Positions 1 to 64,000 of a stretch of DNA of 64,000 nucleotides are shown piece after piece. Position 1 is the stretch's first letter. Each line of letters begins with the position of its first letter. A model generated the notes under the pieces. The model did not search any database. It was not told the origin of the DNA and saw only the letters and a program-made list of their open reading frames with translations. The position numbers and the translations under genes are program-made. The DNA lies in IMG/VR virus record IMGVR_UViG_3300035181_000471, positions 1 through 64,000 of that record; one strand, 5' to 3'.

Positions 1-33
1 CTGGAAAAACGGGGTTCATTTAACATTTTCATG

Positions 34-438
34 TTACCCCCCTCCCCCCCCCCCATTGTCAGTAGAGGGATTTACTTTAACATTTTCTTTCATCCACTCC
101 GATAAAAGTGTATCGCACACGGCTAGATGGTTCACGAGCGCCAATCTAAGGGCTTCAATGGCTTCCTCTGAGTCCATCCCACGCTCTAAAAGCTTGGTGA
201 TAGATAGAGTAAAGCTATTATGAGAACGAATATGTTCATCTCTAGCCTTAGCAGGGTAGCTGATCTCATACATCAAGGTCTCTTCATGTTTGAAGTGATC
301 CAAGGCGTATTCCATCAGTGTAGATGCAATTCTCCCCAAGTTGGCCTTATCATTGGAGATCTGGAGCAAGAACATCATAATGTCTCTATGCTCATAGTCC
401 AGAGGGACCGTCAAATGAGGCAACTTGGGGAAATTCAT
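34..438 (-). CDS. bacteriohemerythrin-like protein
   Basis: EH...HFKHEETLM..ISYP...EHIRSH...HL..CD motif; start trimmed to ATG 438 after GGAG. Confidence 0.85.
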   Translation of the reverse strand: MNFPKLPHLTVPLDYEHRDIMMFLLQISNDKANLGRIASTLMEYALDHFKHEETLMYEISYPAKARDEHIRSHNSFTLSITKLLERGMDSEEAIEALRLALVNHLAVCDTLLSEWMKENVKVNPSTDNGGGGGG

Positions 439-581
439 TACACTAGTCTCCAACCGTAAAGAACAGCCATCTGAATGAGGTGAGCGGCCGTACCAGCGGC
501 AACGGAGTAAACTCCCACCCAGAAACAAAACTTAGCGGTCTTCCAGGCCATGTGGCCCACTTCGTAGAAAAAATACTTCAT
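438..581 (-). CDS. small hydrophobic protein, 47 aa (MKYFFYEVGHMAWKTAKFCFWVGVYSVAAGTAAHLIQMAVLYGWRLV)
   Basis: Below the ORF-track size cut-off; fills the gap exactly with TAATG overlaps at both ends. Confidence 0.65.
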   Translation of the reverse strand: MKYFFYEVGHMAWKTAKFCFWVGVYSVAAGTAAHLIQMAVLYGWRLV

Positions 582-1537
582 TATAGCTCCTTTTCGATTG
601 CAAGAGTTTGAGCGCCGACATACCAGGATTCCAAAAACTCTGTGTCGGACTTCTCAGGGAGTTTGGAGGTTAGGAAGAGGGCGTCACCCTCTTCCATGAG
701 CTTATCAATGATACAGGAAATCTCCCCGTTGGTCAGTTTCCCCGTTCTGATATCCATCAGAAGTTCAGCTTCAGGACGAGGGTAGGTGATCGTCCCATCC
801 TTTAGAATCTCATTCATTTCGGAGCAAATACGAACGGCATGGTAGAGAGCCTTGAGGTCCATACCATTAGACTCCTTGGCCTCTAGAGCGCGAGATCCGT
901 AAGTCTTGCGGAGGTTGATGAGAGGCTCCAGCCAGTTTTTGATTGCGGTAGTTTCTCCGAAGGATCGACCACAGACTTCCATTAGGCGAGTGTCAACTCC
1001 ACCCTTGGTGTCAACCCAGAAACGAACTCCAGGCTTGCCGTCATAGTGCTGTACCATGTGGTCCCAGTAAGGAGACATGATATGGTTTGGAACCCTGTGA
1101 AGAGAGTGCTGTTCGAGGTACTGAAGATCCTGAATGATCATGTCTAGGGTGCTGAGCTTCTCACCCTTGATGGAGTACTTCTGAGCCTGGGAACGAGCGT
1201 AGCCAACAAAAGGCTTGAGCATCTTGGAGACTACTCGGTGCTTGTTAAGACGCAAAAATTCCCATGCGGCGGAAGTTTCCAGAATCATATTGTCAGGTGC
1301 AAATAGCATGGAGTAGGCCACCGTCTGACCACCAGACAGGAGGTCGATGTAACGCTTGGCGTAATACATCTCATGCTCTTCGTTCTTCTCTTCGTCCTTC
1401 CACTGAACATTGTCGGCCTTACGGCGAATCAGTTCATCCAGGGAGAACAGGAAAATACCCTTGTAGTCCTTGTCGGACTTAGGCGTGGCACAACCATAGA
1501 GATGGCTACCGTATAGGCATTTGAATAGTGTCTGCAT
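581..1537 (-). CDS. Pol-beta-superfamily nucleotidyltransferase (T4 NrdC.11/RlaP-like)
   Basis: GSHLYG..TPKSDKD (GS..DxD) and C-terminal KALYHAVR. Confidence 0.85.
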   Translation of the reverse strand: MQTLFKCLYGSHLYGCATPKSDKDYKGIFLFSLDELIRRKADNVQWKDEEKNEEHEMYYAKRYIDLLSGGQTVAYSMLFAPDNMILETSAAWEFLRLNKHRVVSKMLKPFVGYARSQAQKYSIKGEKLSTLDMIIQDLQYLEQHSLHRVPNHIMSPYWDHMVQHYDGKPGVRFWVDTKGGVDTRLMEVCGRSFGETTAIKNWLEPLINLRKTYGSRALEAKESNGMDLKALYHAVRICSEMNEILKDGTITYPRPEAELLMDIRTGKLTNGEISCIIDKLMEEGDALFLTSKLPEKSDTEFLESWYVGAQTLAIEKEL

Positions 1538-1554
1538 TATTAACCCTCCACTAC

Positions 1555-1585
1555 ATTATACTGGAGGTTGGCTGATTTTCTTACT
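1555..1585 (-). promoter_or_regulatory. putative phage promoter AGTAAGAAAA-N13-AGTATAAT
   Basis: Motif recurs upstream of at least 7 minus-strand genes; here followed by GGAGG and ATG. Confidence 0.65.
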
Positions 1586-1934
1586 ACATCACCCAAGCTA
1601 GGGTCTGCTTGTCTTCAAGGCGGATCTCATATCCGAATAATTCAGCATCATTAGGCACATAGCCGTTATCTTTTAAGAATTCTAGAGTATCCCAGTAGGC
1701 TTCAGCCATGTCATATACTTTATCGGCTTTTAACAGTACTGATATAGACTCAACAAAATCACCCTCAAACCCAAAAGTACTAGCTAACAATAGCGAACTC
1801 AGATGTTTCGGTTTGTCCGTTTCATACCATAGTTCAACTTTAATTCGATCCCTCATATACACAGACTGTTGTAAAGTCTCGGCTACATTAAGGGTTACGG
1901 TTAGCTTTGGAGAGGTGAGTGTCGCAGTAGGCAT
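1584..1934 (-). CDS. hypothetical protein
   Basis: ORF in gene-dense operon. Confidence 0.6.
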   Translation of the reverse strand: MPTATLTSPKLTVTLNVAETLQQSVYMRDRIKVELWYETDKPKHLSSLLLASTFGFEGDFVESISVLLKADKVYDMAEAYWDTLEFLKDNGYVPNDAELFGYEIRLEDKQTLAWVM

Positions 1935-1935
1935 C

Positions 1936-2778
1936 TTAAGACCCCAATAGTCCTTCGATAGTTGTAGCGAGTTCGCGGCCCGTTAGACCCACACCCTCAC
2001 TGGCAACCTCTTGGGCATCAATGTTTAGTTTACTAGAAATAAGTCTAGCGGCGGCTCCTGTCCCACCGGATACTTGAATTAGGTAGCCACTTAGGTCAGA
2101 GGCAGACCATAGGAAGAATTCGGATTCTGGAGTGTCAGCGTGATCTTCGGCCAATCGGTGAAGAAGTTGCATTAGCTCTTCAACTGACCAGCTTTCAATA
2201 TTTGAATCGGCCCAGATCTTAATGATCTTGCCTGGAGGTAGCGATGAGGACTTAACCACTTCGGGTTCCTCGGATACTAAGCCGCCGTGTTCACTATCTT
2301 CTAAATTGTGTGCGTGTTCAACTGCATCTTCAGTTCTATCAACTTCCCCGCCCTTGTTCTCGTTGATGGCTTCAGGATTCTCTAGCTTGAAATAACGATC
2401 CATCCAAGAATCAGAGCTTGATAGGGCTAACTTGGTGAAGGAGCTTAGGGTTACCACTGGCTCTTGATCAGCTTCCCCAAATACTGAGGTTCTTAGCTCT
2501 CCACCAGAGGCATATAGGAAAGCTTCACGCTTCAAGGCATAACCGGACCCGGTTAAGTAGTAAAGTGCATCGGTGCTTATTGGGATGGCAACCACACCAG
2601 CGGTGACACTCTGCCCGGTTTCGGACTTCATTGCTGCAATTACAGGTGAATTCTGATCCACCATTCCGTATAGGAACAAGGCGTTCTGATCAATATCTTC
2701 GCCCCAGATTTGGAACAAAAGTTCGATAACAGGACGCATATCTTCTACTTGCTGGCGTGACACATTGACATAATACAC
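1936..2778 (-). CDS. hypothetical protein
   Basis: 280-aa ORF, GTG start after AAGGAG. Confidence 0.65.
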   Translation of the reverse strand: MYYVNVSRQQVEDMRPVIELLFQIWGEDIDQNALFLYGMVDQNSPVIAAMKSETGQSVTAGVVAIPISTDALYYLTGSGYALKREAFLYASGGELRTSVFGEADQEPVVTLSSFTKLALSSSDSWMDRYFKLENPEAINENKGGEVDRTEDAVEHAHNLEDSEHGGLVSEEPEVVKSSSLPPGKIIKIWADSNIESWSVEELMQLLHRLAEDHADTPESEFFLWSASDLSGYLIQVSGGTGAAARLISSKLNIDAQEVASEGVGLTGRELATTIEGLLGS

Positions 2779-2842
2779 TGGGAACTCCTTACATATAAGA
2801 GAGGCTTATTCTGTTTTCTCTACCAGTAGATAATACTGAGTG

Positions 2843-3400
2843 TCAAGAGAGATTAGAGGAGTCCTGTGCCATCTCCTTGACTCTTTCATACTCACTTTTG
2901 ATGCCATCAACATGGTTATCAAGAACGATAACCTTTCTTAGCAGAGGAGCAAAGTGTGATGGAATCCTCATATCCGAGCCATTTTTTGACTTGGTGGTGA
3001 AGGCACACATAGAAATGGAGAACTTGTTCTTATACTTCAATAGGATGTCTTCGAAGCGGGTATTATGGAACCCAATCAAGACGATCTCTGATCCGGCTGG
3101 GAGTTCAGCAAAAATCTCATGCAGGTAAGTCGAGGGCTTATAGAAGACCCCTCCAATGTTCAATCTTGACTCAATGGGGGTCATTCTGATAACTTTGGTT
3201 CCAGTCTTTTCTACTGCGGCTGTATATTTTTCAGCCTGGAGGTCTTTTGTTGATCCGAATAAGACCCAACTTCCGCCTTTTTCTGCTCTAAATACTTCTC
3301 TATTCAAGTAGTTAATAACATCCACGACATACAGTTGAGCCGAAAAAATCTCCCCAGCACGAAACAGGTGTGAGGCTTCCACGATATAGTAGGTGATCAT
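2843..3400 (-). CDS. hypothetical protein, possible degenerate NYN/PIN fold
   Basis: N-terminal YIVEASHL and strand/helix pattern recall NYN domains, but catalytic Asp residues are absent. Confidence 0.4.
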   Translation of the reverse strand: MITYYIVEASHLFRAGEIFSAQLYVVDVINYLNREVFRAEKGGSWVLFGSTKDLQAEKYTAAVEKTGTKVIRMTPIESRLNIGGVFYKPSTYLHEIFAELPAGSEIVLIGFHNTRFEDILLKYKNKFSISMCAFTTKSKNGSDMRIPSHFAPLLRKVIVLDNHVDGIKSEYERVKEMAQDSSNLS

Positions 3401-3463
3401 TCCCTAGCTCCTTAATACTTCAAAGAAAGAATCAAGAAGCTAGTTTAATGACTAGTTACGCTA

Positions 3464-4195
3464 CTAGTTACCGATAAAGACTCCTGGGTCCACTTTATCC
3501 TGAATATCCTGAAACAAAACTGGCACTAAGGTCATCATCAATCTGAGGATCTCTCTGGCGACCACTTGCATGTCTGGGTGAGCCGAAGAAGCCGTCCTCA
3601 AAAGTAAGAAATTTCTCAAAGTTCTGAGATTCATGGTCATGACGATCTCGGTCTTCAAGTCATTGGTCAGAAGACCCCTGGCGTCCTGAGGCTTCCACTT
3701 GTACTCGTCTAGAGCGGTAGCATAGTCAACGATGCTGCGCTCTTGAGAGTCAAACCAGAAGTTGATCTCATTGTCAGAGCGGTTGATTAGATGCCAAGGG
3801 AGGATGATCTTAGCTGGTTTCTTGCCGTAATTGACATAACGGGTGGATTCCTGGGTGTAGGAAGCGATACGATGCCTCACAAGCTCGTGGGTCACACCTC
3901 TGGAGGTGATGATTCTGAAGGAAATAGCCACATGCTCCAAAGTGCTTTCATGCTTCAAGCTTAGGATATGCTTCAGGATCTTAACATGACTTCCCTCCTT
4001 AATTGCGTCCTCGCTCTTGTAGGCTGTGCGGATTGCCTCCTCTAGATGACGCATGATGGTTTCACCATCTGGAATCATGCCGATCATCTCAACAGAAGGA
4101 GCTACAAGCTTGACTTTATGCCCTTGCCAGATGGGGTCTTTCATGCGGTTAGTCATGAATTCTAGGGGATTTTTATACTCGTATGGTTCAGCCAT
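3464..4195 (-). CDS. thyX: FAD-dependent thymidylate synthase
   Basis: HESTLEH and RGVTHELVRHRIASYTQESTRY ThyX signature. Confidence 0.97.
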   Translation of the reverse strand: MAEPYEYKNPLEFMTNRMKDPIWQGHKVKLVAPSVEMIGMIPDGETIMRHLEEAIRTAYKSEDAIKEGSHVKILKHILSLKHESTLEHVAISFRIITSRGVTHELVRHRIASYTQESTRYVNYGKKPAKIILPWHLINRSDNEINFWFDSQERSIVDYATALDEYKWKPQDARGLLTNDLKTEIVMTMNLRTLRNFLLLRTASSAHPDMQVVAREILRLMMTLVPVLFQDIQDKVDPGVFIGN

Positions 4196-4422
4196 TATTT
4201 TAACCTCATGAGAACATCTACATCTACTACATTGACGCCTTCGAACAGGAGGGAATCAACAACGCTTCTGGCCTTCTTAGGGTCTTTGCCACTTGACACA
4301 GAATCACATACCAGTGAAATAAAATCGGACTTAACTGAGTAATTCTCAGCACAAAGCTCTCTCCACCCACTTTCCTTGCGAGTGGAGAGTTTAGCTTGAA
4401 TTATTTCTTTAAGACTTGACAT
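4195..4422 (-). CDS. hypothetical protein
   Basis: Short ORF coupled to neighbours. Confidence 0.5.
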   Translation of the reverse strand: MSSLKEIIQAKLSTRKESGWRELCAENYSVKSDFISLVCDSVSSGKDPKKARSVVDSLLFEGVNVVDVDVLMRLK

Positions 4423-5305
4423 AGGGGGTTAGCAGTTTCTTCTGGAGTAGAAGATCTAGAGCTTCACTATCTCCGTTCTTCATAATGAGGAGTGACTCGT
4501 AACGAGGAACGATGTGCTTGATCGCAGGCTCATCAATTAATACTGTAACCAGGTACCTAGCGGCTAGAGATTTGTTTAGTATATCTCCACCTGACTCAGA
4601 GTGAACAGGGTAGGACAACCCATCAGCAACAAACCCGCAGCCTCCCTCCAGGCTATCGGCCATTCTCAAACCAGTGTAGGCTCCGACAGTAGCATGATCA
4701 AACATGAATAGCTCCCCACCAGTCAGATATGGAGTCAAAGCAATGGGAGACATAGATGATAGGTTGTTCAGGTCTGCCAAAGCAGGTGTCTTACCAATGT
4801 GGGTCACACGGTAGGAATTCATCCCAGGTTGCATTTCAGATGCAAACTTTAAGTTCTTAACGAGGGCCAGTGCCGCGTTAAAAGCGGAGTCCTCATCGTT
4901 GCTGACCTGACGATACTTGGCTTTCTTAGCCAACGGCGAGTCACCCTCAGGGGGATACTTAGACTGGAGATCCTTGAAATCTTCCGCCATTTTACCCACA
5001 TTGAAAGATGGACAGCCTTCCTGTAGATTGAGGCGAATTTGACTGTAGATATTGAAATCACAGATTCCCTGTCTTGCGGCCTTAGCGGTCTCGATGCGGT
5101 CTTTCTGGATGATGGACCCTGAGTTGAATCCAGCGTGAACAAGTGCCTCATCCACCACTTTAGTCACCAGTCTTTTAGCCCTAGTAGTGCGATCAAGGTC
5201 AGTGTGTGCCTTCTCCTTGAACCAGGAGGCCATGTCTTCTTCACTGTTCCAAACTTCACGGACTAGGGTTGCTAGATGTTGCCCCGCTTTGGTGTAAACT
5301 TCCAT
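4409..5305 (-). CDS. hypothetical protein
   Basis: 298-aa ORF with TAATG coupling. Confidence 0.65.
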   Translation of the reverse strand: MEVYTKAGQHLATLVREVWNSEEDMASWFKEKAHTDLDRTTRAKRLVTKVVDEALVHAGFNSGSIIQKDRIETAKAARQGICDFNIYSQIRLNLQEGCPSFNVGKMAEDFKDLQSKYPPEGDSPLAKKAKYRQVSNDEDSAFNAALALVKNLKFASEMQPGMNSYRVTHIGKTPALADLNNLSSMSPIALTPYLTGGELFMFDHATVGAYTGLRMADSLEGGCGFVADGLSYPVHSESGGDILNKSLAARYLVTVLIDEPAIKHIVPRYESLLIMKNGDSEALDLLLQKKLLTPYVKS

Positions 5306-5985
5306 TACTTTCTCCCTAATGCGGCTTGTAGCCGAGCGCCCAGTTCGTTATGACAGACCTCAACCTCGTGAGGTAGAACATGCCAACGAAATCTCTGAGA
5401 CAATTTTGATAGAGTGTCTGTAGCTAAGTAGGCGTGAACCTCGTCCTCTACAACGCTTGGTCCGTAGCAACCCCAACTCAACAGGCGATCATGCACGGAT
5501 TGACGATACTTCTCTGGTAGTTTAGCGATGATCTCTCGCTGACCAGCCTTGTAATCTTCATCGAGATACCATAAGGCGTGAGCTAGCTCGTGGTCTCCGG
5601 CCTTCCAAGACGCCTTCTTAGCAGCCTTGTCAGCCGATCCAATAAGGTAGTAGCGGGAGGGTAGATCTAGACTCTTTAGGTGCTTCTGTACGGTTAGTTC
5701 TGCGGAGGTAATTGCGGGAAACTTTTCATAGAACCCATCGACATAATGACCAGGGATATTGAAGCCTGTGTAGGTCCAATAGGGGTTTGCTCTACCGTTC
5801 CTAGAGGTGGTGGATCTGAAGCACCTCATATACTTCTTGAGTCGGGAAGTAGTGAACACCTGATCCTGGAACTTTGGGGATTCAGCGTACTCCTGTGGGC
5901 GAATCAAAGCCTTACCTAAATTGGTGAAGGTGTCGAAGTCTATATGCACCAATCCGGGGACTGGTTGGGTAGAGGTGAAAGCCAT
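5305..5985 (-). CDS. zincin-like (HExxH) hypothetical protein
   Basis: DHELAHAL and downstream DEVHAY. Confidence 0.55.
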   Translation of the reverse strand: MAFTSTQPVPGLVHIDFDTFTNLGKALIRPQEYAESPKFQDQVFTTSRLKKYMRCFRSTTSRNGRANPYWTYTGFNIPGHYVDGFYEKFPAITSAELTVQKHLKSLDLPSRYYLIGSADKAAKKASWKAGDHELAHALWYLDEDYKAGQREIIAKLPEKYRQSVHDRLLSWGCYGPSVVEDEVHAYLATDTLSKLSQRFRWHVLPHEVEVCHNELGARLQAALGRK

Positions 5986-6176
5986 GTCTGTTCCTTTAAA
6001 GGTGCAGTGTTGGTGAGAACCACTGTATTTACTATTACTGGTTTATCACAGTTGCAGGATGGGGCTATGAACCAACCTAATTCGTTCCTCTTCAGGGTCT
6101 CAGGCATACCACACTTACCACAACGGCGATAAGCGTAGCTAGAGTAGGACGCACAGCCCAGGCTAGTCAGCGTCAT
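5940..6176 (-). CDS. small Cys-rich (Zn-ribbon) protein
   Basis: CGKC...CNC; overlaps neighbours. Confidence 0.4.
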   Translation of the reverse strand: MTLTSLGCASYSSYAYRRCGKCGMPETLKRNELGWFIAPSCNCDKPVIVNTVVLTNTAPLKEQTWLSPLPNQSPDWCI

Positions 6177-6642
6177 ACAAACCCTCTTGCCAGAGAAGGA
6201 GCTTTAGGTCATTGATGAAATCGTCTAGATTGTCCCACACCGTAACACCGTTGCGCTCACAACAGATATCAACATTACCCTTACGGTAGAAGCCTTCAGG
6301 ACAACACACTAGAACATCGTCCTTCATATGCATCCCTAGCTCAAGGAAGGTAATTGGAGCCTTGGAGTCCTTGGTGAACACTACTAGAATTAGATCCGCG
6401 ATCTCAAGAGCATCCTGCTCCCAATTTACCTGTTCAGAAAACTGTGGATCGTCCTTCGTCTGCTTCCAGGAGGAGTCCCAGTCATCTCTGCGAGGATTGA
6501 GAATGAGAATATCAAACTCACTCAAAGCCTCGGAGATTTTAGTCTGCCAGTCCTCGGCTTCCCCCATATCAATAGCTCCAGCTAGGAAGATGGCGAACTT
6601 ATCCTTTGTGTATTTCGCGGGTGCCTTTACAATAGTTGCCAT
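6163..6642 (-). CDS. nucleoside 2-deoxyribosyltransferase-like protein
   Basis: IFLAGAID, NPRRDDWDSSW, QVNWE, PITFLELG. Confidence 0.85.
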   Translation of the reverse strand: MATIVKAPAKYTKDKFAIFLAGAIDMGEAEDWQTKISEALSEFDILILNPRRDDWDSSWKQTKDDPQFSEQVNWEQDALEIADLILVVFTKDSKAPITFLELGMHMKDDVLVCCPEGFYRKGNVDICCERNGVTVWDNLDDFINDLKLLLWQEGLYDAD

Positions 6643-7650
6643 TTAATACTCACATAGTTCCTTGACCAATTCAGCCAGCTTGGGTTCTTCTAAGCACAAT
6701 GCTTCAATCACAGTAATGGGGTCACCACTGGAAATACCATCAACGGAATCCTGCATGTCATTGAAGAACTTCTTAACTTCAGCATTGTCCTTGACGGTTT
6801 CCACCTTTTTATCCTCGATTCTGAACACCTGTTCAATGGGGAGGACAGGGATCTCTACTTCTTTAATACGGGCTTTTTCGGCTCCCAGTGTAATTACTGT
6901 AGCCGCTACTTTTCTCTCCACTTCATCCATAGATAAGGCGGCTCTAGCAATTGACCCCAAGTTAATGTGGGTGACATTTCCAACCGTTTCAGTTTCAGTT
7001 CTTGAGTGGTCATGACCCCAAAGCAAGATGTCGAAGTCTATATTTTTCAACTGATTGTAGCCGATTAACCAATCATTAAAGAACTCCTTGGAGTTCCCTG
7101 ATACCCCAGATGCGTGGACTATGCCTATTCTGTAGTCAACCCCATCTTGGCGTTCGCCGGAGCCTAAGAGGGCGGCTTGAGTTTCCACCCCTGAGGCGAA
7201 ATCGAAAGTCTCTACAGACACATTTACGGAGCCATCTTCGTTAGTGAAGATGAGTGGCTCTCGATTAAGACAGTGGCACACACCAGCCTCCATCAGAACC
7301 CCAATGGGCTGAGAGGGGATTGTGTCCATACGGTCGAACTGGATATCGTGATTTCCTACTGCTGTATAGATCTTTCCAGTGGGGAACGACCCAAAGGTTC
7401 GAATGGCTTCATTGATCATATTCAAGGAATTGGCCTTGGAGTGGCTACCCTTGATATGAAAAATGTCCCCGCCACATAAACATACGCCATTGACTGTGTG
7501 AGTTAGCGCGTTGACAAACTGGAGCTTCTTAAAAATTTGGGAACGGTAGGCGTCAGATCTACGGCCTGGAGCAATGGCTGATAAATGGATGTCAGTCATC
7601 CATGTAAACACTACATCCTTGTTGGGGATCACTACTTTCCTGTAAGCCAT
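6643..7650 (-). CDS. Mre11/SbcD/gp47-like metallophosphoesterase nuclease
   Basis: DIH, GDIFH, GNHD, GHDH, NLGS motifs; near Rad50 N-half. Confidence 0.85.
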   Translation of the reverse strand: MAYRKVVIPNKDVVFTWMTDIHLSAIAPGRRSDAYRSQIFKKLQFVNALTHTVNGVCLCGGDIFHIKGSHSKANSLNMINEAIRTFGSFPTGKIYTAVGNHDIQFDRMDTIPSQPIGVLMEAGVCHCLNREPLIFTNEDGSVNVSVETFDFASGVETQAALLGSGERQDGVDYRIGIVHASGVSGNSKEFFNDWLIGYNQLKNIDFDILLWGHDHSRTETETVGNVTHINLGSIARAALSMDEVERKVAATVITLGAEKARIKEVEIPVLPIEQVFRIEDKKVETVKDNAEVKKFFNDMQDSVDGISSGDPITVIEALCLEEPKLAELVKELCEY

Positions 7651-7655
7651 CAATT

Positions 7656-8018
7656 TCAGTCCTTATCTTTTAAATACTCCATAAACTTCTCGTCCTCAAG
7701 AAGAATGTGGTCTAAAATGCGGTGTTTGAGTTCTTCAAGGGCTTCAAGTTGGTCCTCTATAGGGGTCATGGCAGTTAGCATACCAACTAGCTGGTCCTGG
7801 ATCTTTTCATGCATAACTTCATGGTTTTCAGTATTAGGATAGCCGTAAACTCTCATGCAAGATTCTTCATCTCTGAAGTGGGTGGTCAAATGTTCAATAA
7901 TGCCTGAAACTAGAGTCTCGTTACCAGCTTTTGTAGGGTGGGTTAGGAGTTCAAGATCCTTAACCATAGCCTTGTGGTCAAAATGGATCTTGCTGACCAT
8001 CTCCATTTTGCTCTTCAT
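7656..8018 (-). CDS. second hemerythrin-like protein
   Basis: DH...HFRDEESCM..YGYP..ENHEVMH...HILLED. Confidence 0.85.
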   Translation of the reverse strand: MKSKMEMVSKIHFDHKAMVKDLELLTHPTKAGNETLVSGIIEHLTTHFRDEESCMRVYGYPNTENHEVMHEKIQDQLVGMLTAMTPIEDQLEALEELKHRILDHILLEDEKFMEYLKDKD

Positions 8019-8280
8019 GTTGCTTCTCCAACTCTTTGGTCGAACATCGAGATTTTCTCTCGACCTCCTTATAAGAAGAGTCCAAAATTGAGGTTCCCAT
8101 TTTGTTTAGAAGAAAGCGTAATTGAGCTACAATTTTGAGGAAATCGGCTTCGGATATAGGGTTTTTCCTGTCGAATCTGATCTCAAGGCCAGCGGTGTCG
8201 CTACTGACCTCTTCCTTTGAAGATACTAAGGTAATTTTTCTTTTTCCTCTACGGAAATCAAGAGCTAGTTTGGTTGTCAT
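7978..8280 (-). CDS. hypothetical protein
   Basis: ORF in operon. Confidence 0.5.
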   Translation of the reverse strand: MTTKLALDFRRGKRKITLVSSKEEVSSDTAGLEIRFDRKNPISEADFLKIVAQLRFLLNKMGTSILDSSYKEVERKSRCSTKELEKQHEEQNGDGQQDPF

Positions 8281-8737
8281 TTCGGGCCTCGCAGGAGTAG
8301 TATGCCTCCACTCTCAGTTGTCTATTACGCATATTTAAATCCTTTGCGAGAAACACCAGCCAGGGGACTGATGAAACAAAGTTCTCTGTAAAGACAAATC
8401 GGTCAATGCCGACATGGTGAATTTCTTCATCAGTGGCAGAAGTTACATCTGTGAAGGCATGTGGAGCCACGGTGAAGAAAGCGTGAAGATCGAAATCATC
8501 CCCCATAGAGTCCCTACCGTGCTGGAGAGCTAGAAACTGCCAGTCCTTTGCCTCAGTGGTGACTCCTGTTTCCTCCCAATACTCTCGCACTAGGGCCTGA
8601 ATGGGGGTTTCCTTCCCTTCAGCCTTTCCACCTACACCATTGTATAGACCAGCTTGCCACTTAGGACGGTTCTTCTGAATCAGAACTACCGACTTCATGT
8701 CCTCGCTGAAGGCGAACCCTACTACATATCGAATCAT
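8258..8737 (-). CDS. NUDIX hydrolase
   Basis: GGKAEGKETPIQALVREYWEETG Nudix box. Confidence 0.92.
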   Translation of the reverse strand: MIRYVVGFAFSEDMKSVVLIQKNRPKWQAGLYNGVGGKAEGKETPIQALVREYWEETGVTTEAKDWQFLALQHGRDSMGDDFDLHAFFTVAPHAFTDVTSATDEEIHHVGIDRFVFTENFVSSVPWLVFLAKDLNMRNRQLRVEAYYSCEARNDNQTSS

Positions 8738-8821
8738 TTTATCTCCAAAGATTTCAGTGTAAACAAGTAGCTGTCGGTGGTATGCCCCGACCTTCTTCAG
8801 CCCACCCCATAAAACTCTGGT

Positions 8822-9103
8822 TCACTTGATACCGTCAAACTTAGAGTACAGGGCCTCAGCTTTTTGGAGGTTTCCGGCAAGCTTGTCCTTGGCTGTCGCT
8901 AGGGTCTGTGTCAGAGTTTCAAGAAGATCAGTTAACTGATCTTCGTCCATTTTATCAACATCGTAACCATCGGCCTTTAGAGATGCGGTGAGTTCCCCAA
9001 CCTTATGCTCCTCTACAGCCAGAAGGCGCTTTAGGTCATCCTGCTTTTTGGTCAGCAGGGCGGCTTTTCTATTCAATTCATTTAGCTCTTCAGTGAGTCC
9101 CAT
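8822..9103 (-). CDS. coiled-coil protein (possible middle segment of split Rad50)
   Basis: Heptad-rich 93 aa starting right after the Rad50 zinc hook. Confidence 0.55.
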   Translation of the reverse strand: MGLTEELNELNRKAALLTKKQDDLKRLLAVEEHKVGELTASLKADGYDVDKMDEDQLTDLLETLTQTLATAKDKLAGNLQKAEALYSKFDGIK

Positions 9104-10376
9104 GTTCTTCTCCTAGTTGAAAAAAGTGACCGCATTCAGGGCATTCAACCCCATCGGTCTTAAGTTCGCTAATACCTTCCGACACTGTTTTATACTCGTT
9201 TTTAATGGTTTTCAATTCGGACTTGATACGGGCTACTTCTTTTACTGCTTTATTATAACGATTTATGAGCTTTATCTTACTTGAGGCATCTTCGATAGCA
9301 ACTTCCAGGGTATTCCATGAGCCGATACTAAGATCTGGAATCGTTAATGATGTTACCTTGAGTTTTAGAGCAATATAAGCCCGGATATCAGCAATTGTTT
9401 TAGCTTGCTTAATGAGAGGTTCTACCTTGTCCACTACAACGGTGGTGAGACCTGACATAGCCGACACTTTAGACTTGGCCGCTATGAGGCTAGAGATGCT
9501 GTTAACAGCCTTTGACTGAGCAATCAGGGTATCCGCCTTACCAATCGGCAATCGTGTCGCCTGGGCTAAGGTAGACACGAATTCCTTGCGCTTACGGTAA
9601 GCTGACAACTGCTTACCTATGGCTAGCACCTTTTCTGCCTTAGCGGTAGACGGAATTGGTATAGAAATGACTGTGGTCAGTACACCAACGAATTCCCTGG
9701 AGGAAGCCAGAGCCTTTAGCTCCTGAATTTTTGAATCGTAACGAGCGATATTTTCACTGATAGCATCGACATCTTCTTCTAGCTCAGAGAACTCATCAGC
9801 GATGATGCGAATCTCCTCTACTTTGCTCTCAGCTTCTTGAATCTCAATGGCTAGGAACTTAGCATTGGAGTTGAATTCTACATTCTTTGCTGCTGCGGCT
9901 TTCTTGCCAGCGTTCAGCTTTTCAGTTGAAGAGAACAAACCGAAGATAGAATTGAGTTCAGAAGGACTCATCTTCAGCATGAATTGGTCATCAAACTGAT
10001 CAGCGAAAACGGGGTCCAGCTTAACCCCGTTGATGTCTACTTCATTGCATCGCATGTCAGCAATAACTGGAGGTAGACCACCATTGAGTTTAGAAAACTC
10101 CTCATCACCGATCTTGTAGTTGACGGTTTTGGCGTTCCTAGTTAACTCAATAGTTTCCTGTCCTTCTGGTTCCAGTGTTACAGAAGTTTCCTTGGACCAC
10201 CAGCTAATGTGGTTAGCTCCTACTTCGTTACGAAGGATACCACATAGAGCGCGAATAATGGCCGACTTACCTCGGTCAGAGGGTCCAACGATTACCGTGA
10301 ATCCTTTGACCGATAAATCTAGAGCCTTCCAAGACTGGAAGTTTCTAGCTGTTACCTTGAATACCTTACCCAGCAT
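9090..10376 (-). CDS. Rad50/SbcC/gp46-like ATPase, N-terminal half
   Basis: RNFQS, Walker A GPSDRGKS, Q-loop DQFD, coiled coil ending in CPEC hook; no Walker B. Confidence 0.88.
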   Translation of the reverse strand: MLGKVFKVTARNFQSWKALDLSVKGFTVIVGPSDRGKSAIIRALCGILRNEVGANHISWWSKETSVTLEPEGQETIELTRNAKTVNYKIGDEEFSKLNGGLPPVIADMRCNEVDINGVKLDPVFADQFDDQFMLKMSPSELNSIFGLFSSTEKLNAGKKAAAAKNVEFNSNAKFLAIEIQEAESKVEEIRIIADEFSELEEDVDAISENIARYDSKIQELKALASSREFVGVLTTVISIPIPSTAKAEKVLAIGKQLSAYRKRKEFVSTLAQATRLPIGKADTLIAQSKAVNSISSLIAAKSKVSAMSGLTTVVVDKVEPLIKQAKTIADIRAYIALKLKVTSLTIPDLSIGSWNTLEVAIEDASSKIKLINRYNKAVKEVARIKSELKTIKNEYKTVSEGISELKTDGVECPECGHFFQLGEEHGTH

Positions 10377-11205
10377 CAGACACCTTTATCTTTTTAATTT
10401 TACTGGGATCTGCTTCAAGTTCTTTCGCTAGATCAAGTTTGTCCAACTGTAGAGCCAACTTTAGAACTGCTACCTTGGTCCAATAGTTAGGTCTCGCCAA
10501 GTTTAGGGCCATGAGTAAGTGAGTGAAGTCCTCAGCAGGATCTTCACTAAACTCAAATTGGATTGGACTATCGTAAAGAGTAGTTGGGAACACCGTGTCA
10601 ATTCCGTATGAACAACCGAATGGATCATTTAAAAATCCCTGACGGCCACTTGACCAAGTGTGAGATCGAATGCATTGACCACCTGGGAGAGCAAAGTAGA
10701 AATCGGTCTCTTTTTTATTGGAGTAGAATCTGAATGGTAGCTTGTTTTTGATTGGCTTCTTACCAGCCATTCTTTCAGCCATCCCAATCCACGCTGAGTC
10801 TTCTGGAACTAGAAGTTGCTGGCTACCGTCCATTACGAAGCGGAAGGTTCCGGGGATGCCACCACCGGGAGTGATGCCGATACGCTTAATGATGTCTAGC
10901 ATGACACGCTCTCGCAGATCATACATACATCCGTATTGATCAACAACCTTGTAGGCTCTACCACCCTCTTCTCTGGACTCCAGATCAATGATGGAGATTT
11001 TCAATCCGCCATTAGGTCTGGTGGTGGGTCTTGGGTTATTGTTGTTTCTAGTAGTGGCCCAGTCCCTAGCTCTTTCGTTCTGCTTAGCATTCCCCGACCC
11101 CACAGCAAAGCAGGATCGGAGAGTTAGCTTACCGCACACAGGAGAGTTATAAACTCGCTCTGGCTGTGCATAGACATTCAGTAGATCAGGGTTCTTGTCG
11201 CTCAT
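10366..11205 (-). CDS. hypothetical phage protein
   Basis: 279-aa ORF. Confidence 0.65.
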   Translation of the reverse strand: MSDKNPDLLNVYAQPERVYNSPVCGKLTLRSCFAVGSGNAKQNERARDWATTRNNNNPRPTTRPNGGLKISIIDLESREEGGRAYKVVDQYGCMYDLRERVMLDIIKRIGITPGGGIPGTFRFVMDGSQQLLVPEDSAWIGMAERMAGKKPIKNKLPFRFYSNKKETDFYFALPGGQCIRSHTWSSGRQGFLNDPFGCSYGIDTVFPTTLYDSPIQFEFSEDPAEDFTHLLMALNLARPNYWTKVAVLKLALQLDKLDLAKELEADPSKIKKIKVSDAG

Positions 11206-11213
11206 AGCGATCC

Positions 11214-12452
11214 TTATAGGTCATCGTCATCGAAGTCGGTAATGCGAATGGCATCCCCACTCTCAAGGCTCTCAGAGTCGCCAGCGAGGAACTTCTCAGC
11301 CGGACTGATCTCAGCGGTGTAAGCGCCATGATCTTCGTTGACGGCATCAATCACTAGCAGACGAAGGCGACCTAGAATCTCATAATCTGGCTCAGTTACG
11401 AGGTTACGAATAGCCTCATCCTTGGAGTCAAACACGATAATAGGCTTCTCTTCATCACCGACGATATAACGCTTGCCCTTGTTAGTGATAAGGCCATACT
11501 TACGAGCTAGTTCACGAACAGAGATCCAGTCGTCAATTCCGAGACCGGGACGAAGCCAGAGGTGGAATTCACGATAACCACCAGTGGTGATCTTGTTCTT
11601 CAGAATACGAACCTTGACCTTCGTGGCAACATAGTCGCCCTTGTTATCCCCAGGCTCAAGAATGAAGGGATCATCAGCATATCCTCCAGCGCGGAAAGCC
11701 TTGGCAACATTGACTTCGATCATCTCAGAAGGGACGAAGCGAACACTGTTACCACCTGGGAGGGTGTAGTTAAGATTGGTGATAGAGGGGTACTTGGAAG
11801 CCATCATAGCTTCGTTGGTCATCTCGATTCTAGCACGAATCTGGTTAACCATCAGGAACAAGCAGTCGTACTTGATGGCGTAAGGAAGCGTGAGGTCAAA
11901 GAACTTCTGCATACCTCTGGCGTGTTCACCAACGGAAGCCTTGAAAGCAGCACCATTGAGAATTTCCTTTTCATCAACCATAGACTTCATGCGAGGGATG
12001 GAGTCGAATACGAACAGCTTGACGCCAGCCTTCATCAGAGTAATGGTCTGCTTGATTGCCTCTTCCACGGAGGAAGGACGGAAGACCACGAGAGAGCCAC
12101 GACTAGTGTCTACACCAATCTTACGGAGGTAGTCACCAGTTGCCGTGCCTTCAAAGTCGAAGATAGCCACAGGCTCGTCCTCAACTCTCTGATAGGACTT
12201 CACAGACGAATAGCAGATGGTGGATTTACCACCGTGTTCCTTGCCGTGAATGTGAATTACACGACCACCGCGAGGCATACCACGAAGACGGAGAACATCG
12301 TCAAGGACGATGGACCCGAATGGGGTAAACTTCTCTTCCGCATCACACTGTAACATTGTGGATTCGTCTAATACGCTGAGAGCTTCAAGGAAAGCGGCCT
12401 TCCTGTCTGAAGTGTTGAATTCGACATTCTTCATTGTTCTAGTTTTTGCCAT
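11214..12452 (-). CDS. recA: RecA/UvsX recombinase
   Basis: G...LD, GKEHGGKST Walker A, FVFDS, VNQIR, PGG, KNK motifs. Confidence 0.93.
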   Translation of the reverse strand: MAKTRTMKNVEFNTSDRKAAFLEALSVLDESTMLQCDAEEKFTPFGSIVLDDVLRLRGMPRGGRVIHIHGKEHGGKSTICYSSVKSYQRVEDEPVAIFDFEGTATGDYLRKIGVDTSRGSLVVFRPSSVEEAIKQTITLMKAGVKLFVFDSIPRMKSMVDEKEILNGAAFKASVGEHARGMQKFFDLTLPYAIKYDCLFLMVNQIRARIEMTNEAMMASKYPSITNLNYTLPGGNSVRFVPSEMIEVNVAKAFRAGGYADDPFILEPGDNKGDYVATKVKVRILKNKITTGGYREFHLWLRPGLGIDDWISVRELARKYGLITNKGKRYIVGDEEKPIIVFDSKDEAIRNLVTEPDYEILGRLRLLVIDAVNEDHGAYTAEISPAEKFLAGDSESLESGDAIRITDFDDDDL

Positions 12453-12461
12453 GAGTGGCTC

Positions 12462-13259
12462 CTATATGTTAACTTCAAGTTTTTCAAGACGCTTCTTAGG
12501 GGGAATCCTGGCGTCCTTAATACTAATACTGTAGGTTTTGGTCTCGTACTTGAACCAGTAGTTAGGATTGTAAAGAATCCCCTTTTTGATGATCTTCTGG
12601 TTGCGTCCTTTACCCTTTACAACATCAGAGAAGTCACACAAAGCAAGCATAACTTTCTCCGGCATGGTCTTGATATCTTGGCCTAAGAATAGATCACTAG
12701 CATGACGGCCAAACTGACCCAATAAGACTGCATCGCAGGCGTCTGAATCAATCCCTGGATACTCAATTGCATTGGCGTATTCGTGCGCCTTACGGATGTT
12801 CTCGTGTTTATTATTACCCTTCTCCACTAGGCCAAGGCAAGAGCGCAGGGTCATAGCATTGATATGCATGACACACACTTCCTTGAAGGCGTGAGTGACT
12901 GAAGGTAGGACTTTGGATTGGATGATTTTGTTTACAATGTTGAGCCAGTCGTTGCCTGGAGTTGGAGCTTCAAGTGAAATAATCAGGCCCTTCTCAGAGT
13001 CAGCGTGAGCCAGGATAGAGGTGGTGATAAAATCAGCCATCATCACAGAACGAACCCACACGGGATAACTAGAATCGGCTGGCTTCAAGGATTTAATTAG
13101 TTCCCACTTAGGGCCATCAACGGTGTTTGTCATGACCGCTAGTCCTGTTCTGCTTAGCGAGGGGTCAATGCCGACAATCACCCATTCATTCATGTCTCTT
13201 GGAGTAGGGATTTTTACTTTGTCATCGAAGGTTAGTTTTGGTTTTGCTACTCTTGCCAT
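12462..13259 (-). CDS. RuvC-like Holliday junction resolvase
   Basis: IVGIDPSLSRTG, ISLE, DACDA acidic residues. Confidence 0.8.
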   Translation of the reverse strand: MARVAKPKLTFDDKVKIPTPRDMNEWVIVGIDPSLSRTGLAVMTNTVDGPKWELIKSLKPADSSYPVWVRSVMMADFITTSILAHADSEKGLIISLEAPTPGNDWLNIVNKIIQSKVLPSVTHAFKEVCVMHINAMTLRSCLGLVEKGNNKHENIRKAHEYANAIEYPGIDSDACDAVLLGQFGRHASDLFLGQDIKTMPEKVMLALCDFSDVVKGKGRNQKIIKKGILYNPNYWFKYETKTYSISIKDARIPPKKRLEKLEVNI

Positions 13260-13277
13260 GTCTACTCCAAAAAATTA

Positions 13278-13308
13278 GGAGCTACACGACAACTCATCGT
13301 GTAGCTCC
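13278..13308 (-). terminator. intrinsic terminator after the SSB gene
   Basis: 12-bp inverted repeat GGAGCTACACGA followed by a T-tract on the minus strand. Confidence 0.7.
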
Positions 13309-13324
13309 CGGTCTTACTGAGGGA

Positions 13325-14098
13325 TCATAGATCCCCGTTATCCTCATCATCCTCAGTGGAACCCATAGAGGCGATGAGTGCCTTCCACTCGATAGGCGTT
13401 AGACGCTTACCAAGCTTCTTTGTGAGGAGAGCGCCGTCTTCAAACTTGGCACAAGCCTCTTTCACAGCAGACTCTAGGCCCTTCTTCTGCCAGCGAGTCT
13501 CGCTTGACACACGGTTGAACTTATAACCGATGCCATTCTCACGATGGGTCATCACGATGTCGAAATCGGTGACCTTCTCATCTTCCTGGACTAGCGAAGA
13601 GATATCGCTGAAGTTTGCGCGGGAGAGGTTGACGAACTTGATTTCGAAGTCCGTATCAGTCACTTCCTTGGCATACTTACCAGTCTTGGGGTTGGCGTTG
13701 GTGTAGTGAACCACCACAGCCACGAAATGAATTGCGGCCTTGGCACCCTCAATTCCGTTGAGTGCCTTACAGCAGATGCCTTCACCCTCTTCGGTGGTTA
13801 GGCAACGGAAAGTGCCCTTCTTGTCAACATAGTGGTTGACGGCCTTCTTGGGTTTGAGGTAAGGCACGATGGCGAAGCGGGAAGCCTGACCCTTCTCAGG
13901 TCGCAGACGATCCAGACCGTCACCGCGATACATCAACTTCTGATCACCGAACTCGCAATCATCTTCATCACTGACTACGACAGCTTCAGTGGCCTTCTTA
14001 CCCTTAGGGTTGAAGTCATCTTCATCGTCTTCAGGCTTGGCACCCTTCTTGGGCTTCTTAACTTCTAGTTCATCATCATCTTCAAATTGCTTAGCCAT
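13325..14098 (-). CDS. gp32-like single-stranded DNA-binding protein
   Basis: Acidic termini, H..C..CC zinc ligands, OB-like core, position beside recA/ruvC. Confidence 0.6.
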   Translation of the reverse strand: MAKQFEDDDELEVKKPKKGAKPEDDEDDFNPKGKKATEAVVVSDEDDCEFGDQKLMYRGDGLDRLRPEKGQASRFAIVPYLKPKKAVNHYVDKKGTFRCLTTEEGEGICCKALNGIEGAKAAIHFVAVVVHYTNANPKTGKYAKEVTDTDFEIKFVNLSRANFSDISSLVQEDEKVTDFDIVMTHRENGIGYKFNRVSSETRWQKKGLESAVKEACAKFEDGALLTKKLGKRLTPIEWKALIASMGSTEDDEDNGDL

Positions 14099-14125
14099 TG
14101 TCGGCCTCCTTGTGATTGTTATTAC

Positions 14126-15514
14126 TTAGAAAGCATCGTCTTCATCGAAGGAAATTACTTTCTTTTTCTTCTTGGTTTCAGGTTCTTTTGCAGGTTCTAT
14201 TGTTTCATCTTCGTCATCGTAATCGGTTTTCTTGGTAGGTTTGACAACGATTTCTGTATCGTCATCTTCGTCAAAGTCAATCTTCTTTTGCGGCTTTTTG
14301 GAAAGCGGGACTAGGGTTGCCTTCCCCTCCTTTACTAATACTGTCCCAGCAAAAGAATCTTCAAAGACTCCATCTTTTACTACTACGGTGGCTGTGGTGC
14401 CAGGGTCAAATCCGACATCCGTACCTACTACTGAGGGAGGCTCGACATTAACTGTCTCATCCTCATCTTCGAAGTGAGCTACCTCATCAACATGAGTGAA
14501 CTCTCTAGTGTGACCACGGAAATCTTCAATCTTAGCGGAGGGTTTAAAATACTCTTCTTCGGCTTCAGACTGAGGTAGCTCGGGTGGAACCTCTTGAACG
14601 AGGCTATTGCGGAATTTTGTGATACTCGCCGTTAGGTCTTCGGCGGAAACCTCTTCTTCTAAGACTGCTTCTTCTACACCACCACTGATAATCTTGTGAA
14701 TACCTTGAGGAACATCAATGTCAGTGGTCTGTCTACGCTGAATATAAGCTGGCTCTTCGAATTCTTCTCGTAGAGAAGCAATTTCCGGCAGATCTGGTGT
14801 CTCTTCTCCGAGGTCATCAAACTCTGTTGGGTCAACCTTTGGTTTTTCTTCGGTGACATTCCAGCGTTGCTTAAGCAGGGGGAAGGCATTGAGACTCTCA
14901 CCACCGTCCTTGTGACCATTGAAGGGTAGGTTGGTAAGTGAAGCATTGGCCTGATCAGTCCCTAGCTTGTATTTCTCTTGAGCTATCTTTCGCATGTCCT
15001 TGAGGTGAGTCACCATAACCTCGACAGCGGAAAGAAGCCCTTCAATGTTGATGTCCATATCCTCTAGCAGTCTGGAGAATTCGGACTCAGCTAGAGCTTT
15101 TTGGGTGGAAGCTGGGATCTTCAATTCAGCCTCTTTCAGCTTCTCAGCAATGGCTATTAGATACCAAGCGGAGAAGGTGGCTAGAAGATTGTCTTTGACA
15201 TGGAGAGCAGACTTCAGCTTACCCTGGAAATAGATGGCTCGGGTCTGTGCCATCTCAATTTTGTCTGTCACCATCTGGAGGGCCATTGATAGCTCTACTA
15301 GATAGGACTGTGCGCCTCCAGGTGGCACGGATGTTAGTAGCTCAATGCGCTCAATAGCCTTAATCTCGCTGTTAAGCACATGGAAATACTTTTCGAAATC
15401 GTGTGTGACACCATCAGTTTCGTATACAAGTAAGCCCTTGAGCTTCTGCACTTGGCTGAGAATATTAGTGTCTTTTAATATGACTTCAGCTTTCAGTTCG
15501 TCAAGAATTTTCAT
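14126..15514 (-). CDS. hypothetical protein with N-terminal coiled coil and acidic tail
   Basis: 462 aa; helical N-half, D/E-rich C-half. Confidence 0.6.
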   Translation of the reverse strand: MKILDELKAEVILKDTNILSQVQKLKGLLVYETDGVTHDFEKYFHVLNSEIKAIERIELLTSVPPGGAQSYLVELSMALQMVTDKIEMAQTRAIYFQGKLKSALHVKDNLLATFSAWYLIAIAEKLKEAELKIPASTQKALAESEFSRLLEDMDINIEGLLSAVEVMVTHLKDMRKIAQEKYKLGTDQANASLTNLPFNGHKDGGESLNAFPLLKQRWNVTEEKPKVDPTEFDDLGEETPDLPEIASLREEFEEPAYIQRRQTTDIDVPQGIHKIISGGVEEAVLEEEVSAEDLTASITKFRNSLVQEVPPELPQSEAEEEYFKPSAKIEDFRGHTREFTHVDEVAHFEDEDETVNVEPPSVVGTDVGFDPGTTATVVVKDGVFEDSFAGTVLVKEGKATLVPLSKKPQKKIDFDEDDDTEIVVKPTKKTDYDDEDETIEPAKEPETKKKKKVISFDEDDAF

Positions 15515-15855
15515 TCAATCTCCTTGTTATCATTACTCAATTTAGCCAAAGCCTCTCTCATCTTTTTTACACGAGTTCTGGCACGAGTAATTAGTTGCAT
15601 GGCATCTGGGCCTGACAGTTCCCCAGCGGCATACTTGGCTGTGGTCACTGATTCCCACATGGCTAAATGCATATCTAGGCTCTGGTCTACTAGTTTATCG
15701 AGGCAATTAAGTGGGATGCCTGAGGAACCCTCGGGTGTTTCTGCTTTGATGTTGAAAAATCGGCTCTGTCCAGCACCATAGGACAAATCCTTAACATCAA
15801 GACTCAGCGTCATCCCCGTTATCGCTAACCGCTGTGGCGCTTGCTCTTCGCTCAT
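15511..15855 (-). CDS. hypothetical protein
   Basis: Start trimmed to MSEEQ with RBS. Confidence 0.6.
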   Translation of the reverse strand: MSEEQAPQRLAITGMTLSLDVKDLSYGAGQSRFFNIKAETPEGSSGIPLNCLDKLVDQSLDMHLAMWESVTTAKYAAGELSGPDAMQLITRARTRVKKMREALAKLSNDNKEIE

Positions 15856-16573
15856 GTAATCTTCCTTGTATGATTTTGATTCTGCTCTCAATTTCAGGCT
15901 GGATCACTAGGGCGGTCTCACTTAGACCACTCACTCCAACCCCCTGATTGAGACAAATGGAGGGTTTCTTTGATCGTTTAGTCAAACTCTGAGTCTCCAG
16001 GTATGACAGCTTGATAATCGGAAAGTTCTTCAACTGTTGCACGAAGGAGGGGGTCAGATTGTAGTTCTTATTCTCCAATACTGACTTCAGGGATCTAACG
16101 ATGATCCAGGTTGGTGTATTCCTGCCGTTTCGGGTGCTTATGACATACTCATGCTGGATGGCAGCTTTCTCATAGAAGGGAAAGGCCGGAGCGTTAATGA
16201 TGAGAAGGTCAGGCTCATAGAGTTTATTAGCCATAGCTGAGAAGTGAAGCTCCATCAACTCGTTTGGATACACCATCTTCCACGATTTAGTGATGTCTTT
16301 ACGCAGTATCAACGCAGATTTAATGTGGGCTCCGGCCACTCTAGGGTCTTCACATTCAATAATTATGCTCTGTCTGGACTTCAGAGGTCCAAGTAGCTTG
16401 GTCCCGGTCAGCATGTCGAATCTCTGAAACTCTCCTGCGTAAGCCTTAAGCTTGGCTACAATTAGGCAGGTACACTCCTCCATTACATTGTCTTTACCTT
16501 TTACTGGAACCAGCCCTTGATCGTTACACAGGGGGCACTTATCAACACTCAGGTTAAATACGGAAGGAATCAT
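15797..16573 (-). CDS. DnaC/DnaI-like helicase-loader homologue with degenerate ATPase
   Basis: CPLC...CTC zinc site, PDLLII, R...PTWI; no Walker A; TGATG coupling. Confidence 0.5.
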   Translation of the reverse strand: MIPSVFNLSVDKCPLCNDQGLVPVKGKDNVMEECTCLIVAKLKAYAGEFQRFDMLTGTKLLGPLKSRQSIIIECEDPRVAGAHIKSALILRKDITKSWKMVYPNELMELHFSAMANKLYEPDLLIINAPAFPFYEKAAIQHEYVISTRNGRNTPTWIIVRSLKSVLENKNYNLTPSFVQQLKNFPIIKLSYLETQSLTKRSKKPSICLNQGVGVSGLSETALVIQPEIESRIKIIQGRLHERRASATAVSDNGDDAES

Positions 16574-18543
16574 CAAAAGTCCCACTTGCCGAGATCGGCA
16601 TCACTTACTGATACTTTCTTTTTCTCTTTTTTCTCGGCCCCAACTTCGAATGCCATCTTGTAGTCCTTGTCGTTGGCGGCTTCTTTGACCTGAGAGCCGT
16701 CAATAAAGGCTCCCATTTTCATCACTTTAACATGAGCCTTTAGAAGTTTTCTGAACTCGGCATCATCATTGATTTTGTCCATGCCAGCGGCTAGATCCAA
16801 ATCGTTGGAGTCGTTGAGTAGACCAGAGGAGTAGGACTCACCCAGGATAATCTCAAATAGCTCTCCCTTACCCTTTAGCGTGTCAATGGCGTACTCGTCA
16901 ATGGTTCCCTTGGCTGGGAGGATATGAAGCGTACAGGCACTATGGGGGCTTGCCATTCGCACCATGCGTCCAACTAGCTGAATAAGGACTCCCCAGGACC
17001 AGGGGACATCTAGAAGAACCATGTGCGCGGCTTGCTGGAGGTTAACACCTTCAGCGGCGGCAGTATTAATGAACAGAAGGTTGTAGTCAGGGTCATTCTG
17101 GAACTTCTGCTTGTTCTCTTCTCTTTGCTTTTCACTCTCAGCACCAGTAATGCGGAGGAACTTACGATCTCCGTAGTGTCCAGCCTTGGACAAGCCTTCA
17201 AAGCGGTCAATCCAAGTGCGGAACTTGGTGAATACGATTACCTTCTCTCCGGCTAACTCACCGTCAAGAAGTTCCAGTAGGTCGTCTTCTTTAGGGGATA
17301 GGGTTTTGGAGAAGAACTTGGTTGGTTCATCCTTGAAGAGAAGATTGGGGTTGTTGGCGATCATCTGAGTGACGGCTAGCATGGTCATCATGTTGTCAGG
17401 ATCGCGCTCCTTCTCGTAGATCTCGCCTTCTGCGTTCTTCTTCATAATTGGAGGTAGAACGAACTTTTTAGCCTTGATATCTTCCAGCATCTTAGTCTGA
17501 ATTTTATCCAGATCAACGGGGTGATACTGTGTGGAAAGCTTAGGTAGGGGCTCCTTTACCTGGGCCTGCGATCTACCGTAATAGAAGGGTCTCATCTCAG
17601 TTTTGAACAGCTTGACATTCTTGTAGCCGATCAACTGTGGCATGTGCTTTCCCTTACCAACATGAACCATTTTATACTTACAGAAATTTTCTCTGAACTG
17701 TTTCATGGGGCCAAATGGACGCACACCAATAGCCACAGAAATGGAGTAAAATTCATCTAGGCTATTTTGAATAATCGTTGCAGTCATGGCCCAAATCACG
17801 GCGATATGAGGCTGAATTTTTAAAAGCATTCTGCGATTTTGAGAGGTCGTGGACTTGAACTTCTGGCATTCATCAAGAATCAGAATTACATTGTGTCCAT
17901 GTTTCTTCATGATAGCTTCAAGGAGAAGCACTTCAGGCGAATATTCCTCTTTTTGGCCCTCGCTGATGGGGTTACCATCTGCATCGAACTCTCCCTCAAG
18001 CGTCCTTCTTCGGCCTACAAGGGAGGTATACTTGGCGATAAGGACATCTCGGTCCTTGGACACCATAAAGTCTTCAATTTGCTTTAAACGAGCCTCAGAG
18101 CCTTTTAGCCCCTCATACTTATCTTGAAGAACTTGAGCGTTCAGTGTGGAGAAGTTTTCATACTCGGTTTTCCACTGATAGGTGGTGGATTTTGTGCCTA
18201 AGACGATCACCTTCATTCCCGGCTTTTTATTCATCAAGTAGGCTGAAGCTGTGATGGCGCAAATGGTCTTACCCAGACCCACCGCATGACCATCCATATA
18301 GCGATGCATCTTGATCATGTGGGCTATGGATTGAGTCTGGTAGTTTCTGGGGGCAAATGGCTTACCCGCCTTTGTGATCGTTCTGATCTGAGGCGGGATA
18401 GTCACTGGAATGGGGCCTTCTTCTGGATCATGCTCTCTGACTCGATAGAGTAGTTCCATAGTCTTGTCAGCAAGACCCAGTTTTCTCGTATAGTCTGTAA
18501 TTAGAGGACAAGGCTCTTCCTCTTCTTCTAGATAAGTTGTCAT
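16573..18543 (-). CDS. SNF2-family helicase
   Basis: GLGKT, ILDECQ, MTAT, EGVNLQ, QLVGRMVR. Confidence 0.93.
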   Translation of the reverse strand: MTTYLEEEEEPCPLITDYTRKLGLADKTMELLYRVREHDPEEGPIPVTIPPQIRTITKAGKPFAPRNYQTQSIAHMIKMHRYMDGHAVGLGKTICAITASAYLMNKKPGMKVIVLGTKSTTYQWKTEYENFSTLNAQVLQDKYEGLKGSEARLKQIEDFMVSKDRDVLIAKYTSLVGRRRTLEGEFDADGNPISEGQKEEYSPEVLLLEAIMKKHGHNVILILDECQKFKSTTSQNRRMLLKIQPHIAVIWAMTATIIQNSLDEFYSISVAIGVRPFGPMKQFRENFCKYKMVHVGKGKHMPQLIGYKNVKLFKTEMRPFYYGRSQAQVKEPLPKLSTQYHPVDLDKIQTKMLEDIKAKKFVLPPIMKKNAEGEIYEKERDPDNMMTMLAVTQMIANNPNLLFKDEPTKFFSKTLSPKEDDLLELLDGELAGEKVIVFTKFRTWIDRFEGLSKAGHYGDRKFLRITGAESEKQREENKQKFQNDPDYNLLFINTAAAEGVNLQQAAHMVLLDVPWSWGVLIQLVGRMVRMASPHSACTLHILPAKGTIDEYAIDTLKGKGELFEIILGESYSSGLLNDSNDLDLAAGMDKINDDAEFRKLLKAHVKVMKMGAFIDGSQVKEAANDKDYKMAFEVGAEKKEKKKVSVSDADLGKWDF

Positions 18544-18548
18544 TGTTC

Positions 18549-19034
18549 CTACTTGGAGGGGGCAGTGTAGAGTTCCTGGTAAGACTTAGTTTCGAACTCG
18601 GTGTGGTACTCGTGGTAACGATCCCAGTCCTTGCTGTTATTCACTCGCATGATGCGAAGGTCGCCCTTGATGGTAAGGACATTACCCTGCTCATCCTGGA
18701 ACACTCCGCCCTCAACATAGACATTGCGAAGTTTCCAGACATCCATGATCTTGCCACCCGAATCGTTACGAATGATGTAATCACCCTTGTAGGTGCCGAT
18801 AATGCCGCCATCATGAGCTATCTGATTAGACCAGCCAGCGCAGCCGACACTCAAAAGAGCGACAGAGAGGGCAGTAACGCTAAGAATCTTCATCAGCCAA
18901 GTTCGTTCGGCTGTGGTGAAGGGGTGGCGCTTACAGCCTGCGGTAACAATCTCCACCCCTTCAGGCGGGATGGACGGTGGCTGTGTGGGTTTAAGCTCCC
19001 CGGCGATGGATTGGAAGCCTCCAGTGTGGTTCAT
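18549..19034 (-). CDS. hypothetical protein, possible lipoprotein
   Basis: Hydrophobic stretch with LSVGC lipobox; start uncertain. Confidence 0.5.
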   Translation of the reverse strand: MNHTGGFQSIAGELKPTQPPSIPPEGVEIVTAGCKRHPFTTAERTWLMKILSVTALSVALLSVGCAGWSNQIAHDGGIIGTYKGDYIIRNDSGGKIMDVWKLRNVYVEGGVFQDEQGNVLTIKGDLRIMRVNNSKDWDRYHEYHTEFETKSYQELYTAPSK

Positions 19035-19184
19035 GCGGTTCTCCTTCAAAGCCAAATACCACCAATGTAGGTCGCTAGGGTCGGTGGTCGGTCCCCTATG
19101 TTAAATACTGATTAGTTGATGATCTTCGTGTCAACCATCACAATGACGATCTTCCATGTGCGCTGACCGAAACTCCGTTACAGC

Positions 19185-19213
19185 ATTATACTGGAGAGAG
19201 TCCTGTTTTTACT
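19185..19213 (-). promoter_or_regulatory. putative phage promoter (AGTAAAAA-N13-AGTATAAT)
   Basis: Copy of the recurring motif. Confidence 0.55.
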
Positions 19214-19445
19214 CGTAAACTTCCCTAGCTACAAGAAGTTGATTTATGAATGATCCCAATGAGATGCGCTTCCATCTACCCTGGTCCCTCATCTCCACAA
19301 GCATCTCACTAGTGACAGTGAAGGGTCCATAGACTCTATCGACCACCTCTAGATCGTACTTGTAGGCGTGAGCAAGCGGCACCTTCTTGACCTCAACCTT
19401 ATTAAACTCAATTCCGCAAACTCGGAGTTGGACAGGGGTAGCCAT
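19209..19445 (-). CDS. hypothetical protein
   Basis: Start trimmed to MATPVQ. Confidence 0.5.
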   Translation of the reverse strand: MATPVQLRVCGIEFNKVEVKKVPLAHAYKYDLEVVDRVYGPFTVTSEMLVEMRDQGRWKRISLGSFINQLLVAREVYE

Positions 19446-19446
19446 C

Positions 19447-19680
19447 TTAGTTCCAGGTACCTTTCTCAGCTTCCTCAGTCCCCTCTTTAGTGATTTCAAA
19501 GAGACATTCTCCAGTTTCTTCGACAACCCCAGTAACCTTAAGGAACCCACGCTGAGTTAGTCTGTGCATAACAAGCTGATCGTTATAAGGCAACTTCCCT
19601 TCTCGGATGCCTTGTGGGTGGAAGTCCCTAACACGCTCAAGGACTCGGATTGCTTTTGCCTCTATGGTCGTGTGGGCCAT
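19447..19680 (-). CDS. small winged-helix-like protein
   Basis: L..RGFL...FEITKEG pattern. Confidence 0.45.
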   Translation of the reverse strand: MAHTTIEAKAIRVLERVRDFHPQGIREGKLPYNDQLVMHRLTQRGFLKVTGVVEETGECLFEITKEGTEEAEKGTWN

Positions 19681-19755
19681 CTGTGCTACCTCTACTCAAG
19701 GCATCGGAACATAAGTCTCGTTAGAGACTTTAATGGATTAAAACCTTAGTAAATA

Positions 19756-19998
19756 CTAACTACGAGGGTCTAGCAACTTTTTGGCGGCACTAATGGAGCC
19801 GAAGTTAAAGTCCAGCATGTCTTTGATTGCCTGCTTTAATCTAAAGTTTTCCAACTCCAAATTAGTTATTTTAATTTGAGTCTCATTGGCCTCTTCATGG
19901 GCCTTGTCTCTATAGTCCTGGAAGGACTTTTCCATGCGCCTCAATTCATCACTCATGATGAGGCATTCGTTAAAAAGCTGCTGAGGGTCTTCGGTCAT
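19756..19998 (-). CDS. hypothetical coiled-coil protein
   Basis: ORF in small-gene cluster. Confidence 0.5.
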   Translation of the reverse strand: MTEDPQQLFNECLIMSDELRRMEKSFQDYRDKAHEEANETQIKITNLELENFRLKQAIKDMLDFNFGSISAAKKLLDPRS

Positions 19999-20000
19999 GC

Positions 20001-20210
20001 CTACCTTGATTTCATAACGATAAAAGGCTTACGGATAGTGCCTAGTTTGTCTACTTCAGAGATCGCCACAGTAAACTTAGGCTTGGATAGCTCTGGGGTC
20101 ACATACATACTGATCCGGTAGGTGGGAGCATACTTATTGCCATGAATATAGGTCATTCTATCAGCGGTATAGATAAAAGCCACCTTCACCACAAGGGATG
20201 TCAAAATCAT
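20001..20210 (-). CDS. hypothetical protein
   Basis: ATGA coupling. Confidence 0.45.
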   Translation of the reverse strand: MILTSLVVKVAFIYTADRMTYIHGNKYAPTYRISMYVTPELSKPKFTVAISEVDKLGTIRKPFIVMKSR

Positions 20211-20554
20211 CGTAGCCCCACATAGTTGAGGTGAGGCTCAATTTCTCCAGTCTTAACTTTCTGAGCCTGATCTAGCCATAGTTTAGCGTTGTCCAGCCTT
20301 GCTTGGATGATACCAATTTGCTTGTTCTTTCTAATGATGTAGGAGTCGATGGCTAGCTCTTTAGTGGGATAGGCAAAACGCTTTTTCCCGCTATCGAGAA
20401 CAAACTTAGGTCTCATCCAGGGACATGCATTGTAAGGTTGAATCCAAGACCCGCACGGTGTCTGCTTAACCACTACAAATTCCTCCAGTAGCGGAGGGTA
20501 GAACCGGGGATTTGAGTTGTCCCTATACCTATACATGCTAGTCCCTATGATCAT
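20207..20554 (-). CDS. hypothetical phage protein
   Basis: ATGA coupling. Confidence 0.6.
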   Translation of the reverse strand: MIIGTSMYRYRDNSNPRFYPPLLEEFVVVKQTPCGSWIQPYNACPWMRPKFVLDSGKKRFAYPTKELAIDSYIIRKNKQIGIIQARLDNAKLWLDQAQKVKTGEIEPHLNYVGLR

Positions 20555-20952
20555 ACTTTCCCCTTCTCCTGAAGATACTCATAAAGCTCCTTTAAATCCA
20601 CATACTTGACAGCGTAGCTGTAGTAGTTTCCGTAGTACTCGTTGTCACAGTAATCGGTGGACTTGATGAGGGTCTGAACCATGCGCTTGTAGGCCATGAA
20701 AGAGATCTCAGGGTAGAACTTCTCCAGGATGGTGTCTAGGGCCTCAAACTCAGGTTCAGGTGAAGAATCTATGGCATAGTGGCGGCCTTCCTTACCGTCA
20801 TTCCAACAGCTACCGCCAGTCTGACCTCCGGTACACCAAGAGATCTGAATGAAATCACCCTGAATGGTGTTACGGCGATACGAAGGTGCAAGGGCCTTGT
20901 CGATGTAAACATCACAATCCTCAACAGCCTTTAGAAATTCCGTGTAGTCCAT
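20551..20952 (-). CDS. hypothetical phage protein
   Basis: WCTGGQTGGSCW motif; downstream of a promoter copy. Confidence 0.6.
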   Translation of the reverse strand: MDYTEFLKAVEDCDVYIDKALAPSYRRNTIQGDFIQISWCTGGQTGGSCWNDGKEGRHYAIDSSPEPEFEALDTILEKFYPEISFMAYKRMVQTLIKSTDYCDNEYYGNYYSYAVKYVDLKELYEYLQEKGKV

Positions 20953-20993
20953 GACAACCCCAAATGCAAAGAGCGAGGTTGCCCCCGCTCTCC

Positions 20994-21023
20994 ATTATAC
21001 TGAGTTGTATGAAGTTTTCTACT
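20994..21023 (-). promoter_or_regulatory. putative phage promoter (AGTAGAAAA-N13-AGTATAAT)
   Basis: Copy of the recurring motif. Confidence 0.6.
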
Positions 21024-21259
21024 TAAGCAATTAGTTCAGAGAGGCCATGTAAGCATTGATTTGTGCGTAATCGTAGTAAGCTCTTGAAGTTAGATACCGG
21101 GACGGTTGACCAATTAAAAGTTCTCATGTCTTTCATCAGGACATCCCCATCTTTTTGATCAAATGGTTGAAGGTTGAACTGAGCATCTCTTAGTTCCACA
21201 TCTCCCTTGGGGGTTATAAAGGCTAGAAATTCTTTCTCATCCATTTTTACCATAAGCAT
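21023..21259 (-). CDS. hypothetical protein
   Basis: 78-aa ORF with RBS. Confidence 0.5.
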   Translation of the reverse strand: MLMVKMDEKEFLAFITPKGDVELRDAQFNLQPFDQKDGDVLMKDMRTFNWSTVPVSNFKSLLRLRTNQCLHGLSELIA

Positions 21260-21351
21260 ATTGAGTTCCTTTAGATTTACATAAAACCGAACTTCGTAAA
21301 TTGTACCAGATAGTTGATAAACATCACAGGTTTACTGTGGGTGATGATGAC

Positions 21352-24300
21352 CTACTCATCCTCTTTTTCTGACTGATCGTCAGCGTCATAGCAAGAATCA
21401 CTACAGAATACTTCCATATCTCCACTTCTGACTAGCACTTCAGAAGGATTTAGAATGGGTTTGTTACAATAATGGCAAGTTGGGTATTCATCCCTAGCCC
21501 ATTCCAAGGTGGGTTCAGATAGATCCTGCAAGGACCAAGTGTCTACGAGATCTTCGAATAGAGTTAGAGGATCGACATGGTTGGTGCGAGTAACATAATC
21601 CCAGCTAATCTGCTTTGGATCAGTGAAAATAATTCCTCTGGTTAGGACTTTTTCTAGTTTCGGGTCCACATTGGCTGTTTCCATCGCGTTAGTAAATTCT
21701 TTGTAGTTTTCTGGGGTCAGGTAAATGAGGCTGTCATATTGACGAGGTTCCAGCTTGAAAAGACGGAGGCTATGAGTTAGAAATTCAGAAGATGCGTAAC
21801 TATCATAGGCCCAAAGGCTATCTAGCCATGTTGGGCAGAGCTTAAAGGCATCAACTAGAGTGAACGAAGGCTTAGCTCTCTTTACATCTTCGATGAGGGT
21901 AGCTCCGAAAGAGGTCTTCCATACAGCTCTAGACATATCGTCAATTAGGTCTTTCACCTTATGGTAGATGAACCCGCCTTTAATAAGGCGATTAACCTCA
22001 GGGTCATGTTCTCCTACAAACTGCATGTATTCCCAGTAAGTATCGTTAGCAACCCAGTAGGCTTGAACATCTTCACCGTATTCCCCGACATAAATTCTAT
22101 CTCCGAGATCTCCGCTCTTGGTATTTTGGCACTCAATATAGTCAAGATCAGGGCAATAGATTTGAGCTAGTTTATCAGAAGTATCGTCTGCGGGTGCAGT
22201 AGGGTCAGCATCTTGGGTGATTACATAAAGAGGGCCGGATTCTAAGTAATTCCTGGAGGTTCTTTCACCTTGAGTACACCAATTGGTGCCTTGTGACATG
22301 ATAACAGAAGCCTCGGGAGTAGTGATTCTGTAGAGAATGAGATCCCCTCTGCGTCCGACTACTTCGCATCCTTCTCTAAAGTATTTATCCCTCTGTCTGT
22401 CGATCTCTTTTCTCTGCTCGTTCTTAGATAGATCAGATCTTGTAGCGGAGGCTACTGCGTTGACTAGAGACTCGTAGTGATACTGATTGATGTCCCCGGA
22501 ATTGAGTTCTCTAAATGGAGTGCCTGGACGCTTGAGCATCGAGAATCTCTCAAGGAGGGCCGTAACCTCCCCAGCATTAGGAGCGTTGGGGTTCACGATG
22601 GAGCGAAGGGCCAATCTCTTGTTTTTATACTCTCTGCATAGCCAATCAACATACTCTCCATTAGGAGATGAGTCGATGCTATCCATTGCACCAACAACGG
22701 ATTCAGGAATGCCATACTTCTTCACTAGGGCATCATGCTTAGCCTTAGAGATAGCGGCCATTTTCTTACGAGAGGTCTTTGCAGAAGTTACCTTGAATGT
22801 GAAATCGGGATTGAGGTACCCGCCACGAACTAGTGAAGCTTTGATGTCACGGATACCCCAGCTAGACTCAAATTCTCCCTGAACATAGTCAAAGGCCCCA
22901 TCACGGAAATCCGACTCACCATCCTGATTGATAGCTTCGACTAGTGGAGCCACAAGATCTCTGGCCTTTTCAAACAAGTCCAGTGGGACACCGGGGTATA
23001 GTGACTCTCTTCTTGCATCTCCAGCACGAATAGCGCCGTTGATTGAGCTAAGATGCCATCTGATGTCTACGGTATCGAGGTCGATAGGAGCTTCGGTGTG
23101 GCTTTCATTATAAATGTCCACAGCCCTTTTTGTCACTTCAAAATACTTCTTCAGCGGTGACCCAGGTGAAGTCTTCAACTTCTCCCACTCTTTTTGTGCT
23201 TTTTCAGCTTTATCCTTGAATTCCTTGCTTTCTTTAGCTTCTTCTTGTTCAATTACATCGGAGAACGGAGCGAAGATCTCATCAATAGACTCCTTAATGA
23301 ATTCATCTCTAACCTCATCCCAACAGCTATCGCAATAGGATTCTCCAGCAGCTTGTAAAAAGTGCATATCATCGGAATCATAGCTCTCGCCACAACGAGG
23401 GCAATACTCTCTCTGAGCATCATTATAGCAATCGTCACACAGCATCTCGCCATTGTACTCGTTTAGGTCACGAGCCTCAAATTCACCCCCACAGTTATCG
23501 CAAGTAGCCTCATCCCTAGGGATTTCATCTCTGTTCTGAGAGATGGTGTGATCACTAATGTAGTCATTGATTATCTCGTCATGATGCGATAAGAATTCAA
23601 AGAACTTCCAGTATTCTGGCTTGTTGACCCAGTATCCACCACCTACATTACGACCTACATCTCGGCCATCTACATCCTGAGCTTCAATGCGACTTGGCTC
23701 ATCAGGAACGAAAATCTGAAGGAACTTGTCATCGTTATAGCTATTTTTGGCTTCACTCCCAGGCAGAGTAAAGATGTAAAGCGGGGCCATAGCTAGGTAG
23801 CCTGGACCATAGGCGGTTCCTCGGGTACACCAGTGAGTGTTCTTGCCTAGAATTTCAGAGGCTTGCATGGTGGTAACCCTGAAACAAAGATACCCACCCT
23901 CTACTTCACCTAAATATTCGCTGCCTTCTGTCAGATATTTTTGCTTGTTCTTTTCTATGTCTTCTTTGCGCTTGCGCTCCTGTTCCTTCTTGGACATATC
24001 TTCATTCGTAGTGGCCTCCATAGCAGCCACAAGAGTTGAAACGGTGTAGGAGTTGATATCACCTGAATTGGTCTGTCTAAAGGGGGTTCCTGGCCTCTTT
24101 ACGATACTGAATCTCTGAAGAACGGAAGTGATGTAGTCCTCTCTCGCACCAGAGGATGCAATTTCACCCCTACTTTGGGCCTTGCAGAGCCAGTCGGTAT
24201 ACTCCCCATTGGGTGTTGGATCAATATTAGACAAGGTTTCAACCAGAACGGGGTCTAGCTTGTATTTTTTAGCCAGGGCGTCTTTCTTAGCCTGGGATGC

Positions 24301-26040
24301 GGCTGCGTCTTTGATCAGAAGTCCGTTGTTCCAGGAGGATTCCTTGAGATGAAAGGTTCCATCCTCATTTAGATAGTCATACAACACCAAGATAGATCTG
24401 ATGTCTCTGTTTTTAGAATCAAAATCTCTTTTCACATCATCAATGGCTTCATCAACTAGATGCTCAAAGTTTTCCTCAATTCGTGTATACAGGGGATTCA
24501 GGGTATCATAGACTTTGACAAATTCTTCTTCGGAGATTCCAGGGTAGATTCTAGCTCTGTTCTCATTTGATGTCCAGGACGCAGAACGAGCGGTGGCTAA
24601 TTGCCAACTAATTCGTGCCATAATTTCAGGTGAGATTTTATCATAGATAGCTCTACGACCATTTAGATCTTTAACTATATCTCTGATTTTCTGGAAGTAG
24701 CTAGCTAAGGGGGAGTCTGGGCTATTGTATAGATTATCCCACTCTTCTTCGGCCTCCTCGCTATCTGCGTTCACTTGTGGTTCAAAGGGGGATAGGAGAC
24801 TGACCACAGTCTCCTTAATATAATCGTAATTGGCGTCTTTGAAGCACTCTTCTGAGCAAAAAGTCTTATGAGTTCTACTGTCTGGGACTCCATCTTCCAG
24901 TCTAAAGGTACTATCACAATAGTCACATACTTTTCTCCCATCCCAGTAGTCTTCCTCTGTTTTACAGATGGTGTTGTCTTCGATGTAATTTTTGATGACT
25001 GGATCAAACTTAGCGATGAATTCAAAAAGTTCCCAGAATTCACTTCTGGACACTATATACCCATCGTCTAGGTGTTCACCCAAGTCATCGCCATTGATGT
25101 CCTGGCATTCAATTCTGTCAGGGTGATGGCTTGGTGCAAAGATCTGGCAGAACTTATCACTAGCATAGTCTTCGTTGTCTTCACCAGGAGTTGTGACTAC
25201 ATAAAGAGGACCGTACTTTAGATAGCTAGCGGCGTAGCCCTCCCCCTTTGTACACCAGTGGGTGTCCTTGGATAGCACCTGAGATGCTTCCACGGTGGTA
25301 ACCTTGTAAACTCGGAATGGTCCGGTATCACCTAGAAGCTGACTCCCTTCAAGTGCATATTTATCCTGGTTTTGGTTCAAGTCCCTTTCTTTTTCTTTCT
25401 TGGAAAGATCGGCTCTGGAGGCAAGATCCATCTGGCGAAGGAACTCAGCAATGCTGTAGCGGTTAATGTCGGTCTGGTTCCCTAGTCTCCACTGAGGACT
25501 GTTCTTTAGCTTTTCAAATAACTCTAGCTTGCCCCTCAAGTCAGCCTTGAGAGTATCTGGTGTCTCGTTGTGACTGATGTAGTATTTGTACGCCTTACAA
25601 ATCCATTCCGTATAAGCACCATTAGCTGTTGGATCAATGTCAGCGATGAAATCAAGCTCGTCTTTAGATAGCCTGTATTTTGTCATCAGGGCGTTCTTCT
25701 TGGCGTCTGAAGCGGCGGCTAGAATAATGTGAGAAGCGGTCTTCTCTACGAGCTTCCCAGCATTGGAGCCGACTCGGGTCATCTCAAAGTCGTATTCGGC
25801 TAGATTGGCTCCGATTTCAGCCACATCTCCAAGGGTCCTGTTGTAGAAAGGTAGAGTCTTAAGCTCTCTAATTGCGACACCTACAATAACTGAACTCCTG
25901 AAGATTCTAGGAATAGAGCCGTTATTATACAAGTGCTGAACCCAGTAATAAAGGAATTGGGGCAGCACACTGGGATCGGTAACTTTGAACTTAATCGTGT
26001 TTCCGATAGCCGTAGCTAGTTTTGATTCAAATTCTAACAT
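21352..26040 (-). CDS. large triple-repeat protein with Zn ribbons
   Basis: Three copies of IDP/S..NG.Y..W.C...DIN.Y...TT..AS......T.WCT.G...YL..[GA]PLY...QI...IE.Q, separated by CxxC clusters. Confidence 0.75.
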   Translation of the reverse strand: MLEFESKLATAIGNTIKFKVTDPSVLPQFLYYWVQHLYNNGSIPRIFRSSVIVGVAIRELKTLPFYNRTLGDVAEIGANLAEYDFEMTRVGSNAGKLVEKTASHIILAAASDAKKNALMTKYRLSKDELDFIADIDPTANGAYTEWICKAYKYYISHNETPDTLKADLRGKLELFEKLKNSPQWRLGNQTDINRYSIAEFLRQMDLASRADLSKKEKERDLNQNQDKYALEGSQLLGDTGPFRVYKVTTVEASQVLSKDTHWCTKGEGYAASYLKYGPLYVVTTPGEDNEDYASDKFCQIFAPSHHPDRIECQDINGDDLGEHLDDGYIVSRSEFWELFEFIAKFDPVIKNYIEDNTICKTEEDYWDGRKVCDYCDSTFRLEDGVPDSRTHKTFCSEECFKDANYDYIKETVVSLLSPFEPQVNADSEEAEEEWDNLYNSPDSPLASYFQKIRDIVKDLNGRRAIYDKISPEIMARISWQLATARSASWTSNENRARIYPGISEEEFVKVYDTLNPLYTRIEENFEHLVDEAIDDVKRDFDSKNRDIRSILVLYDYLNEDGTFHLKESSWNNGLLIKDAAASQAKKDALAKKYKLDPVLVETLSNIDPTPNGEYTDWLCKAQSRGEIASSGAREDYITSVLQRFSIVKRPGTPFRQTNSGDINSYTVSTLVAAMEATTNEDMSKKEQERKRKEDIEKNKQKYLTEGSEYLGEVEGGYLCFRVTTMQASEILGKNTHWCTRGTAYGPGYLAMAPLYIFTLPGSEAKNSYNDDKFLQIFVPDEPSRIEAQDVDGRDVGRNVGGGYWVNKPEYWKFFEFLSHHDEIINDYISDHTISQNRDEIPRDEATCDNCGGEFEARDLNEYNGEMLCDDCYNDAQREYCPRCGESYDSDDMHFLQAAGESYCDSCWDEVRDEFIKESIDEIFAPFSDVIEQEEAKESKEFKDKAEKAQKEWEKLKTSPGSPLKKYFEVTKRAVDIYNESHTEAPIDLDTVDIRWHLSSINGAIRAGDARRESLYPGVPLDLFEKARDLVAPLVEAINQDGESDFRDGAFDYVQGEFESSWGIRDIKASLVRGGYLNPDFTFKVTSAKTSRKKMAAISKAKHDALVKKYGIPESVVGAMDSIDSSPNGEYVDWLCREYKNKRLALRSIVNPNAPNAGEVTALLERFSMLKRPGTPFRELNSGDINQYHYESLVNAVASATRSDLSKNEQRKEIDRQRDKYFREGCEVVGRRGDLILYRITTPEASVIMSQGTNWCTQGERTSRNYLESGPLYVITQDADPTAPADDTSDKLAQIYCPDLDYIECQNTKSGDLGDRIYVGEYGEDVQAYWVANDTYWEYMQFVGEHDPEVNRLIKGGFIYHKVKDLIDDMSRAVWKTSFGATLIEDVKRAKPSFTLVDAFKLCPTWLDSLWAYDSYASSEFLTHSLRLFKLEPRQYDSLIYLTPENYKEFTNAMETANVDPKLEKVLTRGIIFTDPKQISWDYVTRTNHVDPLTLFEDLVDTWSLQDLSEPTLEWARDEYPTCHYCNKPILNPSEVLVRSGDMEVFCSDSCYDADDQSEKEDE

Positions 26041-26054
26041 TCATCCACCTAAAA

Positions 26055-26080
26055 ATTGGCCCCTCGTAAAAGGGGCCAAT
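26055..26080 (-). terminator. intrinsic terminator
   Basis: ATTGGCCCCT/AGGGGCCAAT 10-bp stem plus T-tract. Confidence 0.7.
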
Positions 26081-26101
26081 AGTCAATTTCCTGCAAGGGC
26101 G

Positions 26102-26863
26102 TTACTTGGCTACACCTTTGCCTACGAAGAACCCGAGGACCACAGCGGCTACAGCTTTAACATTTCCATTGAACTTCTCGCGCTTAACCTGTTTATCTGT
26201 CTCTTTTACGATGACTTCAAGGTTAGCCTCACGCTCTACATGCCTGGTGATTACAGTGCCTTGTTGAAGGATAATCTCGTTACCCTTGTCGCGCTCCAGC
26301 ACCAAACCCTTAACTTGCGTTGTTAGGCTAGTAGATAGGCCAAGCTGTGTGCTATAAGCGGTCTCAAGACCTGGGACTCTCTGACTTTCCTTATACCATG
26401 TCCAAATAGTAGGGGCATTCCCAGCAGGGGAAGCGATGGTTCCCAGCTTGTAGGGGTCATCCCCCAACTTAGGAACAGTGAGGGTGAATTTAACCCCGGA
26501 TTCTCCGATCTGATTGATGGCGTCGCCGATGTCTTTGGGAGGGTCCCCCACTGGCTTAGGGGGGGGATTTCTTAGGGCCTTCTCTTTCCAAACTTCAACT
26601 TCAGAGGCAAGGGTGTCGTTCTTAACGGCTAGCTCTGCCTTCTGCTTCTTAACCTCGTCTAACTGATCAGTGAGGATTCTTAGTTCGGTTTTGCGCTTGA
26701 TATCTTCTTCTTGTCTGGCATTGTTCTGATTGGTCTGGTACCTGTCATAAGCCTTCCAGCCCTGCCAACACACACCTAGAACAACTACAGCGATGATGAT
26801 ATTTAGGTATTTTTGGATGACATCCCCCACGCCACCTAAACTCTTAGTGAAGTTATCTAACAT
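26102..26863 (-). CDS. membrane coiled-coil protein (spanin-like)
   Basis: N-terminal TM, coiled coil, Pro-rich linker, C-terminal hydrophobic segment. Confidence 0.45.
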   Translation of the reverse strand: MLDNFTKSLGGVGDVIQKYLNIIIAVVVLGVCWQGWKAYDRYQTNQNNARQEEDIKRKTELRILTDQLDEVKKQKAELAVKNDTLASEVEVWKEKALRNPPPKPVGDPPKDIGDAINQIGESGVKFTLTVPKLGDDPYKLGTIASPAGNAPTIWTWYKESQRVPGLETAYSTQLGLSTSLTTQVKGLVLERDKGNEIILQQGTVITRHVEREANLEVIVKETDKQVKREKFNGNVKAVAAVVLGFFVGKGVAK

Positions 26864-26868
26864 AGATC

Positions 26869-27954
26869 CTACTTTCTCTGTCCTAGAATTCGGACGAAGT
26901 TGAGACAGCCAGTGGCAGTAGAGTCAAGAGGAGTGGCTGACTGACGAGCCTCAGGATTGACTTTGAAGCGAACATCGAGATTAGACATGAAGACCTCATT
27001 GAAGAGTTTCATGAAGCCGGGAGCCTTAGTGGTGCCACCAGAGATAACAACTGGAATAGTTTCAGGAATCTCGGTGCGGTTACCATTCATGGCGAAGAAA
27101 GTATTGACTGCGGCAGTCAGCTTAGCTAGAAGCTCCTGATACATCATTCCAATGGCTTCGGCCTGACGATCAGTCTTGGTGTCATCGGAATCAGCCTTGG
27201 TAGTCACCTTACCAGTATAGGCATCAACACCACGCTCCTTCAGGAGAGTAATGTGAGACACCACGGAATCAGTGGCTTGTGCGGCAGAATTGTCGATAAA
27301 GTCACCACCAAAAGGTAGCGAGAACGAACGAACTGGTAGACCCTTGTAGAGTAAGCAGACATTCGTCATGCCAGCACCGAAAGAGATGAAAAGTCCGGTC
27401 AGCGGAATCTCACCCTTCTTAGGCGTGACGGTTTCAGCGTAGCCAATTGCGGCGGCTTCATTCAATGGCTTAGCGGTGAACCCTAGTTCAGTAATAAGGC
27501 TTTTGAAGAAGCTGGTGTGGAATGCTAGGCCAGTGTCGTTGCTTGGTTTCCAGCCCTCAGGCTTCTCGTAGTCAAAAATGGGGCCAGGAACGGAAAAGGC
27601 CACTAGTTCTTTATCCACTTCAGGCTTACCTAGAATCTGGGATAGGATAAGCTGTAGGATCTCCTTGCCGTCCTCTTCCTTGGGGCTAATGAAGCCCTTG
27701 GATAGTGGTCTACGGAGTTCACCACCCAGCACACCAACTAGGTTGATGGCATCGTTACCCACAACAAATAGCTCATTGGAGCCTTCGATGTATTCCACAC
27801 CGGAGATATCCAGGGTGGAGGAATGCTCTAGGGGGAGAGCAAGGAAGCAGTCTCTCACGGAAGACAGATTAACAGTCTTCTTCTGGTCAGACTTAGCGGA
27901 TACGATATAGGCAGTTCCGATATCGACACCACGACCATTAATTACTTCAGCCAT
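26869..27954 (-). CDS. actin-like ATPase (MreB/FtsA/ParM superfamily)
   Basis: GVDIGT, PLNEAAA, SFGAGMTN, GGD, ISGGT motifs. Confidence 0.88.
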   Translation of the reverse strand: MAEVINGRGVDIGTAYIVSAKSDQKKTVNLSSVRDCFLALPLEHSSTLDISGVEYIEGSNELFVVGNDAINLVGVLGGELRRPLSKGFISPKEEDGKEILQLILSQILGKPEVDKELVAFSVPGPIFDYEKPEGWKPSNDTGLAFHTSFFKSLITELGFTAKPLNEAAAIGYAETVTPKKGEIPLTGLFISFGAGMTNVCLLYKGLPVRSFSLPFGGDFIDNSAAQATDSVVSHITLLKERGVDAYTGKVTTKADSDDTKTDRQAEAIGMMYQELLAKLTAAVNTFFAMNGNRTEIPETIPVVISGGTTKAPGFMKLFNEVFMSNLDVRFKVNPEARQSATPLDSTATGCLNFVRILGQRK

Positions 27955-27956
27955 TT

Positions 27957-29057
27957 TTATTTCTCCTTAGAAGGGCTCACTACACCATCTTTTACATCTA
28001 GTTTAATTACGGAATTGCGCTTGGATGCCTTAGGGTCACTCTCGGATTTGAGGGGGATCATATCATCCGTGTCTAGTTCTTTAATACTCTTTGGGGAGAT
28101 CCTCCATTGCTCACCATACAAAGAAATTACATCTTTATACGACTTGACCTTTGGGTCATCCTTAAATAAAGTCTCCATAATGATCTGTTTGAGAACGAAG
28201 TAGAGTATGAAAATACTTTTTGGCTTTTTGATGTTTTGGTTCTTAATCTCATCGAGTATGGCGAGGATCATGACCTTGGGGTCTTTCACACCATCATACA
28301 TCAGTCTCTTAGCAATGGCTGTGATGGTCTTTTGGCGACCATACTTGATCTTCTTTTCTTCAACATTGTCCTCTGTATCTTCTTCAAAGACAGGAACTTC
28401 CAACTTAAATTTAAGGTCTTGCTGAAGCATCAATAGGGCTTCTTCCTCGTATTCCTGAACATACTCTTTCACCACATCCGAGTAGTAGAACACTTGCTGT
28501 TCAGGTGGGACACTTGACAAATCCTTGAGATTGTGAATGGGGGTCTCAATGAGAAGCCTGCGGGTCTTTAGCTCCACCATAACAAGGGCGTAATCCCTTT
28601 CAAGACTAACGACCTTACCACAGAAGCCACGGTCTAAGCCGTCAAGGATACGGACGAATGATCCGACTGAGATGCCTGTTGGGGCCATTCTAAAGGAGTC
28701 TTCACACTCTTTGATGAGTCCCTGTACATACTCGTCATCCACGGTTAGGGCCTTATCAATCCTCTGTTGTTCCCCATCACACAGGATTCCAAGCACACCA
28801 GTAATGGTACGGAACTTGGTAAGCTCCTTCTTGGAGGTAGAACGAATGAAGATATAGCTGGAAGTCTTTAGGGTATACACACCTAAATCACGCTCACCAA
28901 CAGGAATGAACACCTCACAGGCACCATCTTTAATGATGTCCTGGAGGGAGTTACCTATTCGTCTAAGGATGTTTTCGGCGGTCTTTTCGGAGCGAATCTC
29001 CATTAAGTGCCATTTTTGGCCCTGTAACTTGCTAACATCGCCATAAGTTAAAATCAT
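27957..29057 (-). CDS. NusG/RfaH-family factor with C-terminal extension
   Basis: NGN (WHL..EVFIP..SYIFI..ITGV) plus KOW (VGSFVRILDG..GF.GKV). Confidence 0.8.
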   Translation of the reverse strand: MILTYGDVSKLQGQKWHLMEIRSEKTAENILRRIGNSLQDIIKDGACEVFIPVGERDLGVYTLKTSSYIFIRSTSKKELTKFRTITGVLGILCDGEQQRIDKALTVDDEYVQGLIKECEDSFRMAPTGISVGSFVRILDGLDRGFCGKVVSLERDYALVMVELKTRRLLIETPIHNLKDLSSVPPEQQVFYYSDVVKEYVQEYEEEALLMLQQDLKFKLEVPVFEEDTEDNVEEKKIKYGRQKTITAIAKRLMYDGVKDPKVMILAILDEIKNQNIKKPKSIFILYFVLKQIIMETLFKDDPKVKSYKDVISLYGEQWRISPKSIKELDTDDMIPLKSESDPKASKRNSVIKLDVKDGVVSPSKEK

Positions 29058-29059
29058 TA

Positions 29060-30085
29060 TTACTCCACTACTTCAGCATTACATAGTCTAGCAAACTCCG
29101 ATGCTCCAACTTCCCATACGGGCTGTTGTTTTTTGGTTGCAACCTGAGTAGTTACACCAGTTTGACTGGACGCTACTACTTCATCAGATTCAGCTAGCTC
29201 CTTCAAAAGAAGGGGGAGACAGTTAGAAGGGAGGGAGACTCCGCTCTTCCATTTGAGGAATATGTCTGTCATCTTTCTATAATTACTCAGATTTGAACAA
29301 ATTCCTTCGAATATAGGGGAATCATTTCTATTGAAAACAGCATTTGAGTAAGCCGAAAGCAGACCATCAATGATGTCCGTAGTAGAGTAGGATAACTCTA
29401 GTTTGTCTAAGGCGTTGATGGCACCAGAGAAATTGGGGACCAATCTGGAAAGAATGGCGTTACACCCCGCCTCAAGTTCTACGGGAGCTACGGCGGAAAC
29501 TGACTCAGCGGTAATCGGACCCTGTAGGCTTACTGCCTGAAGAAATTTTATTCCCTCTTTAGGTACCCCTTTTGTCAACTTGGCAATGGCCCCTAACGCA
29601 CTCAACTCGTAAGAGATGTCGTGTTCAGCACAAATCCTAGACAAGAACCCCATCATCTCGTCCTGAGTCAGTTTGGATAACTGGACTCTATAAGCACGGG
29701 TTTTGATTTGAGGTGGAAGCTTGAAATAGTCTGAAGTGATGAAAACAAAAACAGGGTGAGGTTTAGTCCCATCGTGAATATTACAGATGGTGTCCCAGGA
29801 TTCTTTTGGAATACGAACCGCTTCTTCGAAAATGATTGGTGAAGATCCAAGATCTCCCCACTCTGGAATTTCACTATAAGCATTAGGATTGAATTTCTTT
29901 GGAGCCGTCCCAGTCAGTTCTTTCAGGAAGAACTTAGCCAGCGCAGTTTTACCCACGCCACTGGCACCTTCAAAAATATAAAGCTGGGGAGCCATGTCCT
30001 TCTTGTCAAGAATAGCCCTAAGTGTATTGAGGGCTACCTTGTTGCCGACCATATCACTTAGGGTTTTTGGTTCGAAAAAGCTCAT
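29060..30085 (-). CDS. DnaX/RFC-like clamp-loader subunit
   Basis: PKTLSDMVG, GASGVGKT, FIT, IKTR sensor; start trimmed to MSFF (TAATG). Confidence 0.82.
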   Translation of the reverse strand: MSFFEPKTLSDMVGNKVALNTLRAILDKKDMAPQLYIFEGASGVGKTALAKFFLKELTGTAPKKFNPNAYSEIPEWGDLGSSPIIFEEAVRIPKESWDTICNIHDGTKPHPVFVFITSDYFKLPPQIKTRAYRVQLSKLTQDEMMGFLSRICAEHDISYELSALGAIAKLTKGVPKEGIKFLQAVSLQGPITAESVSAVAPVELEAGCNAILSRLVPNFSGAINALDKLELSYSTTDIIDGLLSAYSNAVFNRNDSPIFEGICSNLSNYRKMTDIFLKWKSGVSLPSNCLPLLLKELAESDEVVASSQTGVTTQVATKKQQPVWEVGASEFARLCNAEVVE

Positions 30086-31386
30086 TAGCTCTCCATTACT
30101 TCCTTGACCAAGTTCAGATAGCGGAACAAGGAGGTGTTCATTCCGTAATACCACATTTGCCAGTAAGTCTTGATGTCAAGAGCTTCATCATTTTCCTTCA
30201 GGTATTGCTTGAGGGTGTGCTTGAAGTTTTCCAGATTAATACCCTTAACGATGAAGCCAGGACACTCAGAGATGTAGGTATTACTAGTAACTTCGATGGA
30301 GAAGTCCTTGACCAGCACTTGCTTGGTCCCAGTGGCCGTAGTCTTGTCAAACAAGCGGCAGAAGGTCATAGGCGCACTGGAAAGCAGTAGCTCCTGGTTG
30401 TCGTCGTTGAGAAGCTCAGTGGCCTCGTAGGGGGTTCTGAGGGTCACTGTGGAGGCTACGGTAGGGGCCAGACGAACTGCGAGAGGGCCACCAAAGGCTA
30501 GGAACTCCTCTGAGTTACCTTCATCCATAGGAGTGAAGGCAAAGAAGTTCTTGAGGATCTTCTCAAGAGCGGGGGACTCATTAGGCTCAACACCCTGGAC
30601 TCCGTGCATCTTGATCTCAGCGGCTCTGGCGTTAAATTCGTCCTGATAGATGGTCTTGTCTACCTGCTTGCGTAGGAAAGTCTCAGTCCACTGTGGCTGT
30701 TCAATGCCGTAGTCTTCTTCAGGACGATAGTCGAGGAGGGGGACATCCAGTGAAGCCAGGACCGCAATGAGGTCCACTACAGCGTTCTTAGAAGCGGAAT
30801 TGAACCACACACGCTTGAGGTTGAAGTCGATGATAACCTGATACTGCTTTCTGACGATAGTGTCAGGGTCTTCCACGGATTCTGAAATCTGTTTCTTGAC
30901 CTCGGCTGGCTGGAACTTAAATGGAGAACCATAGGAGTAAGCCTGGGCCTCACGCTTGGAATTCATGTCATGAACATCTTCCCAATCAAAGTTTACGAAC
31001 CAGAGAGCGTACACACCCTCAGCAATCTTCCAGTTGTCGGTGTTGCCATCCCACAATGCATTCTCAGTGAGATCCAGGCTACCATGAGTATCAGAGATGG
31101 TGTTGGTAGCTTCATCATAGAGCCACTCGCGGCTATGGAACGAAGTGAGTAGAGCCTCAATGGGAGTGGGGTCGGTGGACTTCTTGAAGAGGACTTCTTC
31201 GACATCACCAAGACGAGGAGAGTAGAAAGGTGCGATGCCGAGAGCATGGCCCTTAGTAATGCGGGATTCAGACTTAGCCATAGTAGGCATGAGTGCGAAG
31301 CCATCAGAAGCCAGCTTCTGCTTGAAGGCATCTTCCTCAGATTCGATATTGAACACCGTCCAGGTGCCTTTTGAAAACATAGTCAT
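30085..31386 (-). CDS. RdgC-like recombination-associated protein
   Basis: N-terminal F..W.VF...KLA...F and IIDF...VWFNSAS..A.DL...L resemble RdgC as recalled. Confidence 0.5.
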   Translation of the reverse strand: MTMFSKGTWTVFNIESEEDAFKQKLASDGFALMPTMAKSESRITKGHALGIAPFYSPRLGDVEEVLFKKSTDPTPIEALLTSFHSREWLYDEATNTISDTHGSLDLTENALWDGNTDNWKIAEGVYALWFVNFDWEDVHDMNSKREAQAYSYGSPFKFQPAEVKKQISESVEDPDTIVRKQYQVIIDFNLKRVWFNSASKNAVVDLIAVLASLDVPLLDYRPEEDYGIEQPQWTETFLRKQVDKTIYQDEFNARAAEIKMHGVQGVEPNESPALEKILKNFFAFTPMDEGNSEEFLAFGGPLAVRLAPTVASTVTLRTPYEATELLNDDNQELLLSSAPMTFCRLFDKTTATGTKQVLVKDFSIEVTSNTYISECPGFIVKGINLENFKHTLKQYLKENDEALDIKTYWQMWYYGMNTSLFRYLNLVKEVMES

Positions 31387-31421
31387 TTACTTCTCCTTAG
31401 ATGGTAGTGCGGGGGAGTGAC

Positions 31422-32135
31422 CTACTCCAGTCCTTCTAATACTCGTTGAAGGGCGTCTTTTTTCACTCTGGTTTGAAGACAGTCGGATGGATCAGAGGCA
31501 GGACACTCCAATGGGACTACCTGCATGGTCTTAATGATGTTAGACAATACACCCATAGATTTCTTGCCAGCTTCATCATTATCGTAAAGGAGATAAGTGG
31601 TCCTAACTCCAAGAATACGAAGGTATTCCTCATGCTTGCGGCCAATAGACTTAGTGAGAGAAGACATGATGGGAATGCCGGGTGCCACGGCTCTTGCGGC
31701 TAGGATATCAAACGGCCCTTCGACCAGAACGACATACCCCTTTTCAAGAATCAATTTCAAGGTTTCTTCATCGTTACCAAGCCAAATGGGTCCAGCGAAA
31801 TCTTCTCGCTTAGCTCCGATTGAATAGTATTTACCTGGACCAAACATTGTGTGAAGTGGCTTGGTCTGCGCTCTCAGAAGTCCGTCTACATCAACCTCTG
31901 GAAATAGGAACATAGGGCCGGGGAACATCTTTTTAGGAACATAAAGGACCCCTAAATCTTTGATCACCGGCATAAGCTGTTCGGGTTTGATCACCCAAGA
32001 CCTCTCTTCGATGATTCTGGTGGCGGTAATCAAAATGGGGTCTTTTTCCAGCTTGGTATAGATCGCCACTGTCTTCTCGATCAGCTTAGCGATATCCTGC
32101 CACCAACCTTCTTCAGCTTTAAGTTTTAGGGGCAT
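31422..32135 (-). CDS. DNA primase TOPRIM/catalytic part
   Basis: KY, LVEGPFD, YDNDEAG, DPSD; no zinc-binding domain. Confidence 0.85.
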   Translation of the reverse strand: MPLKLKAEEGWWQDIAKLIEKTVAIYTKLEKDPILITATRIIEERSWVIKPEQLMPVIKDLGVLYVPKKMFPGPMFLFPEVDVDGLLRAQTKPLHTMFGPGKYYSIGAKREDFAGPIWLGNDEETLKLILEKGYVVLVEGPFDILAARAVAPGIPIMSSLTKSIGRKHEEYLRILGVRTTYLLYDNDEAGKKSMGVLSNIIKTMQVVPLECPASDPSDCLQTRVKKDALQRVLEGLE

Positions 32136-32184
32136 CAAATCCTCTCATTTTAATGAGACATTCCTTTAAACCCGATCTCTGTCA

Positions 32185-32619
32185 TTAAACACCTTCCAGT
32201 TGATCAGGAATATTTCGTTGCTCTACATTGGCGATTAGATTCTCTTTGGTGCTTTCGTATTCTGCTGGGTCGTCAAACTGACTTAACACCCATAGGAGCG
32301 TAGCGACATCACGGTATTCCCGGAGCATTCTCTGTGTGTTTCGGATGTCATCTGCGAAGTCCTGGGAAAGCTCTTCTTTCGTCCTGGAGGGGTGGAACAA
32401 GCTAGCATTGAGACAGTTGTCAGGGTCAGTAGTGCCACATTTAGTGCATTTGTAGCAATCAAGTTCTTCATTGTAGACCACATAGGCACAGTTCTCCCCT
32501 TTAGGTTTTAGCTTGTTTTTATAGAATCTCTTACGGTGGCGCGAGATTAGATCCTTCAATCTGGTTAGGATTTCCTTCGCGGTCTTAACCTTGATTCTTA
32601 TGGGTGGATTTGAGTTCAT
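32185..32619 (-). CDS. hypothetical Cys-rich protein
   Basis: C..C.C..C..C cluster. Confidence 0.6.
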   Translation of the reverse strand: MNSNPPIRIKVKTAKEILTRLKDLISRHRKRFYKNKLKPKGENCAYVVYNEELDCYKCTKCGTTDPDNCLNASLFHPSRTKEELSQDFADDIRNTQRMLREYRDVATLLWVLSQFDDPAEYESTKENLIANVEQRNIPDQLEGV

Positions 32620-33238
32620 CTAGTTCTTCCTGGCGAAGCTCTCTGAGGAGCGGCCCGTTTTCGACTACATAGACGCGATCTGCTGAGACAGCGAGTCCAT
32701 GCGCTTGTGTGATGGACATTACACAATACCCATAATCATCACAAAGCGTTTTGATCATTTCTGAAACTTTTGGTAGGAATTCCGGGCTTACATTGTTGAA
32801 TGATTCATCTAAGACGATGAGTTTAGCCAACTTAAATCGCTGGATCATGATCACACGGAGCAGAAAAGAAATTACATTAACGATTCCGCCACCCACGGTT
32901 CCGATTGGGGGAGCTACGAAGCCGTCCTTCTCCAACATGATTCTATAGGAATCTCCCTTAGCACCCTCTTTTCGTTCAATGATTAACTTGTAATCTGAGT
33001 CGAAAATGAGCTTAAGTCCGTCTGACACAACTGTTTCGATCTTTCCGATGCCGTTGGCAGAGATGATCTGAATGGCTTTATCCATTACTCCGATGGCCTT
33101 GACATGCGCCGCCTTACTAGCTTCTATACCTTTTATTTTGAGCCTGTTACGAGCAATGAGGGCTTCTTGGCTAGTCAGCATCGACAGCACTTCGGCCTTC
33201 CTAGCCTTAAATTCAGCTACTTCTTCCTTGCAATACAT
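32585..33238 (-). CDS. Rad50/SbcC/gp46-like ATPase, C-terminal half
   Basis: Short coil, signature VGGG, Walker B LIVLDESF, H-switch ITQ, ADRVY. Confidence 0.85.
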   Translation of the reverse strand: MYCKEEVAEFKARKAEVLSMLTSQEALIARNRLKIKGIEASKAAHVKAIGVMDKAIQIISANGIGKIETVVSDGLKLIFDSDYKLIIERKEGAKGDSYRIMLEKDGFVAPPIGTVGGGIVNVISFLLRVIMIQRFKLAKLIVLDESFNNVSPEFLPKVSEMIKTLCDDYGYCVMSITQAHGLAVSADRVYVVENGPLLRELRQEELDELKSTHKNQG

Positions 33239-33260
33239 AGCTACCTCTAGTCTATAATAC

Positions 33261-36113
33261 TCAGACTAGGGTGGTTTCCGCAGAATAAGGTGAGTAACCG
33301 TCTGGATTTAGGGAGCGCATACGAAGTCCGTAGGGCTTGGAGCTTGGAGATATTTGAGATAGCTCTGTGGATAGAATAACACCTGAATTGATGCGCTGAA
33401 TGACGGTCCAATCGGTGGCTCCGTTTGGCTTAGCCTCAATGTCATAGGAGGAGATAAGGTCAGGTCTTGTAACCGACCAAGACATAATGTATACTCCGTC
33501 AACTTCAGTTACGGTCACAACTGGGGTAGAGGGTAGGCCAGTGTACCCGACTGGCTTAGCGGTCAGGATTTCTCCAGTGGATACTACGGTGTTGATTCTG
33601 ACGGTCTTGTCCCAAACTCCGGTTACAGAGCGAACACTCAGATCAAACAGGGTTTCGTAGTATTCGTCACCTTGCAGGGTTCCGACTAGGACTTCGCCCT
33701 TGTGGAGACTCTCAACTCCAACAAATCTGACAAATTGAACATCATTTGCACCATACATGGTGAAGTCTTCAACCGATAGCTTGATGGTGGATTCAACCTG
33801 GAACGCAGACTCCTTGAACTGGAGAAGTAGCAGCCCCTCTGTAGTGTGAATTCCGATGACTCGTCTGTCCTTCACAACCCCATTGACTGTAATTCTCTTG
33901 ATGGAGTCCCCAGACACATAGTTATGCAGATTTATACTTCTCTGGGGAGCATCAGAGCAATTATCTGGGCCTGGAATCTCGTAGCGATACAGCATTCCAG
34001 TGTTGGTTAGAACTACGGTGAAATCGTTATCAGTATGCCAAGCATCCACGATACCAGGAGTGGCGTTAGGGAGAAGGCGTTTTCTGTAGAAGGTTGAATT
34101 CTCCCCGGTCACTAGGACTGAAGAGCTTGAAATCATAGTTTGTCTATCCCCGCCTAGACTGGAAGTGGAAGTTCTCATTCTGAAAAAGTCAGAGGACAAG
34201 GATCTATGGGGGTCAGTCCAGGCATTAGGCTGGTTCCTAAATACCAAAGTTTTGGGGGTAGAGACAGCCTGTGGATCACTAGTCCAGAACACTCTGGATA
34301 GACGATTGACATCCAAAAACTCCTGCTGAACGCTAGGAACCGATACATTGATGGAAGCTACAGTGGGGACATTGATGGAGTCGGAAACTGTAAGTTCGAA
34401 GGTTAGGACTTCGCCTAAAACCTTTGCTCCTACTAGGTTAACTTCAAGTGTAGCAGATTCAGTCCCTCCAATAACAGGCATATCAGTGCCAGAGGTTTGA
34501 CGCCAAGAGTAGGTCAACTCATTATTTTCGATGTCGGTAATTACTGGAGCAATCACTACTGAAGAATTTCTTGTCCCAACGATTAGGGGGATGGGCCAAG
34601 TTACCACTGGAGCAGCATTACTTGGAAGGGTGGCTACCGAAGTTACTACGCTCGGTGGGTTCAAGGGTGCTGATGTTGTGCTAAGATCCTGTACAGAAAC
34701 CTGAACAGTGATAGTCCTAGGTAGGGGTCCAATGGACTTGGATACCACTAATTCCGCAGTTTTACGCTCTGTGCCAAGTGGGGTGATAGTGTAGGGAGTT
34801 GGACCGAAAAATGGTGGAGAAATAGTGACTGACCAATTATAGGTCATGTCATCTAAGTCAGGATCAGAACTTGCGCTAGCGTCAAAAATGAATGGGACAC
34901 CACGCTGGATTACTGGAGCTTGTGGGGTCAGCTTGGCGATTGGAGCGGTGTTTAACTCAGAGATGTACAGTGGTGTAAATTGACCGGATATTGCCGTTGG
35001 AACTGAGCCAACAACTCCCCATTCTGTGTCATCATCAACTACATTTTTGGTGCCTCTGAGCCACTGAAAGCTGAGGGTATTGTAGTGTCCAGGTCTTTCC
35101 GTCAGATTTAAATTGGATTTGTCTATCTGGAAAACTCGGAGCTTTCCGGTTGCATCACTAACAAGGTCTTTGTCTAGGTAAGCTAAGTAGATGTCATCGT
35201 TAACTTTAACGGTTAGTGTCGGTTCTGAGATAGGGGAATCAATTTCTCTAAATGCCCAAATAGCACCATCAAAATAGCCTAAAACTAGAACGCTCTTTAG
35301 AGTTCTTTTGAATTTTTTGTAGTAGAGATGCGTAAATACTCTAGCTGTATTAATCCCAATAACTGTAAATTTATCATCAATAAAATCGCCAATGTAGGAA
35401 TAAACTGTAGTAGAACTGCTGTCCCAGACTCCGCCTACACTTCTAACACGCTTTTTAATAGAGTGTTGAGTGGGGGTGTCGGGTACAGATTTTGTGTGTG
35501 AAGTATAGTAAAGTTCTACAGACCCATCAGGGTTTCCGATTAAGCTGATACCACCATGGGTGTTACCAGAACGAAGGTTTGGACTGGAGGTAATTGGCAC
35601 AATAGCATAAACTTGCGTAAACTCTGCGCTTAGGTGAATACTCATCATTGTGTAGCCAGTGATGGAAGGGCTAGAGGAGTCTAGAACAGAGGATACGAGA
35701 ATATAGGAGCCATCGGGTAGCTCAATGAGATCGTAGGATGAGCGGATCTTAGAACCGGAAATAACGACAAAGGGTGAAGATAGAGTGAGGGTGTTGAGAT
35801 TGAAGGTGAATACTACAATGTCGAATAGAACGGAATTCAAAGGATTTACCTGAGATCCGATGATGTGGATACGACCCATAGTTGCATCGTAGTAAATAGC
35901 AGGGTCAAATCCGTTGTTTGGTGTTGGGAACTGGTAAGATTGCACAGTAACAAAGGACAACCCGTTATCAGCAGACCTGTACACATGGAAGGTGTTGTCA
36001 GTCTGCACATTGGAGACCACATAGATCTCCCCTGCTACCTGAACGAAGCAGGAGTTACCTGTCAAGTCAGATTTAGTCCAGGGCTGATTTGCTGGGGAAA
36101 TCCTTGTTATCAT
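33261..36113 (-). CDS. virion structural protein with PKD/Ig-like and FN3 domains
   Basis: DASASSDPD...YNW, N.AP, TYSWRQTSG...TFELTVSD; C-terminal FN3 (W..Y.I..Y.LR.R..N..G.SPYS). Confidence 0.75.
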   Translation of the reverse strand: MITRISPANQPWTKSDLTGNSCFVQVAGEIYVVSNVQTDNTFHVYRSADNGLSFVTVQSYQFPTPNNGFDPAIYYDATMGRIHIIGSQVNPLNSVLFDIVVFTFNLNTLTLSSPFVVISGSKIRSSYDLIELPDGSYILVSSVLDSSSPSITGYTMMSIHLSAEFTQVYAIVPITSSPNLRSGNTHGGISLIGNPDGSVELYYTSHTKSVPDTPTQHSIKKRVRSVGGVWDSSSTTVYSYIGDFIDDKFTVIGINTARVFTHLYYKKFKRTLKSVLVLGYFDGAIWAFREIDSPISEPTLTVKVNDDIYLAYLDKDLVSDATGKLRVFQIDKSNLNLTERPGHYNTLSFQWLRGTKNVVDDDTEWGVVGSVPTAISGQFTPLYISELNTAPIAKLTPQAPVIQRGVPFIFDASASSDPDLDDMTYNWSVTISPPFFGPTPYTITPLGTERKTAELVVSKSIGPLPRTITVQVSVQDLSTTSAPLNPPSVVTSVATLPSNAAPVVTWPIPLIVGTRNSSVVIAPVITDIENNELTYSWRQTSGTDMPVIGGTESATLEVNLVGAKVLGEVLTFELTVSDSINVPTVASINVSVPSVQQEFLDVNRLSRVFWTSDPQAVSTPKTLVFRNQPNAWTDPHRSLSSDFFRMRTSTSSLGGDRQTMISSSSVLVTGENSTFYRKRLLPNATPGIVDAWHTDNDFTVVLTNTGMLYRYEIPGPDNCSDAPQRSINLHNYVSGDSIKRITVNGVVKDRRVIGIHTTEGLLLLQFKESAFQVESTIKLSVEDFTMYGANDVQFVRFVGVESLHKGEVLVGTLQGDEYYETLFDLSVRSVTGVWDKTVRINTVVSTGEILTAKPVGYTGLPSTPVVTVTEVDGVYIMSWSVTRPDLISSYDIEAKPNGATDWTVIQRINSGVILSTELSQISPSSKPYGLRMRSLNPDGYSPYSAETTLV

Positions 36114-38404
36114 TACATTCCCTCGCCAGATCCCTCAATTTCACCCTCATTGGATTCCTTTTCCTTCAGACCTAGAGTAGTTCTAATACGGTCCATGAGG
36201 TCAGTGGCATTCTTAAGGTTTTCATCAGAGCCGATAGAAGCGTATAGGCTCTCCAAGAACGAATTGAACTTGGAATCATTAACTGAGAATAGGTCGGCTT
36301 CTAGGGCCTTCTTACAAGCCTCGGGATCAACATCCAAGAGTTCAAGGATGATGGACACAGGTAGCGAACCCTTCTGATAAAGATCGAATAACATCTGGTA
36401 AACATCGCCAGAATTTCTTAGGGCCATTCTTCCGAAGGTGACGGTGGGGTAGATCCAACGAGGACGGCCATATTTATCGGTCTCGTAGAAACCCTTCTTC
36501 ATTGCGATAGGCTTGAAAATCAATTCCTGAACAATGTAGGAGATCAAGTCACGATACTGAACATAGGTAGTGCTTAGGATTTCTAGCTGAATCTTGGTTC
36601 CAGAATACAGACCCTCACCATTTAGAATGTCTGGAGAGAATCCTAGGCCGATGGCTAGATCATTGGCGGTGTGTTGCCACTCATTGTCTAGAGATAGAAG
36701 TCTACCCTCAGACCCGATTTCGTCCCAACGAGCTTCGTAGCTGACTACGATAGTGTAATCTGGATCGCTCTTAGCTTCGTCAGCGTGTGCGCGAAGGGTT
36801 AGAACTTCATTAGGAGAAATGCCAGGAGCAACGATGAAAGTTTTAGGAGTCATGTTGCGGCTAGCTAGAGTGGTCTGCACCTGACGGAGTTTCTCACGAT
36901 AAATAATGGTTCTCATGCAACGCTGAAGAATAGAGCGTCCGTGATCTTCGAATGGGGCCTTCTTACGAGCGAAGTGAACACAGTAAGATCCCTTGAATGG
37001 GTCATCGTTTAGAGGAATGATGCCATCAGACTGTAGAGTCTCCTTGACCTCATCTGGAGTGTCAGGATTCTGAATGTAGCCAGCCTTCTGATCTTCAGGG
37101 GGCTTGTAGTAGATTGTGGAGTCCTGACCGAATACCTCAGACTTTCTGATTTCAATATTCTCAGGAGGTAGAAGCTGGATGCGGTCGAACCCAGTGTAAT
37201 TCTTGTTCTCAATGTGTTTGAAGAGTTCGAGGTCATTGGCTCTTGCCTCTCTGACATTTTTTAGCTCTTCAAGTAGTTCTTTCTTTTTCTTGAGCAAGGA
37301 TAGGTAACGCTTTAGGTCACGAGTTTCCTTGTCTTCTAGAAGAGCAGGATCGACTTCACCCATCTCATCCCCACCCATCATAGGTTCGGGAGGAGGTAGG
37401 AGGCCACCACCGCCTAGGCTAGAACCACCGGAGTCCCCTCCGATGCCTCCTAGAGGGTCAGACTCAAGAGATGGTCCAGCATCGTCACCAATAGGCTCTT
37501 CGGTGCCACCATCAGCGGGAGCGGAATCTCCAGCATCGGCACCAGCGTCAGGAGCAGGGGGTTCATCAGCAAACTTACGAGTAACTAGCTTGGCCTTCTT
37601 TAGAAGGGCTGCTACACGGCTAATCTCCCCCTTAATGGCGTCAATATCGTCCCAAGGCTCTTTGGAGAACCCGGAGATGGCATGAGCTAGCTTTGAGAGC
37701 TTGCCTAGAGAGGAACGCTTCTCTGGCACAAGGGAAGACATGATGCTGATTTCATCGCTACCCCAAGACTGGTTATAGGACTCAAATCCGCTCAAACCAG
37801 TTCCGGCGTTACGCTTTTCATCTTTGGTCTTTGCGTTAACAAAGTCTTGAGCCTTCTTGCATGGTCTGATATCTGGATCATCCTCGACATAAAGGAAGGC
37901 TTCCCCGATAGTCCAGTATTCTCTGGAGGCATGGAGAAGGGTCTCAAATAGACGGGAGTTGGTAACTAGAGACTGGAAGAAGTCAAATACATAGTCAGCG
38001 AATGCCTCGGAGGAACACTTAGGTCTCTCTAGGTTGATCTTAGACATGGGGATTTCGGTATGTAGGTCGATTCCTCTGCCTACAATGGGGTCACGATCAT
38101 AGGCTAGACGGTAGTAGCGTAGTTCCTGCGCTCTGGACTGAGGAAGCTCTAGGGAGTCAACAGGGAATTCATAGCTGTAATAGCCAATGTTGTTAGAATC
38201 CGAGATGTTAGCCATATTGTTGGTAGGGCCAGCGAAGAAGTCTGCCTTCTTCTGGATCTTGCCAGCTTGTCTAGCAAGTCTAATCTTTTCTTGGATTCGT
38301 AGATCTTCAGGCTTACCGCCTGCTTCGTTCATAGTGGTGTAACTACCTGCCGAAAACGCCTGATGCGCCTTCGGTCTCTGTCCTGGTCTGGTTCTATTTG
38401 CCAT
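36113..38404 (-). CDS. portal protein with internal low-complexity insertion
   Basis: YD.DP.V..IDL, YW.IGEAF, LPPENIE, HF.R....GRSIL, LG.SP..L.GEG. Confidence 0.8.
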   Translation of the reverse strand: MANRTRPGQRPKAHQAFSAGSYTTMNEAGGKPEDLRIQEKIRLARQAGKIQKKADFFAGPTNNMANISDSNNIGYYSYEFPVDSLELPQSRAQELRYYRLAYDRDPIVGRGIDLHTEIPMSKINLERPKCSSEAFADYVFDFFQSLVTNSRLFETLLHASREYWTIGEAFLYVEDDPDIRPCKKAQDFVNAKTKDEKRNAGTGLSGFESYNQSWGSDEISIMSSLVPEKRSSLGKLSKLAHAISGFSKEPWDDIDAIKGEISRVAALLKKAKLVTRKFADEPPAPDAGADAGDSAPADGGTEEPIGDDAGPSLESDPLGGIGGDSGGSSLGGGGLLPPPEPMMGGDEMGEVDPALLEDKETRDLKRYLSLLKKKKELLEELKNVREARANDLELFKHIENKNYTGFDRIQLLPPENIEIRKSEVFGQDSTIYYKPPEDQKAGYIQNPDTPDEVKETLQSDGIIPLNDDPFKGSYCVHFARKKAPFEDHGRSILQRCMRTIIYREKLRQVQTTLASRNMTPKTFIVAPGISPNEVLTLRAHADEAKSDPDYTIVVSYEARWDEIGSEGRLLSLDNEWQHTANDLAIGLGFSPDILNGEGLYSGTKIQLEILSTTYVQYRDLISYIVQELIFKPIAMKKGFYETDKYGRPRWIYPTVTFGRMALRNSGDVYQMLFDLYQKGSLPVSIILELLDVDPEACKKALEADLFSVNDSKFNSFLESLYASIGSDENLKNATDLMDRIRTTLGLKEKESNEGEIEGSGEGM

Positions 38405-38406
38405 AA

Positions 38407-38910
38407 TCAACCTTCAAAAGAGGGTCTAAAAGTTTCATTTTGTGGGGGCTTAGCCATAATTGCGGCAGTTGCGGCTTCTAGCTTGGCTTTATCTAGTTTT
38501 GGCTTCTTTGGCTTGCCATGCTTCTCTTGTGCTTCTTCCTTCTTTTTATGCTCGGCTTCCAGGCTTTTCTGGTAGTCTTTTTCAGCTTTATCAAGCTCTT
38601 TCTCGTAATTATTAAGGTTTTTACCAGCTACCTCAATCTCCCTGCTCAATGCCTGGAAGATTAGAGCGGAAGATTTAGCCAACATCATCAAGGATTCCTT
38701 TTCTTGAGCCACGCTAGCTAGCACTTGTCTTGAGATACCCTTGCTGTCCTGCTCAAACTGATCATAAAATTCGATCAGATTATTAAGCTGGCTCAGCATA
38801 GCCGACATAGAAGCCCTTGATCTAGATAGCATAGTTAGCTGAGTGGTCGATTTATTGAGTAATCGACCAAGAGACACATGCTTCTTATTCCTTGAAATTA
38901 TAAGGGTCAT
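38407..38910 (-). CDS. hypothetical coiled-coil protein
   Basis: Coupled ORF. Confidence 0.6.
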   Translation of the reverse strand: MTLIISRNKKHVSLGRLLNKSTTQLTMLSRSRASMSAMLSQLNNLIEFYDQFEQDSKGISRQVLASVAQEKESLMMLAKSSALIFQALSREIEVAGKNLNNYEKELDKAEKDYQKSLEAEHKKKEEAQEKHGKPKKPKLDKAKLEAATAAIMAKPPQNETFRPSFEG

Positions 38911-41900
38911 AGTGTGTATTCTCTGGGGAGGGTGCTGATAGCCACTTTAGAGACCTTCATCACCTTACCTTTGTATTGAAAAGTCACGGTCTTATTGCCG
39001 ATCCCGAGGACCGCTATGAAGGCGTCCATTTCCAGGTTGGTGAGAGCCCTTAGATTCTGAATTACTGGATCGTGGACCTGGGTCACTGGAATTACAGATT
39101 TGGCTTCGACAACCGCTTCGGGAGTAGGTTCGGGTGCTGGCTCTTCTTTCTTTTCTTTCTTTTTGGGTGCATAGAAAACATCATCTTCGTCAAAATCTTC
39201 TTCAGCTTGGACTTGGGCAATGACTTCTTTTTCTTCTTCCTCTTCTGGCTCATTCACTTGAACCTCCTCTGTAATGGGTTGAGAAGTGTAGATTGGAGTA
39301 ACGGGAATCTCAAACCCATAGGCTGAGGCATACTCGGCTACTGATTCGTTTAAGGCGTCCTCTTCATCCTCATCAAGACGCCAGAACTCATCTAGCTGAA
39401 GCATGACGGTGATGTAACGCTTCCTACCTTCAGTGTCCGTGGACTCCTTCAAAGACTTGAGAATAGGATGAACTCTAGTGTGGAGATTTTCAGTCAGCCA
39501 CGAGACAACCTTTTCTTCCTTACCAGCCTCTAGAGATCGAATCAATTTGTCCACTAAATCAGCATCAAACCCACGAGGGATGTAGTTCTGCATCCCTGGG
39601 ACATCATACCAACCTGCGGCCTTGTGATCAGAATCTCCGGTAAGGTGATAATCAACATCCCAAGACTGACCGTATTCACAGTCTGTTTCAATAGGCACGG
39701 GCCAGTCTTTTGCCTCGTGAAGTTTTCTCAACTTCATAAACTTGTTCAGACGAGGGACAATGTAAGGGACGAACTCATTCTTAACACTGAAGTCGATTTC
39801 GTCATGAACGGTGCAATGGAGTTTGAACACTTCTTCAACACCTGGGGTGCTAGTGGCCCAAATTCTAATCTTGTTCAAAGCGGAGCGCATAAGATCACCA
39901 GCGGTCCCCTGTAGGGGGATGTTGATGCTGACTCGCTCGGCCTTACCCAAGAACCTATTGTATTCAGTGAAGTTCTTCACACCTGATTCACGATTATTAT
40001 AGATAGCATCAGCCTGTGCCTTTGTTGCAAGGAACTCTTCTTTCTGATTACTCTTTTTGAAGTTATCGGCTTGCTTAGACAGCTTCTTCCAAGTAAAGAA
40101 ATTGTCCTTATGCTTGGGAAGTGGATGATAAATGTTGAAGCCCTTCATAGCAGATTCAAAGCTGATGATTCTACCAGTTGGGGTTTTGCAAATTAGCTTG
40201 GTTCTAGCTAGCTCTCGCTTTGAGTTACAGAATGCGGAGAACACTGGAACGGAATCCCAGTATTTAGCTACGAGATCTTGGGCGTCTTCGAAGGTTACAT
40301 CGTGGCCCTCCTTGACCATGTTCTCGTAAATAGTGTAAGCTGTTCCACCGTAAAGCAAAGCGAAGTTAATGATCTTAGCCAGAGAACGGAGAGCCTTCTT
40401 TCGGCCCTTGTCTACGGTTGGGTCGGTGAATTCAGGAAACAATGCAGACGCAGTTAGCGAGTGGAAATCACCTGAACCAGTCATGAACTCTTCAATGAAA
40501 CGAGGTTCCTTTGAGCAGTTAGCGGCCACTCTCATTTCAATGTTGGAGTAGTCAGTAGTGAAGTAAGTCCACCCTGGTTTGGCGCAGAACAAGCTACGAA
40601 GGTTGATGATTTCGTTGGCGTCTACCTTACTCTTGGACCCGATGCAAGTCTTACAAGCTGGGACAACACAATATTTCTTACCGAAGTAAACGGCAATGTG
40701 ATTGTTGTGGATGTTTGGAGCCAGAGCCTTGTCTTTATTGAAGCAGGAGGGGTCCAGATCGGATGGTTGATATTTTTCAAGGGTTTCGATGTCTACATTT
40801 TGATCTTCTAAACGCTTGCCCTTGACCCACCAGTTACCACCAATCTTTTTGATGGCCTGGACATTCAATCCGCAACCACCATCCTTCTCGTAATCTCCAC
40901 CAGCGGCGGCTAGACGGCCACCAGCAACGACATTCTGCTTGAAGTAGAACCTAGCTGAATTGTCTCTGGGATCATATCTTAGATTGCCTGGGTGAAGCGC
41001 AGAGTATTCACGGAAATCAATCAGCTTGTTGAGGAAGTCATCATCGGGATAGAGCTTCTTCAACTCAGTCAGCACACCGATAGCGGTGGAGGCTTCACCA
41101 CTCTTCTCGGATACAGCAAGAGGAGTCATGCCACGCTTCTTGAATAGAACTTCACTAAGCTGTTTTGGTGATCCAGGATTAAAATCGGGAATGCCTGCTA
41201 GCTCGGCTAGTTCAACGGTGAGTTGTGCCACTCTACTGGCGTGGAATTCGATGGTAGCTCGTAGGAGATCAACATCAATGTTTACACGCTGACGCTCAAT
41301 CCAAGTTAGGGTGTCGATTAGAAGGTGGTCTACACGATGAACAGCAGCCATAGCTCTGGCCTTGTCCTTAACGAGATTCCAACCCAGCCAAGTAGTGATA
41401 GCGTCACCAGCGGCATACCACAACGCTAGTTCAATTGGGACCCAAGTGAAGGGGGCCATGACCGTTTTGATAGTGTCTTTCTGAAGCTCTTCATTCCAAA
41501 CCTTAGCCTTCACCTTAGCGAAGTCCCCCAGTTCAATTTGCTCGATGCCAAGACGAGTCTTAGCGAAATACTTCAAGCCGCCAGTCTGAAGCTGACCACC
41601 ACCCTTAGCACCAGAATCCACGCTAGCCTTTGGGTCTTCCAAATAGCTAAGAACCTGTAAATCCTCATAGTGGGGGTAGTCGCGGAAAGTCATTCCCAGT
41701 GTAATACGAAGGACTTCTCTGTCGAACTTGGCGTTAAAGAACACCAAATGTGACTTATCGAAAAGATCTTGTAGAACCCTAACTAACTCTGCTCTGTCAA
41801 TGTTTGGGCCTTGTTCGTGTCCAACTGGAATATAGATACCTTCGATGCCATCAGCAGATAAACAGATACCTGCCAGTTCAATACCTACTTTTCCATTCAC

Positions 41901-42257
41901 TACACGGGTATCTAGACCATTGGTTTCGGTGTCAACTGCGATTACAGGACAGATTGTGTCATGAAACTTGTGGTGGCGAGAGGTGTCAGCTAAGATCCCC
42001 TCAGCCCATTTGCGAAGCTCTGAGGCATCCGTAATGAGGCGGAAACTCTTCTCGGCCATCCAAGGCTTCTTAAGTGATTCAGGCGTAACTAAAGCGATAT
42101 GCTCAGTGAAGATGGTTTTCAAATCCTTCTTCACCTTAGGCTCTTTGGGAGCCTTTTCTTTTTTGGCCTTCTTAGGCTTCTTCTCTGAGAGATCTGCTAG
42201 TGTGACCTCCCCTCCCTCTAGGCTCTTGAGTTGTTCTAGTGTATCATCGTCTTTCAC
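38907..42257 (-). CDS. polA: family A DNA polymerase with 3'-5' exonuclease
   Basis: DTETNG/FNAKFD/YAAGD exo motifs; DYSNIEMR, R..AK.INF.LLYG, VHDEI. Confidence 0.96.
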   Translation of the reverse strand: MKDDDTLEQLKSLEGGEVTLADLSEKKPKKAKKEKAPKEPKVKKDLKTIFTEHIALVTPESLKKPWMAEKSFRLITDASELRKWAEGILADTSRHHKFHDTICPVIAVDTETNGLDTRVVNGKVGIELAGICLSADGIEGIYIPVGHEQGPNIDRAELVRVLQDLFDKSHLVFFNAKFDREVLRITLGMTFRDYPHYEDLQVLSYLEDPKASVDSGAKGGGQLQTGGLKYFAKTRLGIEQIELGDFAKVKAKVWNEELQKDTIKTVMAPFTWVPIELALWYAAGDAITTWLGWNLVKDKARAMAAVHRVDHLLIDTLTWIERQRVNIDVDLLRATIEFHASRVAQLTVELAELAGIPDFNPGSPKQLSEVLFKKRGMTPLAVSEKSGEASTAIGVLTELKKLYPDDDFLNKLIDFREYSALHPGNLRYDPRDNSARFYFKQNVVAGGRLAAAGGDYEKDGGCGLNVQAIKKIGGNWWVKGKRLEDQNVDIETLEKYQPSDLDPSCFNKDKALAPNIHNNHIAVYFGKKYCVVPACKTCIGSKSKVDANEIINLRSLFCAKPGWTYFTTDYSNIEMRVAANCSKEPRFIEEFMTGSGDFHSLTASALFPEFTDPTVDKGRKKALRSLAKIINFALLYGGTAYTIYENMVKEGHDVTFEDAQDLVAKYWDSVPVFSAFCNSKRELARTKLICKTPTGRIISFESAMKGFNIYHPLPKHKDNFFTWKKLSKQADNFKKSNQKEEFLATKAQADAIYNNRESGVKNFTEYNRFLGKAERVSINIPLQGTAGDLMRSALNKIRIWATSTPGVEEVFKLHCTVHDEIDFSVKNEFVPYIVPRLNKFMKLRKLHEAKDWPVPIETDCEYGQSWDVDYHLTGDSDHKAAGWYDVPGMQNYIPRGFDADLVDKLIRSLEAGKEEKVVSWLTENLHTRVHPILKSLKESTDTEGRKRYITVMLQLDEFWRLDEDEEDALNESVAEYASAYGFEIPVTPIYTSQPITEEVQVNEPEEEEEKEVIAQVQAEEDFDEDDVFYAPKKKEKKEEPAPEPTPEAVVEAKSVIPVTQVHDPVIQNLRALTNLEMDAFIAVLGIGNKTVTFQYKGKVMKVSKVAISTLPREYTL

Positions 42258-42924
42258 TGTTCACCTTCTGCCTCAGAATACGGCTGATTCTATCCTTCCC
42301 AAGGAATTTGGCGAGAGGTAGTGGGTCTTCGGTCTGCTGAGCCTTAAAGAAGGCTTCTAGCATTGCGGTGGCCTTGTCAGCGTCCTTTACTAATACTGAA
42401 GCGTAGACCAGGAACGGCTCCCTGAGATCATCAAAAGTTAGAGAGACCACTTCCCCATCTTCATCATCGTCTTCTGTGTCTTGAGCCTTAACTTCTTCCT
42501 GCAAAACGGGTAGCTTGAACTTCTTTTCTAGCCACTTCAAGGCATCCCTACGAGAGATTCCGTAGAGGGCGGATACAAATCTAACATTGTCGTAGAACTG
42601 ATTGGTAGCTGGGGGTTCACAGCCGAAACAAAAGGCAGAATTAGACCCCTGGTAAAAGTTAAAGCTGGGGGTTGAGTCTGTGCCATGGAATGGACATGAG
42701 ATTTTGCCACCCTGGTTATTTCGGAGGAGCTTGCCCTCTTCTAGAAGCGTGATAGCGAGGTCGTGGAAGTCGATCTCCCACCTTACACGGTCCCATCGTT
42801 CCATAGAGATATCTGTCGAAGACTTGTAAATCTTCTCAATCTCTTCTTTGGCCCACTCAAAATCGTCTTCAGTTGATTGAGTAATCTGGGGGTTGGTTAC
42901 TAGCAATTTCTCTGTCTCTGGCAT
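42244..42924 (-). CDS. primase CHC2 zinc-binding domain protein
   Basis: CPFHG.DSTPSF...CFGC. Confidence 0.88.
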   Translation of the reverse strand: MPETEKLLVTNPQITQSTEDDFEWAKEEIEKIYKSSTDISMERWDRVRWEIDFHDLAITLLEEGKLLRNNQGGKISCPFHGTDSTPSFNFYQGSNSAFCFGCEPPATNQFYDNVRFVSALYGISRRDALKWLEKKFKLPVLQEEVKAQDTEDDDEDGEVVSLTFDDLREPFLVYASVLVKDADKATAMLEAFFKAQQTEDPLPLAKFLGKDRISRILRQKVNSERR

Positions 42925-43249
42925 CAAAGAACTCCTTGAGTTTCTGGTTCAGGCTGGCTAGGGCGGAAACCTTCTCAGGCGGCACCTCGTTCTTTAAATA
43001 CGCAAACATCGTGTCTCTAGAAGAGAACAAAAGTTTGAGGACCGTATTCACGGAGAAAGGCGGCTGAGGGTTCTCAAGAAGTACATTGGAGATGGAGTTA
43101 TGAGCTAGAAGCTCATTCCTGAGGGAATGGTCGTGAGGCCACTTCATCAGGAAGAGGAAATCTTGAATCTGGTGGTAATTCGTCCCCATATCGTAGGGAG
43201 TTAGATGGAAATGCACCTCCGGCTGGGTTCCGTGGACTAGGATTCGCAT
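42869..43249 (-). CDS. hypothetical protein
   Basis: TAATG coupling. Confidence 0.55.
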   Translation of the reverse strand: MRILVHGTQPEVHFHLTPYDMGTNYHQIQDFLFLMKWPHDHSLRNELLAHNSISNVLLENPQPPFSVNTVLKLLFSSRDTMFAYLKNEVPPEKVSALASLNQKLKEFFDARDREIASNQPPDYSIN

Positions 43250-44061
43250 TAGGCCCCCAGGTACTGCTTTCCTAGGGTCACTAGTGCCCTACGATTGCGC
43301 TGGAACTCGGACACAGAGATGCTAAGGTGGTTCACCATGTCATCTACCTTGTCCTGGTACATGATGGCTTCTAGGGTGTCCATAAGCTCAGGGCGCTTGG
43401 CCTTGACAAAATTCAGGAACTTGTCAACGAACAACTGCTTGTATAGGTCTGATTGAACCTTGTCGCGGTTGTCGCGGAGCGGCTTGGAGTTGTCGTGGAT
43501 AAACGACTCCTTGGACTCCTGAGGTAGATTGGCATTTTCGCCAGCCTCTTCCTCAATTCCTAGAGAGAATGCGATATTGGCTAGCGCATCCTTCTTCTGC
43601 TTAGTTACGCCAGTCAGGAACTTGTTGTTGAGGCAGGTATTTACATACCCGAAGAACCTACGAGCCGATGCTCCATAAGCCCCCCAAGGGTTGAAGGCAT
43701 CAATGACATCCACGAACCCACGCTGACGCCACTTGGACTCTTGTGGAAGAGTTCGCATGTGGATGCTTAGCTCGGAGGTCCAATCCTCTACATTGGGGTC
43801 ATAGGGGTTGCTCTTGAGCTTCTTACACACCCAGTTACGAACATAGGTGGGGTAATCGCGCTCCAACTCCAGGAAGGAGTTTGGAACGACGAAACCGTCC
43901 TCCCCAACGAAGTGACCATCCTTGCTTACGAACGGCTCTCCGGTGTAGGAGGCAATTGCGGTGGAATCCCAGTTCTTGTGAAACTTCTGGTAATCCACAG
44001 ATTCCTTTGGGGTTACCACCAGAGATAGCTCTGGCTGTGCGTCTAGCTTTTCCTTTGACAT
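43249..44061 (-). CDS. sigma-factor-like protein
   Basis: Region-2-like VEDW..E..I...F.P...F.GY...C..N and C-terminal HTH-like helix pair. Confidence 0.55.
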   Translation of the reverse strand: MSKEKLDAQPELSLVVTPKESVDYQKFHKNWDSTAIASYTGEPFVSKDGHFVGEDGFVVPNSFLELERDYPTYVRNWVCKKLKSNPYDPNVEDWTSELSIHMRTLPQESKWRQRGFVDVIDAFNPWGAYGASARRFFGYVNTCLNNKFLTGVTKQKKDALANIAFSLGIEEEAGENANLPQESKESFIHDNSKPLRDNRDKVQSDLYKQLFVDKFLNFVKAKRPELMDTLEAIMYQDKVDDMVNHLSISVSEFQRNRRALVTLGKQYLGA

Positions 44062-44086
44062 ACGGCTCCTTTAGTCCCTCATATCT

Positions 44087-44112
44087 ATGATACTAAGGTT
44101 TTGTAGGTTTCA
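44087..44112 (-). promoter_or_regulatory. putative phage promoter (TGAAA-N13-AGTATCAT) upstream of the sigma-like gene
   Basis: Variant of the recurring motif. Confidence 0.5.
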
Positions 44113-44117
44113 TGCCA

Positions 44118-44765
44118 TTATTTCTTTTTGGTCGCCCTTTCCGTGGCTTCCAACTGCTCCTCTTGCTTCTGTAAGACTTCCTTGGTCTTGTCGATCAGTT
44201 CGATGACGGCCCTGCTCTTCTCAGCGGCAAGTTCTTCTCTTCCCTTGACAACTAGGTAGAAGACACCGGATAGAACTAGTGTGGTGATGAAGCTCCAGAA
44301 GGCGCTGTGTATAATTTTTGACCATCTTGAGAACTGCATGATGGCATCTGGTATTTTGTTACCCTTCTCGTCATAGCCGTTATTGGCATAAATGATCTTG
44401 ACAATACGATCAAAGTGTTCCTGTCTGGCGTCTTCCAGTTCCACTCTCTCCTTATTATACTCGCTCATGTCCACGGATGACTGCTTTAGAGTCTCCAAAG
44501 TTTCAAGTTTTTTGAACATGGCGTTGTGTTCTTGCTTGATGACCTCAAGACCCTTCATGATATCCTCAAGGTTCTTAGACACATCGTCATCACTCAGAGA
44601 ACCTTTAATGGTCTCAAGGTGTTTTAGAACGGTGTATACGGCGGCACCAATTTCTCGGTTTAGAGAAAAAATAGACTGCAAATCGTCTTTGACTGTGGCC
44701 TGTCCCGACAAATAGGACGCTCCATAGTCGGATACTCTTCTCCCAACTCTCTCTGAATTACTCAT
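44118..44765 (-). CDS. membrane protein (coiled coil plus one TM)
   Basis: TM segment AFWSFITTLVLSGVFYLVV. Confidence 0.55.
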   Translation of the reverse strand: MSNSERVGRRVSDYGASYLSGQATVKDDLQSIFSLNREIGAAVYTVLKHLETIKGSLSDDDVSKNLEDIMKGLEVIKQEHNAMFKKLETLETLKQSSVDMSEYNKERVELEDARQEHFDRIVKIIYANNGYDEKGNKIPDAIMQFSRWSKIIHSAFWSFITTLVLSGVFYLVVKGREELAAEKSRAVIELIDKTKEVLQKQEEQLEATERATKKK

Positions 44766-44767
44766 AG

Positions 44768-44950
44768 TTACCCTATCTTATTTTTGATTTCATCCAGAGA
44801 GCTTGTTAGCTTTGATAAAGACACTTGCAAATCTGTGAAAACAGCATCTCGGTAGAGACCTGAGGATTTAACCGCACCTTCAATAGCGGTGAGGCGAGTC
44901 AAAATATCTCGCTTCAAATCTTCTAGCATTTTAAGAGCATTCGGGTCCAA
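44768..44950 (-). CDS. small coiled-coil protein
   Basis: TTG start with GAGG. Confidence 0.45.
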   Translation of the reverse strand: MDPNALKMLEDLKRDILTRLTAIEGAVKSSGLYRDAVFTDLQVSLSKLTSSLDEIKNKIG

Positions 44951-44986
44951 AATAGCCTCACATAAGGGATACGCAAATTAACTTAG

Positions 44987-46843
44987 TTATCTTCTTCTAT
45001 AGGGGTTTTGAACCCCGCCATTAGCTCTCTGCATTATACGAGACTGACGATCCATAGCTCTCAATTCGTATAATGAAGCGGTCTGTAAATCTAACCCACC
45101 TTTAGGGAGTCCCATATAGAAATTATCGGGACTCCAACCGTTCATGATGTCAGCAAACTCTCTGGCACCTTCCCCGATTGACCACTGTTGAGCTACCCAG
45201 GAGGATAGAGCGGCGGCGTCACAGAGATCGTCATGAGCATTCTTTTCAGCCGGAGCTTGAACACGGATCTGGTATTTTCCAGTGTAGGAGGCTTCAACCA
45301 ACTTCAATTCTTCAATGAACACCTTTTCGTTAGGGAACTTGGTTTTCTTTTGTTCCATCAGACCTTTTAGCACTAGATACATTTGGGAGTTAATACCAGA
45401 GGTCAAGTGAACTAAGTCTAGGCCATTGATGCCGTAGCTCTGTAGAAGCTGGACTAGCATGGAGCCGCCGTGTTGGTCAGTTGCTCCCTTGTGGCATGGT
45501 AAAACTTGGTTCATCTGGAACAACCATTCAAGGATGTCCTCAAGGGGGAGTTGCTTGTGGTCTACATACTTCCCCTCCCCCACCATTAATCTGCCAATGT
45601 AGTCGTATACCAGCTTTGCTCCAGTAGCTCCCATGGGCTCCCAGTGGGAGATTGCAAGACCCGTTCCATCGTGCTGCATACCGAGATCGAGTCCCCAAAA
45701 GAACTTACGGCCAATGGATTTCTCACTGAAGGTTTCTAGATTGTATCTGTCGTGGTCAATGCAATCATCAATAGTGCTTAGACGAACATACGACTGAGCG
45801 GCCTCTAGGAAATCACCACCGTATTCAGTCATGAACACATCAGGATTTTCTCTGAATTCCTTCTTCAAGAAGCCCACATCAGAACGGGGATTCATCTCTG
45901 CGGTGGAGCAACGGAAGGCAAGGATGTCGGAGTCATTACCCATCTTCATGCCAGACTGGTAGAGGTCATAGTATTTACCGATCTTACCATTTGGTGATGT
46001 AATGATGAGAATCATGGACTCTCTTTTACCGTCACGAGTTCCACCAGCCTTGAACTGCATGGTGGCAGGAGCGGCGGCTTTGTAGATTTCGTCTGAATTG
46101 GACCCAATCTGCGCCCTGTAGAACGCAAACTCGTCTAGAGCTAGCAAGAGGGAGCTAGGACCACGGACAGCGTTAGTGGTACAAGGGAAAGACGCAACTT
46201 TAATAGATGGCGTGATGTCTCTCTTATGACGGTCAGCCTCAGATACGAAAGTCATTTCTTCTGTGTTCATGTTCTTCAAGAACGGAGCAAAGAAAGGGGC
46301 GCGGTTGACATCTTCCTTCATCTTATCGTATAGGCGCGAAGAGCCCTCGGAGTCCTGTGCCATGAAGGTGAAATCAATTGGCGATCCTGACACCAATCCA
46401 TAGTAATCCTGAGGAGATCTAATGTTCAAGAGCTTATAAAGTTTGTAGGTGGCGATAGCGGAAACCAACTGAGATTTCCCACCACGGCGACCTACAATGG
46501 CTACGATTTCGTTGTACCCATCTGGGTTGGCGTCTTGCCAACTAGAGATGTTTATTCTGCCTTTATCATGAACATACTTAATGTACTCAGTTTCTTTGAA
46601 GGTATAGAGGAGTTTTTCGCAGAAGACATCGTACACTGGAACTTCATGCTCATTTTTATCCATTGGAATGCCAAAAATGAGTTTGAGCAGGACACGCTGG
46701 ACTGGGTATAACTTGATGCCTAAACCTTGTGGGGATTCAACGAAGTCTAGTGCATCCAATAAGTTAGTGCTATCTGTAATGTGGTGTTGGATTAGCTCCC
46801 CAAAGATGGACTCTCTGGTTTTTAGATTGAATTTCTTTACCAT
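44987..46843 (-). CDS. terL: terminase large subunit
   Basis: LYPVQ, GRRGGKS, LDEFAF, ITSP, LDLG, HDDLCDA. Confidence 0.93.
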   Translation of the reverse strand: MVKKFNLKTRESIFGELIQHHITDSTNLLDALDFVESPQGLGIKLYPVQRVLLKLIFGIPMDKNEHEVPVYDVFCEKLLYTFKETEYIKYVHDKGRINISSWQDANPDGYNEIVAIVGRRGGKSQLVSAIATYKLYKLLNIRSPQDYYGLVSGSPIDFTFMAQDSEGSSRLYDKMKEDVNRAPFFAPFLKNMNTEEMTFVSEADRHKRDITPSIKVASFPCTTNAVRGPSSLLLALDEFAFYRAQIGSNSDEIYKAAAPATMQFKAGGTRDGKRESMILIITSPNGKIGKYYDLYQSGMKMGNDSDILAFRCSTAEMNPRSDVGFLKKEFRENPDVFMTEYGGDFLEAAQSYVRLSTIDDCIDHDRYNLETFSEKSIGRKFFWGLDLGMQHDGTGLAISHWEPMGATGAKLVYDYIGRLMVGEGKYVDHKQLPLEDILEWLFQMNQVLPCHKGATDQHGGSMLVQLLQSYGINGLDLVHLTSGINSQMYLVLKGLMEQKKTKFPNEKVFIEELKLVEASYTGKYQIRVQAPAEKNAHDDLCDAAALSSWVAQQWSIGEGAREFADIMNGWSPDNFYMGLPKGGLDLQTASLYELRAMDRQSRIMQRANGGVQNPYRRR

Positions 46844-46855
46844 ACTGCTTATCCT

Positions 46856-47629
46856 TTAAGGTAGAACCTTTGTGAAATCAAACATCTTTCCGTGAACCAC
46901 GCCTGTTCTGCAAGCGATAGTCCCTCTTCTAGATAGAGCGTCCCACACATACTCAGGTTTGCTGAGTAAGGCTCTCTGGTATGCGTAATGAAGTAGCAGG
47001 TTGGCTAGGGGGTCATTAGCGATGATCGGACCCCAGGCGGCAGCAGTCTTAGCTGACTTGGTTTTAGCTAGCTCTACGGCCTGTTCTGAGACAATGGTGT
47101 CCCCCTCAGCATAAGGAGCAACACTACCTCTAGAGTTTTTCATCCCACCTGACTGAGTTACGATGTCAAAGAAGAAAGCAACGACACGAGCGTTTTCTGA
47201 ACCATTGCTCACATACTGATCAGCGTAGTTAATTGCCTTCGCTAGAACGCCTGACTCAGCTAACGCAACTTGAGCGTCAACCGATGGTTGGGAGCTTAAA
47301 AATGCCTTCCACTGAGCCGTAGCTTCAGGAGAGAGTTTCATACCATCAGGTAAGAAATTGTCCATTACAAATTGCTTCTGCTCTGCTCCGCTCATTTCAA
47401 TCATGGAGGACACGGGGACAGAGAAATTAGCATCAATATCCTCAACGGAGGATAGTTCAGCGATCTTAGCTAGTAAATGGCCGAGAGAGCCTTGTCCAGC
47501 GCACCACTGAAGCACACCAACACTCATTCCTTGACCATCAAAATTTCCTGTTAGACCATCATACGCAGGGCTTCCATTTTCATAAGAGCCAGTGATACGA
47601 AGGCATGTATCGAGTAATTCCTTAGACAT
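46856..47629 (-). CDS. lysozyme-like endolysin
   Basis: ITGSYE...GNFDGQGMS.G.LQW...QGSL, FFDI.TQ.G. Confidence 0.7.
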   Translation of the reverse strand: MSKELLDTCLRITGSYENGSPAYDGLTGNFDGQGMSVGVLQWCAGQGSLGHLLAKIAELSSVEDIDANFSVPVSSMIEMSGAEQKQFVMDNFLPDGMKLSPEATAQWKAFLSSQPSVDAQVALAESGVLAKAINYADQYVSNGSENARVVAFFFDIVTQSGGMKNSRGSVAPYAEGDTIVSEQAVELAKTKSAKTAAAWGPIIANDPLANLLLHYAYQRALLSKPEYVWDALSRRGTIACRTGVVHGKMFDFTKVLP

Positions 47630-47663
47630 AGCGTCACCTCACTAAAGGTGGCGAAAAGTCTAT

Positions 47664-47924
47664 TTATAGAAGTTTCTGGGCGTCTTCTGGTGAGATAGGA
47701 ATAGCCATATCACCATTTAAGGCGACCGAGACTGGCCCTTCAATGACCTGGACTTCCTTTTCAGGAGCAGGAGGAAGGTCGAATTTCTGTGGGTTGGAGA
47801 TAGCATCCCAAGTGGTGGCGGCGATCTTTAACTCGCTTGGGGGAAACATTCCGTTCTCGGAACACTTTTCAAATAGGTAGACTAGATACTCGTGCTGGGT
47901 TTCGGTGAGGATTACAGCGATCAT
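47664..47924 (-). CDS. hypothetical protein
   Basis: Start trimmed to MIAV after GGAG. Confidence 0.55.
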   Translation of the reverse strand: MIAVILTETQHEYLVYLFEKCSENGMFPPSELKIAATTWDAISNPQKFDLPPAPEKEVQVIEGPVSVALNGDMAIPISPEDAQKLL

Positions 47925-47943
47925 TAAATTCTCCAAAAAAATA

Positions 47944-47971
47944 AGGCTCCCCATATAATACTGGGGAGCCT
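47944..47971 (-). terminator. intrinsic terminator
   Basis: AGGCTCCCCA/TGGGGAGCCT stem then T-tract. Confidence 0.7.
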
Positions 47972-47989
47972 CTTGTGCCGGAATTACTA

Positions 47990-48745
47990 TTACTTCTTTT
48001 TCTTGTCCTTTTCGGCCTCTACTTTGGCTTCTGTGGCGGTCTCTTCAACATCCTGACGCTTTCGTAGCATTTCCTGGAGTGGAGTGTCCAGACGCTTCTT
48101 GTAGCTGACGGTGCGAACCATTACCTCTCTGGCATAGGAGTCACCCTTACCACAGTAGTAATACAAGGCCCACATATAGTCGTTCTTGCTGGTCTTACCC
48201 TGAATCATGGCCGCTTCGTGCTTATCAGCCAAGATCTCGATACCGATGGCGATGTTCAGAACTGGATCAAGTAGTGACTCGGGGGTAAGGGTAATGCCTC
48301 TGGCCTTGTAATACTTGATGGCGGTGTCGTACATCAACTGCATGAAGCCTGTGGCACCAGAAGGGTTTTTAGCAACAGGATTCCAGTTGGACTCCTGCTC
48401 GATCAACCCCATGACCAGTTCTGGACGGATGTCATACTTTCGGCACCCACTGTATAGTTCGAAGGACATTCTAGACTTTACATCCGAAGAAAGCTTGTCC
48501 CCCACCTTCTCTTCGATGATGTCACGGATGACCTGTTGCTCGTTTATGACTCGGAGATTGGCAAGCATCATCTCCTGAGTATTCTTAAATTCGTTCTGGT
48601 TCTTGAGAAGCTGGTAGCCACCGACACTAGCAACTCCTACAACAGCCAACAAAGCCGCGACCACGAGTACGAAAGATGATCCTACCACCTTCGTAAGCCA
48701 AGTCGGGATTTGCCAATGTTTTACTGCGCTTTTTCCTTCTTCCAT
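47990..48745 (-). CDS. membrane-anchored SLT lytic transglycosylase
   Basis: TM, then IEQES..NP.A...GATGFMQLM, DP.LNI.IG. Confidence 0.9.
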   Translation of the reverse strand: MEEGKSAVKHWQIPTWLTKVVGSSFVLVVAALLAVVGVASVGGYQLLKNQNEFKNTQEMMLANLRVINEQQVIRDIIEEKVGDKLSSDVKSRMSFELYSGCRKYDIRPELVMGLIEQESNWNPVAKNPSGATGFMQLMYDTAIKYYKARGITLTPESLLDPVLNIAIGIEILADKHEAAMIQGKTSKNDYMWALYYYCGKGDSYAREVMVRTVSYKKRLDTPLQEMLRKRQDVEETATEAKVEAEKDKKKK

Positions 48746-48795
48746 GATTTCTCCTTTAGAAAATAGGAATATGGCATGGGTTACCCCCACACCAT

Positions 48796-48821
48796 ATTAT
48801 ACTGGGTTGGCCCCAGTTTCA
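48796..48821 (-). promoter_or_regulatory. putative phage promoter (TGAAA-N13-AGTATAAT)
   Basis: Copy of the recurring motif. Confidence 0.55.
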
Positions 48822-48879
48822 TACCATTACAGCACTCCGCTCACTCGGCACTGGAGAGCAAATGCAGTAATAATAAATG

Positions 48880-49203
48880 TTAGATTTCGTCAAAATTAAG
48901 ATGCTCAACTAGCTGGGTAATGACCTCGTTCATGGTTTGAGTTCTGAGCTTGACATCATTCTCCAGAAGATTCTCAGACTTATCCATCTTACCGTCAATT
49001 AGGCCATTAATATGATCCTTGATTCTAGGATCAACCCCATCGTGGAATACATTGTTCATGAAAAAGGTGGATCTGTCCTCGCTAGATAGGTTGTTCCACT
49101 GAATCTTATTCATGTTTTTGAATTGCAAAGCTCCGTCTAGGTTGGTAAGCAGTTGCTTAGCCAAGTCCCTCGTTAGGAGATCTGATTTCTTTCTTGTTCT
49201 CAT
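48880..49203 (-). CDS. hypothetical protein
   Basis: TAATG coupling to the Dps gene. Confidence 0.55.
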   Translation of the reverse strand: MRTRKKSDLLTRDLAKQLLTNLDGALQFKNMNKIQWNNLSSEDRSTFFMNNVFHDGVDPRIKDHINGLIDGKMDKSENLLENDVKLRTQTMNEVITQLVEHLNFDEI

Positions 49204-49697
49204 TACCCCGCCTGGACGATTTTCTGAGTGTGGGCTTCAATCTTCCAAAGCCACTTCTCAGCCTCTCTCGCTAGTTCAATGCAAATATCATTAGTGGAGG
49301 GGTCTTCCTGACTAACCTGGACACCTGCTAAATACTGAGCGGCAACACCCTCACCCATTTCCATAATACTGATTAGAAGGGTCATTTCGTCACCTATCAT
49401 GGGACCGCCAGCGGGATTAGCTATGGCCTGACCATCAAGCTGAACAATTCTCTCGGCTATTAGGTCAGCGGCGTCAATAAGAAAGTCGTAAAAGCCTCCA
49501 AATAGCTCGTGTAGAGAGCCAAAGTTCTCCCCCTTGGCATTCCAGTGGGCTTCCTGAGTGCGATTAGCTAGAGATAGAGTAGAGGTCAAAGCAGCCTGAA
49601 GCGCCTGTAGGACGGCTGGGGTATTTGGAAATAGTTCAGATAAAGACATAGTTACTCCTGTTCCTACTACAGAATCAGATATTTCGTTTTCGTACAT
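49203..49697 (-). CDS. dps: Dps/ferritin-like DNA protection protein
   Basis: HWN.KG.NF..LHELF and D.IAERI. Confidence 0.9.
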   Translation of the reverse strand: MYENEISDSVVGTGVTMSLSELFPNTPAVLQALQAALTSTLSLANRTQEAHWNAKGENFGSLHELFGGFYDFLIDAADLIAERIVQLDGQAIANPAGGPMIGDEMTLLISIMEMGEGVAAQYLAGVQVSQEDPSTNDICIELAREAEKWLWKIEAHTQKIVQAG

Positions 49698-49745
49698 GAC
49701 GCACGACCCCCATGAAGAGGGCCGTGCGTTTAAGGAGGGAGCTAA

Positions 49746-50162
49746 TTAGGCTCCGATGATTCCAGCGGCAGTTAGGTCTGCGATTAGGGCTAGAAGAGCA
49801 TTGTTGGTTGCGCCCTGAGTAGAGGCGGTGGAAGTCAATCCGGCTCTAGCAGAAGCGAACTGACCAGCGGTCCAACCAGTTATGGCGGTCCAACCAGCGG
49901 CAACACCCTTTCCACCGGGGACCCCAGAGAAAGTGGTATTGGCAGTTAGCCAGCCAGCGGTCACTAGGGCGGTAGCCTGTGCGGAGGTGAGGGGGAAAGA
50001 TGGACCAGTCTGGACGCCAGAACGGTATAGGGTTCCTACCTTGGAAACGGAGTCAAGAATGACTACATCATTGATGTCGCCAGCGATATCACCAGTAGAA
50101 TTGTCCTGTGGGGTAGCGGCGAAGTGAACTTTCTGAGCAAGAGTGTAAGCAGTAATAGCCAT
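49746..50162 (-). CDS. virion decoration/head-fibre-like protein
   Basis: A/T/G-rich; C-terminal NALLALIADL.AAGII. Confidence 0.55.
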   Translation of the reverse strand: MAITAYTLAQKVHFAATPQDNSTGDIAGDINDVVILDSVSKVGTLYRSGVQTGPSFPLTSAQATALVTAGWLTANTTFSGVPGGKGVAAGWTAITGWTAGQFASARAGLTSTASTQGATNNALLALIADLTAAGIIGA

Positions 50163-50201
50163 GAATGGTCTCCCTTATACTATGGAGTATAGAAGTTTCT
50201 T

Positions 50202-51101
50202 TTATTTTTTACTTAAGCTGATTTCCTTTTGCTTTTGAGCCACCGGATTACCCTCCGTCTTAAGGATGGCATCGAAACAAACTATGCTGTCTTCTACTCT
50301 ACCAAGATCTCGTAAGGCCATTCCAGCCGCCAAATAAATAACAGCCGGAGCCTCCCCCCCAGAGAGTTGAAGGTAGCTTTTTACGGCTTTCATTACTATT
50401 TGTGGTTCCCCGGCTATCAAAGCCTGCTGAGCCACATTATACCATGATCTAGTGCTTGGATTGAGTTCGCTCTCTTTTAGGGCTAAATCTAGGTAAAAGG
50501 CAGATTTAGCTATCTCTTTTTCAAACAGCATCTTGCCAGCATGATGAATAACTGCGTCTGTCTCCCCTATTCTCAACTTGTGAGCTAGGAAATAGTCATC
50601 CACTGTTTCGTGTATATGGCCGGAGTAAACGCCTTTGATGTTTCTGAATAGCCTGATGGCATTGTGAACACCGTAGAATTCGTAGCATCCTCCAATGATT
50701 TCCTTTCCAAAATTGGGGTTATCATGGATGGTCTTATCCATAAAAAGCATGTCTTTGGTAGGTAAGTAATTCCAAATTGGGATATTTAGAGCATCGTAAT
50801 CGGAGTTTATAGACTTCAAAATCTTAGCATGATCCGAAGAGTCAATAGCTTCATCAGCGTCCAATACCAAAACCCAGTCGGAAGTGCAATGATCTAGACT
50901 TTCATTTCTAGCCTTGGCGAAGTCATTACACCAGGGGAAGTCAAAAACCTTAGCTCCAACGCTCTTAGCAATAAGTTTGGTGTGGTCTATTGATCCTGTA
51001 TCTACTACGACTATTTCATCAACCAAACCTCGGACGGAGGTAAGGCAGTCCCCTATGATATGCTCCTCGTTCTTTGCAATCATAGCTAGGGATAGGGTCA
51101 T
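50202..51101 (-). CDS. GT2 glycosyltransferase with TPR tail
   Basis: MIAKNEE, VDTGS.D, DF..ARN, LDADE, IHE; start trimmed (ATGA overlap). Confidence 0.92.
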   Translation of the reverse strand: MTLSLAMIAKNEEHIIGDCLTSVRGLVDEIVVVDTGSIDHTKLIAKSVGAKVFDFPWCNDFAKARNESLDHCTSDWVLVLDADEAIDSSDHAKILKSINSDYDALNIPIWNYLPTKDMLFMDKTIHDNPNFGKEIIGGCYEFYGVHNAIRLFRNIKGVYSGHIHETVDDYFLAHKLRIGETDAVIHHAGKMLFEKEIAKSAFYLDLALKESELNPSTRSWYNVAQQALIAGEPQIVMKAVKSYLQLSGGEAPAVIYLAAGMALRDLGRVEDSIVCFDAILKTEGNPVAQKQKEISLSKK

Positions 51102-52207
51102 AACTGGCCTACTCCGTGTAGGGTAGAGATCTGACGGTTCACCTTGACAAAGGTGGCGCACTTTGGTAGATCCTTCAGGGATAGAGCGCCGGAGTAGGTG
51201 CAGGCTGATCTGAGACCACCGAGAAGATCCTGAATGGTGGGTTCTACTGGCCCCTTATAGGGGACTCGTAGCACTCGGCCCTCACTGGCTCGATAGTTCT
51301 TTAGTGAACTACCGTGGGCCTCTTGAGCCTTCTTTGAACTCATGCCATAGAACTCTACGAACTGTTGCATATCAATTCTTTCATGATACTTCGGAGTGTC
51401 TAGGCCAGTTAATGAGCCAGTAACGGTGGTATTTCCGATGACATTGCTCTTAACTAATTCGTGAGTCACCTTCCCGCCACCTTCGGTGTGACCCGCAAAC
51501 ATAGTTCCGATCATAACAAAGTCAGCGCCAGCGGCGAATGCTTTAGCGGCATCCCCCGGAGAAGTAATTCCACCATCACCCACAATCCAACCACCGATTC
51601 CGTGAGCGGCGTCAGCGCATTCAATGATAGCCGATAGCTGAGGGTAGCCGACTCCGGTCTTGATGCGAGTTGAACAGGCATTCCCAGGTCCAATGCCCAC
51701 CTTAACAATGTCTGCACCGTCTAGGAGAAGTTGATTGGTCATGTCTGGAGTAGCTACATTTCCCGCCATTAAAATAATGTGGGGATACTTGTCTCTGAAT
51801 CTCTTAATGAAGTCCGAGAATTTGCTAGTGTAGCCGTTAGCTACATCTACACAGACAAAGTTAGCACGAACCTGATCATACTTTTCTACATCCTCAGCGG
51901 TCATCCCCATGCTGTAGATTGCGTAGTCTGAGGACGGAGTTTTATAGAATAGCTTCAGTTCATTTACATCATAGTGCTTGGTTAGGCAGGTAGAAATACA
52001 CTGGTTGCCTAGAGCTTCGGCCATTTCAAATGTTCCTACTCCGTCCATGTTGGCGGCAACAATAGGAATCCCACAGAAGCTCAAATCACTATGTTTGAAT
52101 TGGAAGGTGCGTTGGAGGACTACCTCAGATCTGGATTCTAGCTCGGATCTTTTTGGAACAAGTAAGACATCAGCAAAATCTAGCTTTACATCTTCAATAA
52201 TTCTCAT
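51098..52207 (-). CDS. guaC: GMP reductase
   Basis: DVLL.PKRS.L.SRS, AANMDGVG, DVANGY, KVGIGPG..C.TR, YGMSS, YRASEG. Confidence 0.95.
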   Translation of the reverse strand: MRIIEDVKLDFADVLLVPKRSELESRSEVVLQRTFQFKHSDLSFCGIPIVAANMDGVGTFEMAEALGNQCISTCLTKHYDVNELKLFYKTPSSDYAIYSMGMTAEDVEKYDQVRANFVCVDVANGYTSKFSDFIKRFRDKYPHIILMAGNVATPDMTNQLLLDGADIVKVGIGPGNACSTRIKTGVGYPQLSAIIECADAAHGIGGWIVGDGGITSPGDAAKAFAAGADFVMIGTMFAGHTEGGGKVTHELVKSNVIGNTTVTGSLTGLDTPKYHERIDMQQFVEFYGMSSKKAQEAHGSSLKNYRASEGRVLRVPYKGPVEPTIQDLLGGLRSACTYSGALSLKDLPKCATFVKVNRQISTLHGVGQL

Positions 52208-52698
52208 GAAAATTTCCCTTGATTACAGAGAGCAACAAGCTCGTTGATGGTGGTCATAGCGGATTTATGAAGTATACCATGGCCCCCTTTAGCCTTCCAT
52301 TGAGCAATGTTCTTTTCATTGTCATCAATGAGGATATCACCGGGGGTGCAATGCTTCTGTTTGTCAATAGCGTATGGTCCAATATTGAACTCTACCCACT
52401 CACCAAGATTAACCCTTACCCACTCAGCCTTATCTGCTTCTGCGGTAGGGATTGACACTCTACGAGGAATTCCTGTAAGGATTCGTGGCTCATAGCCATG
52501 AACAACGAGATAGCCCCATAATTCTCCGGCATCAGGCATGGGCTTAAGCTGACGGTAGAACCCGGCACCGTTGCTGTTCTTTATCAAAAGATCCCACATT
52601 TCCTGATCTGATACCTCATTTGGATAGCGTCCTGTTAGGTGTTTAAAGCCATTGTCATAATCTGCTACCACACCATCTAGGTCTACGAATGTTTTCAT
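52204..52698 (-). CDS. HAD 5'(3')-deoxyribonucleotidase
   Basis: DLDGV.AD, K..W, ILIDD...N...W. Confidence 0.88.
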   Translation of the reverse strand: MKTFVDLDGVVADYDNGFKHLTGRYPNEVSDQEMWDLLIKNSNGAGFYRQLKPMPDAGELWGYLVVHGYEPRILTGIPRRVSIPTAEADKAEWVRVNLGEWVEFNIGPYAIDKQKHCTPGDILIDDNEKNIAQWKAKGGHGILHKSAMTTINELVALCNQGKFS

Positions 52699-52792
52699 TT
52701 CACTCTCCAGTTACTATTACTTGTTTTCAGTTACTTTCATTGAAGTAAAAAAATAGATGGACTACGAACATGAATTGTAAGGGAGATTTTCA

Positions 52793-53536
52793 ATGAGAAA
52801 ATATACTTGGAAACCAGACATACCAGATTTTAGAGATCGTGCCTACAGCACAGTAGCTCCGACTGTTCTGCCGCCTTCGATAGACCTGAGGGCGTCATTT
52901 CCACCTTGTTATGATCAGGGTCAGCTAGGTTCATGCACAAGCAATGCTATCGCAGGAGATTGTGAATTTAATATGATTTTGCAGAAAGAGGACTCGTTTA
53001 CCCCTGCAAGACTGGGAATTTACTACTTAGAAAGAAGGCTAGAGGGGACTGTAAATCAGGATTCCGGGGCTCAGATCCGTGATGGAATTAAAGTTGTGGC
53101 TAAATATGGAGTATGGCCAGAAACGATGCAGCCCTACAATATTACCAAATTCAAAAAGGCACCCACAAATGCTATGTTGAAAATTGGGGCCACTCACCAA
53201 GCCCTCACTTACGAAAGATTAGATGGGAGTCTTCTTCAGATGAAGACTCGTTTGGCCTCGGGATTTCCTTTTGTCTTCGGGTTCACTGTATATGAGTCTT
53301 TTGAGTCTGCCACGGTTGCTAAGACAGGCATCGTCCCAATGCCCAAACCCACTGAAAGTGTTCTAGGAGGCCACGCTGTTTTGGCTGTTGGATATGATGA
53401 TTCCAAAAATGCGGTCCTGGTTAGAAATTCCTGGGGTTCTGGGTGGGGACTAAACGGCTATTTCTGGCTACCATATGATTACATCACTAATCCCAATTTA
53501 GCAGATGATATGTGGGCCATTTCCAGGATGAAGTAA
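52793..53536 (+). CDS. papain-like C1A cysteine protease (xylellain-like)
   Basis: DQG.LGSC, GGHAV..VGY, RNSWG..WG..GY. Confidence 0.93.
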   Translation: MRKYTWKPDIPDFRDRAYSTVAPTVLPPSIDLRASFPPCYDQGQLGSCTSNAIAGDCEFNMILQKEDSFTPARLGIYYLERRLEGTVNQDSGAQIRDGIKVVAKYGVWPETMQPYNITKFKKAPTNAMLKIGATHQALTYERLDGSLLQMKTRLASGFPFVFGFTVYESFESATVAKTGIVPMPKPTESVLGGHAVLAVGYDDSKNAVLVRNSWGSGWGLNGYFWLPYDYITNPNLADDMWAISRMK

Positions 53537-53561
53537 TTACTTTATACAGCTTTGAATGGAC

Positions 53562-53610
53562 CAAGTGTCCCTGACTCGGGTGTCGGTTAATCTGGAGTCA
53601 GGGACACTTG
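53562..53610. terminator. 16-bp perfect inverted repeat between convergent units
   Basis: CAAGTGTCCCTGACTC / GAGTCAGGGACACTTG. Confidence 0.7.
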
Positions 53611-53654
53611 ATTTTTAGTTGAGAATTTCATGACGGCCCCACTATTTATAGAAT

Positions 53655-53729
53655 TGGCGGGGGATGAGAGATTCGAACTCCCAGGCGTGGATTTGGAGTC
53701 CACTCGTTTAGCCATTAACGGAATCCCCC
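53655..53729 (-). tRNA. tRNA-Trp(CCA)
   Basis: Cloverleaf, loop CT CCA AA, G73, CCA. Confidence 0.9.
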
Positions 53730-53754
53730 GTAACTAAATAAGAATAACATGAAT

Positions 53755-53829
53755 TGGAGCCTAAGGAGGGAGTTGAACCCTCTTTCCATCCTTACCAAAG
53801 ATGTGTAATAGCCGTTATACTACAGAGGC
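53755..53829 (-). tRNA. tRNA-Thr(GGT), two acceptor mismatches
   Basis: Loop TT GGT AA; acceptor GCCTCTG/CTTAGGC. Confidence 0.8.
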
Positions 53830-53835
53830 ATTGAG

Positions 53836-53856
53836 GTGAGGGGACTGCCCCCTCAC
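53836..53856 (-). terminator. GC-rich hairpin after the Pth-like gene
   Basis: GTGAGGGG/CCCCTCAC. Confidence 0.5.
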
Positions 53857-53862
53857 TAGGGA

Positions 53863-54474
53863 TTACAGAAGTTCGAAGTTTCTGTGGTACCAGAAACCGT
53901 CTTGGAAAGTGTTCATAATGGCAACAGCGGTAATCTTGTTGTCCATGTCTGGCTCTCTCCAAATTGTTTTGTATTCGCCAGGACCAGTCTTCCCAGAGAG
54001 ATCTTTGCTACTGGCGTAAGGACTAGTGTCCTTTTTAGGAGTCATTAGGATGAGAGTCCCATTGGTCCAAGGAGCGAGTGGATGCTCCTTTTGAAACTGT
54101 GCGGCGGCGTGACTAGCCTGGACAACCTTTTGTGAGGTCGAGAGACTTGGATCGACAACGATGTAAAGCTTTTTGGCTCCAGGGTTGTTGAGGTAGGTCT
54201 TGAAGTGTTGAATCCCGGCCTGCATTGGGGCTAGAAGGGCCTTGTATTCTCTTTGCTTGCCTTCGGTATAGGGTAGGGTCTCACAAGGGCCTTTAGCCTT
54301 GTGTCCCGCTAATCCGCGAATCAGAGCGCGATGCTCACTGAGAGCGATATGGAGCATTCTGATTTCGGTTCTAAGGCCACCTTGCTTCTTGTGCTTTTCG
54401 ATAAGCAGTCTGAGCAAGAGTCTAGCGTTGAAGTAAGCTTCTTTTTGTTCCTGAGTGTAAGTGACATAAGCCAT
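53863..54474 (-). CDS. Pth2-like peptidyl-tRNA hydrolase with N-terminal extension
   Basis: KLYIVV...LS..Q...Q.SHA and WREPD....TAVA; start trimmed to MAYV. Confidence 0.72.
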   Translation of the reverse strand: MAYVTYTQEQKEAYFNARLLLRLLIEKHKKQGGLRTEIRMLHIALSEHRALIRGLAGHKAKGPCETLPYTEGKQREYKALLAPMQAGIQHFKTYLNNPGAKKLYIVVDPSLSTSQKVVQASHAAAQFQKEHPLAPWTNGTLILMTPKKDTSPYASSKDLSGKTGPGEYKTIWREPDMDNKITAVAIMNTFQDGFWYHRNFELL

Positions 54475-54551
54475 GTTTTTCTCCTTTAGAATGGTTGGCT
54501 GGTTTGTTAGCGGCAACTTCTAAGGATGGCTTATGGTGAGCGTGATGGCAC

Positions 54552-54575
54552 CTAGAGGTGATTTCTCCCGGTCAT
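54552..54575 (-). promoter_or_regulatory. uORF MTGRNHL-amber upstream of the Pth-like gene
   Basis: AAGGAG-N6-ATG, TAG stop; next in-frame stop TAA at 54531. Confidence 0.5.
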
Positions 54576-54602
54576 ATTATACTCCTTTATGGTTAAGTAA
54601 AA

Positions 54603-54680
54603 TGGTGCCCTCGGAGGAATTCGAATCCCCGATCAAGGTTTTAGAGACCCCAGCTTTAGGCCAGACTAAGCTACGAGGGC
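54603..54680 (-). tRNA. amber suppressor tRNA (anticodon CTA)
   Basis: Perfect acceptor GCCCTCG/CGAGGGC, A73, loop CT CTA AA, TTCGAAT, CCA. Confidence 0.88.
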
Positions 54681-54687
54681 TAGTAAC

Positions 54688-55050
54688 CTAGACTTCTGGG
54701 ATGATTAGAGGCTCAATCTGGCTTAGATCATTGGGAGTCAACTTGACATCACCAAAGGCGGCAAGAGGGAGTGGTTCGAAGGGGACTTCAATCTCAGTGG
54801 TTAGAAGCTCGGTCATTGCGGCGGTAAAACCAGGACCATCTTCAGGTGAAAAGACGAACTGGGTCTTGTCATCATTCAACACACCGTTGAACTTCTCAAT
54901 GAGCTTCTGTCTTTCCGTGTCGAAAGTAGCCATCTCAGCGATCAGCACCTTGGCTAAACGAGAGATCTGGTATGATGTCTTAGTAGGGAACACCTTGTCG
55001 TAAATGGTTGAACCTAGAATGGACTGAATTTCTTGAATCTTTAGCTTCAT
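54688..55050 (-). CDS. hypothetical phage protein (DUF1617-like)
   Basis: P.K.SY.ISRL.K....E...F..ER.KLI.K pattern. Confidence 0.6.
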   Translation of the reverse strand: MKLKIQEIQSILGSTIYDKVFPTKTSYQISRLAKVLIAEMATFDTERQKLIEKFNGVLNDDKTQFVFSPEDGPGFTAAMTELLTTEIEVPFEPLPLAAFGDVKLTPNDLSQIEPLIIPEV

Positions 55051-55075
55051 GTTAACTCCTAAAATATGATACTGC

Positions 55076-55573
55076 TTAAACTGGTCTTTCTGGTCTCATA
55101 CCTTTAAATTTCTCTGGGTATGTTTTCAAAAGGAATTTTCTGGTTTCGGCTTCTTGCTTAAGCGCGCTTTTTTCAAGAGTTCGATCTTTCCAAGGAAGGT
55201 CTTTCTCTTCGTCTACAATGGAGATAAATCTATCAACTCCAAAAACTATATATGCATCGAAGGCGTGGTCTAGTTCGTGAGCGATAATTGGTTCAAGTTT
55301 TTCACGCTTCAAATTGATCTCGTTCCAGTCGAAAGTAATCTCGGCTCTATCATGGAAAATGGCGGTCTGGGCTAGTGTGTTACCCTTTAAATCCCCGATC
55401 TTCCAAGTGATAGGCACGGGAATGGCCTTTAATCTGGCGTTATCAGCGGGTGATAGCTGAAGTAGAGTTTCTAAAGCGGTCTGAATTTGTTGCTGTGGAG
55501 TAGGCTGAGGCTTACAAGTCACTAAAAGAAGGACCGTAAGGGTCGCCAGACATAGCTTGCTGAGTGTGTGCAT
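55076..55573 (-). CDS. putative lipoprotein with HExxH motif
   Basis: LLVTC lipobox; IAHELDH...LE..A. Confidence 0.6.
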   Translation of the reverse strand: MHTLSKLCLATLTVLLLVTCKPQPTPQQQIQTALETLLQLSPADNARLKAIPVPITWKIGDLKGNTLAQTAIFHDRAEITFDWNEINLKREKLEPIIAHELDHAFDAYIVFGVDRFISIVDEEKDLPWKDRTLEKSALKQEAETRKFLLKTYPEKFKGMRPERPV

Positions 55574-55613
55574 ATGAGCCTCAACATAGAAATAGAAATT
55601 AGTTATTTTTTTT

Positions 55614-55699
55614 TGGCGGAAGCGATAGGAATTGAACCTACAACCCTGTTACGGGCGACAGTTTTCGAGACTGCTTGTCATGCCAGTGACCACGCTTCC
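55614..55699 (-). tRNA. tRNA-Ser(CGA)
   Basis: Loop CT CGA AA, long V arm, G73. Confidence 0.9.
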
Positions 55700-55705
55700 G
55701 TGATA

Positions 55706-55888
55706 TTGTGACTCCACCGGACACGGTATTTCGCGCCAACCTAGTCCGAATCGAACGGATTATAGCCCCGAAAAGCTCTTTGGTTCTCCCGTAAGGAGTC
55801 AAGGCGTGAATGGACTTAGGAGGTCTGAATCGCATCTTATAGCCGTCTGCTAAACTGCATCTATTCAGTTCGTTCGTTCAGGTCACAA
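55706..55888 (-). ncRNA. unknown structured RNA, about 183 nt
   Basis: Terminal TTGTGAC/GTCACAA helix, internal hairpins including TCCG-TTCGATT-CGGA; fills the tRNA spacer. Confidence 0.55.
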
Positions 55889-55890
55889 AT

Positions 55891-55964
55891 TGGAGCGGGA
55901 TAGGGGGCTTGAACCCCTGACACTAGCTCGGCAAGCTAAAGTTTTACCACTAAACTAATCCCGC
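55891..55964 (-). tRNA. tRNA-Gly(GCC)
   Basis: Loop TT GCC GA, U73. Confidence 0.9.
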
Positions 55965-55966
55965 AA

Positions 55967-56054
55967 TGGCGGAAGATAAGGGAATCGAACCCTTTAGGCT
56001 GTTATACCTTCACTTTAGCAAAGTGACGCACCTCTCCAACTGTGCCGATCTTCC
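55967..56054 (-). tRNA. tRNA-Ser(GCT)
   Basis: Loop TT GCT AA, long V arm. Confidence 0.9.
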
Positions 56055-56060
56055 ATGATT

Positions 56061-56138
56061 TGGTAATCCCAGCGGGATTTGAACCCGCATTCTCACCTTG
56101 AGAGGGTGGCGTCCTGGCCTGAGTTAGACGATGGGACT
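56061..56138 (-). tRNA. tRNA-Glu(CTC)
   Basis: Loop CT CTC AA. Confidence 0.88.
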
Positions 56139-56142
56139 GTCG

Positions 56143-56964
56143 TTACTGGTGTATCTTGTGTCGCCTATCATTAAAGGAGAACTCAATATACTCTACTTTC
56201 TGGTTACCAGTGAATTTAGTCTTGAATTGTTCAATATATTTATTAGCTTTGCCCTTTTTGACATATGCTATTGTAGTATGAGGCGCATAGTCAGGGAATG
56301 AATTGGCGTTATCTGGGTAGACTTCATTGCAATAATCGAATAAATCCTGGAGTTCTGGACTCTTTTCAACCTTTATAATGAGAACATCGTATGGTGCATC
56401 AGCGGGAGTGAACTGGCTTAAACCTAACCACTCAACCGACTTGACTTCTAGGCTTGGGTTGAACTTGTCTGGTGTTTGGTCCTTAATTCCGTAGAGACAA
56501 GTAATGTGGGGGTAGTCCTCTTTTCCCTTGATCTCTCCATCGGTGTAGACATCCTCTGGATCAACACTTTCAACGAACTCTAGAATTTTCTTAGTGACCT
56601 CTGGAGCGTAAGTCAACTGCACTGTGCTGTAGTCGTAAGCGGCTTGCTTTGTAAGGAGTCTGGCGAAAAAGGTTAGGAACCCCTTTTTACCACCTTGGCC
56701 GTAAGCTCTATCGTGATCGCCTTGAACACTAAGAATGAACAAAACTCCTTCATCAACCTTACACACGGCTCTTATTCCTTGGGATACTCGGATGGAAAGG
56801 AAGCCTGGGTTAGACTTAATTGGTTCTAAGTGGGTTCCTGCCCCATCTCTTAGCTGTTGTTCAGTGGCCTCAGTGACTTTAATCCTCAGAGCATCAAGAA
56901 GACGCTTTATATTCGGATTCTTTTTTGCCTGTTTAGTAGCGTCTTTTCCAAGTTCCATTTGCAT
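56143..56964 (-). CDS. RelE/HigB-like domain fused to a 2H phosphoesterase (Acb1/T4 57B-like)
   Basis: N: HLEP....GFLSIRV..GIRAV.......H..Y; C: PHITCLYG and FPDY.PHTTIAY. Confidence 0.8.
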   Translation of the reverse strand: MQMELGKDATKQAKKNPNIKRLLDALRIKVTEATEQQLRDGAGTHLEPIKSNPGFLSIRVSQGIRAVCKVDEGVLFILSVQGDHDRAYGQGGKKGFLTFFARLLTKQAAYDYSTVQLTYAPEVTKKILEFVESVDPEDVYTDGEIKGKEDYPHITCLYGIKDQTPDKFNPSLEVKSVEWLGLSQFTPADAPYDVLIIKVEKSPELQDLFDYCNEVYPDNANSFPDYAPHTTIAYVKKGKANKYIEQFKTKFTGNQKVEYIEFSFNDRRHKIHQ

Positions 56965-56975
56965 GTAAAGCCCTC

Positions 56976-57131
56976 TTATTCAGCGATGTAGCCAGCCTTG
57001 CGAAGAGCCTGCTTACCGCCAGCCTTGCGAAGAGCCTTGTAATCTTCGATTTCCTTGTTGTAACGAGCAACCTGCTCAGCGGTCAGAACGATCTCAGGCT
57101 CAGCGGTCTTCTTGTTCTTTTCGTTGGTCAT
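56976..57131 (-). CDS. small basic protein, 51 aa, with an ALRKAG duplication
   Basis: Promoter copy plus GGAGG RBS; 20-bp direct repeat. Confidence 0.65.
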   Translation of the reverse strand: MTNEKNKKTAEPEIVLTAEQVARYNKEIEDYKALRKAGGKQALRKAGYIAE

Positions 57132-57147
57132 GTGTCCCTCCACTATT

Positions 57148-57178
57148 ATTATACCAGAGTTAAGTTGATTCTCTTACT
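57148..57178 (-). promoter_or_regulatory. putative phage promoter (AGTAAGAGAA-N13-GGTATAAT)
   Basis: Copy of the recurring motif. Confidence 0.6.
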
Positions 57179-57190
57179 AGAATTGAGAAG

Positions 57191-57358
57191 TTATTTGTTC
57201 CTGTGGGTCTTTTTCTTTCTGACCCCATGCCTAGGTTTGCGGGAAGCATTTTCATTGCGATGCCACTTGCAGTAGGGGCAACTGGCTTCTAGTTCTTTAT
57301 GCCTTTTGGCCCAGACCGTAGAGTTTTCGGTAGTGTCTAGTTCATTTTTGGCTTTCAT
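57191..57358 (-). CDS. small basic Zn-finger-like protein, 55 aa
   Basis: AGGAG RBS; CPYC..H; K/R-rich tail. Confidence 0.6.
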   Translation of the reverse strand: MKAKNELDTTENSTVWAKRHKELEASCPYCKWHRNENASRKPRHGVRKKKTHRNK

Positions 57359-57374
57359 AAAGCTCCTGGAATAA

Positions 57375-57465
57375 TGGGTCCGTCCTAGGGGAGTCGAACC
57401 CCTTGTGCGTAAAATTACGCTGTGGTTTAAAAGACCACGGCCTGAACCGTGCGGCAAAGGACGGA
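57375..57465 (-). tRNA. atypical tRNA, anticodon TTT (Lys), long variable arm, 8-bp acceptor
   Basis: GTGGT-CT TTT AA-ACCAC; V arm GCGTAA/TTACGC; TCCGTCCT/AGGACGGA. Confidence 0.8.
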
Positions 57466-57486
57466 TAATGGTGCTATTTGTGTTTT

Positions 57487-57560
57487 TGGTAGCCACTTGC
57501 AGAATCGAACTGCAAACTCTTCCATGTCGAAGAAGCGGTATCCCACTTACCTAAGCGGCT
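57487..57560 (-). tRNA. tRNA-Val(GAC), C33
   Basis: Loop TC GAC AT. Confidence 0.8.
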
Positions 57561-57645
57561 ATTTTAATTCACTGGGTAGTTGCATTCACCCATCCGGTAG
57601 GGACACCTGTTTTCAAAATCCCGGCTTGTCAAGCTCCTTTAATAG

Positions 57646-57730
57646 TGGTGCGGATAGAGGGAGTCGAACCCCCATGCCGTTAGGCGCTGGCTTCTAAGAC
57701 CAGTTTGTCTACCAATTCCAACATACCCGC
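57646..57730 (-). tRNA. tRNA-Leu(TAG)
   Basis: Loop CT TAG AA, long V arm. Confidence 0.92.
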
Positions 57731-57736
57731 ATCGAA

Positions 57737-57811
57737 TGGAGCCTCTAAGGGGAATCGAACCCCTATCGTCTGATTACGAAACAGACATAATTGCCATTAT
57801 ACTACAGAGGC
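57737..57811 (-). tRNA. tRNA-Thr(CGT)
   Basis: Loop TT CGT AA; T31-T39 mismatch. Confidence 0.88.
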
Positions 57812-57841
57812 AAGAAGTAATTTAGTTGTCCAGTTAAATGT

Positions 57842-57917
57842 TGGTGTGACATGGGGGTTATGATCCCCCTCCGCGACTTTCACAGAGTCGTGTGCATCCG
57901 ATTACACCTATGTCACC
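57842..57917 (-). tRNA. tRNA-His(GTG) with non-canonical T loop
   Basis: Loop CT GTG AA; encoded G-1 opposite A73; T loop ATCATAA. Confidence 0.8.
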
Positions 57918-57959
57918 GTCTGGGGAATGAAGGACCACCTGTCCTAAATTCCGATTCTA

Positions 57960-58038
57960 TGGCGGTTCGTACGGGATTTGAACCCGTGATCTTTTGCGTG
58001 ACAGGCAAATGGGGACGGCCAGACTCCCCTAACGAACC
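57960..58038 (-). tRNA. tRNA-Asp(GTC)
   Basis: Loop CT GTC AC, G73. Confidence 0.9.
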
Positions 58039-58040
58039 AT

Positions 58041-58117
58041 TGGTACCCCCGGTAGGACTCAAACCTACATAATTCACCGTGTAAAGATGATGCCTAATCT
58101 CTCGGCGTCACAGGGGC
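58041..58117 (-). tRNA. tRNA-Val(TAC)
   Basis: Loop TT TAC AC. Confidence 0.85.
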
Positions 58118-58125
58118 ATTGATGT

Positions 58126-58201
58126 TGGAGCCGAATATCAGAATTGAACTGATCTCTCTGCGTTACAAGGGCAGAATAATTATCCACTATACTAATCCGG
58201 C
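58126..58201 (-). tRNA. tRNA-Thr(TGT)
   Basis: Loop CT TGT AA; C31-C39 mismatch. Confidence 0.85.
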
Positions 58202-58208
58202 ATGATAT

Positions 58209-58279
58209 TGGAAGGGCTGTAGGGAATCGAACCCTATCTGTTCGCTTCAAAGGCGAATCTGTCATCCTGTCTCAACCCT
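58209..58279 (-). tRNA. tRNA-Gln(TTG) with degenerate D arm
   Basis: TTCGC-CT TTG AA-GCGAA, good T arm, no clear D stem. Confidence 0.7.
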
Positions 58280-58280
58280 A

Positions 58281-58378
58281 TGGTTTCACACCTGAGCCGT
58301 CAAGCCCCAATCTCCCTAGCCCATCAAGCCGTATGGAAGACAATCGCTAGACTGATGAGATCCGTGCGATAGTGTGAA
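58281..58378 (-). ncRNA. CCA-ended tRNA-like RNA without an anticodon arm
   Basis: TTCACAC/GTGTGAA plus ACCA; nested helices ATCTC/GAGAT, CTAGC/GCTAG, CCAT/ATGG. Confidence 0.6.
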
Positions 58379-58460
58379 TGGCTCTCCATGTAGGAATCGA
58401 ACCTACTTAGCTTGCGCGACTGGTTAACAGCCAGTTACCGACCCGGACAGTATATGGAGA
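58379..58460 (-). tRNA. atypical tRNA-Asn(GTT) with extended variable arm
   Basis: ACTGG-CT GTT AA-CCAGT; V region with GC-GCAA-GC. Confidence 0.78.
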
Positions 58461-58525
58461 ATGAATTTCTTAGATAGTGGCCGTTGATCCACTTACGCTC
58501 TGTCGCTCAGTGCAGAGTATCTGTT

Positions 58526-58601
58526 TGGTGCCTCAGATGGGAGTCGAACCCACAACCAATAGAGTAAGAGTCTACTGCTCGACCAATTGAGCTTCTGAAG
58601 C
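58526..58601 (-). tRNA. tRNA-Lys(CTT)
   Basis: Loop CT CTT AC, conventional fold. Confidence 0.88.
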
Positions 58602-58671
58602 ATAAATACAGCACCCGGCACACTGGCTCTTTTACGCATACGCGACCTGTAGCCTGACGGTGTTGTGATTT

Positions 58672-58733
58672 TGGTGGATACAGTGGGTATTGAACCCACC
58701 TAGGGAGCTACCCTACTCGCCTTGAGTGTACCC
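58672..58733 (-). ncRNA. 62-nt mini-tRNA with Ala identity
   Basis: GGGTACA/TGTATCC (G3.U70), A73, CCA, T arm TTCAATA, 5-nt loop TAGCT. Confidence 0.7.
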
Positions 58734-58738
58734 ATGAT

Positions 58739-58825
58739 CGGTGATCCCAAGGGGAGTCGAACCCCTACAGTCGAGGACGCCTGGGTAAGAGCCAGGGGTG
58801 GTAGCCAGTTGCCACTATTGGGACC
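58739..58825 (-). tRNA. atypical tRNA, anticodon CTT (Lys), long V arm, foldable as 8/4, no encoded CCA
   Basis: CCTGG-CT CTT AC-CCAGG; V arm GTC/GAC; GGTCCCAA/TTGGGATC; ends ACCG. Confidence 0.75.
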
Positions 58826-58902
58826 GTAATTTGCGGCTCTAGGAACCCATCTTCCTAAATTTGATCCTGTCATGCAGGAACCGCCTATTTTTAAAGTTGC
58901 CA

Positions 58903-59259
58903 CTATTTCCAGAGTTTAAAGTTGGTAATTTCATCTTCCGCATTGGAAAGAGCATCCTCAAGGGAGGAGACTTCGGTTTCAAGATGAGAGATACGGCCTT
59001 CAAGAACTGAGAGAACTATTGCAAGACGCTCGGAAACCGTTCCATTCCAAATACCTGGAGTGTCGGGGAACATCCCACAGAGGGGGAGAATCAAGTCACT
59101 GCACTTGGTAAAGTCAGCGTAGACGGCATCTACTTCGTCCAGGGCGACCATTGCTTCCTTGGTGAAGAGTAGCATCTCGTTGGACTCAGGGTCAAAACGA
59201 GTGAGATCCTTGATGTTCTCATCAAGAGCTTCTCGGATCAGTGCAAGCTTTTCGGACAT
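58903..59259 (-). CDS. hypothetical protein
   Basis: Promoter copy plus GGAGG; start trimmed to MSEK. Confidence 0.65.
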   Translation of the reverse strand: MSEKLALIREALDENIKDLTRFDPESNEMLLFTKEAMVALDEVDAVYADFTKCSDLILPLCGMFPDTPGIWNGTVSERLAIVLSVLEGRISHLETEVSSLEDALSNAEDEITNFKLWK

Positions 59260-59275
59260 GAGTGCCTCCATAGTT

Positions 59276-59306
59276 ATTATACTCGGAAGCTTCGTGTTTT
59301 CTTACT
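59276..59306 (-). promoter_or_regulatory. putative phage promoter (AGTAAGAAAA-N13-AGTATAAT)
   Basis: Same boxes and spacing as the copy at 1555. Confidence 0.65.
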
Positions 59307-59313
59307 GTTTATT

Positions 59314-59387
59314 TGGTGGAGCCGGGGAGAATCGAACTCCCGATATCTGGATGCAAACCAGAGGTTATCCCTCTTAACTACGACCCC
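59314..59387 (-). tRNA. tRNA-Ala(TGC)
   Basis: Loop TT TGC AT, G3.U70. Confidence 0.9.
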
Positions 59388-59392
59388 AAAGC

Positions 59393-59473
59393 TAGACACA
59401 TTGTTGGCATTCTTTGAAGAGGAACACGCCAAGACTCTTGTTCAGGGGTTATGGGTTGCTGTTGATGTGTCTA
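59393..59473 (-). ncRNA. ACAGCAAC hairpin element, copy A
   Basis: TAGACACAT/ATGTGTCTA closing stem then CAACAGCAAC. Confidence 0.55.
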
Positions 59474-59499
59474 AGGGCTTAAGCACTACACTTAGGCTT

Positions 59500-59573
59500 T
59501 GGAGCGGGTTACGAGATTCGAACTCGTTTCGACAGCTTGGAAGGCTGAGGCACAACCCATATACCAAACCCGC
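59500..59573 (-). tRNA. tRNA-Gly(TCC)
   Basis: Loop CT TCC AA. Confidence 0.9.
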
Positions 59574-59583
59574 TTAGGCTACT

Positions 59584-60282
59584 TCACTTCTTAATACTCA
59601 ACTTATCAAGCTCTCGATGAAGAGCTTTCAACTTTTTTGCGACTGCTGGAGCTTCCTCTTCCATAGTGTGTTCATGCCACTCTTGGCTAGGACTACTGTG
59701 TGAGTTAGTATTAAGATCCCACCACTTCTCAAGCTCGTCGATTTTAGCTTTAATTTTTTCGATCTTGTCTTTTCGAACCTCAGGGAATTCTTGGAAGGTG
59801 ATGGCGTAATCGTCCTTGTCACCCACATAGGTTCTTCCAAAGTTTACCCAGTTCTCAACATTTCTGAGTTCTTTGTAGTGTTGACCCCAGATGTAGTCTA
59901 CACCCAGCTTCTCAGGGATGGATCTTAGTTGTCTTCCTGCTCCGTAAGCACGGTATTCAGGTAGAACAAAGATTGCAACACCTTTGATACCAGTCTTGTT
60001 TTCCAAGCCGTGGACGCCTAGCTCAACTAAATCAGAGGCGGGTTTCTTCTCTTTCTTCAAGAAGTAGCCACCAATAATCTGTCCATCAGCAAGCGCAACA
60101 TAACAATTACTGAAGTTATTGCCCATTTCTTCTTTGATTTCAGTCTTTACATCCTCTTCTGATAGCCCTAAGGACTCTTTAAAGGACTTAAAACAGACAT
60201 TTAAAGCTTCAGCTACTTCGCTACGCTTCATCTTTCTGATCTGGATATCAAAGGCTGTCTTGGTGAGTAAGGTGGAAATCAT
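59584..60282 (-). CDS. GNAT-family acetyltransferase
   Basis: YVA..DGQIIG, IFVLPEYRAYGAGRQL motif A; start trimmed to MISTLL. Confidence 0.82.
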   Translation of the reverse strand: MISTLLTKTAFDIQIRKMKRSEVAEALNVCFKSFKESLGLSEEDVKTEIKEEMGNNFSNCYVALADGQIIGGYFLKKEKKPASDLVELGVHGLENKTGIKGVAIFVLPEYRAYGAGRQLRSIPEKLGVDYIWGQHYKELRNVENWVNFGRTYVGDKDDYAITFQEFPEVRKDKIEKIKAKIDELEKWWDLNTNSHSSPSQEWHEHTMEEEAPAVAKKLKALHRELDKLSIKK

Positions 60283-60319
60283 TGTGTTCTCTCTATTGAG
60301 AAATAGAAAGTTAAAAGAT

Positions 60320-60396
60320 TGGTAGTCCCAACGGGATTCGAACCCGTGATAGCCACATTGAAAGTGTGGTGCCTTAAGCCGCTTGGCTATGAGACT
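60320..60396 (-). tRNA. tRNA-Glu(TTC)
   Basis: Loop CT TTC AA. Confidence 0.9.
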
Positions 60397-60405
60397 ACGA
60401 ATTTG

Positions 60406-60505
60406 ATCATCTGGATGGAGTCGAACCATCGGCCACCCGGAGTCCCCTGCAATTTGGTCCTTAACCGTGAGAGGTGGTGCGCTCTGACCGCTGAGCTACA
60501 AATGA
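60406..60505 (-). ncRNA. tRNA-like RNA with expanded anticodon domain
   Basis: Canonical acceptor, D and T arms; about 50 nt between D and T arms; no CCA. Confidence 0.65.
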
Positions 60506-60506
60506 T

Positions 60507-60586
60507 TGGTGTCCGTGGTCGGATTCGAACCGACAGTCACGACCTTCTGAGGATCGTTGCGTTGCCAGAGATTAGCATACACGGAC
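60507..60586 (-). tRNA. tRNA-Leu(CAG) with short variable loop
   Basis: Loop CT CAG AA; V loop TGACT. Confidence 0.85.
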
Positions 60587-60591
60587 ATGAT

Positions 60592-60665
60592 TGGCGAGAG
60601 TGCCAGGGGTCAAACCGGGGCCAAAGATTTTGGAGACCTTCATGCTATCGTAACACCTCACTCCC
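60592..60665 (-). tRNA. tRNA-Trp(CCA), second copy, irregular T arm
   Basis: Loop CT CCA AA; T loop TTTGACC. Confidence 0.72.
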
Positions 60666-60754
60666 ATGAGTAAATTTTGCAGAGTTATTGGCATATCTGC
60701 AACCTCCTTATGCAAAACCTACTGCGATCCCTACTGGGATTCTAGGTGGAGTAT

Positions 60755-60831
60755 TGGTCGGCCACAAGTGATTCGAACACTTGACCCCTTGCTCCCGAAG
60801 CAAGTGCGCTACCAGACTGCGCCAGTGGCCG
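60755..60831 (-). tRNA. tRNA-Pro(CGG)
   Basis: Loop TT CGG GA. Confidence 0.92.
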
Positions 60832-60841
60832 TTAATTTTAT

Positions 60842-60928
60842 TGGTCGGTGTGACAGGAATCGAACCTGCGTTTGTCCCTAATGGACCTAGCACCCCAAGC
60901 TAGTGGTCAACCATTGACCCACACACCG
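60842..60928 (-). tRNA. atypical tRNA-Pro(GGG) with long variable arm
   Basis: Loop TT GGG GT; V arm GTCC-ATTAG-GGAC. Confidence 0.85.
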
Positions 60929-60957
60929 AATTTCGTAACTCTGAATGAAATTTGAAT

Positions 60958-61032
60958 TGGTCGGGGTGAGAGGAATTGAACCTCCTACTACTCCCATCCA
61001 AAGAGAGGCGTCTACCGATGACTTACACCCCG
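60958..61032 (-). tRNA. tRNA-Pro(TGG)
   Basis: Loop TT TGG AT. Confidence 0.85.
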
Positions 61033-61144
61033 GTATTTTTAAGATGAATGGGGACTTTTTAGTCTTTGGATTAGTTTTAGACCATCCACATTCACAACAC
61101 ACTGGCCCATGTTTTTTAATGAGCAAAGTTCTTTCATAGTTCAA
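61033..61144 (-). pseudogene. truncated HNH-endonuclease remnant
   Basis: R..LI.KHG..C.ECGW...NP.T.K.P resembles the segment preceding an HNH core; the frame runs into tRNA-Pro. Confidence 0.55.
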
Positions 61145-61154
61145 CCTACTTTAT

Positions 61155-61229
61155 TGGTAGCCCTACCTGGGATCGAACCAGAATCTAACGATTATCGGTC
61201 GTTTGCACTAGCCATTGTGCTATAGGGCC
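61155..61229 (-). tRNA. tRNA-Ile(GAT), C33
   Basis: Loop CC GAT AA. Confidence 0.85.
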
Positions 61230-61278
61230 AATTTGGAGGCGGTCCCTCCAGCAAAGAGGGCGCTTATCCGGCGTTGGC

Positions 61279-61354
61279 TGGTGGAGCCATCGGGAGTTCA
61301 ACCCGATCCACTAGACTGCGAAACTAGTATGCCACGCCTCAACACTTTGGCCCC
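61279..61354 (-). tRNA. tRNA-Ala(CGC)
   Basis: Loop TT CGC AG, G3.U70, T31-T39 mismatch. Confidence 0.8.
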
Positions 61355-61356
61355 AT

Positions 61357-61432
61357 TGGAGCGTCTGACCGGACTTGAACCGGCTCCCTGAGTTTGGAAG
61401 ACTCTAGTGCTACCATTAAACACCACAGACGC
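61357..61432 (-). tRNA. tRNA-Gly(TCC), second copy
   Basis: Loop CT TCC AA. Confidence 0.88.
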
Positions 61433-61440
61433 ATTGAAAT

Positions 61441-61516
61441 TGGTGGATCTGACAGGGATCGAACCTGCCACCTACTGGATGCAAACCAGTCGCTCTCCCA
61501 AATGAGCTACAGACCC
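61441..61516 (-). tRNA. tRNA-Ala(TGC), second copy
   Basis: Loop TT TGC AT, G3.U70. Confidence 0.92.
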
Positions 61517-61531
61517 GTGTTTGTCTCTTAT

Positions 61532-61610
61532 TGGTGCAGGTAACGGGAGTCGAACCCGCAAAAACACAGCCTTCTCAGAACTGCCGCAATACCAAATAGC
61601 GTATACCTGC
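61532..61610 (-). tRNA. tRNA-Leu(GAG) with short variable loop
   Basis: Loop CT GAG AA; V loop TGTTTTT. Confidence 0.83.
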
Positions 61611-61617
61611 ATAGATA

Positions 61618-61696
61618 CAAGACTCTCTTTTTTCAAGGCAGGATTACCTGCGGCATCCCCATTAACAGGAGAATTTTGGTTGCTGTAAGAGTCTTG
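61618..61696 (-). ncRNA. ACAGCAAC hairpin element, copy B
   Basis: CAAGACTCT/AGAGTCTTG stem then TACAGCAAC; two inner hairpins. Confidence 0.6.
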
Positions 61697-61770
61697 GTGC
61701 CTTAGGTTGGAGTTGAACCAACCACACAAGGATTTTCAGTCCTTTGCTCTACCACCTGAGCTACTAAGGC
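61695..61770 (-). tRNA. tRNA-Phe(GAA)
   Basis: Loop CT GAA AA. Confidence 0.93.
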
Positions 61771-61848
61771 ATGATAAAAATTTGCGAGTGTGACTTACAT
61801 TGACTCCCAAGGTCACACAGACTGTAAGCCTACCTTTTTTCACAAAAT

Positions 61849-61927
61849 TGGTGGAGGATACCGGAATCGAACCGATTTCTATTCCTTTTCAGGGAATCGC
61901 TGGAATGACCACACTAGCTCACCCTCC
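61849..61927 (-). tRNA. tRNA-Phe(GAA), second copy
   Basis: Loop CT GAA AA; large D loop. Confidence 0.82.
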
Positions 61928-61944
61928 ATGATATTTAGATGAAT

Positions 61945-62029
61945 TGGTGGAACATGATGGGAATCGAACCCATAACCTCTGCACGGCATTGCGCCCAAAC
62001 AGTGTGCTTACCAAAGCCACTTCAGCCCC
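61945..62029 (-). ncRNA. tRNA-like RNA with Ala-type acceptor and elongated anticodon arm
   Basis: GGGGCTG acceptor with bulge, G3.U70, ACCA, good T arm; no 7-nt anticodon loop. Confidence 0.65.
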
Positions 62030-62035
62030 ATATAT

Positions 62036-62110
62036 TGGTGGAGCTACGGGGAGTCGAACCCCGAACTTTTGGATGCCGTCCAAATGTGTTCCCGCTAGCA
62101 CTATAGCCCC
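62036..62110 (-). tRNA. tRNA-Ala(GGC), C33
   Basis: Loop AC GGC AT, G3.U70. Confidence 0.85.
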
Positions 62111-62117
62111 ATGATGC

Positions 62118-62191
62118 TGGCTCCAAAAAGGGGAATCGAACCCCTGTCTCTGACTTAACAGGTCAGCATCCTACCATTGGATGATTTTGGA
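62118..62191 (-). tRNA. tRNA-Asn(GTT), conventional
   Basis: Loop CT GTT AA, G73. Confidence 0.9.
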
Positions 62192-62270
62192 ATAGTAAGG
62201 TCTCTCCCTTGTCAAGCCTGGATGATTAGCGGCTTTCCCTCCGAGGTTGGGTTGGACAGTGAATCGTTTT

Positions 62271-62981
62271 TTAGATTGCCTTCACTATCTCATTCGCCTG
62301 ATTTTTACAAACCCAGGTGTCCAACTTTTTAAGGACTAATTGTCCATGATCAAATTCCCAATGACAGTTGGGGCAAAGACCAACCAGATTATCGGGGGCA
62401 TTGATTTCTTTCAGTGTAGCGGAATCTGGGAAACTCATTACTGCTTGAATATGGCAGACCTCCACATGCTTACTATACCCACAATTAAAACAAGAATCGG
62501 TCTTGTGGCAAACACTAGCTATTCTTTGAGCGTGTTTTGTTATAACAGACCTAGCTCTCTGCCAATTAGTGCCACCGGATTCAGATTTCCCAAATAACTC
62601 TAACTTTGTTACATGGTCTCTTTTCCCTTTTAGGGGGTCTTTCTCTGCTTTAATCTTAACTACTTTTTCCTTTTTAGGTCTAAGTTTGTTATTGTAAGAG
62701 GCCGCGCAAGAGGTGGAACAGAAAATCCCGCTTTTAGTCTGAGATGGGACTCTGTGAAACTGCTTGGAACAGTTAAAACAAGAGACCTCTAATCGAGTTA
62801 TGTTATGATCGTGAAAGCATCGTTGGGAGCAGAATAATTTGATTTGCCCTCGTCTTTTCGATATAATTAAGTTGGCCTTAGATTGAGTGGTCTCTTTCCC
62901 ACACTGCTCACAAACTACAGGAATGCGATCTTTGTATTTCTTGTCCTTATATTCGATCAGCAGCGTTTCTAGTTGAGTCAT
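62271..62981 (-). CDS. HNH homing endonuclease with N-terminal Zn ribbons
   Basis: CxxC/FCSxxC repeats; C..CGY...EVCHI...N..NL..LCPNCH. Confidence 0.88.
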   Translation of the reverse strand: MTQLETLLIEYKDKKYKDRIPVVCEQCGKETTQSKANLIISKRRGQIKLFCSQRCFHDHNITRLEVSCFNCSKQFHRVPSQTKSGIFCSTSCAASYNNKLRPKKEKVVKIKAEKDPLKGKRDHVTKLELFGKSESGGTNWQRARSVITKHAQRIASVCHKTDSCFNCGYSKHVEVCHIQAVMSFPDSATLKEINAPDNLVGLCPNCHWEFDHGQLVLKKLDTWVCKNQANEIVKAI

Positions 62982-63020
62982 AATTTCTCCCTCTATAATC
63001 AAGAGTTAGAAAGTCGATTT

Positions 63021-63097
63021 TGGTTGCGGGAGGTGGAATCGAACCACGCTTTCACTATGAGCTTATGAGACTCTAGGCCAACCTCTGGCCCCGCTAT
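63021..63097 (-). tRNA. tRNA(CAT), initiator-like 1:72 mismatch, irregular
   Basis: Loop CT CAT AA; A1/A72; lacks the three GC pairs of initiators. Confidence 0.68.
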
Positions 63098-63105
63098 AAT
63101 TTTAT

Positions 63106-63180
63106 TGGTCCTCCAGGCAGGAATTGAACCCGCACTTCATGGTTCGAAGCCATGTGTTCTATCCGTTATACTACTGGAAG
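63106..63180 (-). tRNA. tRNA-Arg(TCG)
   Basis: Loop CT TCG AA. Confidence 0.88.
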
Positions 63181-63189
63181 ATAATTTCT

Positions 63190-63307
63190 CGGCCTTGGGG
63201 TTGTGGCCCCTCGCTTGCGTCTGACTCCCTGCCATCAGTCAGAACCGTGTATAGAGCCGCTAAGTCTTCCTACCTACTCCATACGGAGAGGGGCTCTCTT
63301 GTGCGGC
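63190..63307 (-). ncRNA. candidate structured RNA, about 120 nt
   Basis: On the + strand: GGGG/CCCC, TCTGACT/AGTCAGA, AGAGCC/GGCTCT enclosing CTCC-ATAC-GGAG. Confidence 0.45.
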
Positions 63308-63308
63308 A

Positions 63309-63396
63309 TGGCGGAAGATACAGGAATCGAACCTGCTTGCCTTTGACAGCCCATGCTTTCCAGGCATGTGTGACGCTCCTACTTCACCGATCTTCC
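63309..63396 (-). tRNA. tRNA-Ser(GGA)
   Basis: Loop CT GGA AA, long V arm. Confidence 0.9.
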
Positions 63397-63525
63397 ATTC
63401 TATACTAGATACTGAAAGTTTTTCAATATCGTTTGGTGGTAATTTTAGAATTATTTTTTGTAAACAACTCAGACCTTTGCTCTTATTATCGGGCGGTCCG
63501 GCGAGAACCAATCTTCGTCTTTATG

Positions 63526-63603
63526 TGGCGAGGCATAGGGGATTCGAACCCCTGATCTCTTCGTAGACAGCGAAGCGGGAACTCCGGACTTCCCCAATAC
63601 CCC
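63526..63603 (-). tRNA. tRNA-Asp(GTC), second copy
   Basis: Loop CT GTC TA, G73. Confidence 0.87.
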
Positions 63604-63611
63604 ATGATAAT

Positions 63612-63686
63612 TGGTGCCAACAAAGGGATTCGAACCCTTGACAAGAAGCTTATGAGACTTCCCCCTCACCTTTCGGGCTTGCTGGC
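63612..63686 (-). tRNA. tRNA(CAT), elongator Met or Ile2
   Basis: Loop CT CAT AA. Confidence 0.82.
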
Positions 63687-63745
63687 AAAGTGAGAGTTTT
63701 TAACTACCCAGTGGCTCTCACACTGGTCCTGGCCGTCCAAGTCAT

Positions 63746-63832
63746 TGGTACTCCTGACAGGATTCGAACCTGCGTTGGGCTTTCGCCGCACGGTTTCGTA
63801 GACCGTTACTAATCCATCTCAGTTACAGGAGC
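63746..63832 (-). tRNA. atypical tRNA-Arg(ACG) with long variable arm
   Basis: Loop CT ACG AA; V arm GGC-GAAA-GCC. Confidence 0.85.
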
Positions 63833-63840
63833 ATAGAATC

Positions 63841-63898
63841 AAGACTCGTCTTTTAGTTTCATCTTAAGTGAAAGGTTTTTAGTTGCTGTGAGAGTCTT
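63841..63898 (-). ncRNA. ACAGCAAC hairpin element, copy C
   Basis: AAGACTC/GAGTCTT stem, CACAGCAAC, inner TTTCA-CTTAAGA-TGAAA. Confidence 0.6.
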
Positions 63899-63992
63899 TG
63901 GTGACGCATGTAGGAATCGAACCTACTCAGGGCTTACTTGTGTGCCAACGGTTTTACAGACCGCCTCCGCTCTCCTACTCGGACGATGCGCC
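63899..63992 (-). tRNA. tRNA-Tyr(GTA)
   Basis: Loop CT GTA AA, long V arm, A73. Confidence 0.9.
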
Positions 63993-64000
63993 ATAGACGA

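What the first reader, a model, noticed from the sequence alone, without database searches (positions are those of the whole stretch)
58672..58733. 62-nt mini-tRNA with full alanine identity and no usable anticodon loop
Seen: G1-C72, G2-C71, G3.U70, A73, encoded CCA and a normal T arm, but no 8-9 connector, a 3-bp D hairpin, a 5-bp stem with a 5-nt loop (UAGCU) and a 1-nt V loop. Known: AlaRS needs only G3.U70/A73, and the tmRNA tRNA-like domain is alanylated the same way. Inference: an alanylated mimic resembling tmRNA without its message domain (SmpB/EF-Tu decoy, untagged rescue, or a non-ribosomal Ala donor).
Basis: partly seen in the sequence, partly recalled or inferred. Interest (0 to 1): 0.78.

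Follow-up and report, generated by a model that had tools for sequence, protein, structure and literature searches.

The report
Miniature alanine tRNA in a phage
A jumbo phage's tRNA gene cluster holds a real 62-base shrunken alanine tRNA that keeps what is needed for alanine charging and still has an alanine anticodon in its loop; it derives from tRNA-Ala, not tmRNA, and whether it works is untested.

Summary
Window 58672-58733(-) encodes a 62-nt tRNA-like RNA with G1-C72, G2-C71, G3.U70, A73, encoded CCA, a perfect T arm, a 3-bp hairpin abutting the acceptor stem, a 5-bp/5-nt hairpin and one base before the T arm. It lies in a ~40-gene minus-strand tRNA array of a 221-kb phage, and three DNA runs confirm it.

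The "unusable" hairpin is a full 17-nt anticodon arm: G27.G43, a Watson-Crick 32:38 pair, and the loop U33-AGC-U37. AGC is an alanine anticodon, cognate to GCU, the phage's commonest Ala codon, and the only Ala anticodon otherwise missing from the array.

A distant relative carries a 72-nt counterpart with the same architecture and the loop U-CGC-U. Half of the 20 shared pairs differ by double compensatory changes, and none is broken.

The element lacks the tmRNA tRNA-like-domain hallmark. That hallmark is present in the known TLD-only RNA of mycobacteriophage DS6A and in other phage minis found here.

In the window's lineage the mini is a precise ~66-nt, strain-variable insertion, not a recent deletion of a resident tRNA-Ala. 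No RNA evidence exists.

Best reading: a miniaturised, alanine-chargeable tRNA-Ala derivative. Decoding is unproven, and an inert relic is not excluded.

The parts
58672..58733 (-). 62-nt mini tRNA-Ala gene (58 nt plus A73 plus encoded CCA)
   Evidence: Sequence and fold. Only element under 67 nt in the structural scan. Confirmed in contigs from three DNA runs.
58727..58733 (-). Acceptor 5' strand GGGUACA (G1, G2, G3)
   Evidence: Pairs 7/7 with 58676-58682, including G3.U70.
58716..58726 (-). D-replacement hairpin CUC-AAGGC-GAG, abutting the acceptor stem; the loop contains GG
   Evidence: MFE fold. All three pairs are replaced by other pairs in the L007 counterpart.
58700..58716 (-). 17-nt anticodon arm G27.G43 / UAGG-CCUA / G32-C38 / loop U33-AGC-U37 (58716 is shared with the hairpin above)
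   Evidence: Positional homology with the anticodon arms of seven normal tRNA-Ala genes. Same layout in the L007 mini.
58707..58709 (-). AGC triplet at anticodon positions 34-36 (alanine; cognate codon GCU)
   Evidence: Alignment A4 has G35 and C36 invariant across nine sequences. GCU is 43% of Ala codons.
58683..58699 (-). T arm GUGGG-UUCAAUA-CCCAC
58672..58682 (-). Acceptor 3' strand UGUAUCC (U70, C71, C72), A73, encoded CCA
   Evidence: Nearly every tRNA in the array also encodes CCA.
58668..58671 (-). AAAT, the 3' end of the ~66-nt unit present in the window and absent in L007 and L097
   Evidence: Junction alignment A3. An X3 variant contig joins directly to 58671.
58740..58825 (-). Upstream neighbour, 6 nt away: 86-nt tRNA with a long variable arm and anticodon CUU; ends ACCG here
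58608..58662 (-). Downstream neighbour: 55-nt element 96% identical to L007 3152-3206
   Evidence: (E = 8e-21).
61279..61354 (-). Uncalled tRNA-Ala(CGC) with G56 in the T loop; completes the array's Ala anticodon set
   Evidence: CM hit and fold/sequence.

Best explanation
The element is a miniaturised derivative of a tRNA-Ala gene. It is carried as a strain-variable cargo module in the co-oriented tRNA array of a ~221-kb freshwater/sediment jumbo phage. Its nearest cultured relative is an Acidobacteriota phage. The canonical D arm is replaced by a 3-bp hairpin and the variable loop is gone. It keeps (i) an intact 12-bp acceptor/T coaxial helix with a 5' leader and encoded CCA, which is what RNase P needs; (ii) the full AlaRS identity set G3.U70, A73, G2-C71 and G1-C72; and (iii) a canonical-length anticodon arm whose loop reads U33-AGC-U37. 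I infer that it is transcribed with the array, cut out like its neighbours, and charged with alanine by the host AlaRS. The most likely role is a supplementary Ala acceptor of tRNA lineage. It could be a weak GCU-reading isoacceptor, because it supplies the only Ala anticodon the array otherwise lacks. Failing that, it would be an Ala-tRNA-like molecule used off the decoding pathway. Shown here: the sequence and structure, its reality in DNA, its tRNA-Ala ancestry, the shared architecture with compensatory changes in a distant relative, and its insertion status. Inferred: expression, processing, charging, and any ribosomal role.
For: The structure and identity elements are exact. The chance expectation is about 0. 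Spacing to the upstream tRNA is 6 nt, like other adjacent gene pairs in the array. The GC of the loop aligns to anticodon positions 35-36 of seven normal tRNA-Ala genes, and only the variable-loop columns are missing. L007/L087/L088, from a phage whose array-embedded protein is about 51% identical, carry a counterpart. It has the same acceptor identity, a hairpin abutting the acceptor, G27.G43, a Watson-Crick 32:38 pair, the loop U-CGC-U, and a single G before the T arm. Of 20 shared pairs, 10 are identical, 10 are double compensatory, 0 are one-sided and 0 are broken. The loop differs only at wobble position 34. A CM built from the window's mini alone ranks the L007 mini (36.6 bits) above every normal tRNA in 345 kb of arrays. 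No resident or relative tRNA-Ala shares its acceptor or T arm, so it is not a fresh deletion of a neighbour. The array otherwise has UGC twice, GGC and CGC, so AGC completes the set, and GCU is the top Ala codon at 43%. The same phage group keeps a 67-nt D-arm-reduced tRNA-Gln(UUG) with compensatory acceptor changes, so reduced tRNAs are tolerated in this system. From established knowledge: AlaRS charges Ala minihelices on G3.U70, and EF-Tu binds the acceptor/T helix.
Against: There is no RNA evidence. The one metatranscriptome contig comes from a relative and diverges where the mini starts. The mini is absent from the syntenic site in the closest relatives (L096, L097, an X3 variant), so it is dispensable. 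Only two sequence types of this architecture are known. If they arose independently, the 'compensatory' stem differences mean little. U37 in place of a purine, the G32-C38 pair closing a 5-nt loop in the MFE, A34 (rare in bacteria), the absent D stem and the absent variable loop all argue against efficient decoding on a bacterial ribosome. ARAGORN and the Rfam tRNA model both reject it.
Confidence: 0.55

Rival explanations
1. It is an inert relic: a decayed tRNA-Ala pseudogene that hitch-hikes in a highly plastic array, with no function and no selection.
For: It is absent at the syntenic site in L096, L097, L007 and an X3 co-occurring variant. The array shows other whole-gene indel polymorphisms, such as the joint 58378->58526. 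tRNA finders reject it. There is no expression evidence.
Against: All 20 pairs are intact, while neighbouring spacers diverge to near-random between relatives whose tRNAs are ~98% identical. No recognisable parent exists. The same odd architecture, including G27.G43, a Watson-Crick 32:38 pair, U37, no variable loop, and a U-NGC-U loop differing only at the wobble base, recurs in a distant relative with 10 double changes and no broken pair.
Confidence: 0.3
2. It is a tmRNA mimic: a TLD-only RNA that is alanylated and titrates SmpB/EF-Tu or rescues ribosomes without tagging, like the TLD-only RNA of mycobacteriophage DS6A.
For: It shares G3.U70, A73, CCA and a T arm with the tmRNA TLD. TLD-only RNAs exist in phages (PMC4131195, PMC11915505; DS6A element located). 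Further TLD-like ~62-65-nt minis were found in IMG/VR phages (L105, L029, L139/L180).
Against: It lacks the unpaired D-loop analogue ending in GGUCGAC/GGUUCGAC that DS6A, L105 and L029 carry. It has two hairpins where SmpB would sit. Its second hairpin is positionally an anticodon arm with an Ala anticodon. Rfam tmRNA models give only noise.
Confidence: 0.05
3. It is a processing punctuation mark: a tRNA-shaped RNase P/3'-trimming signal, like mascRNA at the MALAT1 3' end. Its job would be to define the ends of neighbouring RNAs such as the conserved 55-nt element downstream, with charging irrelevant.
For: Its helix layout matches the Rfam mascRNA-menRNA consensus: a 7-bp acceptor directly followed by a 3-bp hairpin, a second hairpin and a T arm with no variable loop (consensus line shown). 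It sits between a tRNA and a 55-nt element that is 96% conserved in L007.
Against: L007 and L097 have the 55-nt or equivalent element directly after the tRNA with no mini, so it is not needed for that purpose. This reading does not explain the retained AlaRS identity set or the NGC triplet. The mascRNA model does not hit the mini itself.
Confidence: 0.1

Closest known systems
Canonical bacterial/phage tRNA-Ala (Rfam RF00005)
   Same: Acceptor stem with G3.U70, G2-C71, G1-C72 and A73; encoded CCA; T arm; 17-nt anticodon arm with U33 and an NGC anticodon. Aligns column for column with seven tRNA-Ala genes of this phage group.
   Different: No D stem or 8-9 connector, no variable loop, U37 instead of a purine, a Watson-Crick 32:38 pair, a G27.G43 mismatch. 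No Rfam tRNA match listed at E<=10 and not called by ARAGORN.
Mitochondrial D-armless / armless tRNAs (e.g. mt-tRNA-Ser(AGY), nematode and mite minimal tRNAs; PMC7609411, PMC9427863, PMC12221289)
   Same: A functional tRNA class in which the D arm is replaced by a short element and the core is reduced; similar length of about 55-62 nt.
   Different: Those work with co-adapted mitochondrial EF-Tu, synthetases and ribosomes. They have a normal 7-nt anticodon loop with a purine at 37. None is described from a phage or bacterium.
TLD-only tmRNA of mycobacteriophage DS6A (PMC4131195; PMC11915505)
   Same: A phage-encoded short RNA with an Ala-identity acceptor stem and T arm and no message domain.
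   Different: DS6A (L337 28478-28556) has the tmRNA D-loop analogue ...GGUCGAC and a P2 helix, no anticodon-like triplet and no encoded CCA. The window's mini has none of the TLD hallmarks and derives from tRNA-Ala.
mascRNA / MEN-beta tRNA-like small RNA (Rfam RF01684)
   Same: Nearly the same helix layout: 7-bp acceptor, a 3-bp hairpin with no connector, a small anticodon-like hairpin, a T arm with no variable loop, about 60 nt.
   Different: A vertebrate nuclear lncRNA product that is not aminoacylated. No sequence relationship, and the RF01684 model does not match the mini.
Ala minihelix / microhelix substrates of AlaRS (Francklyn & Schimmel 1989; from my own knowledge, not checked here)
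   Same: The acceptor/T helix with G3.U70 and A73 suffices for alanylation, which is the basis for inferring charging.
   Different: Those are synthetic. This is a natural gene that keeps two further hairpins.

Membership tests
Canonical tRNA (RF00005 / ARAGORN) | Cloverleaf with D arm, 7-nt anticodon loop and a variable loop of at least 4 nt; scores above the family threshold | tested here: not met
   Not called by ARAGORN. No RF00005 match at gathering threshold or at E<=10.
tRNA-Ala lineage (descent, not canonical form) | G3.U70, A73 and G2-C71 identity set, and an NGC triplet at positions 34-36 after U33 | tested here: met
   Sequence. MAFFT with seven tRNA-Ala genes puts the GC in the 35-36 columns.
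tRNA-Ala lineage (function) | Aminoacylation with alanine by AlaRS | not testable with these tools
   Inferred only from the identity elements.
tmRNA tRNA-like domain / TLD-only RNA | Unpaired D-loop analogue with the conserved ...GG(U/A)U(U)CGAC motif after the acceptor stem | tested here: not met
   The mini has CUCAAGGCGAG forming a hairpin. DS6A, L105 and L029 carry the motif.
tmRNA tRNA-like domain / TLD-only RNA | Match to tmRNA covariance models | tested here: not met
   Only tmRNA_permuted at 14.8 bits, E = 1.7, partly overlapping.
tmRNA tRNA-like domain / TLD-only RNA | SmpB binding | not testable with these tools
mascRNA-like tRNA mimic (RF01684) | Match to the family model | tested here: not met
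   RF01684 hits the neighbouring 86-nt tRNA weakly (24 bits) and does not hit the mini. The resemblance is in layout only.
tRNA gene fragment / att-site remnant | Only a 5' or 3' part of a tRNA, usually next to an integrase or island boundary | tested here: not met
   Both acceptor strands are present and pair 7/7. It lies inside an array with no integrase nearby.
Recent deletion derivative of a resident tRNA-Ala | A full-length tRNA-Ala with the same acceptor and T arm, at this site in relatives or elsewhere in the array | tested here: not met
   Relatives have no gene at the site. No tRNA in any locus shares more than 19 nt with it. Alignment A4.
V-loop-less mini tRNA-Ala (provisional family: window + L007 type) | Shared architecture maintained through compensatory changes | tested here: inconclusive
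   20 pairs: 10 double changes, 0 broken. The CM ranks L007 first. But there are only two independent sequence types.

The most novel reading that the evidence does not exclude
The window's mini and the L007-type mini belong to a lineage of variable-loop-less, D-arm-less tRNA-Ala genes that are charged and used by phages in bacterial cells. They would act either as the first 'mitochondrion-style' minimal tRNAs shown to decode (GCN) on a bacterial ribosome, or as dedicated alanyl carriers or decoys that bypass or blunt host tRNA-targeting defences.
Probability: 0.2. Interest if true: 0.85.

Novelty: new variant of a known kind. Interest (0 to 1): 0.55.

Why it matters
Standard tRNA finders miss this element, so phage tRNA inventories under-count such genes. 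The same array also hides an uncalled tRNA-Ala(CGC). If the mini is charged and used, it shows how far a tRNA can be reduced and still work with bacterial machinery, a question so far addressed only in mitochondria and with synthetic minihelices. It would also add to the ways large phages rebuild or protect the translation apparatus. Separately, the pattern scans show that short Ala-identity tRNA-like and TLD-like RNAs recur in unrelated large phages. That makes the single DS6A TLD-only case look like part of a wider, unexplored class.

Tried and rejected
(1) GenBank phages by blastn: only generic tRNA matches.
(2) IMG/VR by exact 33-mer, by three array-embedded proteins and by the invariant 30-mer of the neighbouring tRNA: only the source contig itself.
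(3) Pattern A, which forces U-NGC-U, a 1-nt V and TCCACCA. In IMG/VR there were 71 hits; only the window's own element passes all structural filters and L029 is TLD-like. The L007 element that also passes came from a protein look-up, not from IMG/VR.
(5) Metagenome scan with the 273-aa family: only L007-type strains and distant phages.
(6) Contexts of more distant homologues (P0009, P0010) have no array. P0002, P0006 and P0037 had no DNA. The P0004 and P0005 contigs are too short upstream.
(7) Neighbour ORF of the L007 mini: no homologues.
(8) RNA runs: one weak holder, from a relative, not covering the mini.
(9) Tunturi_5: no tRNAs in the region examined and no DNA similarity.
(10) Rejected: protein-coding reading, because the short ORFs overlapping the mini also overlap tRNA genes. 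Rejected: assembly artefact. Rejected: promoter or terminator role, because none is adjacent.
(11) MAFFT of the two minis alone misplaces the 10-nt gap, so the CM was built from the window sequence with a given structure.

Full report
WHAT IS THERE. The window is positions 1-64000 of IMGVR_UViG_3300035181_000471, a 221-kb viral contig. All large ORFs lie on the minus strand. They include a large terminase, helicase, exonuclease and GMP-reductase-like genes. The best cultured match of the terminase is the 309-kb Tunturiibacter (Acidobacteriota) phage Tunturi_5, at 45.5% identity. From about 53.6 to 64.2 kb there is a minus-strand array of about 40 tRNA genes interleaved with small ORFs. Nearly all of these tRNA genes encode CCA.

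THE OBSERVATION. The minus strand of 58672-58733 reads GGGUACA CUCAAGGCGAG UAGGG UAGCU CCCUA G GUGGG UUCAAUA CCCAC UGUAUCC A CCA. ARAGORN and Rfam do not call it. I wrote an identity-blind scanner requiring a 7/7 acceptor, an adjacent 5/5 T arm, a TTCRA loop and NCCA. It finds 36 elements in the window. All are minus-strand array members, and this one is the only element under 67 nt. In 200 dinucleotide shuffles it finds none. Contigs assembled from three DNA runs of sediment and microbial-mat metagenomes span the element with no differences.

WHAT THE SECOND HAIRPIN IS. MAFFT of the mini with seven normal tRNA-Ala genes from this phage group puts the loop's G-C in the invariant anticodon 35-36 columns. 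It leaves a gap exactly at the variable loop. Read this way, G18...G34 is a canonical-length 17-nt anticodon arm. It has a G27.G43 mismatch, four pairs, a Watson-Crick-capable G32-C38, and U33-A34-G35-C36-U37. AGC is an alanine anticodon. The description 'no usable anticodon loop' is therefore too strong. The arm is aberrant (U37, a closed 32:38 pair), but it is an Ala anticodon arm by descent.

The array otherwise holds Ala anticodons UGC twice and GGC (the GGC gene has an unusual C33). It also holds CGC on an uncalled gene I found at 61279-61354, whose T loop has G56. AGC is the one Ala anticodon missing. Its cognate codon GCU is the commonest Ala codon in the window's genes, at 43%.

RELATIVES. 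Homologues of the array-embedded 273-aa 2H-phosphoesterase-like protein and of the 122-aa ORF just upstream gave related arrays at several distances.

(a) L007, L087 and L088 come from one phage species whose 273-aa protein is 51-53% identical. They carry a 72-nt element that ARAGORN and Rfam also miss, directly after tRNA-Ala(GGC): GGGCCUA GCGUAUAACGC CGUAUGGAAG UUGGU UCGCU ACCGA G CAGGG UUCGAAU CCCUG UAGGUCC A CCA. It shares these features with the window's mini:
- G1-C72, G2-C71, G3.U70, A73 and CCA;
- a 3-bp/5-nt hairpin abutting the acceptor stem;
- G27.G43 and a Watson-Crick 32:38 pair;
- U33 and U37;
- a single G before the T arm.
Its loop triplet is CGC, again alanine. Of the 20 shared pairs, 10 are identical, 10 differ on both sides, none differs on one side and none is broken. 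The loop differs only at wobble position 34. A covariance model built from the window's sequence alone ranks this element first among non-self hits in 345 kb of arrays. It scores 36.6 bits, against at most 30.2 for any normal tRNA and at most 29.2 for any normal tRNA-Ala.

(b) At the syntenic site, the closest relatives do not have the mini. L096 has a 122-aa ORF 85% identical and flanking tRNAs about 98% identical. L097 is at 72%. Both carry other sequence between the same two tRNAs. The junctions are clean. L097 reads ...ACCA.TCAT|CACAACA..., L007 reads ...ACCA.AT|CAGCACC..., and the window reads ...ACCG.ATCAT|[mini+AAAT]|CACAACACC.... Run X3 also holds a co-occurring variant contig that joins a variant of the upstream tRNA directly to 58671.

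The mini is therefore a precise ~66-nt insertion that is polymorphic among strains. It is not what is left of a full-length tRNA-Ala at this site. No tRNA in any fetched locus shares its acceptor or T arm, so no recent parent is visible.

EXPRESSION. No promoter-like or terminator-like site flanks the mini. It sits 6 nt after the preceding tRNA, as other adjacent pairs in the array do. One metatranscriptome holds a 151-nt contig from a relative covering the upstream tRNA. That contig diverges where the mini begins. There is thus no RNA evidence for the mini, either for or against.

COMPARISON WITH WHAT IS KNOWN. I found no description of a phage or bacterial tRNA of this form. The tmRNA literature lists a 'TLD only' sequence in mycobacteriophage DS6A and notes that a similar molecule strongly inhibits tmRNA, perhaps by titrating SmpB (PMC4131195; PMC11915505). 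I located the DS6A element at L337 28478-28556. It reads GGGGCCG CAAUGGUGGUCGAC, then a P2 hairpin, then GCGAG UUCGAUU CUCGC CGGCUCC A.

My pattern scans of IMG/VR also turned up further Ala-identity minis of about 62-65 nt in unrelated phages. Some carry the TLD hallmark:
- L105 (GGGGGUGACUUGGGUUCGAC...);
- L029 (...ACGGAUUUGAC...);
- L139/L180.
Others do not:
- L211, which has the same four-helix, no-linker fold as the window's mini;
- L130, inside the array of a 463-kb phage;
- L169, where the D arm is kept and the anticodon arm is lost;
- L141, next to a permuted tmRNA call.

The window's mini lacks the TLD motif. It has hairpins where the unpaired D-loop analogue should be, and tmRNA models do not match it. 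I therefore do not file it as a TLD-only RNA. By architecture it is closest to mitochondrial D-armless tRNAs, and in pure helix layout to mascRNA (consensus line). It belongs to neither family.

A caveat on Ala enrichment: my patterns forced Ala identity, and one bystander mini with a Pro-like acceptor exists (L184). In the protein-ascertained arrays of the window's own group, which are unbiased, the only two minis are both Ala.

HOW IT MOST LIKELY WORKS. Shown:
- a tRNA-Ala-derived gene with an intact acceptor/T helix, the full AlaRS identity set, encoded CCA and a retained Ala anticodon arm;
- an equivalent in a distant relative with all pairs maintained through double changes;
- strain-variable presence.
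Inferred from established knowledge: RNase P needs only the acceptor/T helix, AlaRS charges G3.U70 minihelices, and EF-Tu binds the aminoacyl-acceptor/T helix. The RNA should therefore be excised, alanylated and bound by EF-Tu.

Whether it decodes is open. In favour: U33, G35 and C36 are conserved with variation only at position 34; the arm has canonical length; AGC fills the gap in the array's Ala set and matches the top Ala codon; and this phage group keeps another reduced tRNA, a 67-nt Gln(UUG), with compensatory changes. Against: U37, the closed 32:38 pair, A34, and a core with no D stem or variable loop facing an unadapted bacterial ribosome.

My estimates are:
- functional Ala-accepting mini-tRNA, about 0.55 (split roughly evenly between weak decoder and non-decoding Ala carrier);
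- inert relic, about 0.3;
- processing signal, about 0.1;
- tmRNA/SmpB mimic, about 0.05.

VERDICT. It is of moderate interest because the family evidence rests on two sequence types and nothing is known about expression.

Noticed in passing
window 61279-61354 (-): A 76-nt tRNA-Ala(CGC) missed by ARAGORN and by Rfam at gathering threshold. It has GGGGCCA/UGGCUCC with G3.U70, A73 and CCA, the anticodon loop UUCGCAG, and the T loop UUGAACU (G56 in place of C56).
   Followed up: partly
window 58608-58662 (-); L007 3152-3206: A 55-nt element right after the long-variable-arm tRNA is 96% identical between phages whose proteins are about 51% identical (E = 8e-21). Its ends can pair (CAGCACC/GGUGCUG), but the MFE z-scores are not significant. 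Function unknown.
   Followed up: partly
window 58740-58825 (-); L007 3058-3146; L096 683-769; L097 4261-4347: A conserved 86-89-nt tRNA with a long variable arm (class II shape), A73 and the anticodon CUU (Lys codon AAG), next to an ordinary tRNA-Lys(CUU). A class II body with a Lys anticodon suggests possible non-Lys charging. In the window it ends ACCG instead of ACCA.
   Followed up: no
window 57375-57465 (-); L007 9629-9717: A 91-nt tRNA with anticodon UUU that Rfam scores as tRNA-Sec-like in L007 (43 bits, threshold 47). It has a long acceptor helix and an extra arm, is nearly identical in the two phages, and folds with z = -4.2. It may be an allo-tRNA-like species.
   Followed up: no
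window 58212-58279 (-); L096 1514-1584; L007 4101-4171: A 67-nt tRNA-Gln(UUG) with no proper D stem, conserved across the phage group with double compensatory changes in the acceptor stem. Reduced tRNAs are evidently tolerated in this system.
   Followed up: partly
window 54603-54680 (-); L005 4705-4780; L007 12595-12670: A conserved amber-suppressor tRNA (anticodon CUA). TAG is still used as a stop in the window (10 of 57 genes), and coding density under the standard code is 81%.
   Followed up: partly
window 62036-62110 (-): The tRNA-Ala(GGC) has the anticodon loop ACGGCAU, that is C33 instead of the near-universal U33. Relatives have U33.
   Followed up: no
window 58379-58525 (-): Contigs in three DNA runs skip 58379-58525 (147 nt), removing the odd 82-nt tRNA-Asn(GUU) with a long variable arm. 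This is whole-gene indel polymorphism within the array.
   Followed up: no
L105 8793-8854(-), L029 1795-1859(-), L139 6818-6879(-), L180 843-904(-): 62-65-nt RNAs in unrelated IMG/VR phages with an Ala acceptor, T arm, CCA and the tmRNA D-loop hallmark (e.g. GGGGGUGACUUGGGUUCGAC), but only a short hairpin in place of P2 and the message domain. They look like further TLD-only tmRNAs of the DS6A kind.
   Followed up: partly
L211 820-881(+), L130 5676-5737(+), L169 10164-10225(+), L141 451-512(+), L184 2817-2878(+): Other 62-nt tRNA-like minis without the TLD motif. L211 has the same four-helix, no-linker fold. L130 and L169 sit in tRNA arrays of 463-kb and 136-kb phages. L141 lies 40 nt upstream of a permuted tmRNA call. 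L184 has a Pro-like C1-G72 acceptor, so minis are not limited to Ala.
   Followed up: partly
window 60406-60505 (-); L007 2571-2669: A ~99-nt tRNA match with a long insertion after the anticodon region (possible intron), ending UCAA with no encoded CCA. In L007 its counterpart follows the mini by 2 nt.
   Followed up: no
L096 770-1054; L097 4445-4735: A ~285-nt non-coding segment conserved between L096 and L097 occupies the slot where the window has the mini. It contains a GGAUCACC direct repeat of the upstream tRNA's 3' end and a hairpin with a CUCUUAA loop (a Lys-CUU-like remnant).
   Followed up: no

What the first reader, a model, noticed from the sequence alone, without database searches (positions are those of the whole stretch)
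59393..63898. Three-copy RNA family: closing stem, ACAGCAAC, and an inner anticodon-like hairpin
Seen: copies at 59393, 61618 and 63841 have different but fully paired closing stems (A[G]AC-start), each followed by an invariant unpaired ACAGCAAC and then variable hairpins. Copy C holds a perfect 5-bp/7-nt anticodon stem-loop (CT TAA GA, Leu-UAA-like); copy B has CT GTT AA (Asn-like, weaker register); copy A is unclear. B and C start at the CCA of the preceding tRNA. Inference: a scaffold with a fixed protein-binding handle that presents anticodon decoys, for example to host anticodon nucleases or RNA-repair (Ro60/RtcB) proteins.
Basis: partly seen in the sequence, partly recalled or inferred. 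Interest (0 to 1): 0.75.

Follow-up and report, generated by a model that had tools for sequence, protein, structure and literature searches.

The report
Phage Y-like RNAs for Ro60-like protein
The three repeats are real small RNAs, members of a large and apparently undescribed phage RNA family that sits in tRNA gene arrays and next to the gene for a diverged Ro60-like protein, so they are most likely that protein's Y-RNA-type partners.

Summary
Three co-oriented elements lie on the minus strand inside a 37+ tRNA array: A 59392-59474, B 61618-61696, C 63840-63898. Each has a closing stem, an unpaired ACAGCAAC after the 5' arm, and variable hairpins.

They belong to a large phage family with the consensus 5'-(U)AGAC-N4-ACAGCAA...cargo...A-rich-GUCU(A/U)-G-3'. 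I found about 400 distinct members. The stem covaries, neighbouring tRNAs are on the same strand 1103 times against 7, and no Rfam family matches.

Cargos are pieces of tRNA: T arm, T+D arm, or hairpins enriched about 12-fold for anticodon-like 7-nt loops.

The family travels with a ~500-aa DUF2828+DUF7788 protein whose predicted fold matches Ro60/Rsr over its full length. The protein is in 39 of 49 RNA-bearing viral records (10 of 10 near-complete) and 0 of 46 controls. In 80 protein-seeded loci all 124 RNA hits are on the gene strand, mostly within 500 nt upstream.

The window's contig lacks the gene. A 33-kb contig from the same sample carries it, with two more handle RNAs just upstream, and a 286.6-kb sister assembly very probably carries it too.

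Most likely these are Y-RNA-like partners of a phage Ro60-like protein, cut out by tRNA-processing enzymes. The decoy role is untested. This is a new variant of a known kind.

The parts
59392..59474 (-). Copy A, whole element (handle RNA)
   Evidence: CM R1 28.7 bits. Independent CM R2 28.9 bits, E 2.7e-4.
59465..59474 (-). Copy A 5' arm of the closing stem (UUAGACACAU)
   Evidence: Pairs with 59392-59401.
59455..59462 (-). Copy A motif ACAGCAAC
59404..59432 (-). Copy A inner hairpin (UUGGCGU/AUGCCAA, 15-nt loop holding GUUCCUC)
   Evidence: MFE fold. The cargo resembles that of L331:5702-5783, which lies upstream of the Ro-like gene.
59392..59401 (-). Copy A 3' arm (AUGUGUCUA) plus the conserved trailing G
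   Evidence: The trailing G is present in 148 of 150 family members.
61618..61696 (-). Copy B, whole element
   Evidence: R1 41.7 bits. R2 34.6 bits, E 1.4e-5. Fold z-score -4.1.
61687..61696 (-). Copy B 5' arm (CAAGACUCUU); its first two bases are the CA of the CCA of tRNA-Phe
61679..61686 (-). Copy B motif ACAGCAAC
61656..61672 (-). Copy B hairpin 1 (UCUCC-UGUUAAU-GGGGA), a near-Asn-like loop
   Evidence: The relative G015 has the canonical CUGUUAA at the same place.
61638..61651 (-). Copy B hairpin 2 (GCAGG-UAAU-CCUGC)
61618..61627 (-). Copy B 3' arm (GAGAGUCUU) plus trailing G
63840..63898 (-). Copy C, whole element
   Evidence: R1 41.8 bits. R2 45.4 bits, E 4.6e-8.
63892..63898 (-). Copy C 5' arm (AAGACUC), starting one base after the CCA of tRNA-Tyr
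63882..63889 (-). Copy C motif ACAGCAAC
63857..63873 (-). Copy C anticodon-like stem-loop UUUCA-CUUAAGA-UGAAA (Leu-UAA-like)
   Evidence: Read directly from the sequence. The centroid fold shows 4 of its 5 pairs.
63840..63847 (-). Copy C 3' arm (GAGUCUU) plus trailing G
63899..63992 (-). tRNA-Tyr, whose encoded CCA abuts copy C
63746..63832 (-). tRNA-Arg, starting 7 nt after copy C; its RNase P cut would set C's 3' end
   Evidence: The 4-10 nt spacing is typical of the family.
61695..61770 (-). tRNA-Phe, whose CCA abuts and overlaps copy B
61532..61610 (-). tRNA-Leu, starting 7 nt after copy B
59500..59573 (-). tRNA-Gly upstream of copy A, separated from it by a 27-nt hairpin
59314..59387 (-). 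tRNA-Ala, starting a few nt (4-6, depending on where the closing stem is taken to end) after copy A

Best explanation
A, B and C are small non-coding RNAs of a phage-borne family built like Y RNAs.

Anatomy: the 5' and 3' ends pair into a 7-10 bp stem. A conserved single-stranded ACAGCAA follows the 5' arm, opposite an A-rich 3' strand, and a conserved unpaired G ends the RNA. This handle is the likely binding site for a phage-encoded Ro60-like ring protein (Pfam DUF2828 + DUF7788/vWA). The rest of each RNA is a swappable module that mimics part of a tRNA.

Biogenesis (inferred): in this phage the three RNAs are transcribed within the tRNA polycistron. The enzymes that mature the neighbouring tRNAs release them. 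3'-end maturation of the upstream tRNA at its CCA sets the 5' end. RNase P cutting the next tRNA 4-10 nt downstream sets the 3' end.

Function (inferred by analogy with Ro60-Y RNA particles): the RNA tethers or gates the ring protein, and its tRNA-like module brings in tRNA-recognising proteins or nucleases. The setting would be tRNA damage, repair or quality control during infection.

What is shown: the family, its structure, its genomic linkage to the protein, and the protein's fold. What is inferred: physical binding, the processing route, and the biological role.
For: Family and structure
- A pattern scan plus stem finder gave 476 elements against 38 in reversed-sequence controls.
- The closing helix covaries. 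One pair shows AU 49, UA 24, GC 15 and CG 13 with no mismatches. The covariation score is 0.448 against 0.137 for shuffles (0 of 500 reach it) and at most 0.134 in slid registers.
- ACAGCAA is exact in 149 of 150 model hits and the trailing G in 148 of 150.

RNA-level strand logic
- Neighbouring tRNAs lie on the same strand 1103 times and on the opposite strand 7 times.
- Elements start 0-3 nt after a tRNA 3' end in about 42 cases. The next tRNA starts 4-10 nt downstream in about 90 cases.

Partner protein
- ORF clustering of the flanks found a ~500-aa DUF2828+DUF7788 protein in 26 loci, on the same strand and often 5-60 nt away.
- Whole records: 39 of 49 RNA-bearing records have the protein, 10 of 10 among those at least 90% complete, and 0 of 46 control records.
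- Reverse test: in 80 loci seeded by the protein there are 124 RNA hits in 42 loci, all on the gene strand. 94 are upstream, at a median of 242 nt.
- Fold: the AF2 model has pLDDT 81.5. Its top 13 Foldseek PDB hits are all Ro60/Rsr/TROVE over the full length, E 5.6e-9 to 6e-5, TM 0.38-0.56. The MIDAS motif DTSGSM is conserved.

This phage
- Protein P0029 is on a 33-kb contig of the same sample as the window's contig and on a contig of 286,616 bp. That is the length of the sister assembly that carries the window contig's terminal gene.
- Two handle RNAs that were not in the training set lie 155-300 nt upstream of it.
- The complete relative G015 has the same layout.

Cultured phages and expression
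- Listeria, Mycobacterium and Shigella phages have the RNAs beside the gene or in the adjoining tRNA array, and nowhere else in their genomes.
- In Listeria phage CKA15, three of the most highly transcribed, unannotated regions lie within 2 kb upstream of the Rsr-like gene on the same strand (PMC12282133).

Precedent
- Ro60 with adjacent Y or YrlA RNAs is known in bacteria and in phage phiLo (PMC4201824, PMC12135203).
Against: - The 221-kb contig that holds the window has no DUF2828, DUF7788 or TROVE gene.
- Only 42 of 80 protein-seeded loci showed an RNA within 5 kb at E<=0.001. KVP40 has the protein but no model hit.
- The handle lacks the GNCGAA/GGUCCGA motif thought to bind canonical Ro60.
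- No binding or expression data exist for this phage. No RNA run holds the region.
- The complex prediction gave no usable result.
- The control records are mostly small phages, so they overstate the contrast.
Confidence: 0.75

Rival explanations
1. Anticodon-nuclease decoys that work without any dedicated protein. The closing stem only stabilises the RNA, and the anticodon-like loops soak up host tRNA-cleaving defence nucleases.
For: 7-nt loops with U33 and R37 are enriched about 12-fold. The commonest are Lys-UUU-like and Asn-GUU-like loops, which from my own knowledge are typical anticodon-nuclease targets. The phage carries Rnl1-like and Rnl2-type RNA ligases.
Against: This does not explain an invariant single-stranded ACAGCAA and a conserved trailing G across phages that share almost no proteins. 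It does not explain the tight linkage to the Ro-like gene. Most members carry other cargos (T arm, T+D arm, plain hairpins).
Confidence: 0.1
2. Cis-acting elements only: operators or leaders that regulate the Ro-like gene, or processing and insulator spacers that keep neighbouring tRNAs folding independently. On this view they are not trans-acting RNAs.
For: A cargo-less mini handle hairpin sits 12-30 nt upstream of the start codon in three independent loci. Elements fill whole inter-tRNA spacers.
Against: The window copies are not next to the gene. Each genome holds many paralogues with different tRNA-like cargos. Conserved T- and D-arm modules are not needed in a spacer. In a Listeria phage the regions upstream of the Rsr-like gene, where a related phage carries three handle RNAs (not matched coordinate for coordinate), are among the most abundant transcripts (PMC12282133).
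Confidence: 0.08
3. DNA-level repeats: miniature inverted-repeat elements, or target sites of the homing endonucleases that populate tRNA arrays.
For: The ends are inverted repeats (TAGAC...GTCTA). HNH and GIY-YIG genes are common nearby.
Against: Orientation is strict relative to tRNAs (1103 to 7) and to the protein gene (124 to 0). The stems show compensatory changes. The internal sequence is not homologous between copies. The cargos are folded tRNA-like domains.
Confidence: 0.03
4. Relatives of the Dictyostelium Class I RNAs (Rfam RF01414), which also have a short terminal stem followed by CCUUACAGCAA and a variable body.
For: Copy C is the only Rfam hit besides tRNAs: 20.2 bits over the whole model. 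Copy B shares 10 of the 11 motif bases (PMC7919456).
Against: The score is far below the gathering score of 41.5. Four short family members in L189 give no hit. The hosts are bacteria, the genes sit in tRNA arrays with encoded CCA, and a eukaryotic promoter is not applicable.
Confidence: 0.02

Closest known systems
Bacterial and phage Y RNAs: YrlA/YrlB (Rfam RF02553; Chen et al. 2014, PMC4201824) and Yrl1/Yrl2 of Thermus phage phiLo (PMC12135203)
   Same: The 5' and 3' ends pair into a stem and carry a conserved motif on the 5' strand. The second module is variable and in some members is a tRNA mimic (T arm, D arm, closed acceptor hairpin). Several paralogues occur per genome. They are encoded within a few hundred nt of, and on the same strand as, a Ro60-fold protein gene.
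   Different: The handle motif is ACAGCAA, not GNCGAAN0-1G or CGAA. The Rfam YrlA model scores at most 40.6 bits on tRNA-like members and nothing on A, B or C (gathering score 69). The partner protein is a DUF2828/DUF7788 family that the Pfam TROVE model misses. Many copies lie inside tRNA arrays directly after a CCA. Many cargos are bare anticodon-like hairpins.
Ro60/Rsr (TROVE + vWA ring protein) as the likely partner
   Same: The predicted fold matches over the full length. An N-terminal helical repeat ring is followed by a vWA domain with a conserved MIDAS motif. RNA-repair neighbours occur (RtcB in a Listeria phage, RNA ligases in this phage).
   Different: Identity is only 12-15%. Neither the Pfam TROVE model nor a sequence-profile search of the PDB finds it.
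T4 species 1 and species 2 RNAs (rnaC, rnaD)
   Same: Small stable RNAs encoded in and processed from a phage tRNA cluster. rnaC carries a T-arm-like hairpin.
   Different: They have no ACAGCAA handle and no matching closing stem.
Dictyostelium Class I RNAs (RF01414)
   Same: About 60 nt long, with a short terminal stem, a motif ending in ACAGCAA directly after the 5' arm, and a variable body.
   Different: They are eukaryotic with their own promoter. The model score is sub-threshold for C and absent for other members, so this is probably a chance or convergent likeness.

Membership tests
Y RNA / YrlA-type Ro60 partner RNA | Encoded close to, and on the same strand as, a Ro60-type gene | tested here: met
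   Family level: 124 of 124 hits lie on the gene strand in protein-seeded loci, with a median of 242 nt upstream. This phage: two paralogues lie 155-300 nt upstream of P0029. The three window copies themselves sit in the tRNA array, at an unknown distance from the gene.
Y RNA / YrlA-type Ro60 partner RNA | 5' and 3' ends pair into a basal stem | tested here: met
   An 8-9 bp stem with compensatory changes. It is present in A, B and C.
Y RNA / YrlA-type Ro60 partner RNA | Conserved Ro-binding motif GNCGAAN0-1G (bacterial) or GGUCCGA (animal) | tested here: not met
   The handle carries ACAGCAA instead: 149 of 150 and 112 of 124.
Y RNA / YrlA-type Ro60 partner RNA | tRNA-like domain with T arm, D arm and closed acceptor (defines YrlA) | tested here: not met
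   A, B and C have no T or D arm. Other family members do, for example L006:10491-10619 and Lewan L417:4531-4657. About 30% have a T loop.
Y RNA / YrlA-type Ro60 partner RNA | Reaches the Rfam RF02553 gathering score (69 bits) | tested here: not met
   No hit on A, B or C. The best family member scores 40.6 bits, and Lewan scores 21.1.
Y RNA / YrlA-type Ro60 partner RNA | Physically bound by the Ro60-type protein | not testable with these tools
   The complex prediction returned no verdict for protein-RNA pairs.
Ro60/TROVE protein (partner P0029 / DUF2828) | Helical-repeat ring plus vWA fold | tested here: met
   The top 13 Foldseek hits are Ro60/Rsr/TROVE over the full length. The model was of the G015 orthologue, which is 59% identical to P0029.
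Ro60/TROVE protein (partner P0029 / DUF2828) | Matches Pfam TROVE (PF05731) | tested here: not met
   There are no TROVE hits in G000-G005. G001 and G002, which do carry the protein, are among them, so the TROVE model misses it. The proteins carry PF11443 and PF25043.
Dictyostelium Class I RNA (RF01414) | Reaches the gathering score of 41.5 bits; 6-bp stem plus 11-nt motif | tested here: not met
   C scores 20.2 bits. Four other short members give no hit.
tRNA | Cloverleaf recognised by ARAGORN or Rfam RF00005 | tested here: not met
   Neither tool calls the three elements, even at E<=10.

The most novel reading that the evidence does not exclude
Large virulent phages of many bacterial phyla carry an unrecognised ribonucleoprotein system. 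A Ro60-like ring protein (DUF2828) is loaded with a set of interchangeable handle RNAs, each showing a different piece of tRNA: an anticodon stem-loop of a given identity, a T arm, or a full elbow. The particle would use these pieces as baits. It could capture or mislead host tRNA-cleaving defence nucleases, or bring damaged tRNAs to repair or decay enzymes. It may even be packed into the virion to act at the moment of infection, since the protein was detected in purified Listeria phage particles (PMC12282133).
Probability: 0.25. Interest if true: 0.85.

Novelty: new variant of a known kind. Interest (0 to 1): 0.72.

Why it matters
Ro60-Y RNA particles are known in animals, about 5% of bacteria and a few phages, but their function in microbes is still unclear.

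- This work defines a second, much larger phage branch. The protein occurs in 711 cultured phage records and in more than 6000 database proteins at E<=1e-20. The RNA handle is precise enough to search with.
- It explains unassigned spacers in phage tRNA arrays. It also probably explains the unexplained, very abundant transcripts seen in a Listeria phage.
- The modular cargos, which are pieces of tRNA, give a concrete hypothesis for what the variable half of a Y RNA is for.
- Felix O1-type, P100-type and mycobacteriophage members make the question testable in ordinary laboratory hosts.

Tried and rejected
- Rfam 15, at gathering and E-value thresholds: no family fits. The Dictyostelium Class I likeness was followed and dropped.
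- Canonical TROVE and RtcB in the window's contig and five other records: absent.
- T4 rnaC and rnaD: no handle.
- tmRNA-like tag reading frame starting at GCA: considered by eye. In-frame stops fall at variable places, so I rejected it.
- boxA-like antitermination signal, k-turn, self-cleaving ribozyme and pairing to rRNA: considered from the sequence. None fits the conserved positions or the variable cargo.
- Proteins shared between the window's phage and two other RNA-bearing phages: almost none. That pointed away from a locally linked gene until the flanks of all loci were clustered.
- Sequence-profile search of the PDB with the DUF2828 alignment: no Ro60 hit. Only the fold search found it.
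- Complex prediction of P0029 with copy C: the tool gives no verdict for RNA partners. It is not evidence either way.
- Bacterial genome scan: 11 hits, all metagenome bins that look like phage contigs.
- Literature: nothing functional on DUF2828 or DUF7788, and nothing on an ACAGCAA handle.

Full report
**Setting.** The window is the first 64 kb of a 221,217-bp viral contig from a sediment or microbial-mat metagenome. Positions 53.6-64.2 kb hold an array of 37 ARAGORN tRNAs, plus several found only by Rfam, all on the minus strand. The array is interrupted by a few small ORFs: an HNH endonuclease, a GNAT-like protein and a weak 2H-phosphoesterase/Acb1-like protein.

**The observation.** On the minus strand the three elements read:
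- A, 59474->59392: UUAGACACAU-CA-ACAGCAAC...AUGUGUCUAG.
- B, 61696->61618: CAAGACUCUU-ACAGCAAC...GAGAGUCUUG.
- C, 63898->63840: AAGACUC-UC-ACAGCAAC...GAGUCUUG.

B and C begin directly after the encoded CCA of tRNA-Phe and tRNA-Tyr, and the next tRNA begins 7 nt after each. C contains a perfect UUUCA-CUUAAGA-UGAAA hairpin. B has two hairpins, the first with the loop UGUUAAU. A has one long hairpin.

Single-sequence folding is significant only for B. ACAGCAAC occurs five times in the window against 1.68 expected, and the two extra copies lie in ORFs.

**A large family.**
- Exact-pattern scans of IMG/VR, followed by a script that looks for a complementary 3' arm, gave 476 elements against 38 in reversed-sequence controls. 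That is 399 distinct sequences in 162 loci.
- The consensus is (U)AGAC-N4-ACAGCAA, then 7-8 nearly G-free bases, a variable cargo, an A-rich stretch, the complementary arm ending GUCU(A/U), and an unpaired G.
- In an alignment of 101 short members the helix shows abundant compensatory change. One pair has all four Watson-Crick types and no mismatch. The covariation score is 0.448 against 0.137 for shuffles and at most 0.134 for slid registers. These members were chosen for having a stem, so the percentage paired is inflated.
- A covariance model (R1) found 213 hits in 58 loci. ACAGCAA is exact in 149 of 150 and the trailing G in 148 of 150.
- Only A, B and C match in the 221-kb contig.

**RNA, not DNA.**
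- 294 of 369 elements have a tRNA within 1 kb.
- Neighbouring tRNAs are on the same strand 1103 times and on the opposite strand 7 times.
- About 42 elements start 0-3 nt after a tRNA 3' end. About 90 are followed by a tRNA 4-10 nt downstream.
- The elements are therefore parts of tRNA polycistrons, and tRNA-processing enzymes would define their ends. That last step is inferred.

**Cargo.**
- About 30% of members contain a T-loop motif and about 10% contain both T and D arms.
- One gut-phage member (L006:10491-10619) is a full tRNA mimic with a closed acceptor hairpin. It scores 40.6 bits on Rfam YrlA, below the gathering score of 69.
- The short members without a T loop form 114 de-duplicated cargo clusters. 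In them, 33 of 116 hairpin loops are 7 nt long (shuffles 7.9), and 22 have U at position 2 and a purine at position 6 (shuffles 1.8).
- The commonest such loops are CUUUUAA, CUGUUAA and AUGAUAA.

**Known families.**
- Rfam 15 has no match. The only non-tRNA hit is Dictyostelium Class I RNA on copy C (20.2 bits against a gathering score of 41.5). That family has the same layout and a motif ending in ACAGCAA (PMC7919456).
- Four other short members give no such hit, so I treat this as a chance or convergent likeness.
- T4 rnaC and rnaD lack the handle.

**The partner protein.**
- The window's phage shares almost no proteins with two other RNA-bearing phages.
- Clustering all ORFs in the flanks of element-bearing loci revealed a ~500-aa protein in 26 loci. 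It is on the same strand as the RNAs and often 5-60 nt from them. Pfam calls it DUF2828 + DUF7788 with a weak vWA signal. The MIDAS motif DTSGSM is conserved.
- Whole-record searches found the protein in 39 of 49 RNA-bearing records. It is in all 10 that are at least 90% complete, and every miss is a fragment at most 52% complete. It is in none of 46 control records. The controls are mostly small phages, which weakens that contrast.
- The reverse test is cleaner. In 80 loci fetched with the protein alone, R1 gives 124 hits in 42 loci, every one on the gene strand. 94 are upstream at a median of 242 nt, and 30 are downstream.
- A model built only from those RNAs (R2) recovers exactly A, B and C in the whole window.

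**Fold.** An AlphaFold2 model of the orthologue from the complete relative G015 has pLDDT 81.5 and pTM 0.74. Over its full length it matches Ro60 of Thermus phage phiLo, Xenopus and human Ro60, and Deinococcus Rsr. These are the top 13 Foldseek hits, with E 5.6e-9 to 6e-5 and TM 0.38-0.56. Sequence methods miss the relation.

**Does this phage have the protein?**
- The 221-kb contig does not, and it is estimated to be only 77% complete.
- Its terminal gene also lies on a 286,616-bp contig from a sister sample.
- A DUF2828 protein, P0029, is 59% identical to the G015 protein. It is recorded on a contig of exactly 286,616 bp and on a 33-kb contig from the same sample as the window's contig.
- That 33-kb piece has no overlap with the 221-kb contig, has the same G+C content, and is syntenic with G015.
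- Two further handle RNAs, not used in training, lie 155-300 nt upstream of P0029 (32.4 and 37.5 bits). One has a cargo like that of copy A.
- In G015 a handle RNA also precedes the gene.
- I could not read the 286-kb record whole, so the link is strong but indirect.

**Cultured phages and expression.**
- tblastn finds the protein in 711 cultured phage records. These include Felix O1-like and Sf14-like coliphages, mycobacteriophages where it is annotated as 'Ro-like RNA binding protein', Listeria P100-like phages, and Staphylococcus, Enterococcus, Campylobacter, Vibrio and Bacillus phages.
- Listeria phage LP-083-2 has three tandem handle RNAs 72-340 nt upstream of the gene and RtcB 1.3 kb downstream.
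- Mycobacterium phage Lewan has three handle RNAs just downstream of the gene. The middle one is tRNA-like.
- In Shigella phage Sf14 the gene abuts a 24-tRNA array that holds four handle RNAs.
- Whole-genome scans of these three phages find no hits elsewhere.
- A multi-omics study of the related Listeria phage CKA15 reported three of the most highly transcribed regions of the genome. They are unannotated and lie within 2 kb upstream of an Rsr-like gene on the same strand. The authors speculated that they might be Y RNAs, and they also detected the protein in virions (PMC12282133). This fits the positions found here, but I did not match coordinates in CKA15 itself.
- The 2014 YrlA survey covered only genomes annotated with TROVE (PMC4201824). 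Its GNCGAA motif is not the handle seen here, and Rfam YrlA gives only 21 bits on the Lewan RNA.

**Interpretation.**
- The three window elements are members of a Y-RNA-like family that partners a diverged phage Ro60-like protein.
- The handle is the probable protein-binding site. Canonical Ro60 likewise reads mainly the 5' strand of the basal stem (PMC4201824).
- The variable half shows pieces of tRNA.
- A cargo-less handle hairpin right before the start codon in three loci suggests autoregulation.
- The biological role is inferred from known Ro60 biology: tethering or gating the ring protein towards tRNA-recognising enzymes, or baiting tRNA-cleaving defences. The phage's RNA ligases are consistent with this. 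The role remains untested.

**Novelty.** Ro60 with Y RNAs in phages is known, and annotators already label some of these proteins as Ro-like. I did not find the following in Rfam 15 or in the searched literature: the RNA family with its ACAGCAA handle, its spread through tRNA arrays, its modular tRNA-piece cargos, or its systematic pairing with DUF2828 proteins. It is a new variant of a known kind.

Noticed in passing
window 54603-54680 (-): A tRNA with anticodon CUA (amber suppressor; ARAGORN labels it Pyl) sits in the array. This hints at possible TAG recoding in this phage.
   Followed up: no
window 56143-56964 (-): An ORF inside the tRNA array has weak matches to Acb1 / 2H phosphoesterase (22.9 and 21.7 bits, below cut-off). 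It could be an RNA-end healing enzyme or an anti-CBASS enzyme.
   Followed up: partly
G000 70400-71539 (-) and 95260-96294 (-), outside the window: The phage encodes a T4 Rnl1-like RNA ligase and a PHA02142/RNA_ligase-type ligase. These are among the very few proteins it shares with other handle-RNA phages.
   Followed up: partly
L334:2951-2989, L335:2931-2971, L333:2951-2987: A cargo-less mini handle hairpin lies 12-30 nt before the Shine-Dalgarno sequence and start codon of the Ro-like gene. The stem encloses a loop holding ACAGCAA, or ACCGCAA in one case. It could be an autoregulatory operator.
   Followed up: partly
window 62271-63002 (-) and 59584-60294 (-): An HNH endonuclease with zinc-finger motifs and a GNAT-like ORF interrupt the tRNA array. 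GIY-YIG endonucleases are the commonest neighbours of handle RNAs in other phages (38 loci).
   Followed up: partly
window 60666-60754 (-) and 63397-63525 (-): Other inter-tRNA spacers without the handle fold better than shuffles (z -2.55 and -2.14). Their nature is unknown.
   Followed up: no
window 56896-56947 (-): A weak R1 hit (13.8 bits) has a matching AAGACGC/GCGUCUU stem but no ACAGCAA. It lies inside the start of the 2H-like ORF and is probably chance.
   Followed up: no
window 61771-61848 (-): The spacer between the two tRNA-Phe genes contains CUUACAGUC and a closing stem. It could be a decayed relative of the handle. It is not detected by either model.
   Followed up: no
L416 (Listeria phage LP-083-2) 6857-8068: An RtcB-like ligase lies 1.3 kb downstream of the Ro-like gene, echoing the rsr-rtcB linkage of Salmonella.
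   Followed up: no
literature: DUF2828 and UCP015417 are also mentioned for plant genes in several crop papers. Ro-like proteins of this branch may therefore exist in plants.
   Followed up: no
window 57375-57465, 60406-60505 (-): Some tRNA calls are unusually long (91 and 100 nt). They may hold introns or insertions.
   Followed up: no

What the first reader, a model, noticed from the sequence alone, without database searches (positions are those of the whole stretch)
60406..60505. tRNA body with the anticodon arm replaced by a larger structured domain
Seen: textbook TA-GCTC-AGCGGTCA-GAGC D arm and GATGG-TTCGACT-CCATC T arm, but a domain about 30 nt longer than normal between them with alternative pairings (CCACC/GGTGG, CCTCT/AGGGG); no CCA. 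Too short for a group I intron. Inference: a tRNA scaffold displaying an RNA module, or a tRNA with a short protein-spliced intron.
Basis: partly seen in the sequence, partly recalled or inferred. Interest (0 to 1): 0.6.

Follow-up and report, generated by a model that had tools for sequence, protein, structure and literature searches.

The report
Anticodon-less tRNA-like gene in phage array
One of 43 tRNA genes clustered in a giant phage genome has a perfect tRNA body, but about 28 extra bases disrupt its anticodon arm, so it probably cannot decode and is most likely a decaying or non-decoding tRNA-like copy.

Summary
Window 60406-60505 (minus strand) scores as a tRNA (Rfam RF00005, 40.7 bits). 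It has a 7-bp acceptor stem and textbook D and T arms. Fifty nt lie between the D and T stems where 22-23 are normal, and there is no encoded CCA.

It sits in a 43-gene tRNA array of a jumbo phage (virus record of 221 kb or more).

The extra domain folds no better than shuffled sequence (z +0.15). Only the closing stem CCACC/GGUGG is robust. It matches no other Rfam family and I found no homologue anywhere.

No intron removal gives a canonical anticodon arm. There is no bulge-helix-bulge motif and no splicing endonuclease, although the phage does encode RNA ligases.

The 3' end reads CAA-AUU, one substitution from the array's usual CCA-AUU. Two diverged relatives keep the flanking tRNAs but lack this gene.

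Most likely it is a non-decoding, probably decaying, array member that RNase P still cuts out as a tRNA-like RNA of about 100 nt.

Not excluded: a selected tRNA-scaffold RNA. Other phage arrays carry well-formed tRNA-like genes whose anticodon arms are capped hairpins, and Lak megaphages have "enigmatic" tRNA introns.

The parts
60499..60505 (-). Acceptor stem, 5' strand (RNA positions 1-7, UCAUUUG). It starts 1 nt after the CCA of the upstream tRNA.
   Evidence: It forms 7 pairs with 60407-60413.
60481..60496 (-). D arm GCUC-AGCGGUCA-GAGC (positions 10-25), with A14, G18 G19 and A21 in place.
   Evidence: Rfam alignment; direct reading.
60478..60480 (-). Connector G26 C27 A28. This is 3 nt where a tRNA has 1, if the CCACC/GGUGG stem forms.
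60473..60477 (-). 5' strand of the closing stem, CCACC (positions 29-33).
   Evidence: Pair probabilities 0.87-0.88; minimum-free-energy fold.
60438..60472 (-). Irregular 35-nt interior of the arm (positions 34-68). In order: bulge UCUCA, 3 bp, bulge UUA, 2 bp, tandem G.A/A.G, 2 bp, and a 9-nt loop AAAUUGCAG. It contains a 28-nt stretch (positions 39-66) followed by a repeat of its first three bases, CGG.
   Evidence: z-score +0.15 against shuffles. No other Rfam family. No repeat elsewhere in the genome.
60433..60437 (-). 3' strand of the closing stem, GGUGG (positions 69-73).
60431..60432 (-). Residual variable loop CC (positions 74-75). It would be UGGCC if G72 and G73 are unpaired, as Rfam aligns it.
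60414..60430 (-). T arm GAUGG-UUCGACU-CCAUC (positions 76-92).
60406..60413 (-). Acceptor stem, 3' strand CAGAUGA (positions 93-99), and discriminator U (position 100).
60397..60405 (-). 3' spacer CAAAUUCGU. CAA-AUU stands where 41 of the 43 array genes have CCA and 7 have exactly CCA-AUU, so it is one substitution from an encoded CCA.
   Evidence: table of 3' ends.
60507..60586 (-). Upstream neighbour: tRNA-Leu(CAG) with encoded CCA, found by Rfam only (47.7 bits).
60320..60396 (-). Downstream neighbour: tRNA-Glu(UUC) with encoded CCA.
53655..64000 (-). The tRNA array the gene belongs to. It holds 43 tRNA-like genes on the minus strand and runs to about 64.19 kb of the record, just past the window.

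Best explanation
This is a tRNA-derived gene in the tRNA array of a jumbo phage. Its anticodon arm carries an insertion of about 28 nt. The gene is transcribed with its neighbours. Because the acceptor/T-arm half is intact, RNase P and 3' trimming should release it as a tRNA-like RNA of about 100 nt.

It has no 5-bp/7-nt anticodon stem-loop, and its arm is roughly twice the normal length, so it cannot decode on the ribosome. Most likely it is a degenerating array member (a pseudo-tRNA) that is dispensable and is being lost from related phages.

Shown: the tRNA fold, the array context, the missing anticodon loop and CCA, its absence from relatives, and the lack of special stability or homologues.
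Inferred: co-transcription and RNase P processing, the inability to decode, and the 'decaying' status.
For: Fold and context:
- tRNA fold at 40.7 bits with all body elements.
- It lies 1 nt after the upstream tRNA's CCA and 9 nt before the next tRNA. No promoter-like or terminator-like site lies on its strand between 59.4 and 61.7 kb.

No usable anticodon arm:
- There is no canonical anticodon arm, and none after removing any 20-33 nt with a normal connector.

No sign of a selected structure:
- The domain's energy equals that of shuffles (z +0.15).
- No other Rfam family matches.

Signs of relaxed selection:
- The 3' end is CAA-AUU, one substitution from the CCA-AUU used across the array. 41 of 43 genes keep CCA. 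The only other exception is a redundant second Lys(CUU) gene with CCG.

Dispensable in relatives:
- Two diverged relatives keep near-identical Pro and Glu tRNAs, and one of them (X5) also keeps Leu(CAG). Both join Leu(CAG) to Glu(UUC) by the same 7-nt spacer AUAUCAU, with no such gene.

No homologue:
- None in IMG/VR, JGI metagenomes, GTDB genomes or cultured phages.
Against: - The tRNA body is flawless: 7/7 acceptor pairs and all conserved D-loop and T-loop bases. A long-dead gene would not look like this, although a recent lesion would.
- The sequence is identical in contigs from at least four samples, so no decay is seen in progress. These are the same strain and carry no variation either way.
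- Related and unrelated phage arrays hold tRNA-like genes with non-anticodon arms that are clearly maintained. An aberrant arm alone therefore does not mean junk.
- The direction of the presence/absence difference (gain or loss) could not be determined.
- A host CCA-adding enzyme could supply the missing CCA.
Confidence: 0.45

Rival explanations
1. It is a selected, non-decoding tRNA-like RNA, that is, a natural tRNA scaffold. The tRNA body secures RNase P processing and stability. The long arm is the working part or is irrelevant. The RNA could act as a decoy or sponge for host tRNA-targeting defence nucleases or toxins, or as a ligand of phage RNA-repair enzymes.
For: - Phage arrays recurrently carry tRNA-like genes whose anticodon arm is a capped or extended hairpin. 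Among 19 distinct genes sharing the D arm GCUC-AGAGAAA-GAGC there are 17 different acceptor stems; 18 of the 19 genes pair 7/7. Their arms are closed by UUCG, GCAA or GUAA tetraloops or GNNNA pentaloops, and 14 of 19 encode CCA.
- The nearest relatives found by terminase carry an 82-nt member with a 10-bp arm (z -4.0).
- The phage invests in RNA repair: an Rnl1-like ligase next to a cyclic-phosphate-processing cREC protein, further ligase-like ORFs, and a 2H/Acb1-like ORF inside the array.
- The candidate's body is intact.
Against: - Unlike those genes, the candidate's arm is irregular and no more stable than shuffles.
- It lacks CCA.
- It has no homologue and is missing from the closest diverged relatives.
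- No target or partner is known.
Confidence: 0.25
2. It is an intron-containing tRNA. The extra 26-30 nt are cut out by a host or phage endonuclease and the halves are rejoined by the phage's RNA ligase, giving a tRNA of about 72 nt. The best reading is an anticodon loop CUCUCAC (anticodon CUC), or UCUCACG after removing the CGG-flanked 28 nt.
For: - Huge phages are reported to carry tRNAs with 'enigmatic introns' (Lak megaphages, PMC6784885).
- The phage has the sealing half of a splicing pathway: an Rnl1-like ligase, a cREC cyclic-phosphate domain and a 2H-like ORF.
- Removing the 28 nt leaves a perfect 5-bp/7-nt hairpin and a 72-nt molecule (direct reading).
Against: - I found no bulge-helix-bulge motif.
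- No solution has the intron at 37/38 together with a workable variable loop.
- Every spliced model needs a 2-4 nt connector after the D stem and a 2-4 nt variable loop. The perfect hairpin has C33 and C37 in place of U33 and a purine at 37.
- 14.6% of shuffles give an equally good solution.
- The 221-kb record has no EndA, RtcB or CCA-adding enzyme. No protein-spliced tRNA intron is known in bacteria, as far as I know.
- The gene is absent from relatives.
Confidence: 0.15
3. It is a decoding tRNA of unusual build: a weak anticodon arm (ACC/GGU, 3 bp) followed by a giant variable region. This resembles ARAGORN's intron-mode call of tRNA-Val(CAC) with a 3-nt intron, and the many long-variable-arm tRNAs in this array.
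For: - ARAGORN with introns allowed returns such a model.
- The array holds five class-I anticodons with long variable arms.
- A relative has a 100-nt tRNA(UAU) with a two-hairpin variable region.
Against: - These folds are 3.7-4.6 kcal/mol worse than the CCACC/GGUGG fold and break its five G-C-rich pairs.
- The anticodon stem would have only 3 pairs and a 6-nt or 9-nt loop without U33.
- Eight nt would be left single-stranded 3' of the variable arm.
Confidence: 0.05
4. It is an assembly artefact or a chance tRNA look-alike.
For: None beyond its uniqueness.
Against: - Identical sequence in independent assemblies from several samples.
- Rfam E-value 1.6e-7 locally.
Confidence: 0.02

Closest known systems
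Lak megaphage tRNAs with 'enigmatic introns' (Devoto et al. 2019, Nat Microbiol, PMC6784885)
   Same: An oversized tRNA gene in a huge-phage tRNA set that bacterial-mode tRNA finders cannot classify. The extra sequence lies in the anticodon region. No splicing mechanism is known.
   Different: The Lak introns were placed by eukaryote-mode tRNAscan and by alignment to intron-less copies, and they are conserved (often identical) across cohorts. Here no intron-less copy or homologue exists, no canonical excision works, and relatives lack the whole gene.
Archaeal/eukaryal intron-containing pre-tRNAs (bulge-helix-bulge, EndA/Sen endonuclease, RtcB or Trl1 ligase)
   Same: A short insertion (tens of nt) that lengthens the anticodon arm, with no encoded CCA. 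The metagenome and genome hits with the same D arm include typical examples, such as one from a Woesearchaeota genome.
   Different: No bulge-helix-bulge motif, no 37/38 position and no endonuclease gene. The host is presumably bacterial, since 41 of 43 array genes encode CCA.
Phage-array tRNA-like genes with capped or extended 'anticodon' hairpins
   Same: An intact acceptor, D and T body inside a phage tRNA array, with an arm lacking a U33 7-nt loop and of variable length (16-33 nt).
   Different: Those arms are clean hairpins with stable loops, most genes encode CCA, their D loops lack G18 G19, and acceptor stems covary across many phages. The candidate has a normal D loop, an irregular 45-nt arm, no CCA and no relatives.
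tRNA pseudogenes and degenerate duplicates in tRNA arrays
   Same: A disrupted anticodon arm, a mutated CCA, presence/absence variation between close genomes, and a neighbouring redundant Lys(CUU) copy that also has a mutated CCA.
   Different: The rest of the molecule shows no decay at all.
Engineered tRNA scaffolds for RNA expression, and phage T4 stable 'species 1/2' RNAs in its tRNA cluster (both recalled from memory, not tested)
   Same: The idea that a tRNA body gives processing and stability to a foreign or non-tRNA arm, and that small stable non-tRNA RNAs are encoded within a phage tRNA cluster.
   Different: There is no evidence here that the arm is a functional cargo. No sequence relation was tested.

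Membership tests
tRNA (Rfam RF00005) | Score above the family's gathering threshold, with acceptor, D and T arms | tested here: met
   40.7 bits against 29, with model positions 1-71 matched.
tRNA (functional, decoding) | Anticodon arm of 5 bp plus a 7-nt loop with U33 and a purine at 37, one connector nt (position 26), and a variable loop of 4 nt or more | tested here: not met
   Rfam places 42 nt where 15 are expected. No such arm exists in the sequence as it stands or after any single excision with a 1-nt connector.
tRNA (this array's convention) | Encoded 3' CCA | tested here: not met
   CAA follows discriminator U; 41 of 43 array genes have CCA.
Archaeal/eukaryal-type intron-containing tRNA | Bulge-helix-bulge (or relaxed) motif at the exon-intron junctions; canonical 37/38 site | tested here: not met
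   The minimum-free-energy and suboptimal folds show one 3-nt bulge on the 5' strand only and no matching 3' bulge. A 37/38 intron would leave a 1-nt variable loop (direct reading). I did this by inspection, not with a dedicated motif program.
Archaeal/eukaryal-type intron-containing tRNA | Splicing endonuclease (PF01974) and RtcB ligase (PF01139) available | tested here: not met
   Neither is in the 221-kb record, while the control genomes match. The record is 77% complete and the host genome is unknown, so this is weak evidence.
Group I intron in a tRNA gene | Intron of well over 100 nt with a group I core | tested here: not met
   The insert is about 28 nt, and there is no Intron_gpI match at E <= 1.
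Class II tRNA (long variable arm) | Canonical anticodon arm followed by a variable stem-loop | tested here: not met
   The forced folds are 3.7-4.6 kcal/mol worse, with a 3-bp anticodon stem.
tRNA-Sec | 8/5 or 9/4 acceptor/T helices, 6-bp D stem, anticodon UCA in a U33 loop | tested here: not met
   It has a 7/5 arrangement, a 4-bp D stem and an 8-nt D loop.
tmRNA / YrlA (Y RNA-like) | A family model match | tested here: not met
   ARAGORN finds no tmRNA. YrlA scores 17.8 bits against a gathering score of 69, over the D-arm region only.
Lak-type phage tRNA with 'enigmatic intron' | Oversized tRNA in a huge-phage genome, unclassifiable in bacterial mode | tested here: met
   A phage record of 221 kb or more. 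Default ARAGORN does not call the gene. It is 100 nt long.
Lak-type phage tRNA with 'enigmatic intron' | Intron delimited by eukaryote-mode prediction or by an intron-less homologue, and conserved across genomes | tested here: not met
   ARAGORN in intron mode gives an implausible 3-nt intron. There is no homologue, and the gene is absent from relatives. tRNAscan-SE was not available.
Expressed, processed RNA | Detected as RNA with defined ends | not testable with these tools
   No RNA run holds the region.

The most novel reading that the evidence does not exclude
Phage tRNA arrays regularly include selected, non-decoding tRNA-like RNAs: a tRNA body whose anticodon arm has been swapped for another hairpin. 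These could serve as decoys or substrates in the conflict between host tRNA-cleaving defences and phage RNA-repair enzymes. On this reading the candidate is an extreme member, with a 45-nt arm and a 3' end that cannot be aminoacylated as encoded.
Probability: 0.2. Interest if true: 0.75.

Novelty: new member of a known kind. Interest (0 to 1): 0.4.

Why it matters
On its own this gene is a single, unconserved oddity and probably a decaying tRNA copy. It matters mainly as one more case of a poorly understood habit of large phages: carrying oversized or anticodon-less tRNA-like genes inside their tRNA arrays. Lak megaphage 'introns' are the only published example I found.

If such RNAs are functional, as decoys for anticodon nucleases or as substrates of phage ligases, they would add a new layer to the tRNA-centred arms race between phages and bacterial defence systems. 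They would also be natural counterparts of engineered tRNA scaffolds.

The set of tRNA-like genes with capped arms seen in passing is a better starting point for that question than this gene.

Tried and rejected
Searches for homologues (none found):
- IMG/VR exact or gapped patterns for the D arm plus T loop with a 40-60 nt gap, the insert core and the 5' half. A pattern from the upstream Leu(CAG) tRNA, meant to fetch homologous arrays in related phages, also found nothing.
- JGI metagenomes: the gapped pattern gave 10 unrelated oversized tRNAs.
- GTDB genomes: only a Woesearchaeota intron-containing tRNA.
- blastn against cultured phages: generic tRNA pieces only.
- blastn-short against the phage's own genome: no repeat of the insert. 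The D-arm-like 14-mer at 57074 lies in a small ORF and looks like chance.
- The last IMG/VR scan, for normal-sized tRNAs with the same D arm and T loop, gave a suppressor tRNA(CUA) and a tRNA-Met. The suppressor shares positions 4-26 almost exactly, but that is only a lead.

Relatives:
- Terminase relatives do not carry the gene.
- A search with the neighbouring GNAT-like protein found one 80% relative, whose contig lacks the gene.

RNA evidence:
- No RNA run holds the region, so expression, ends and splicing could not be tested.

Other ideas rejected:
- K-turn reading of the UUA bulge plus tandem G.A: two Watson-Crick pairs separate the bulge from the G.A pairs.
- Cys tRNA: Cys is the only amino acid missing from the array, the discriminator is U73, and GCA occurs in the terminal loop. 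However, GCA sits in a 9-nt loop at the tip of an arm of about 12 pairs (including a tandem G.A), with no 5-bp/7-nt context.
- Opal or amber recoding as a reason for an odd suppressor: coding density is the same under the standard code.

Spliced models were only enumerated locally as 17-nt arms, and the joined-sequence search step was left out.

Full report
**1. What is there**

On the minus strand, window 60505 to 60406 reads as a 100-nt tRNA-like gene. I number it 1-100, so the window coordinate is 60506 minus the position.

The elements are:
- Acceptor stem UCAUUUG/CAGAUGA (7 pairs, one G-U).
- U8 A9.
- D arm GCUC-AGCGGUCA-GAGC.
- T arm GAUGG-UUCGACU-CCAUC.
- Discriminator U.

Rfam's tRNA model matches exactly these coordinates at 40.7 bits (gathering score 29; E 3.7e-5 in the window, 1.6e-7 locally). 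It has to skip 42 nt where it expects 15 nt of the anticodon arm. ARAGORN in its default mode does not call the gene. After the discriminator come CAAAUUCG, so there is no CCA.

**2. Where it sits**

The window is the first 64 kb of a 221,217-bp IMG/VR virus record, estimated 77% complete. An identical neighbouring protein also occurs on a 286-kb contig.

The record encodes a DNA polymerase, portal, large terminase and helicase on the same strand, so it is a jumbo phage. Coding density is equally high under the standard code and under any stop-codon reassignment.

From 53.6 to 64.2 kb the minus strand carries 43 tRNA-like genes: 37 from ARAGORN, 5 more from Rfam, and this one. They cover every amino acid except Cys, plus an amber suppressor. 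A few ORFs are interspersed: an HNH endonuclease, a GNAT-like protein and a 2H/Acb1-like phosphoesterase.

The candidate starts 1 nt after the CCA of tRNA-Leu(CAG) and ends 9 nt before tRNA-Glu(UUC). No promoter-like or terminator-like site lies on its strand between 59.4 and 61.7 kb. Co-transcription and release by RNase P are inferred from this and from the intact acceptor/T half. They are not shown.

**3. The middle of the molecule**

Fifty nt lie between the D stem and the T stem, against 22-23 in a class-I tRNA.

- The dominant fold closes the region with CCACC(29-33)/GGUGG(69-73), with pair probability about 0.88.
It has probability about 0.075, and its best fold is 3 kcal/mol worse.
- Inside the closing stem the arm is irregular. 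In order: a 5-nt bulge UCUCA, three pairs, a 3-nt bulge, two pairs, a tandem G.A/A.G, two pairs, and a 9-nt loop AAAUUGCAG.
- Its energy is -11.9 kcal/mol, the same as dinucleotide shuffles (-12.3 +/- 2.6, z +0.15). The whole RNA gives z -0.13.
- Scanning the 271 nt around it against all Rfam families at E <= 1 gives only tRNA, a sub-threshold YrlA hit over the D-arm region, and an unrelated weak hit in the neighbouring tRNA.

So the word 'structured' in 'a larger structured domain' has no support beyond the closing stem.

With this stem, the connector after the D stem is 3 nt and the variable loop is 2 nt. The arm is therefore also shifted by 2 nt from where a tRNA's anticodon arm sits.

**4. 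Is it an intron?**

I enumerated every removal of 20-33 nt and asked for a 5-pair stem (one mismatch allowed) and a 7-nt loop with U33 and a purine at 37.

- With the normal single connector nucleotide there is no solution.
- With 2-4 connector nt and a 2-6 nt variable loop there are four related solutions. The loops are CUCUCAC or CUCACGN, and the 'intron' lies at positions 38-41 of tRNA numbering.
- 14.6% of shuffled middles do as well.
- An intron at the canonical 37/38 site would leave a 1-nt variable loop.
- Removing the 28 nt that are followed by a repeat of their first three bases (CGG) leaves a perfect CCACC-UCUCACG-GGUGG hairpin and a 72-nt molecule. That hairpin has C33 and C37 and keeps the 2-nt shift.

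The folds show no bulge-helix-bulge: there is one 3-nt bulge and no partner on the other strand.

The record has no splicing endonuclease, RtcB or CCA-adding enzyme, while control genomes match. It does encode the sealing side of such a pathway:
- An Rnl1-type ligase next to a cyclic-phosphate-processing cREC protein.
- A run of three ligase-like ORFs.
- The 2H-like ORF in the array.

These genes are ordinary for phages that repair cleaved tRNAs and do not by themselves indicate splicing.

**5. Signs of relaxed selection**

Forty-one of the 43 array genes encode CCA. Twenty of them continue CCA-AU and seven continue CCA-AUU. The candidate has CAA-AUU, one substitution away. The only other exception is the second, redundant Lys(CUU) gene, which has CCG-AUCAU.

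**6. Relatives**

- Contigs from other runs and samples carry the candidate without a single difference: X2, X3, JGI 3300036715, SRR11727740 and SRR11723144. This rules out an assembly error but gives no variation.
- A diverged relative in a wastewater run (X5) has the same Leu(CAG), with 4 differences in 163 nt, joined directly to Glu(UUC). The 107 nt that hold the candidate are replaced by four letters.
- A second relative (L033; its GNAT-like protein is 80% identical) has near-identical Pro(GGG), Pro(CGG) and Glu(UUC) but a different Leu(CAG). It has the same junction, CCA-AUAUCAU-AGUCUC, and again no candidate.

The difference is a replacement rather than a clean insertion or deletion. It fits cassette exchange between conserved tRNAs. 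I could not tell gain from loss.

**7. Homologues**

I found none. See the 'tried and rejected' section for the list of searches. The nearest normal-sized phage tRNA with the same D arm and T loop is a suppressor tRNA(CUA) that shares positions 4-26 almost exactly. Its anticodon loop is CUCUAAA, against CUCUCAC in the candidate's best loose model. This is a lead only.

**8. Analogues**

- The terminase relatives (71% identity; G001, G002) carry other oversized tRNAs. One is 100 nt, with a normal anticodon arm (UAU) and a two-hairpin variable region. Another is 82 nt, with an anticodon arm of 5 bp, a bulge and 5 more bp closed by a 6-nt loop (z -4.0), and with CCA.
- A pattern built on the 82-nt gene's unusual D arm (loop AGAGAAA, with no G18 G19) found 25 IMG/VR contigs and 19 distinct genes, inside phage tRNA arrays wherever neighbouring tRNAs were found. 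They have 17 different acceptor stems; 18 of the 19 genes pair 7/7. All T stems pair 5/5, and 14 of 19 encode CCA.
- In that set the 'anticodon arm' is a 16-33 nt hairpin. It is often six pairs closed by UUCG, GCAA, GUAA or a GNNNA pentaloop. Only two genes have a U33 7-nt loop.
- These genes are clearly maintained and mostly cannot decode. This keeps open the reading that the candidate is a selected tRNA-like RNA.
- The candidate differs from them in having a normal D loop, an irregular arm, no CCA and no relatives.

In the literature, Lak megaphages were reported to carry tRNAs with 'enigmatic introns'. The preprint version adds that these may be common in large phage genomes (PMC6784885 and its preprint). 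I found no later mechanistic work.

**9. Verdict**

| Reading | Probability |
|---|---|
| Non-decoding array member that is probably decaying, still released as a tRNA-like RNA | 0.45 |
| Selected tRNA-scaffold or decoy RNA | 0.25 |
| Spliced tRNA | 0.15 |
| Odd decoding tRNA with a giant variable region | 0.05 |
| Artefact | 0.02 |

It is a new member of a known but unexplained kind: aberrant or oversized tRNA genes in huge-phage arrays.

Noticed in passing
L040-L064 (IMG/VR contigs), e.g. L048:1615-1688, L050:2886-2963, L049:2778-2868, L014:1501-1582: A recurrent set of tRNA-like genes in phage tRNA arrays. The D arm is GCUC-AGAGAAA-GAGC (no G18 G19), acceptor and T stems covary (17 different acceptor stems; 18 of 19 genes pair 7/7), and most encode CCA. 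The 'anticodon arm' is a hairpin of variable length capped by UUCG, GCAA or GUAA tetraloops or GNNNA pentaloops, so most appear to have no anticodon. ARAGORN labels them ???, SeC(tca), Ile(aat) and so on.
   Followed up: partly
window 57378-57465, 58740-58825, 60845-60928, 63749-63832, 58382-58460; 61535-61610, 60510-60586: The class I/II rule is scrambled in this array. Lys(UUU), Lys(CUU), Pro(GGG), Arg(ACG) and Asn(GUU) genes carry long variable-arm hairpins (79-88 nt without CCA). Leu(GAG) and Leu(CAG) have short variable loops.
   Followed up: partly
L012:1501-1600 (G002; same in G001) and L026:1668-1761: tRNA(UAU) with a very long variable region occurs in two unrelated arrays. One has two hairpins of about 33 nt, the other a single long arm. 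The G002 copy has C33 in its anticodon loop.
   Followed up: no
window 54606-54680: An amber-suppressor tRNA(CUA) (ARAGORN labels it 'Pyl') in a phage whose coding density gives no sign of TAG, TGA or TAA reassignment.
   Followed up: partly
G000 70.4-71.5 kb (L038:1138-2608) and 94.6-97.0 kb (L039): RNA-repair genes outside the window. An Rnl1-type RNA ligase lies next to a cREC_REC (cyclic-phosphate-processing receiver) protein. Further on is a run of three ligase-like ORFs (PHA02142 OB-fold plus RNA_ligase, RNA_ligase, and the DNA_ligase_A_M family).
   Followed up: partly
window 56146-56964: An ORF inside the tRNA array with two H-x-T motifs and weak matches to Acb1 (anti-CBASS) and the 2'-5' RNA ligase superfamily, both below the Pfam cut-offs. 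It could be a cyclic-nucleotide or RNA-end phosphodiesterase.
   Followed up: no
window 58740-58825: The second Lys(CUU) gene has CCG in place of CCA. It is the only other array member without an encoded CCA, and it duplicates an anticodon already present.
   Followed up: no
window 60587-60760 against L033:490-615 and the X5 contig: Between the conserved Pro(CGG) and Glu(UUC) genes the content differs between related phages. L033 has a different Leu(CAG) gene, and the second Trp(CCA)-like gene is replaced. A piece resembling that gene appears in the opposite orientation in L033. An HNH endonuclease gene sits in the array (62274-63002) and another next to Pro(GGG) in L033, which suggests cassette exchange promoted by homing endonucleases.
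   Followed up: partly
window 53655-64000 and G000 to 64191: Cys is the only amino acid with no tRNA in the 43-gene array.
   Followed up: no
L028:1276-1369 and L026:315-439: Metagenome contigs with CCA-encoding (bacterial-style) tRNAs that carry insertions in the anticodon region. One is Ala(GGC) with 18 extra nt at 37/38. The other is a 125-nt 'Leu(GAG)' in a 14-gene array.
   Followed up: no
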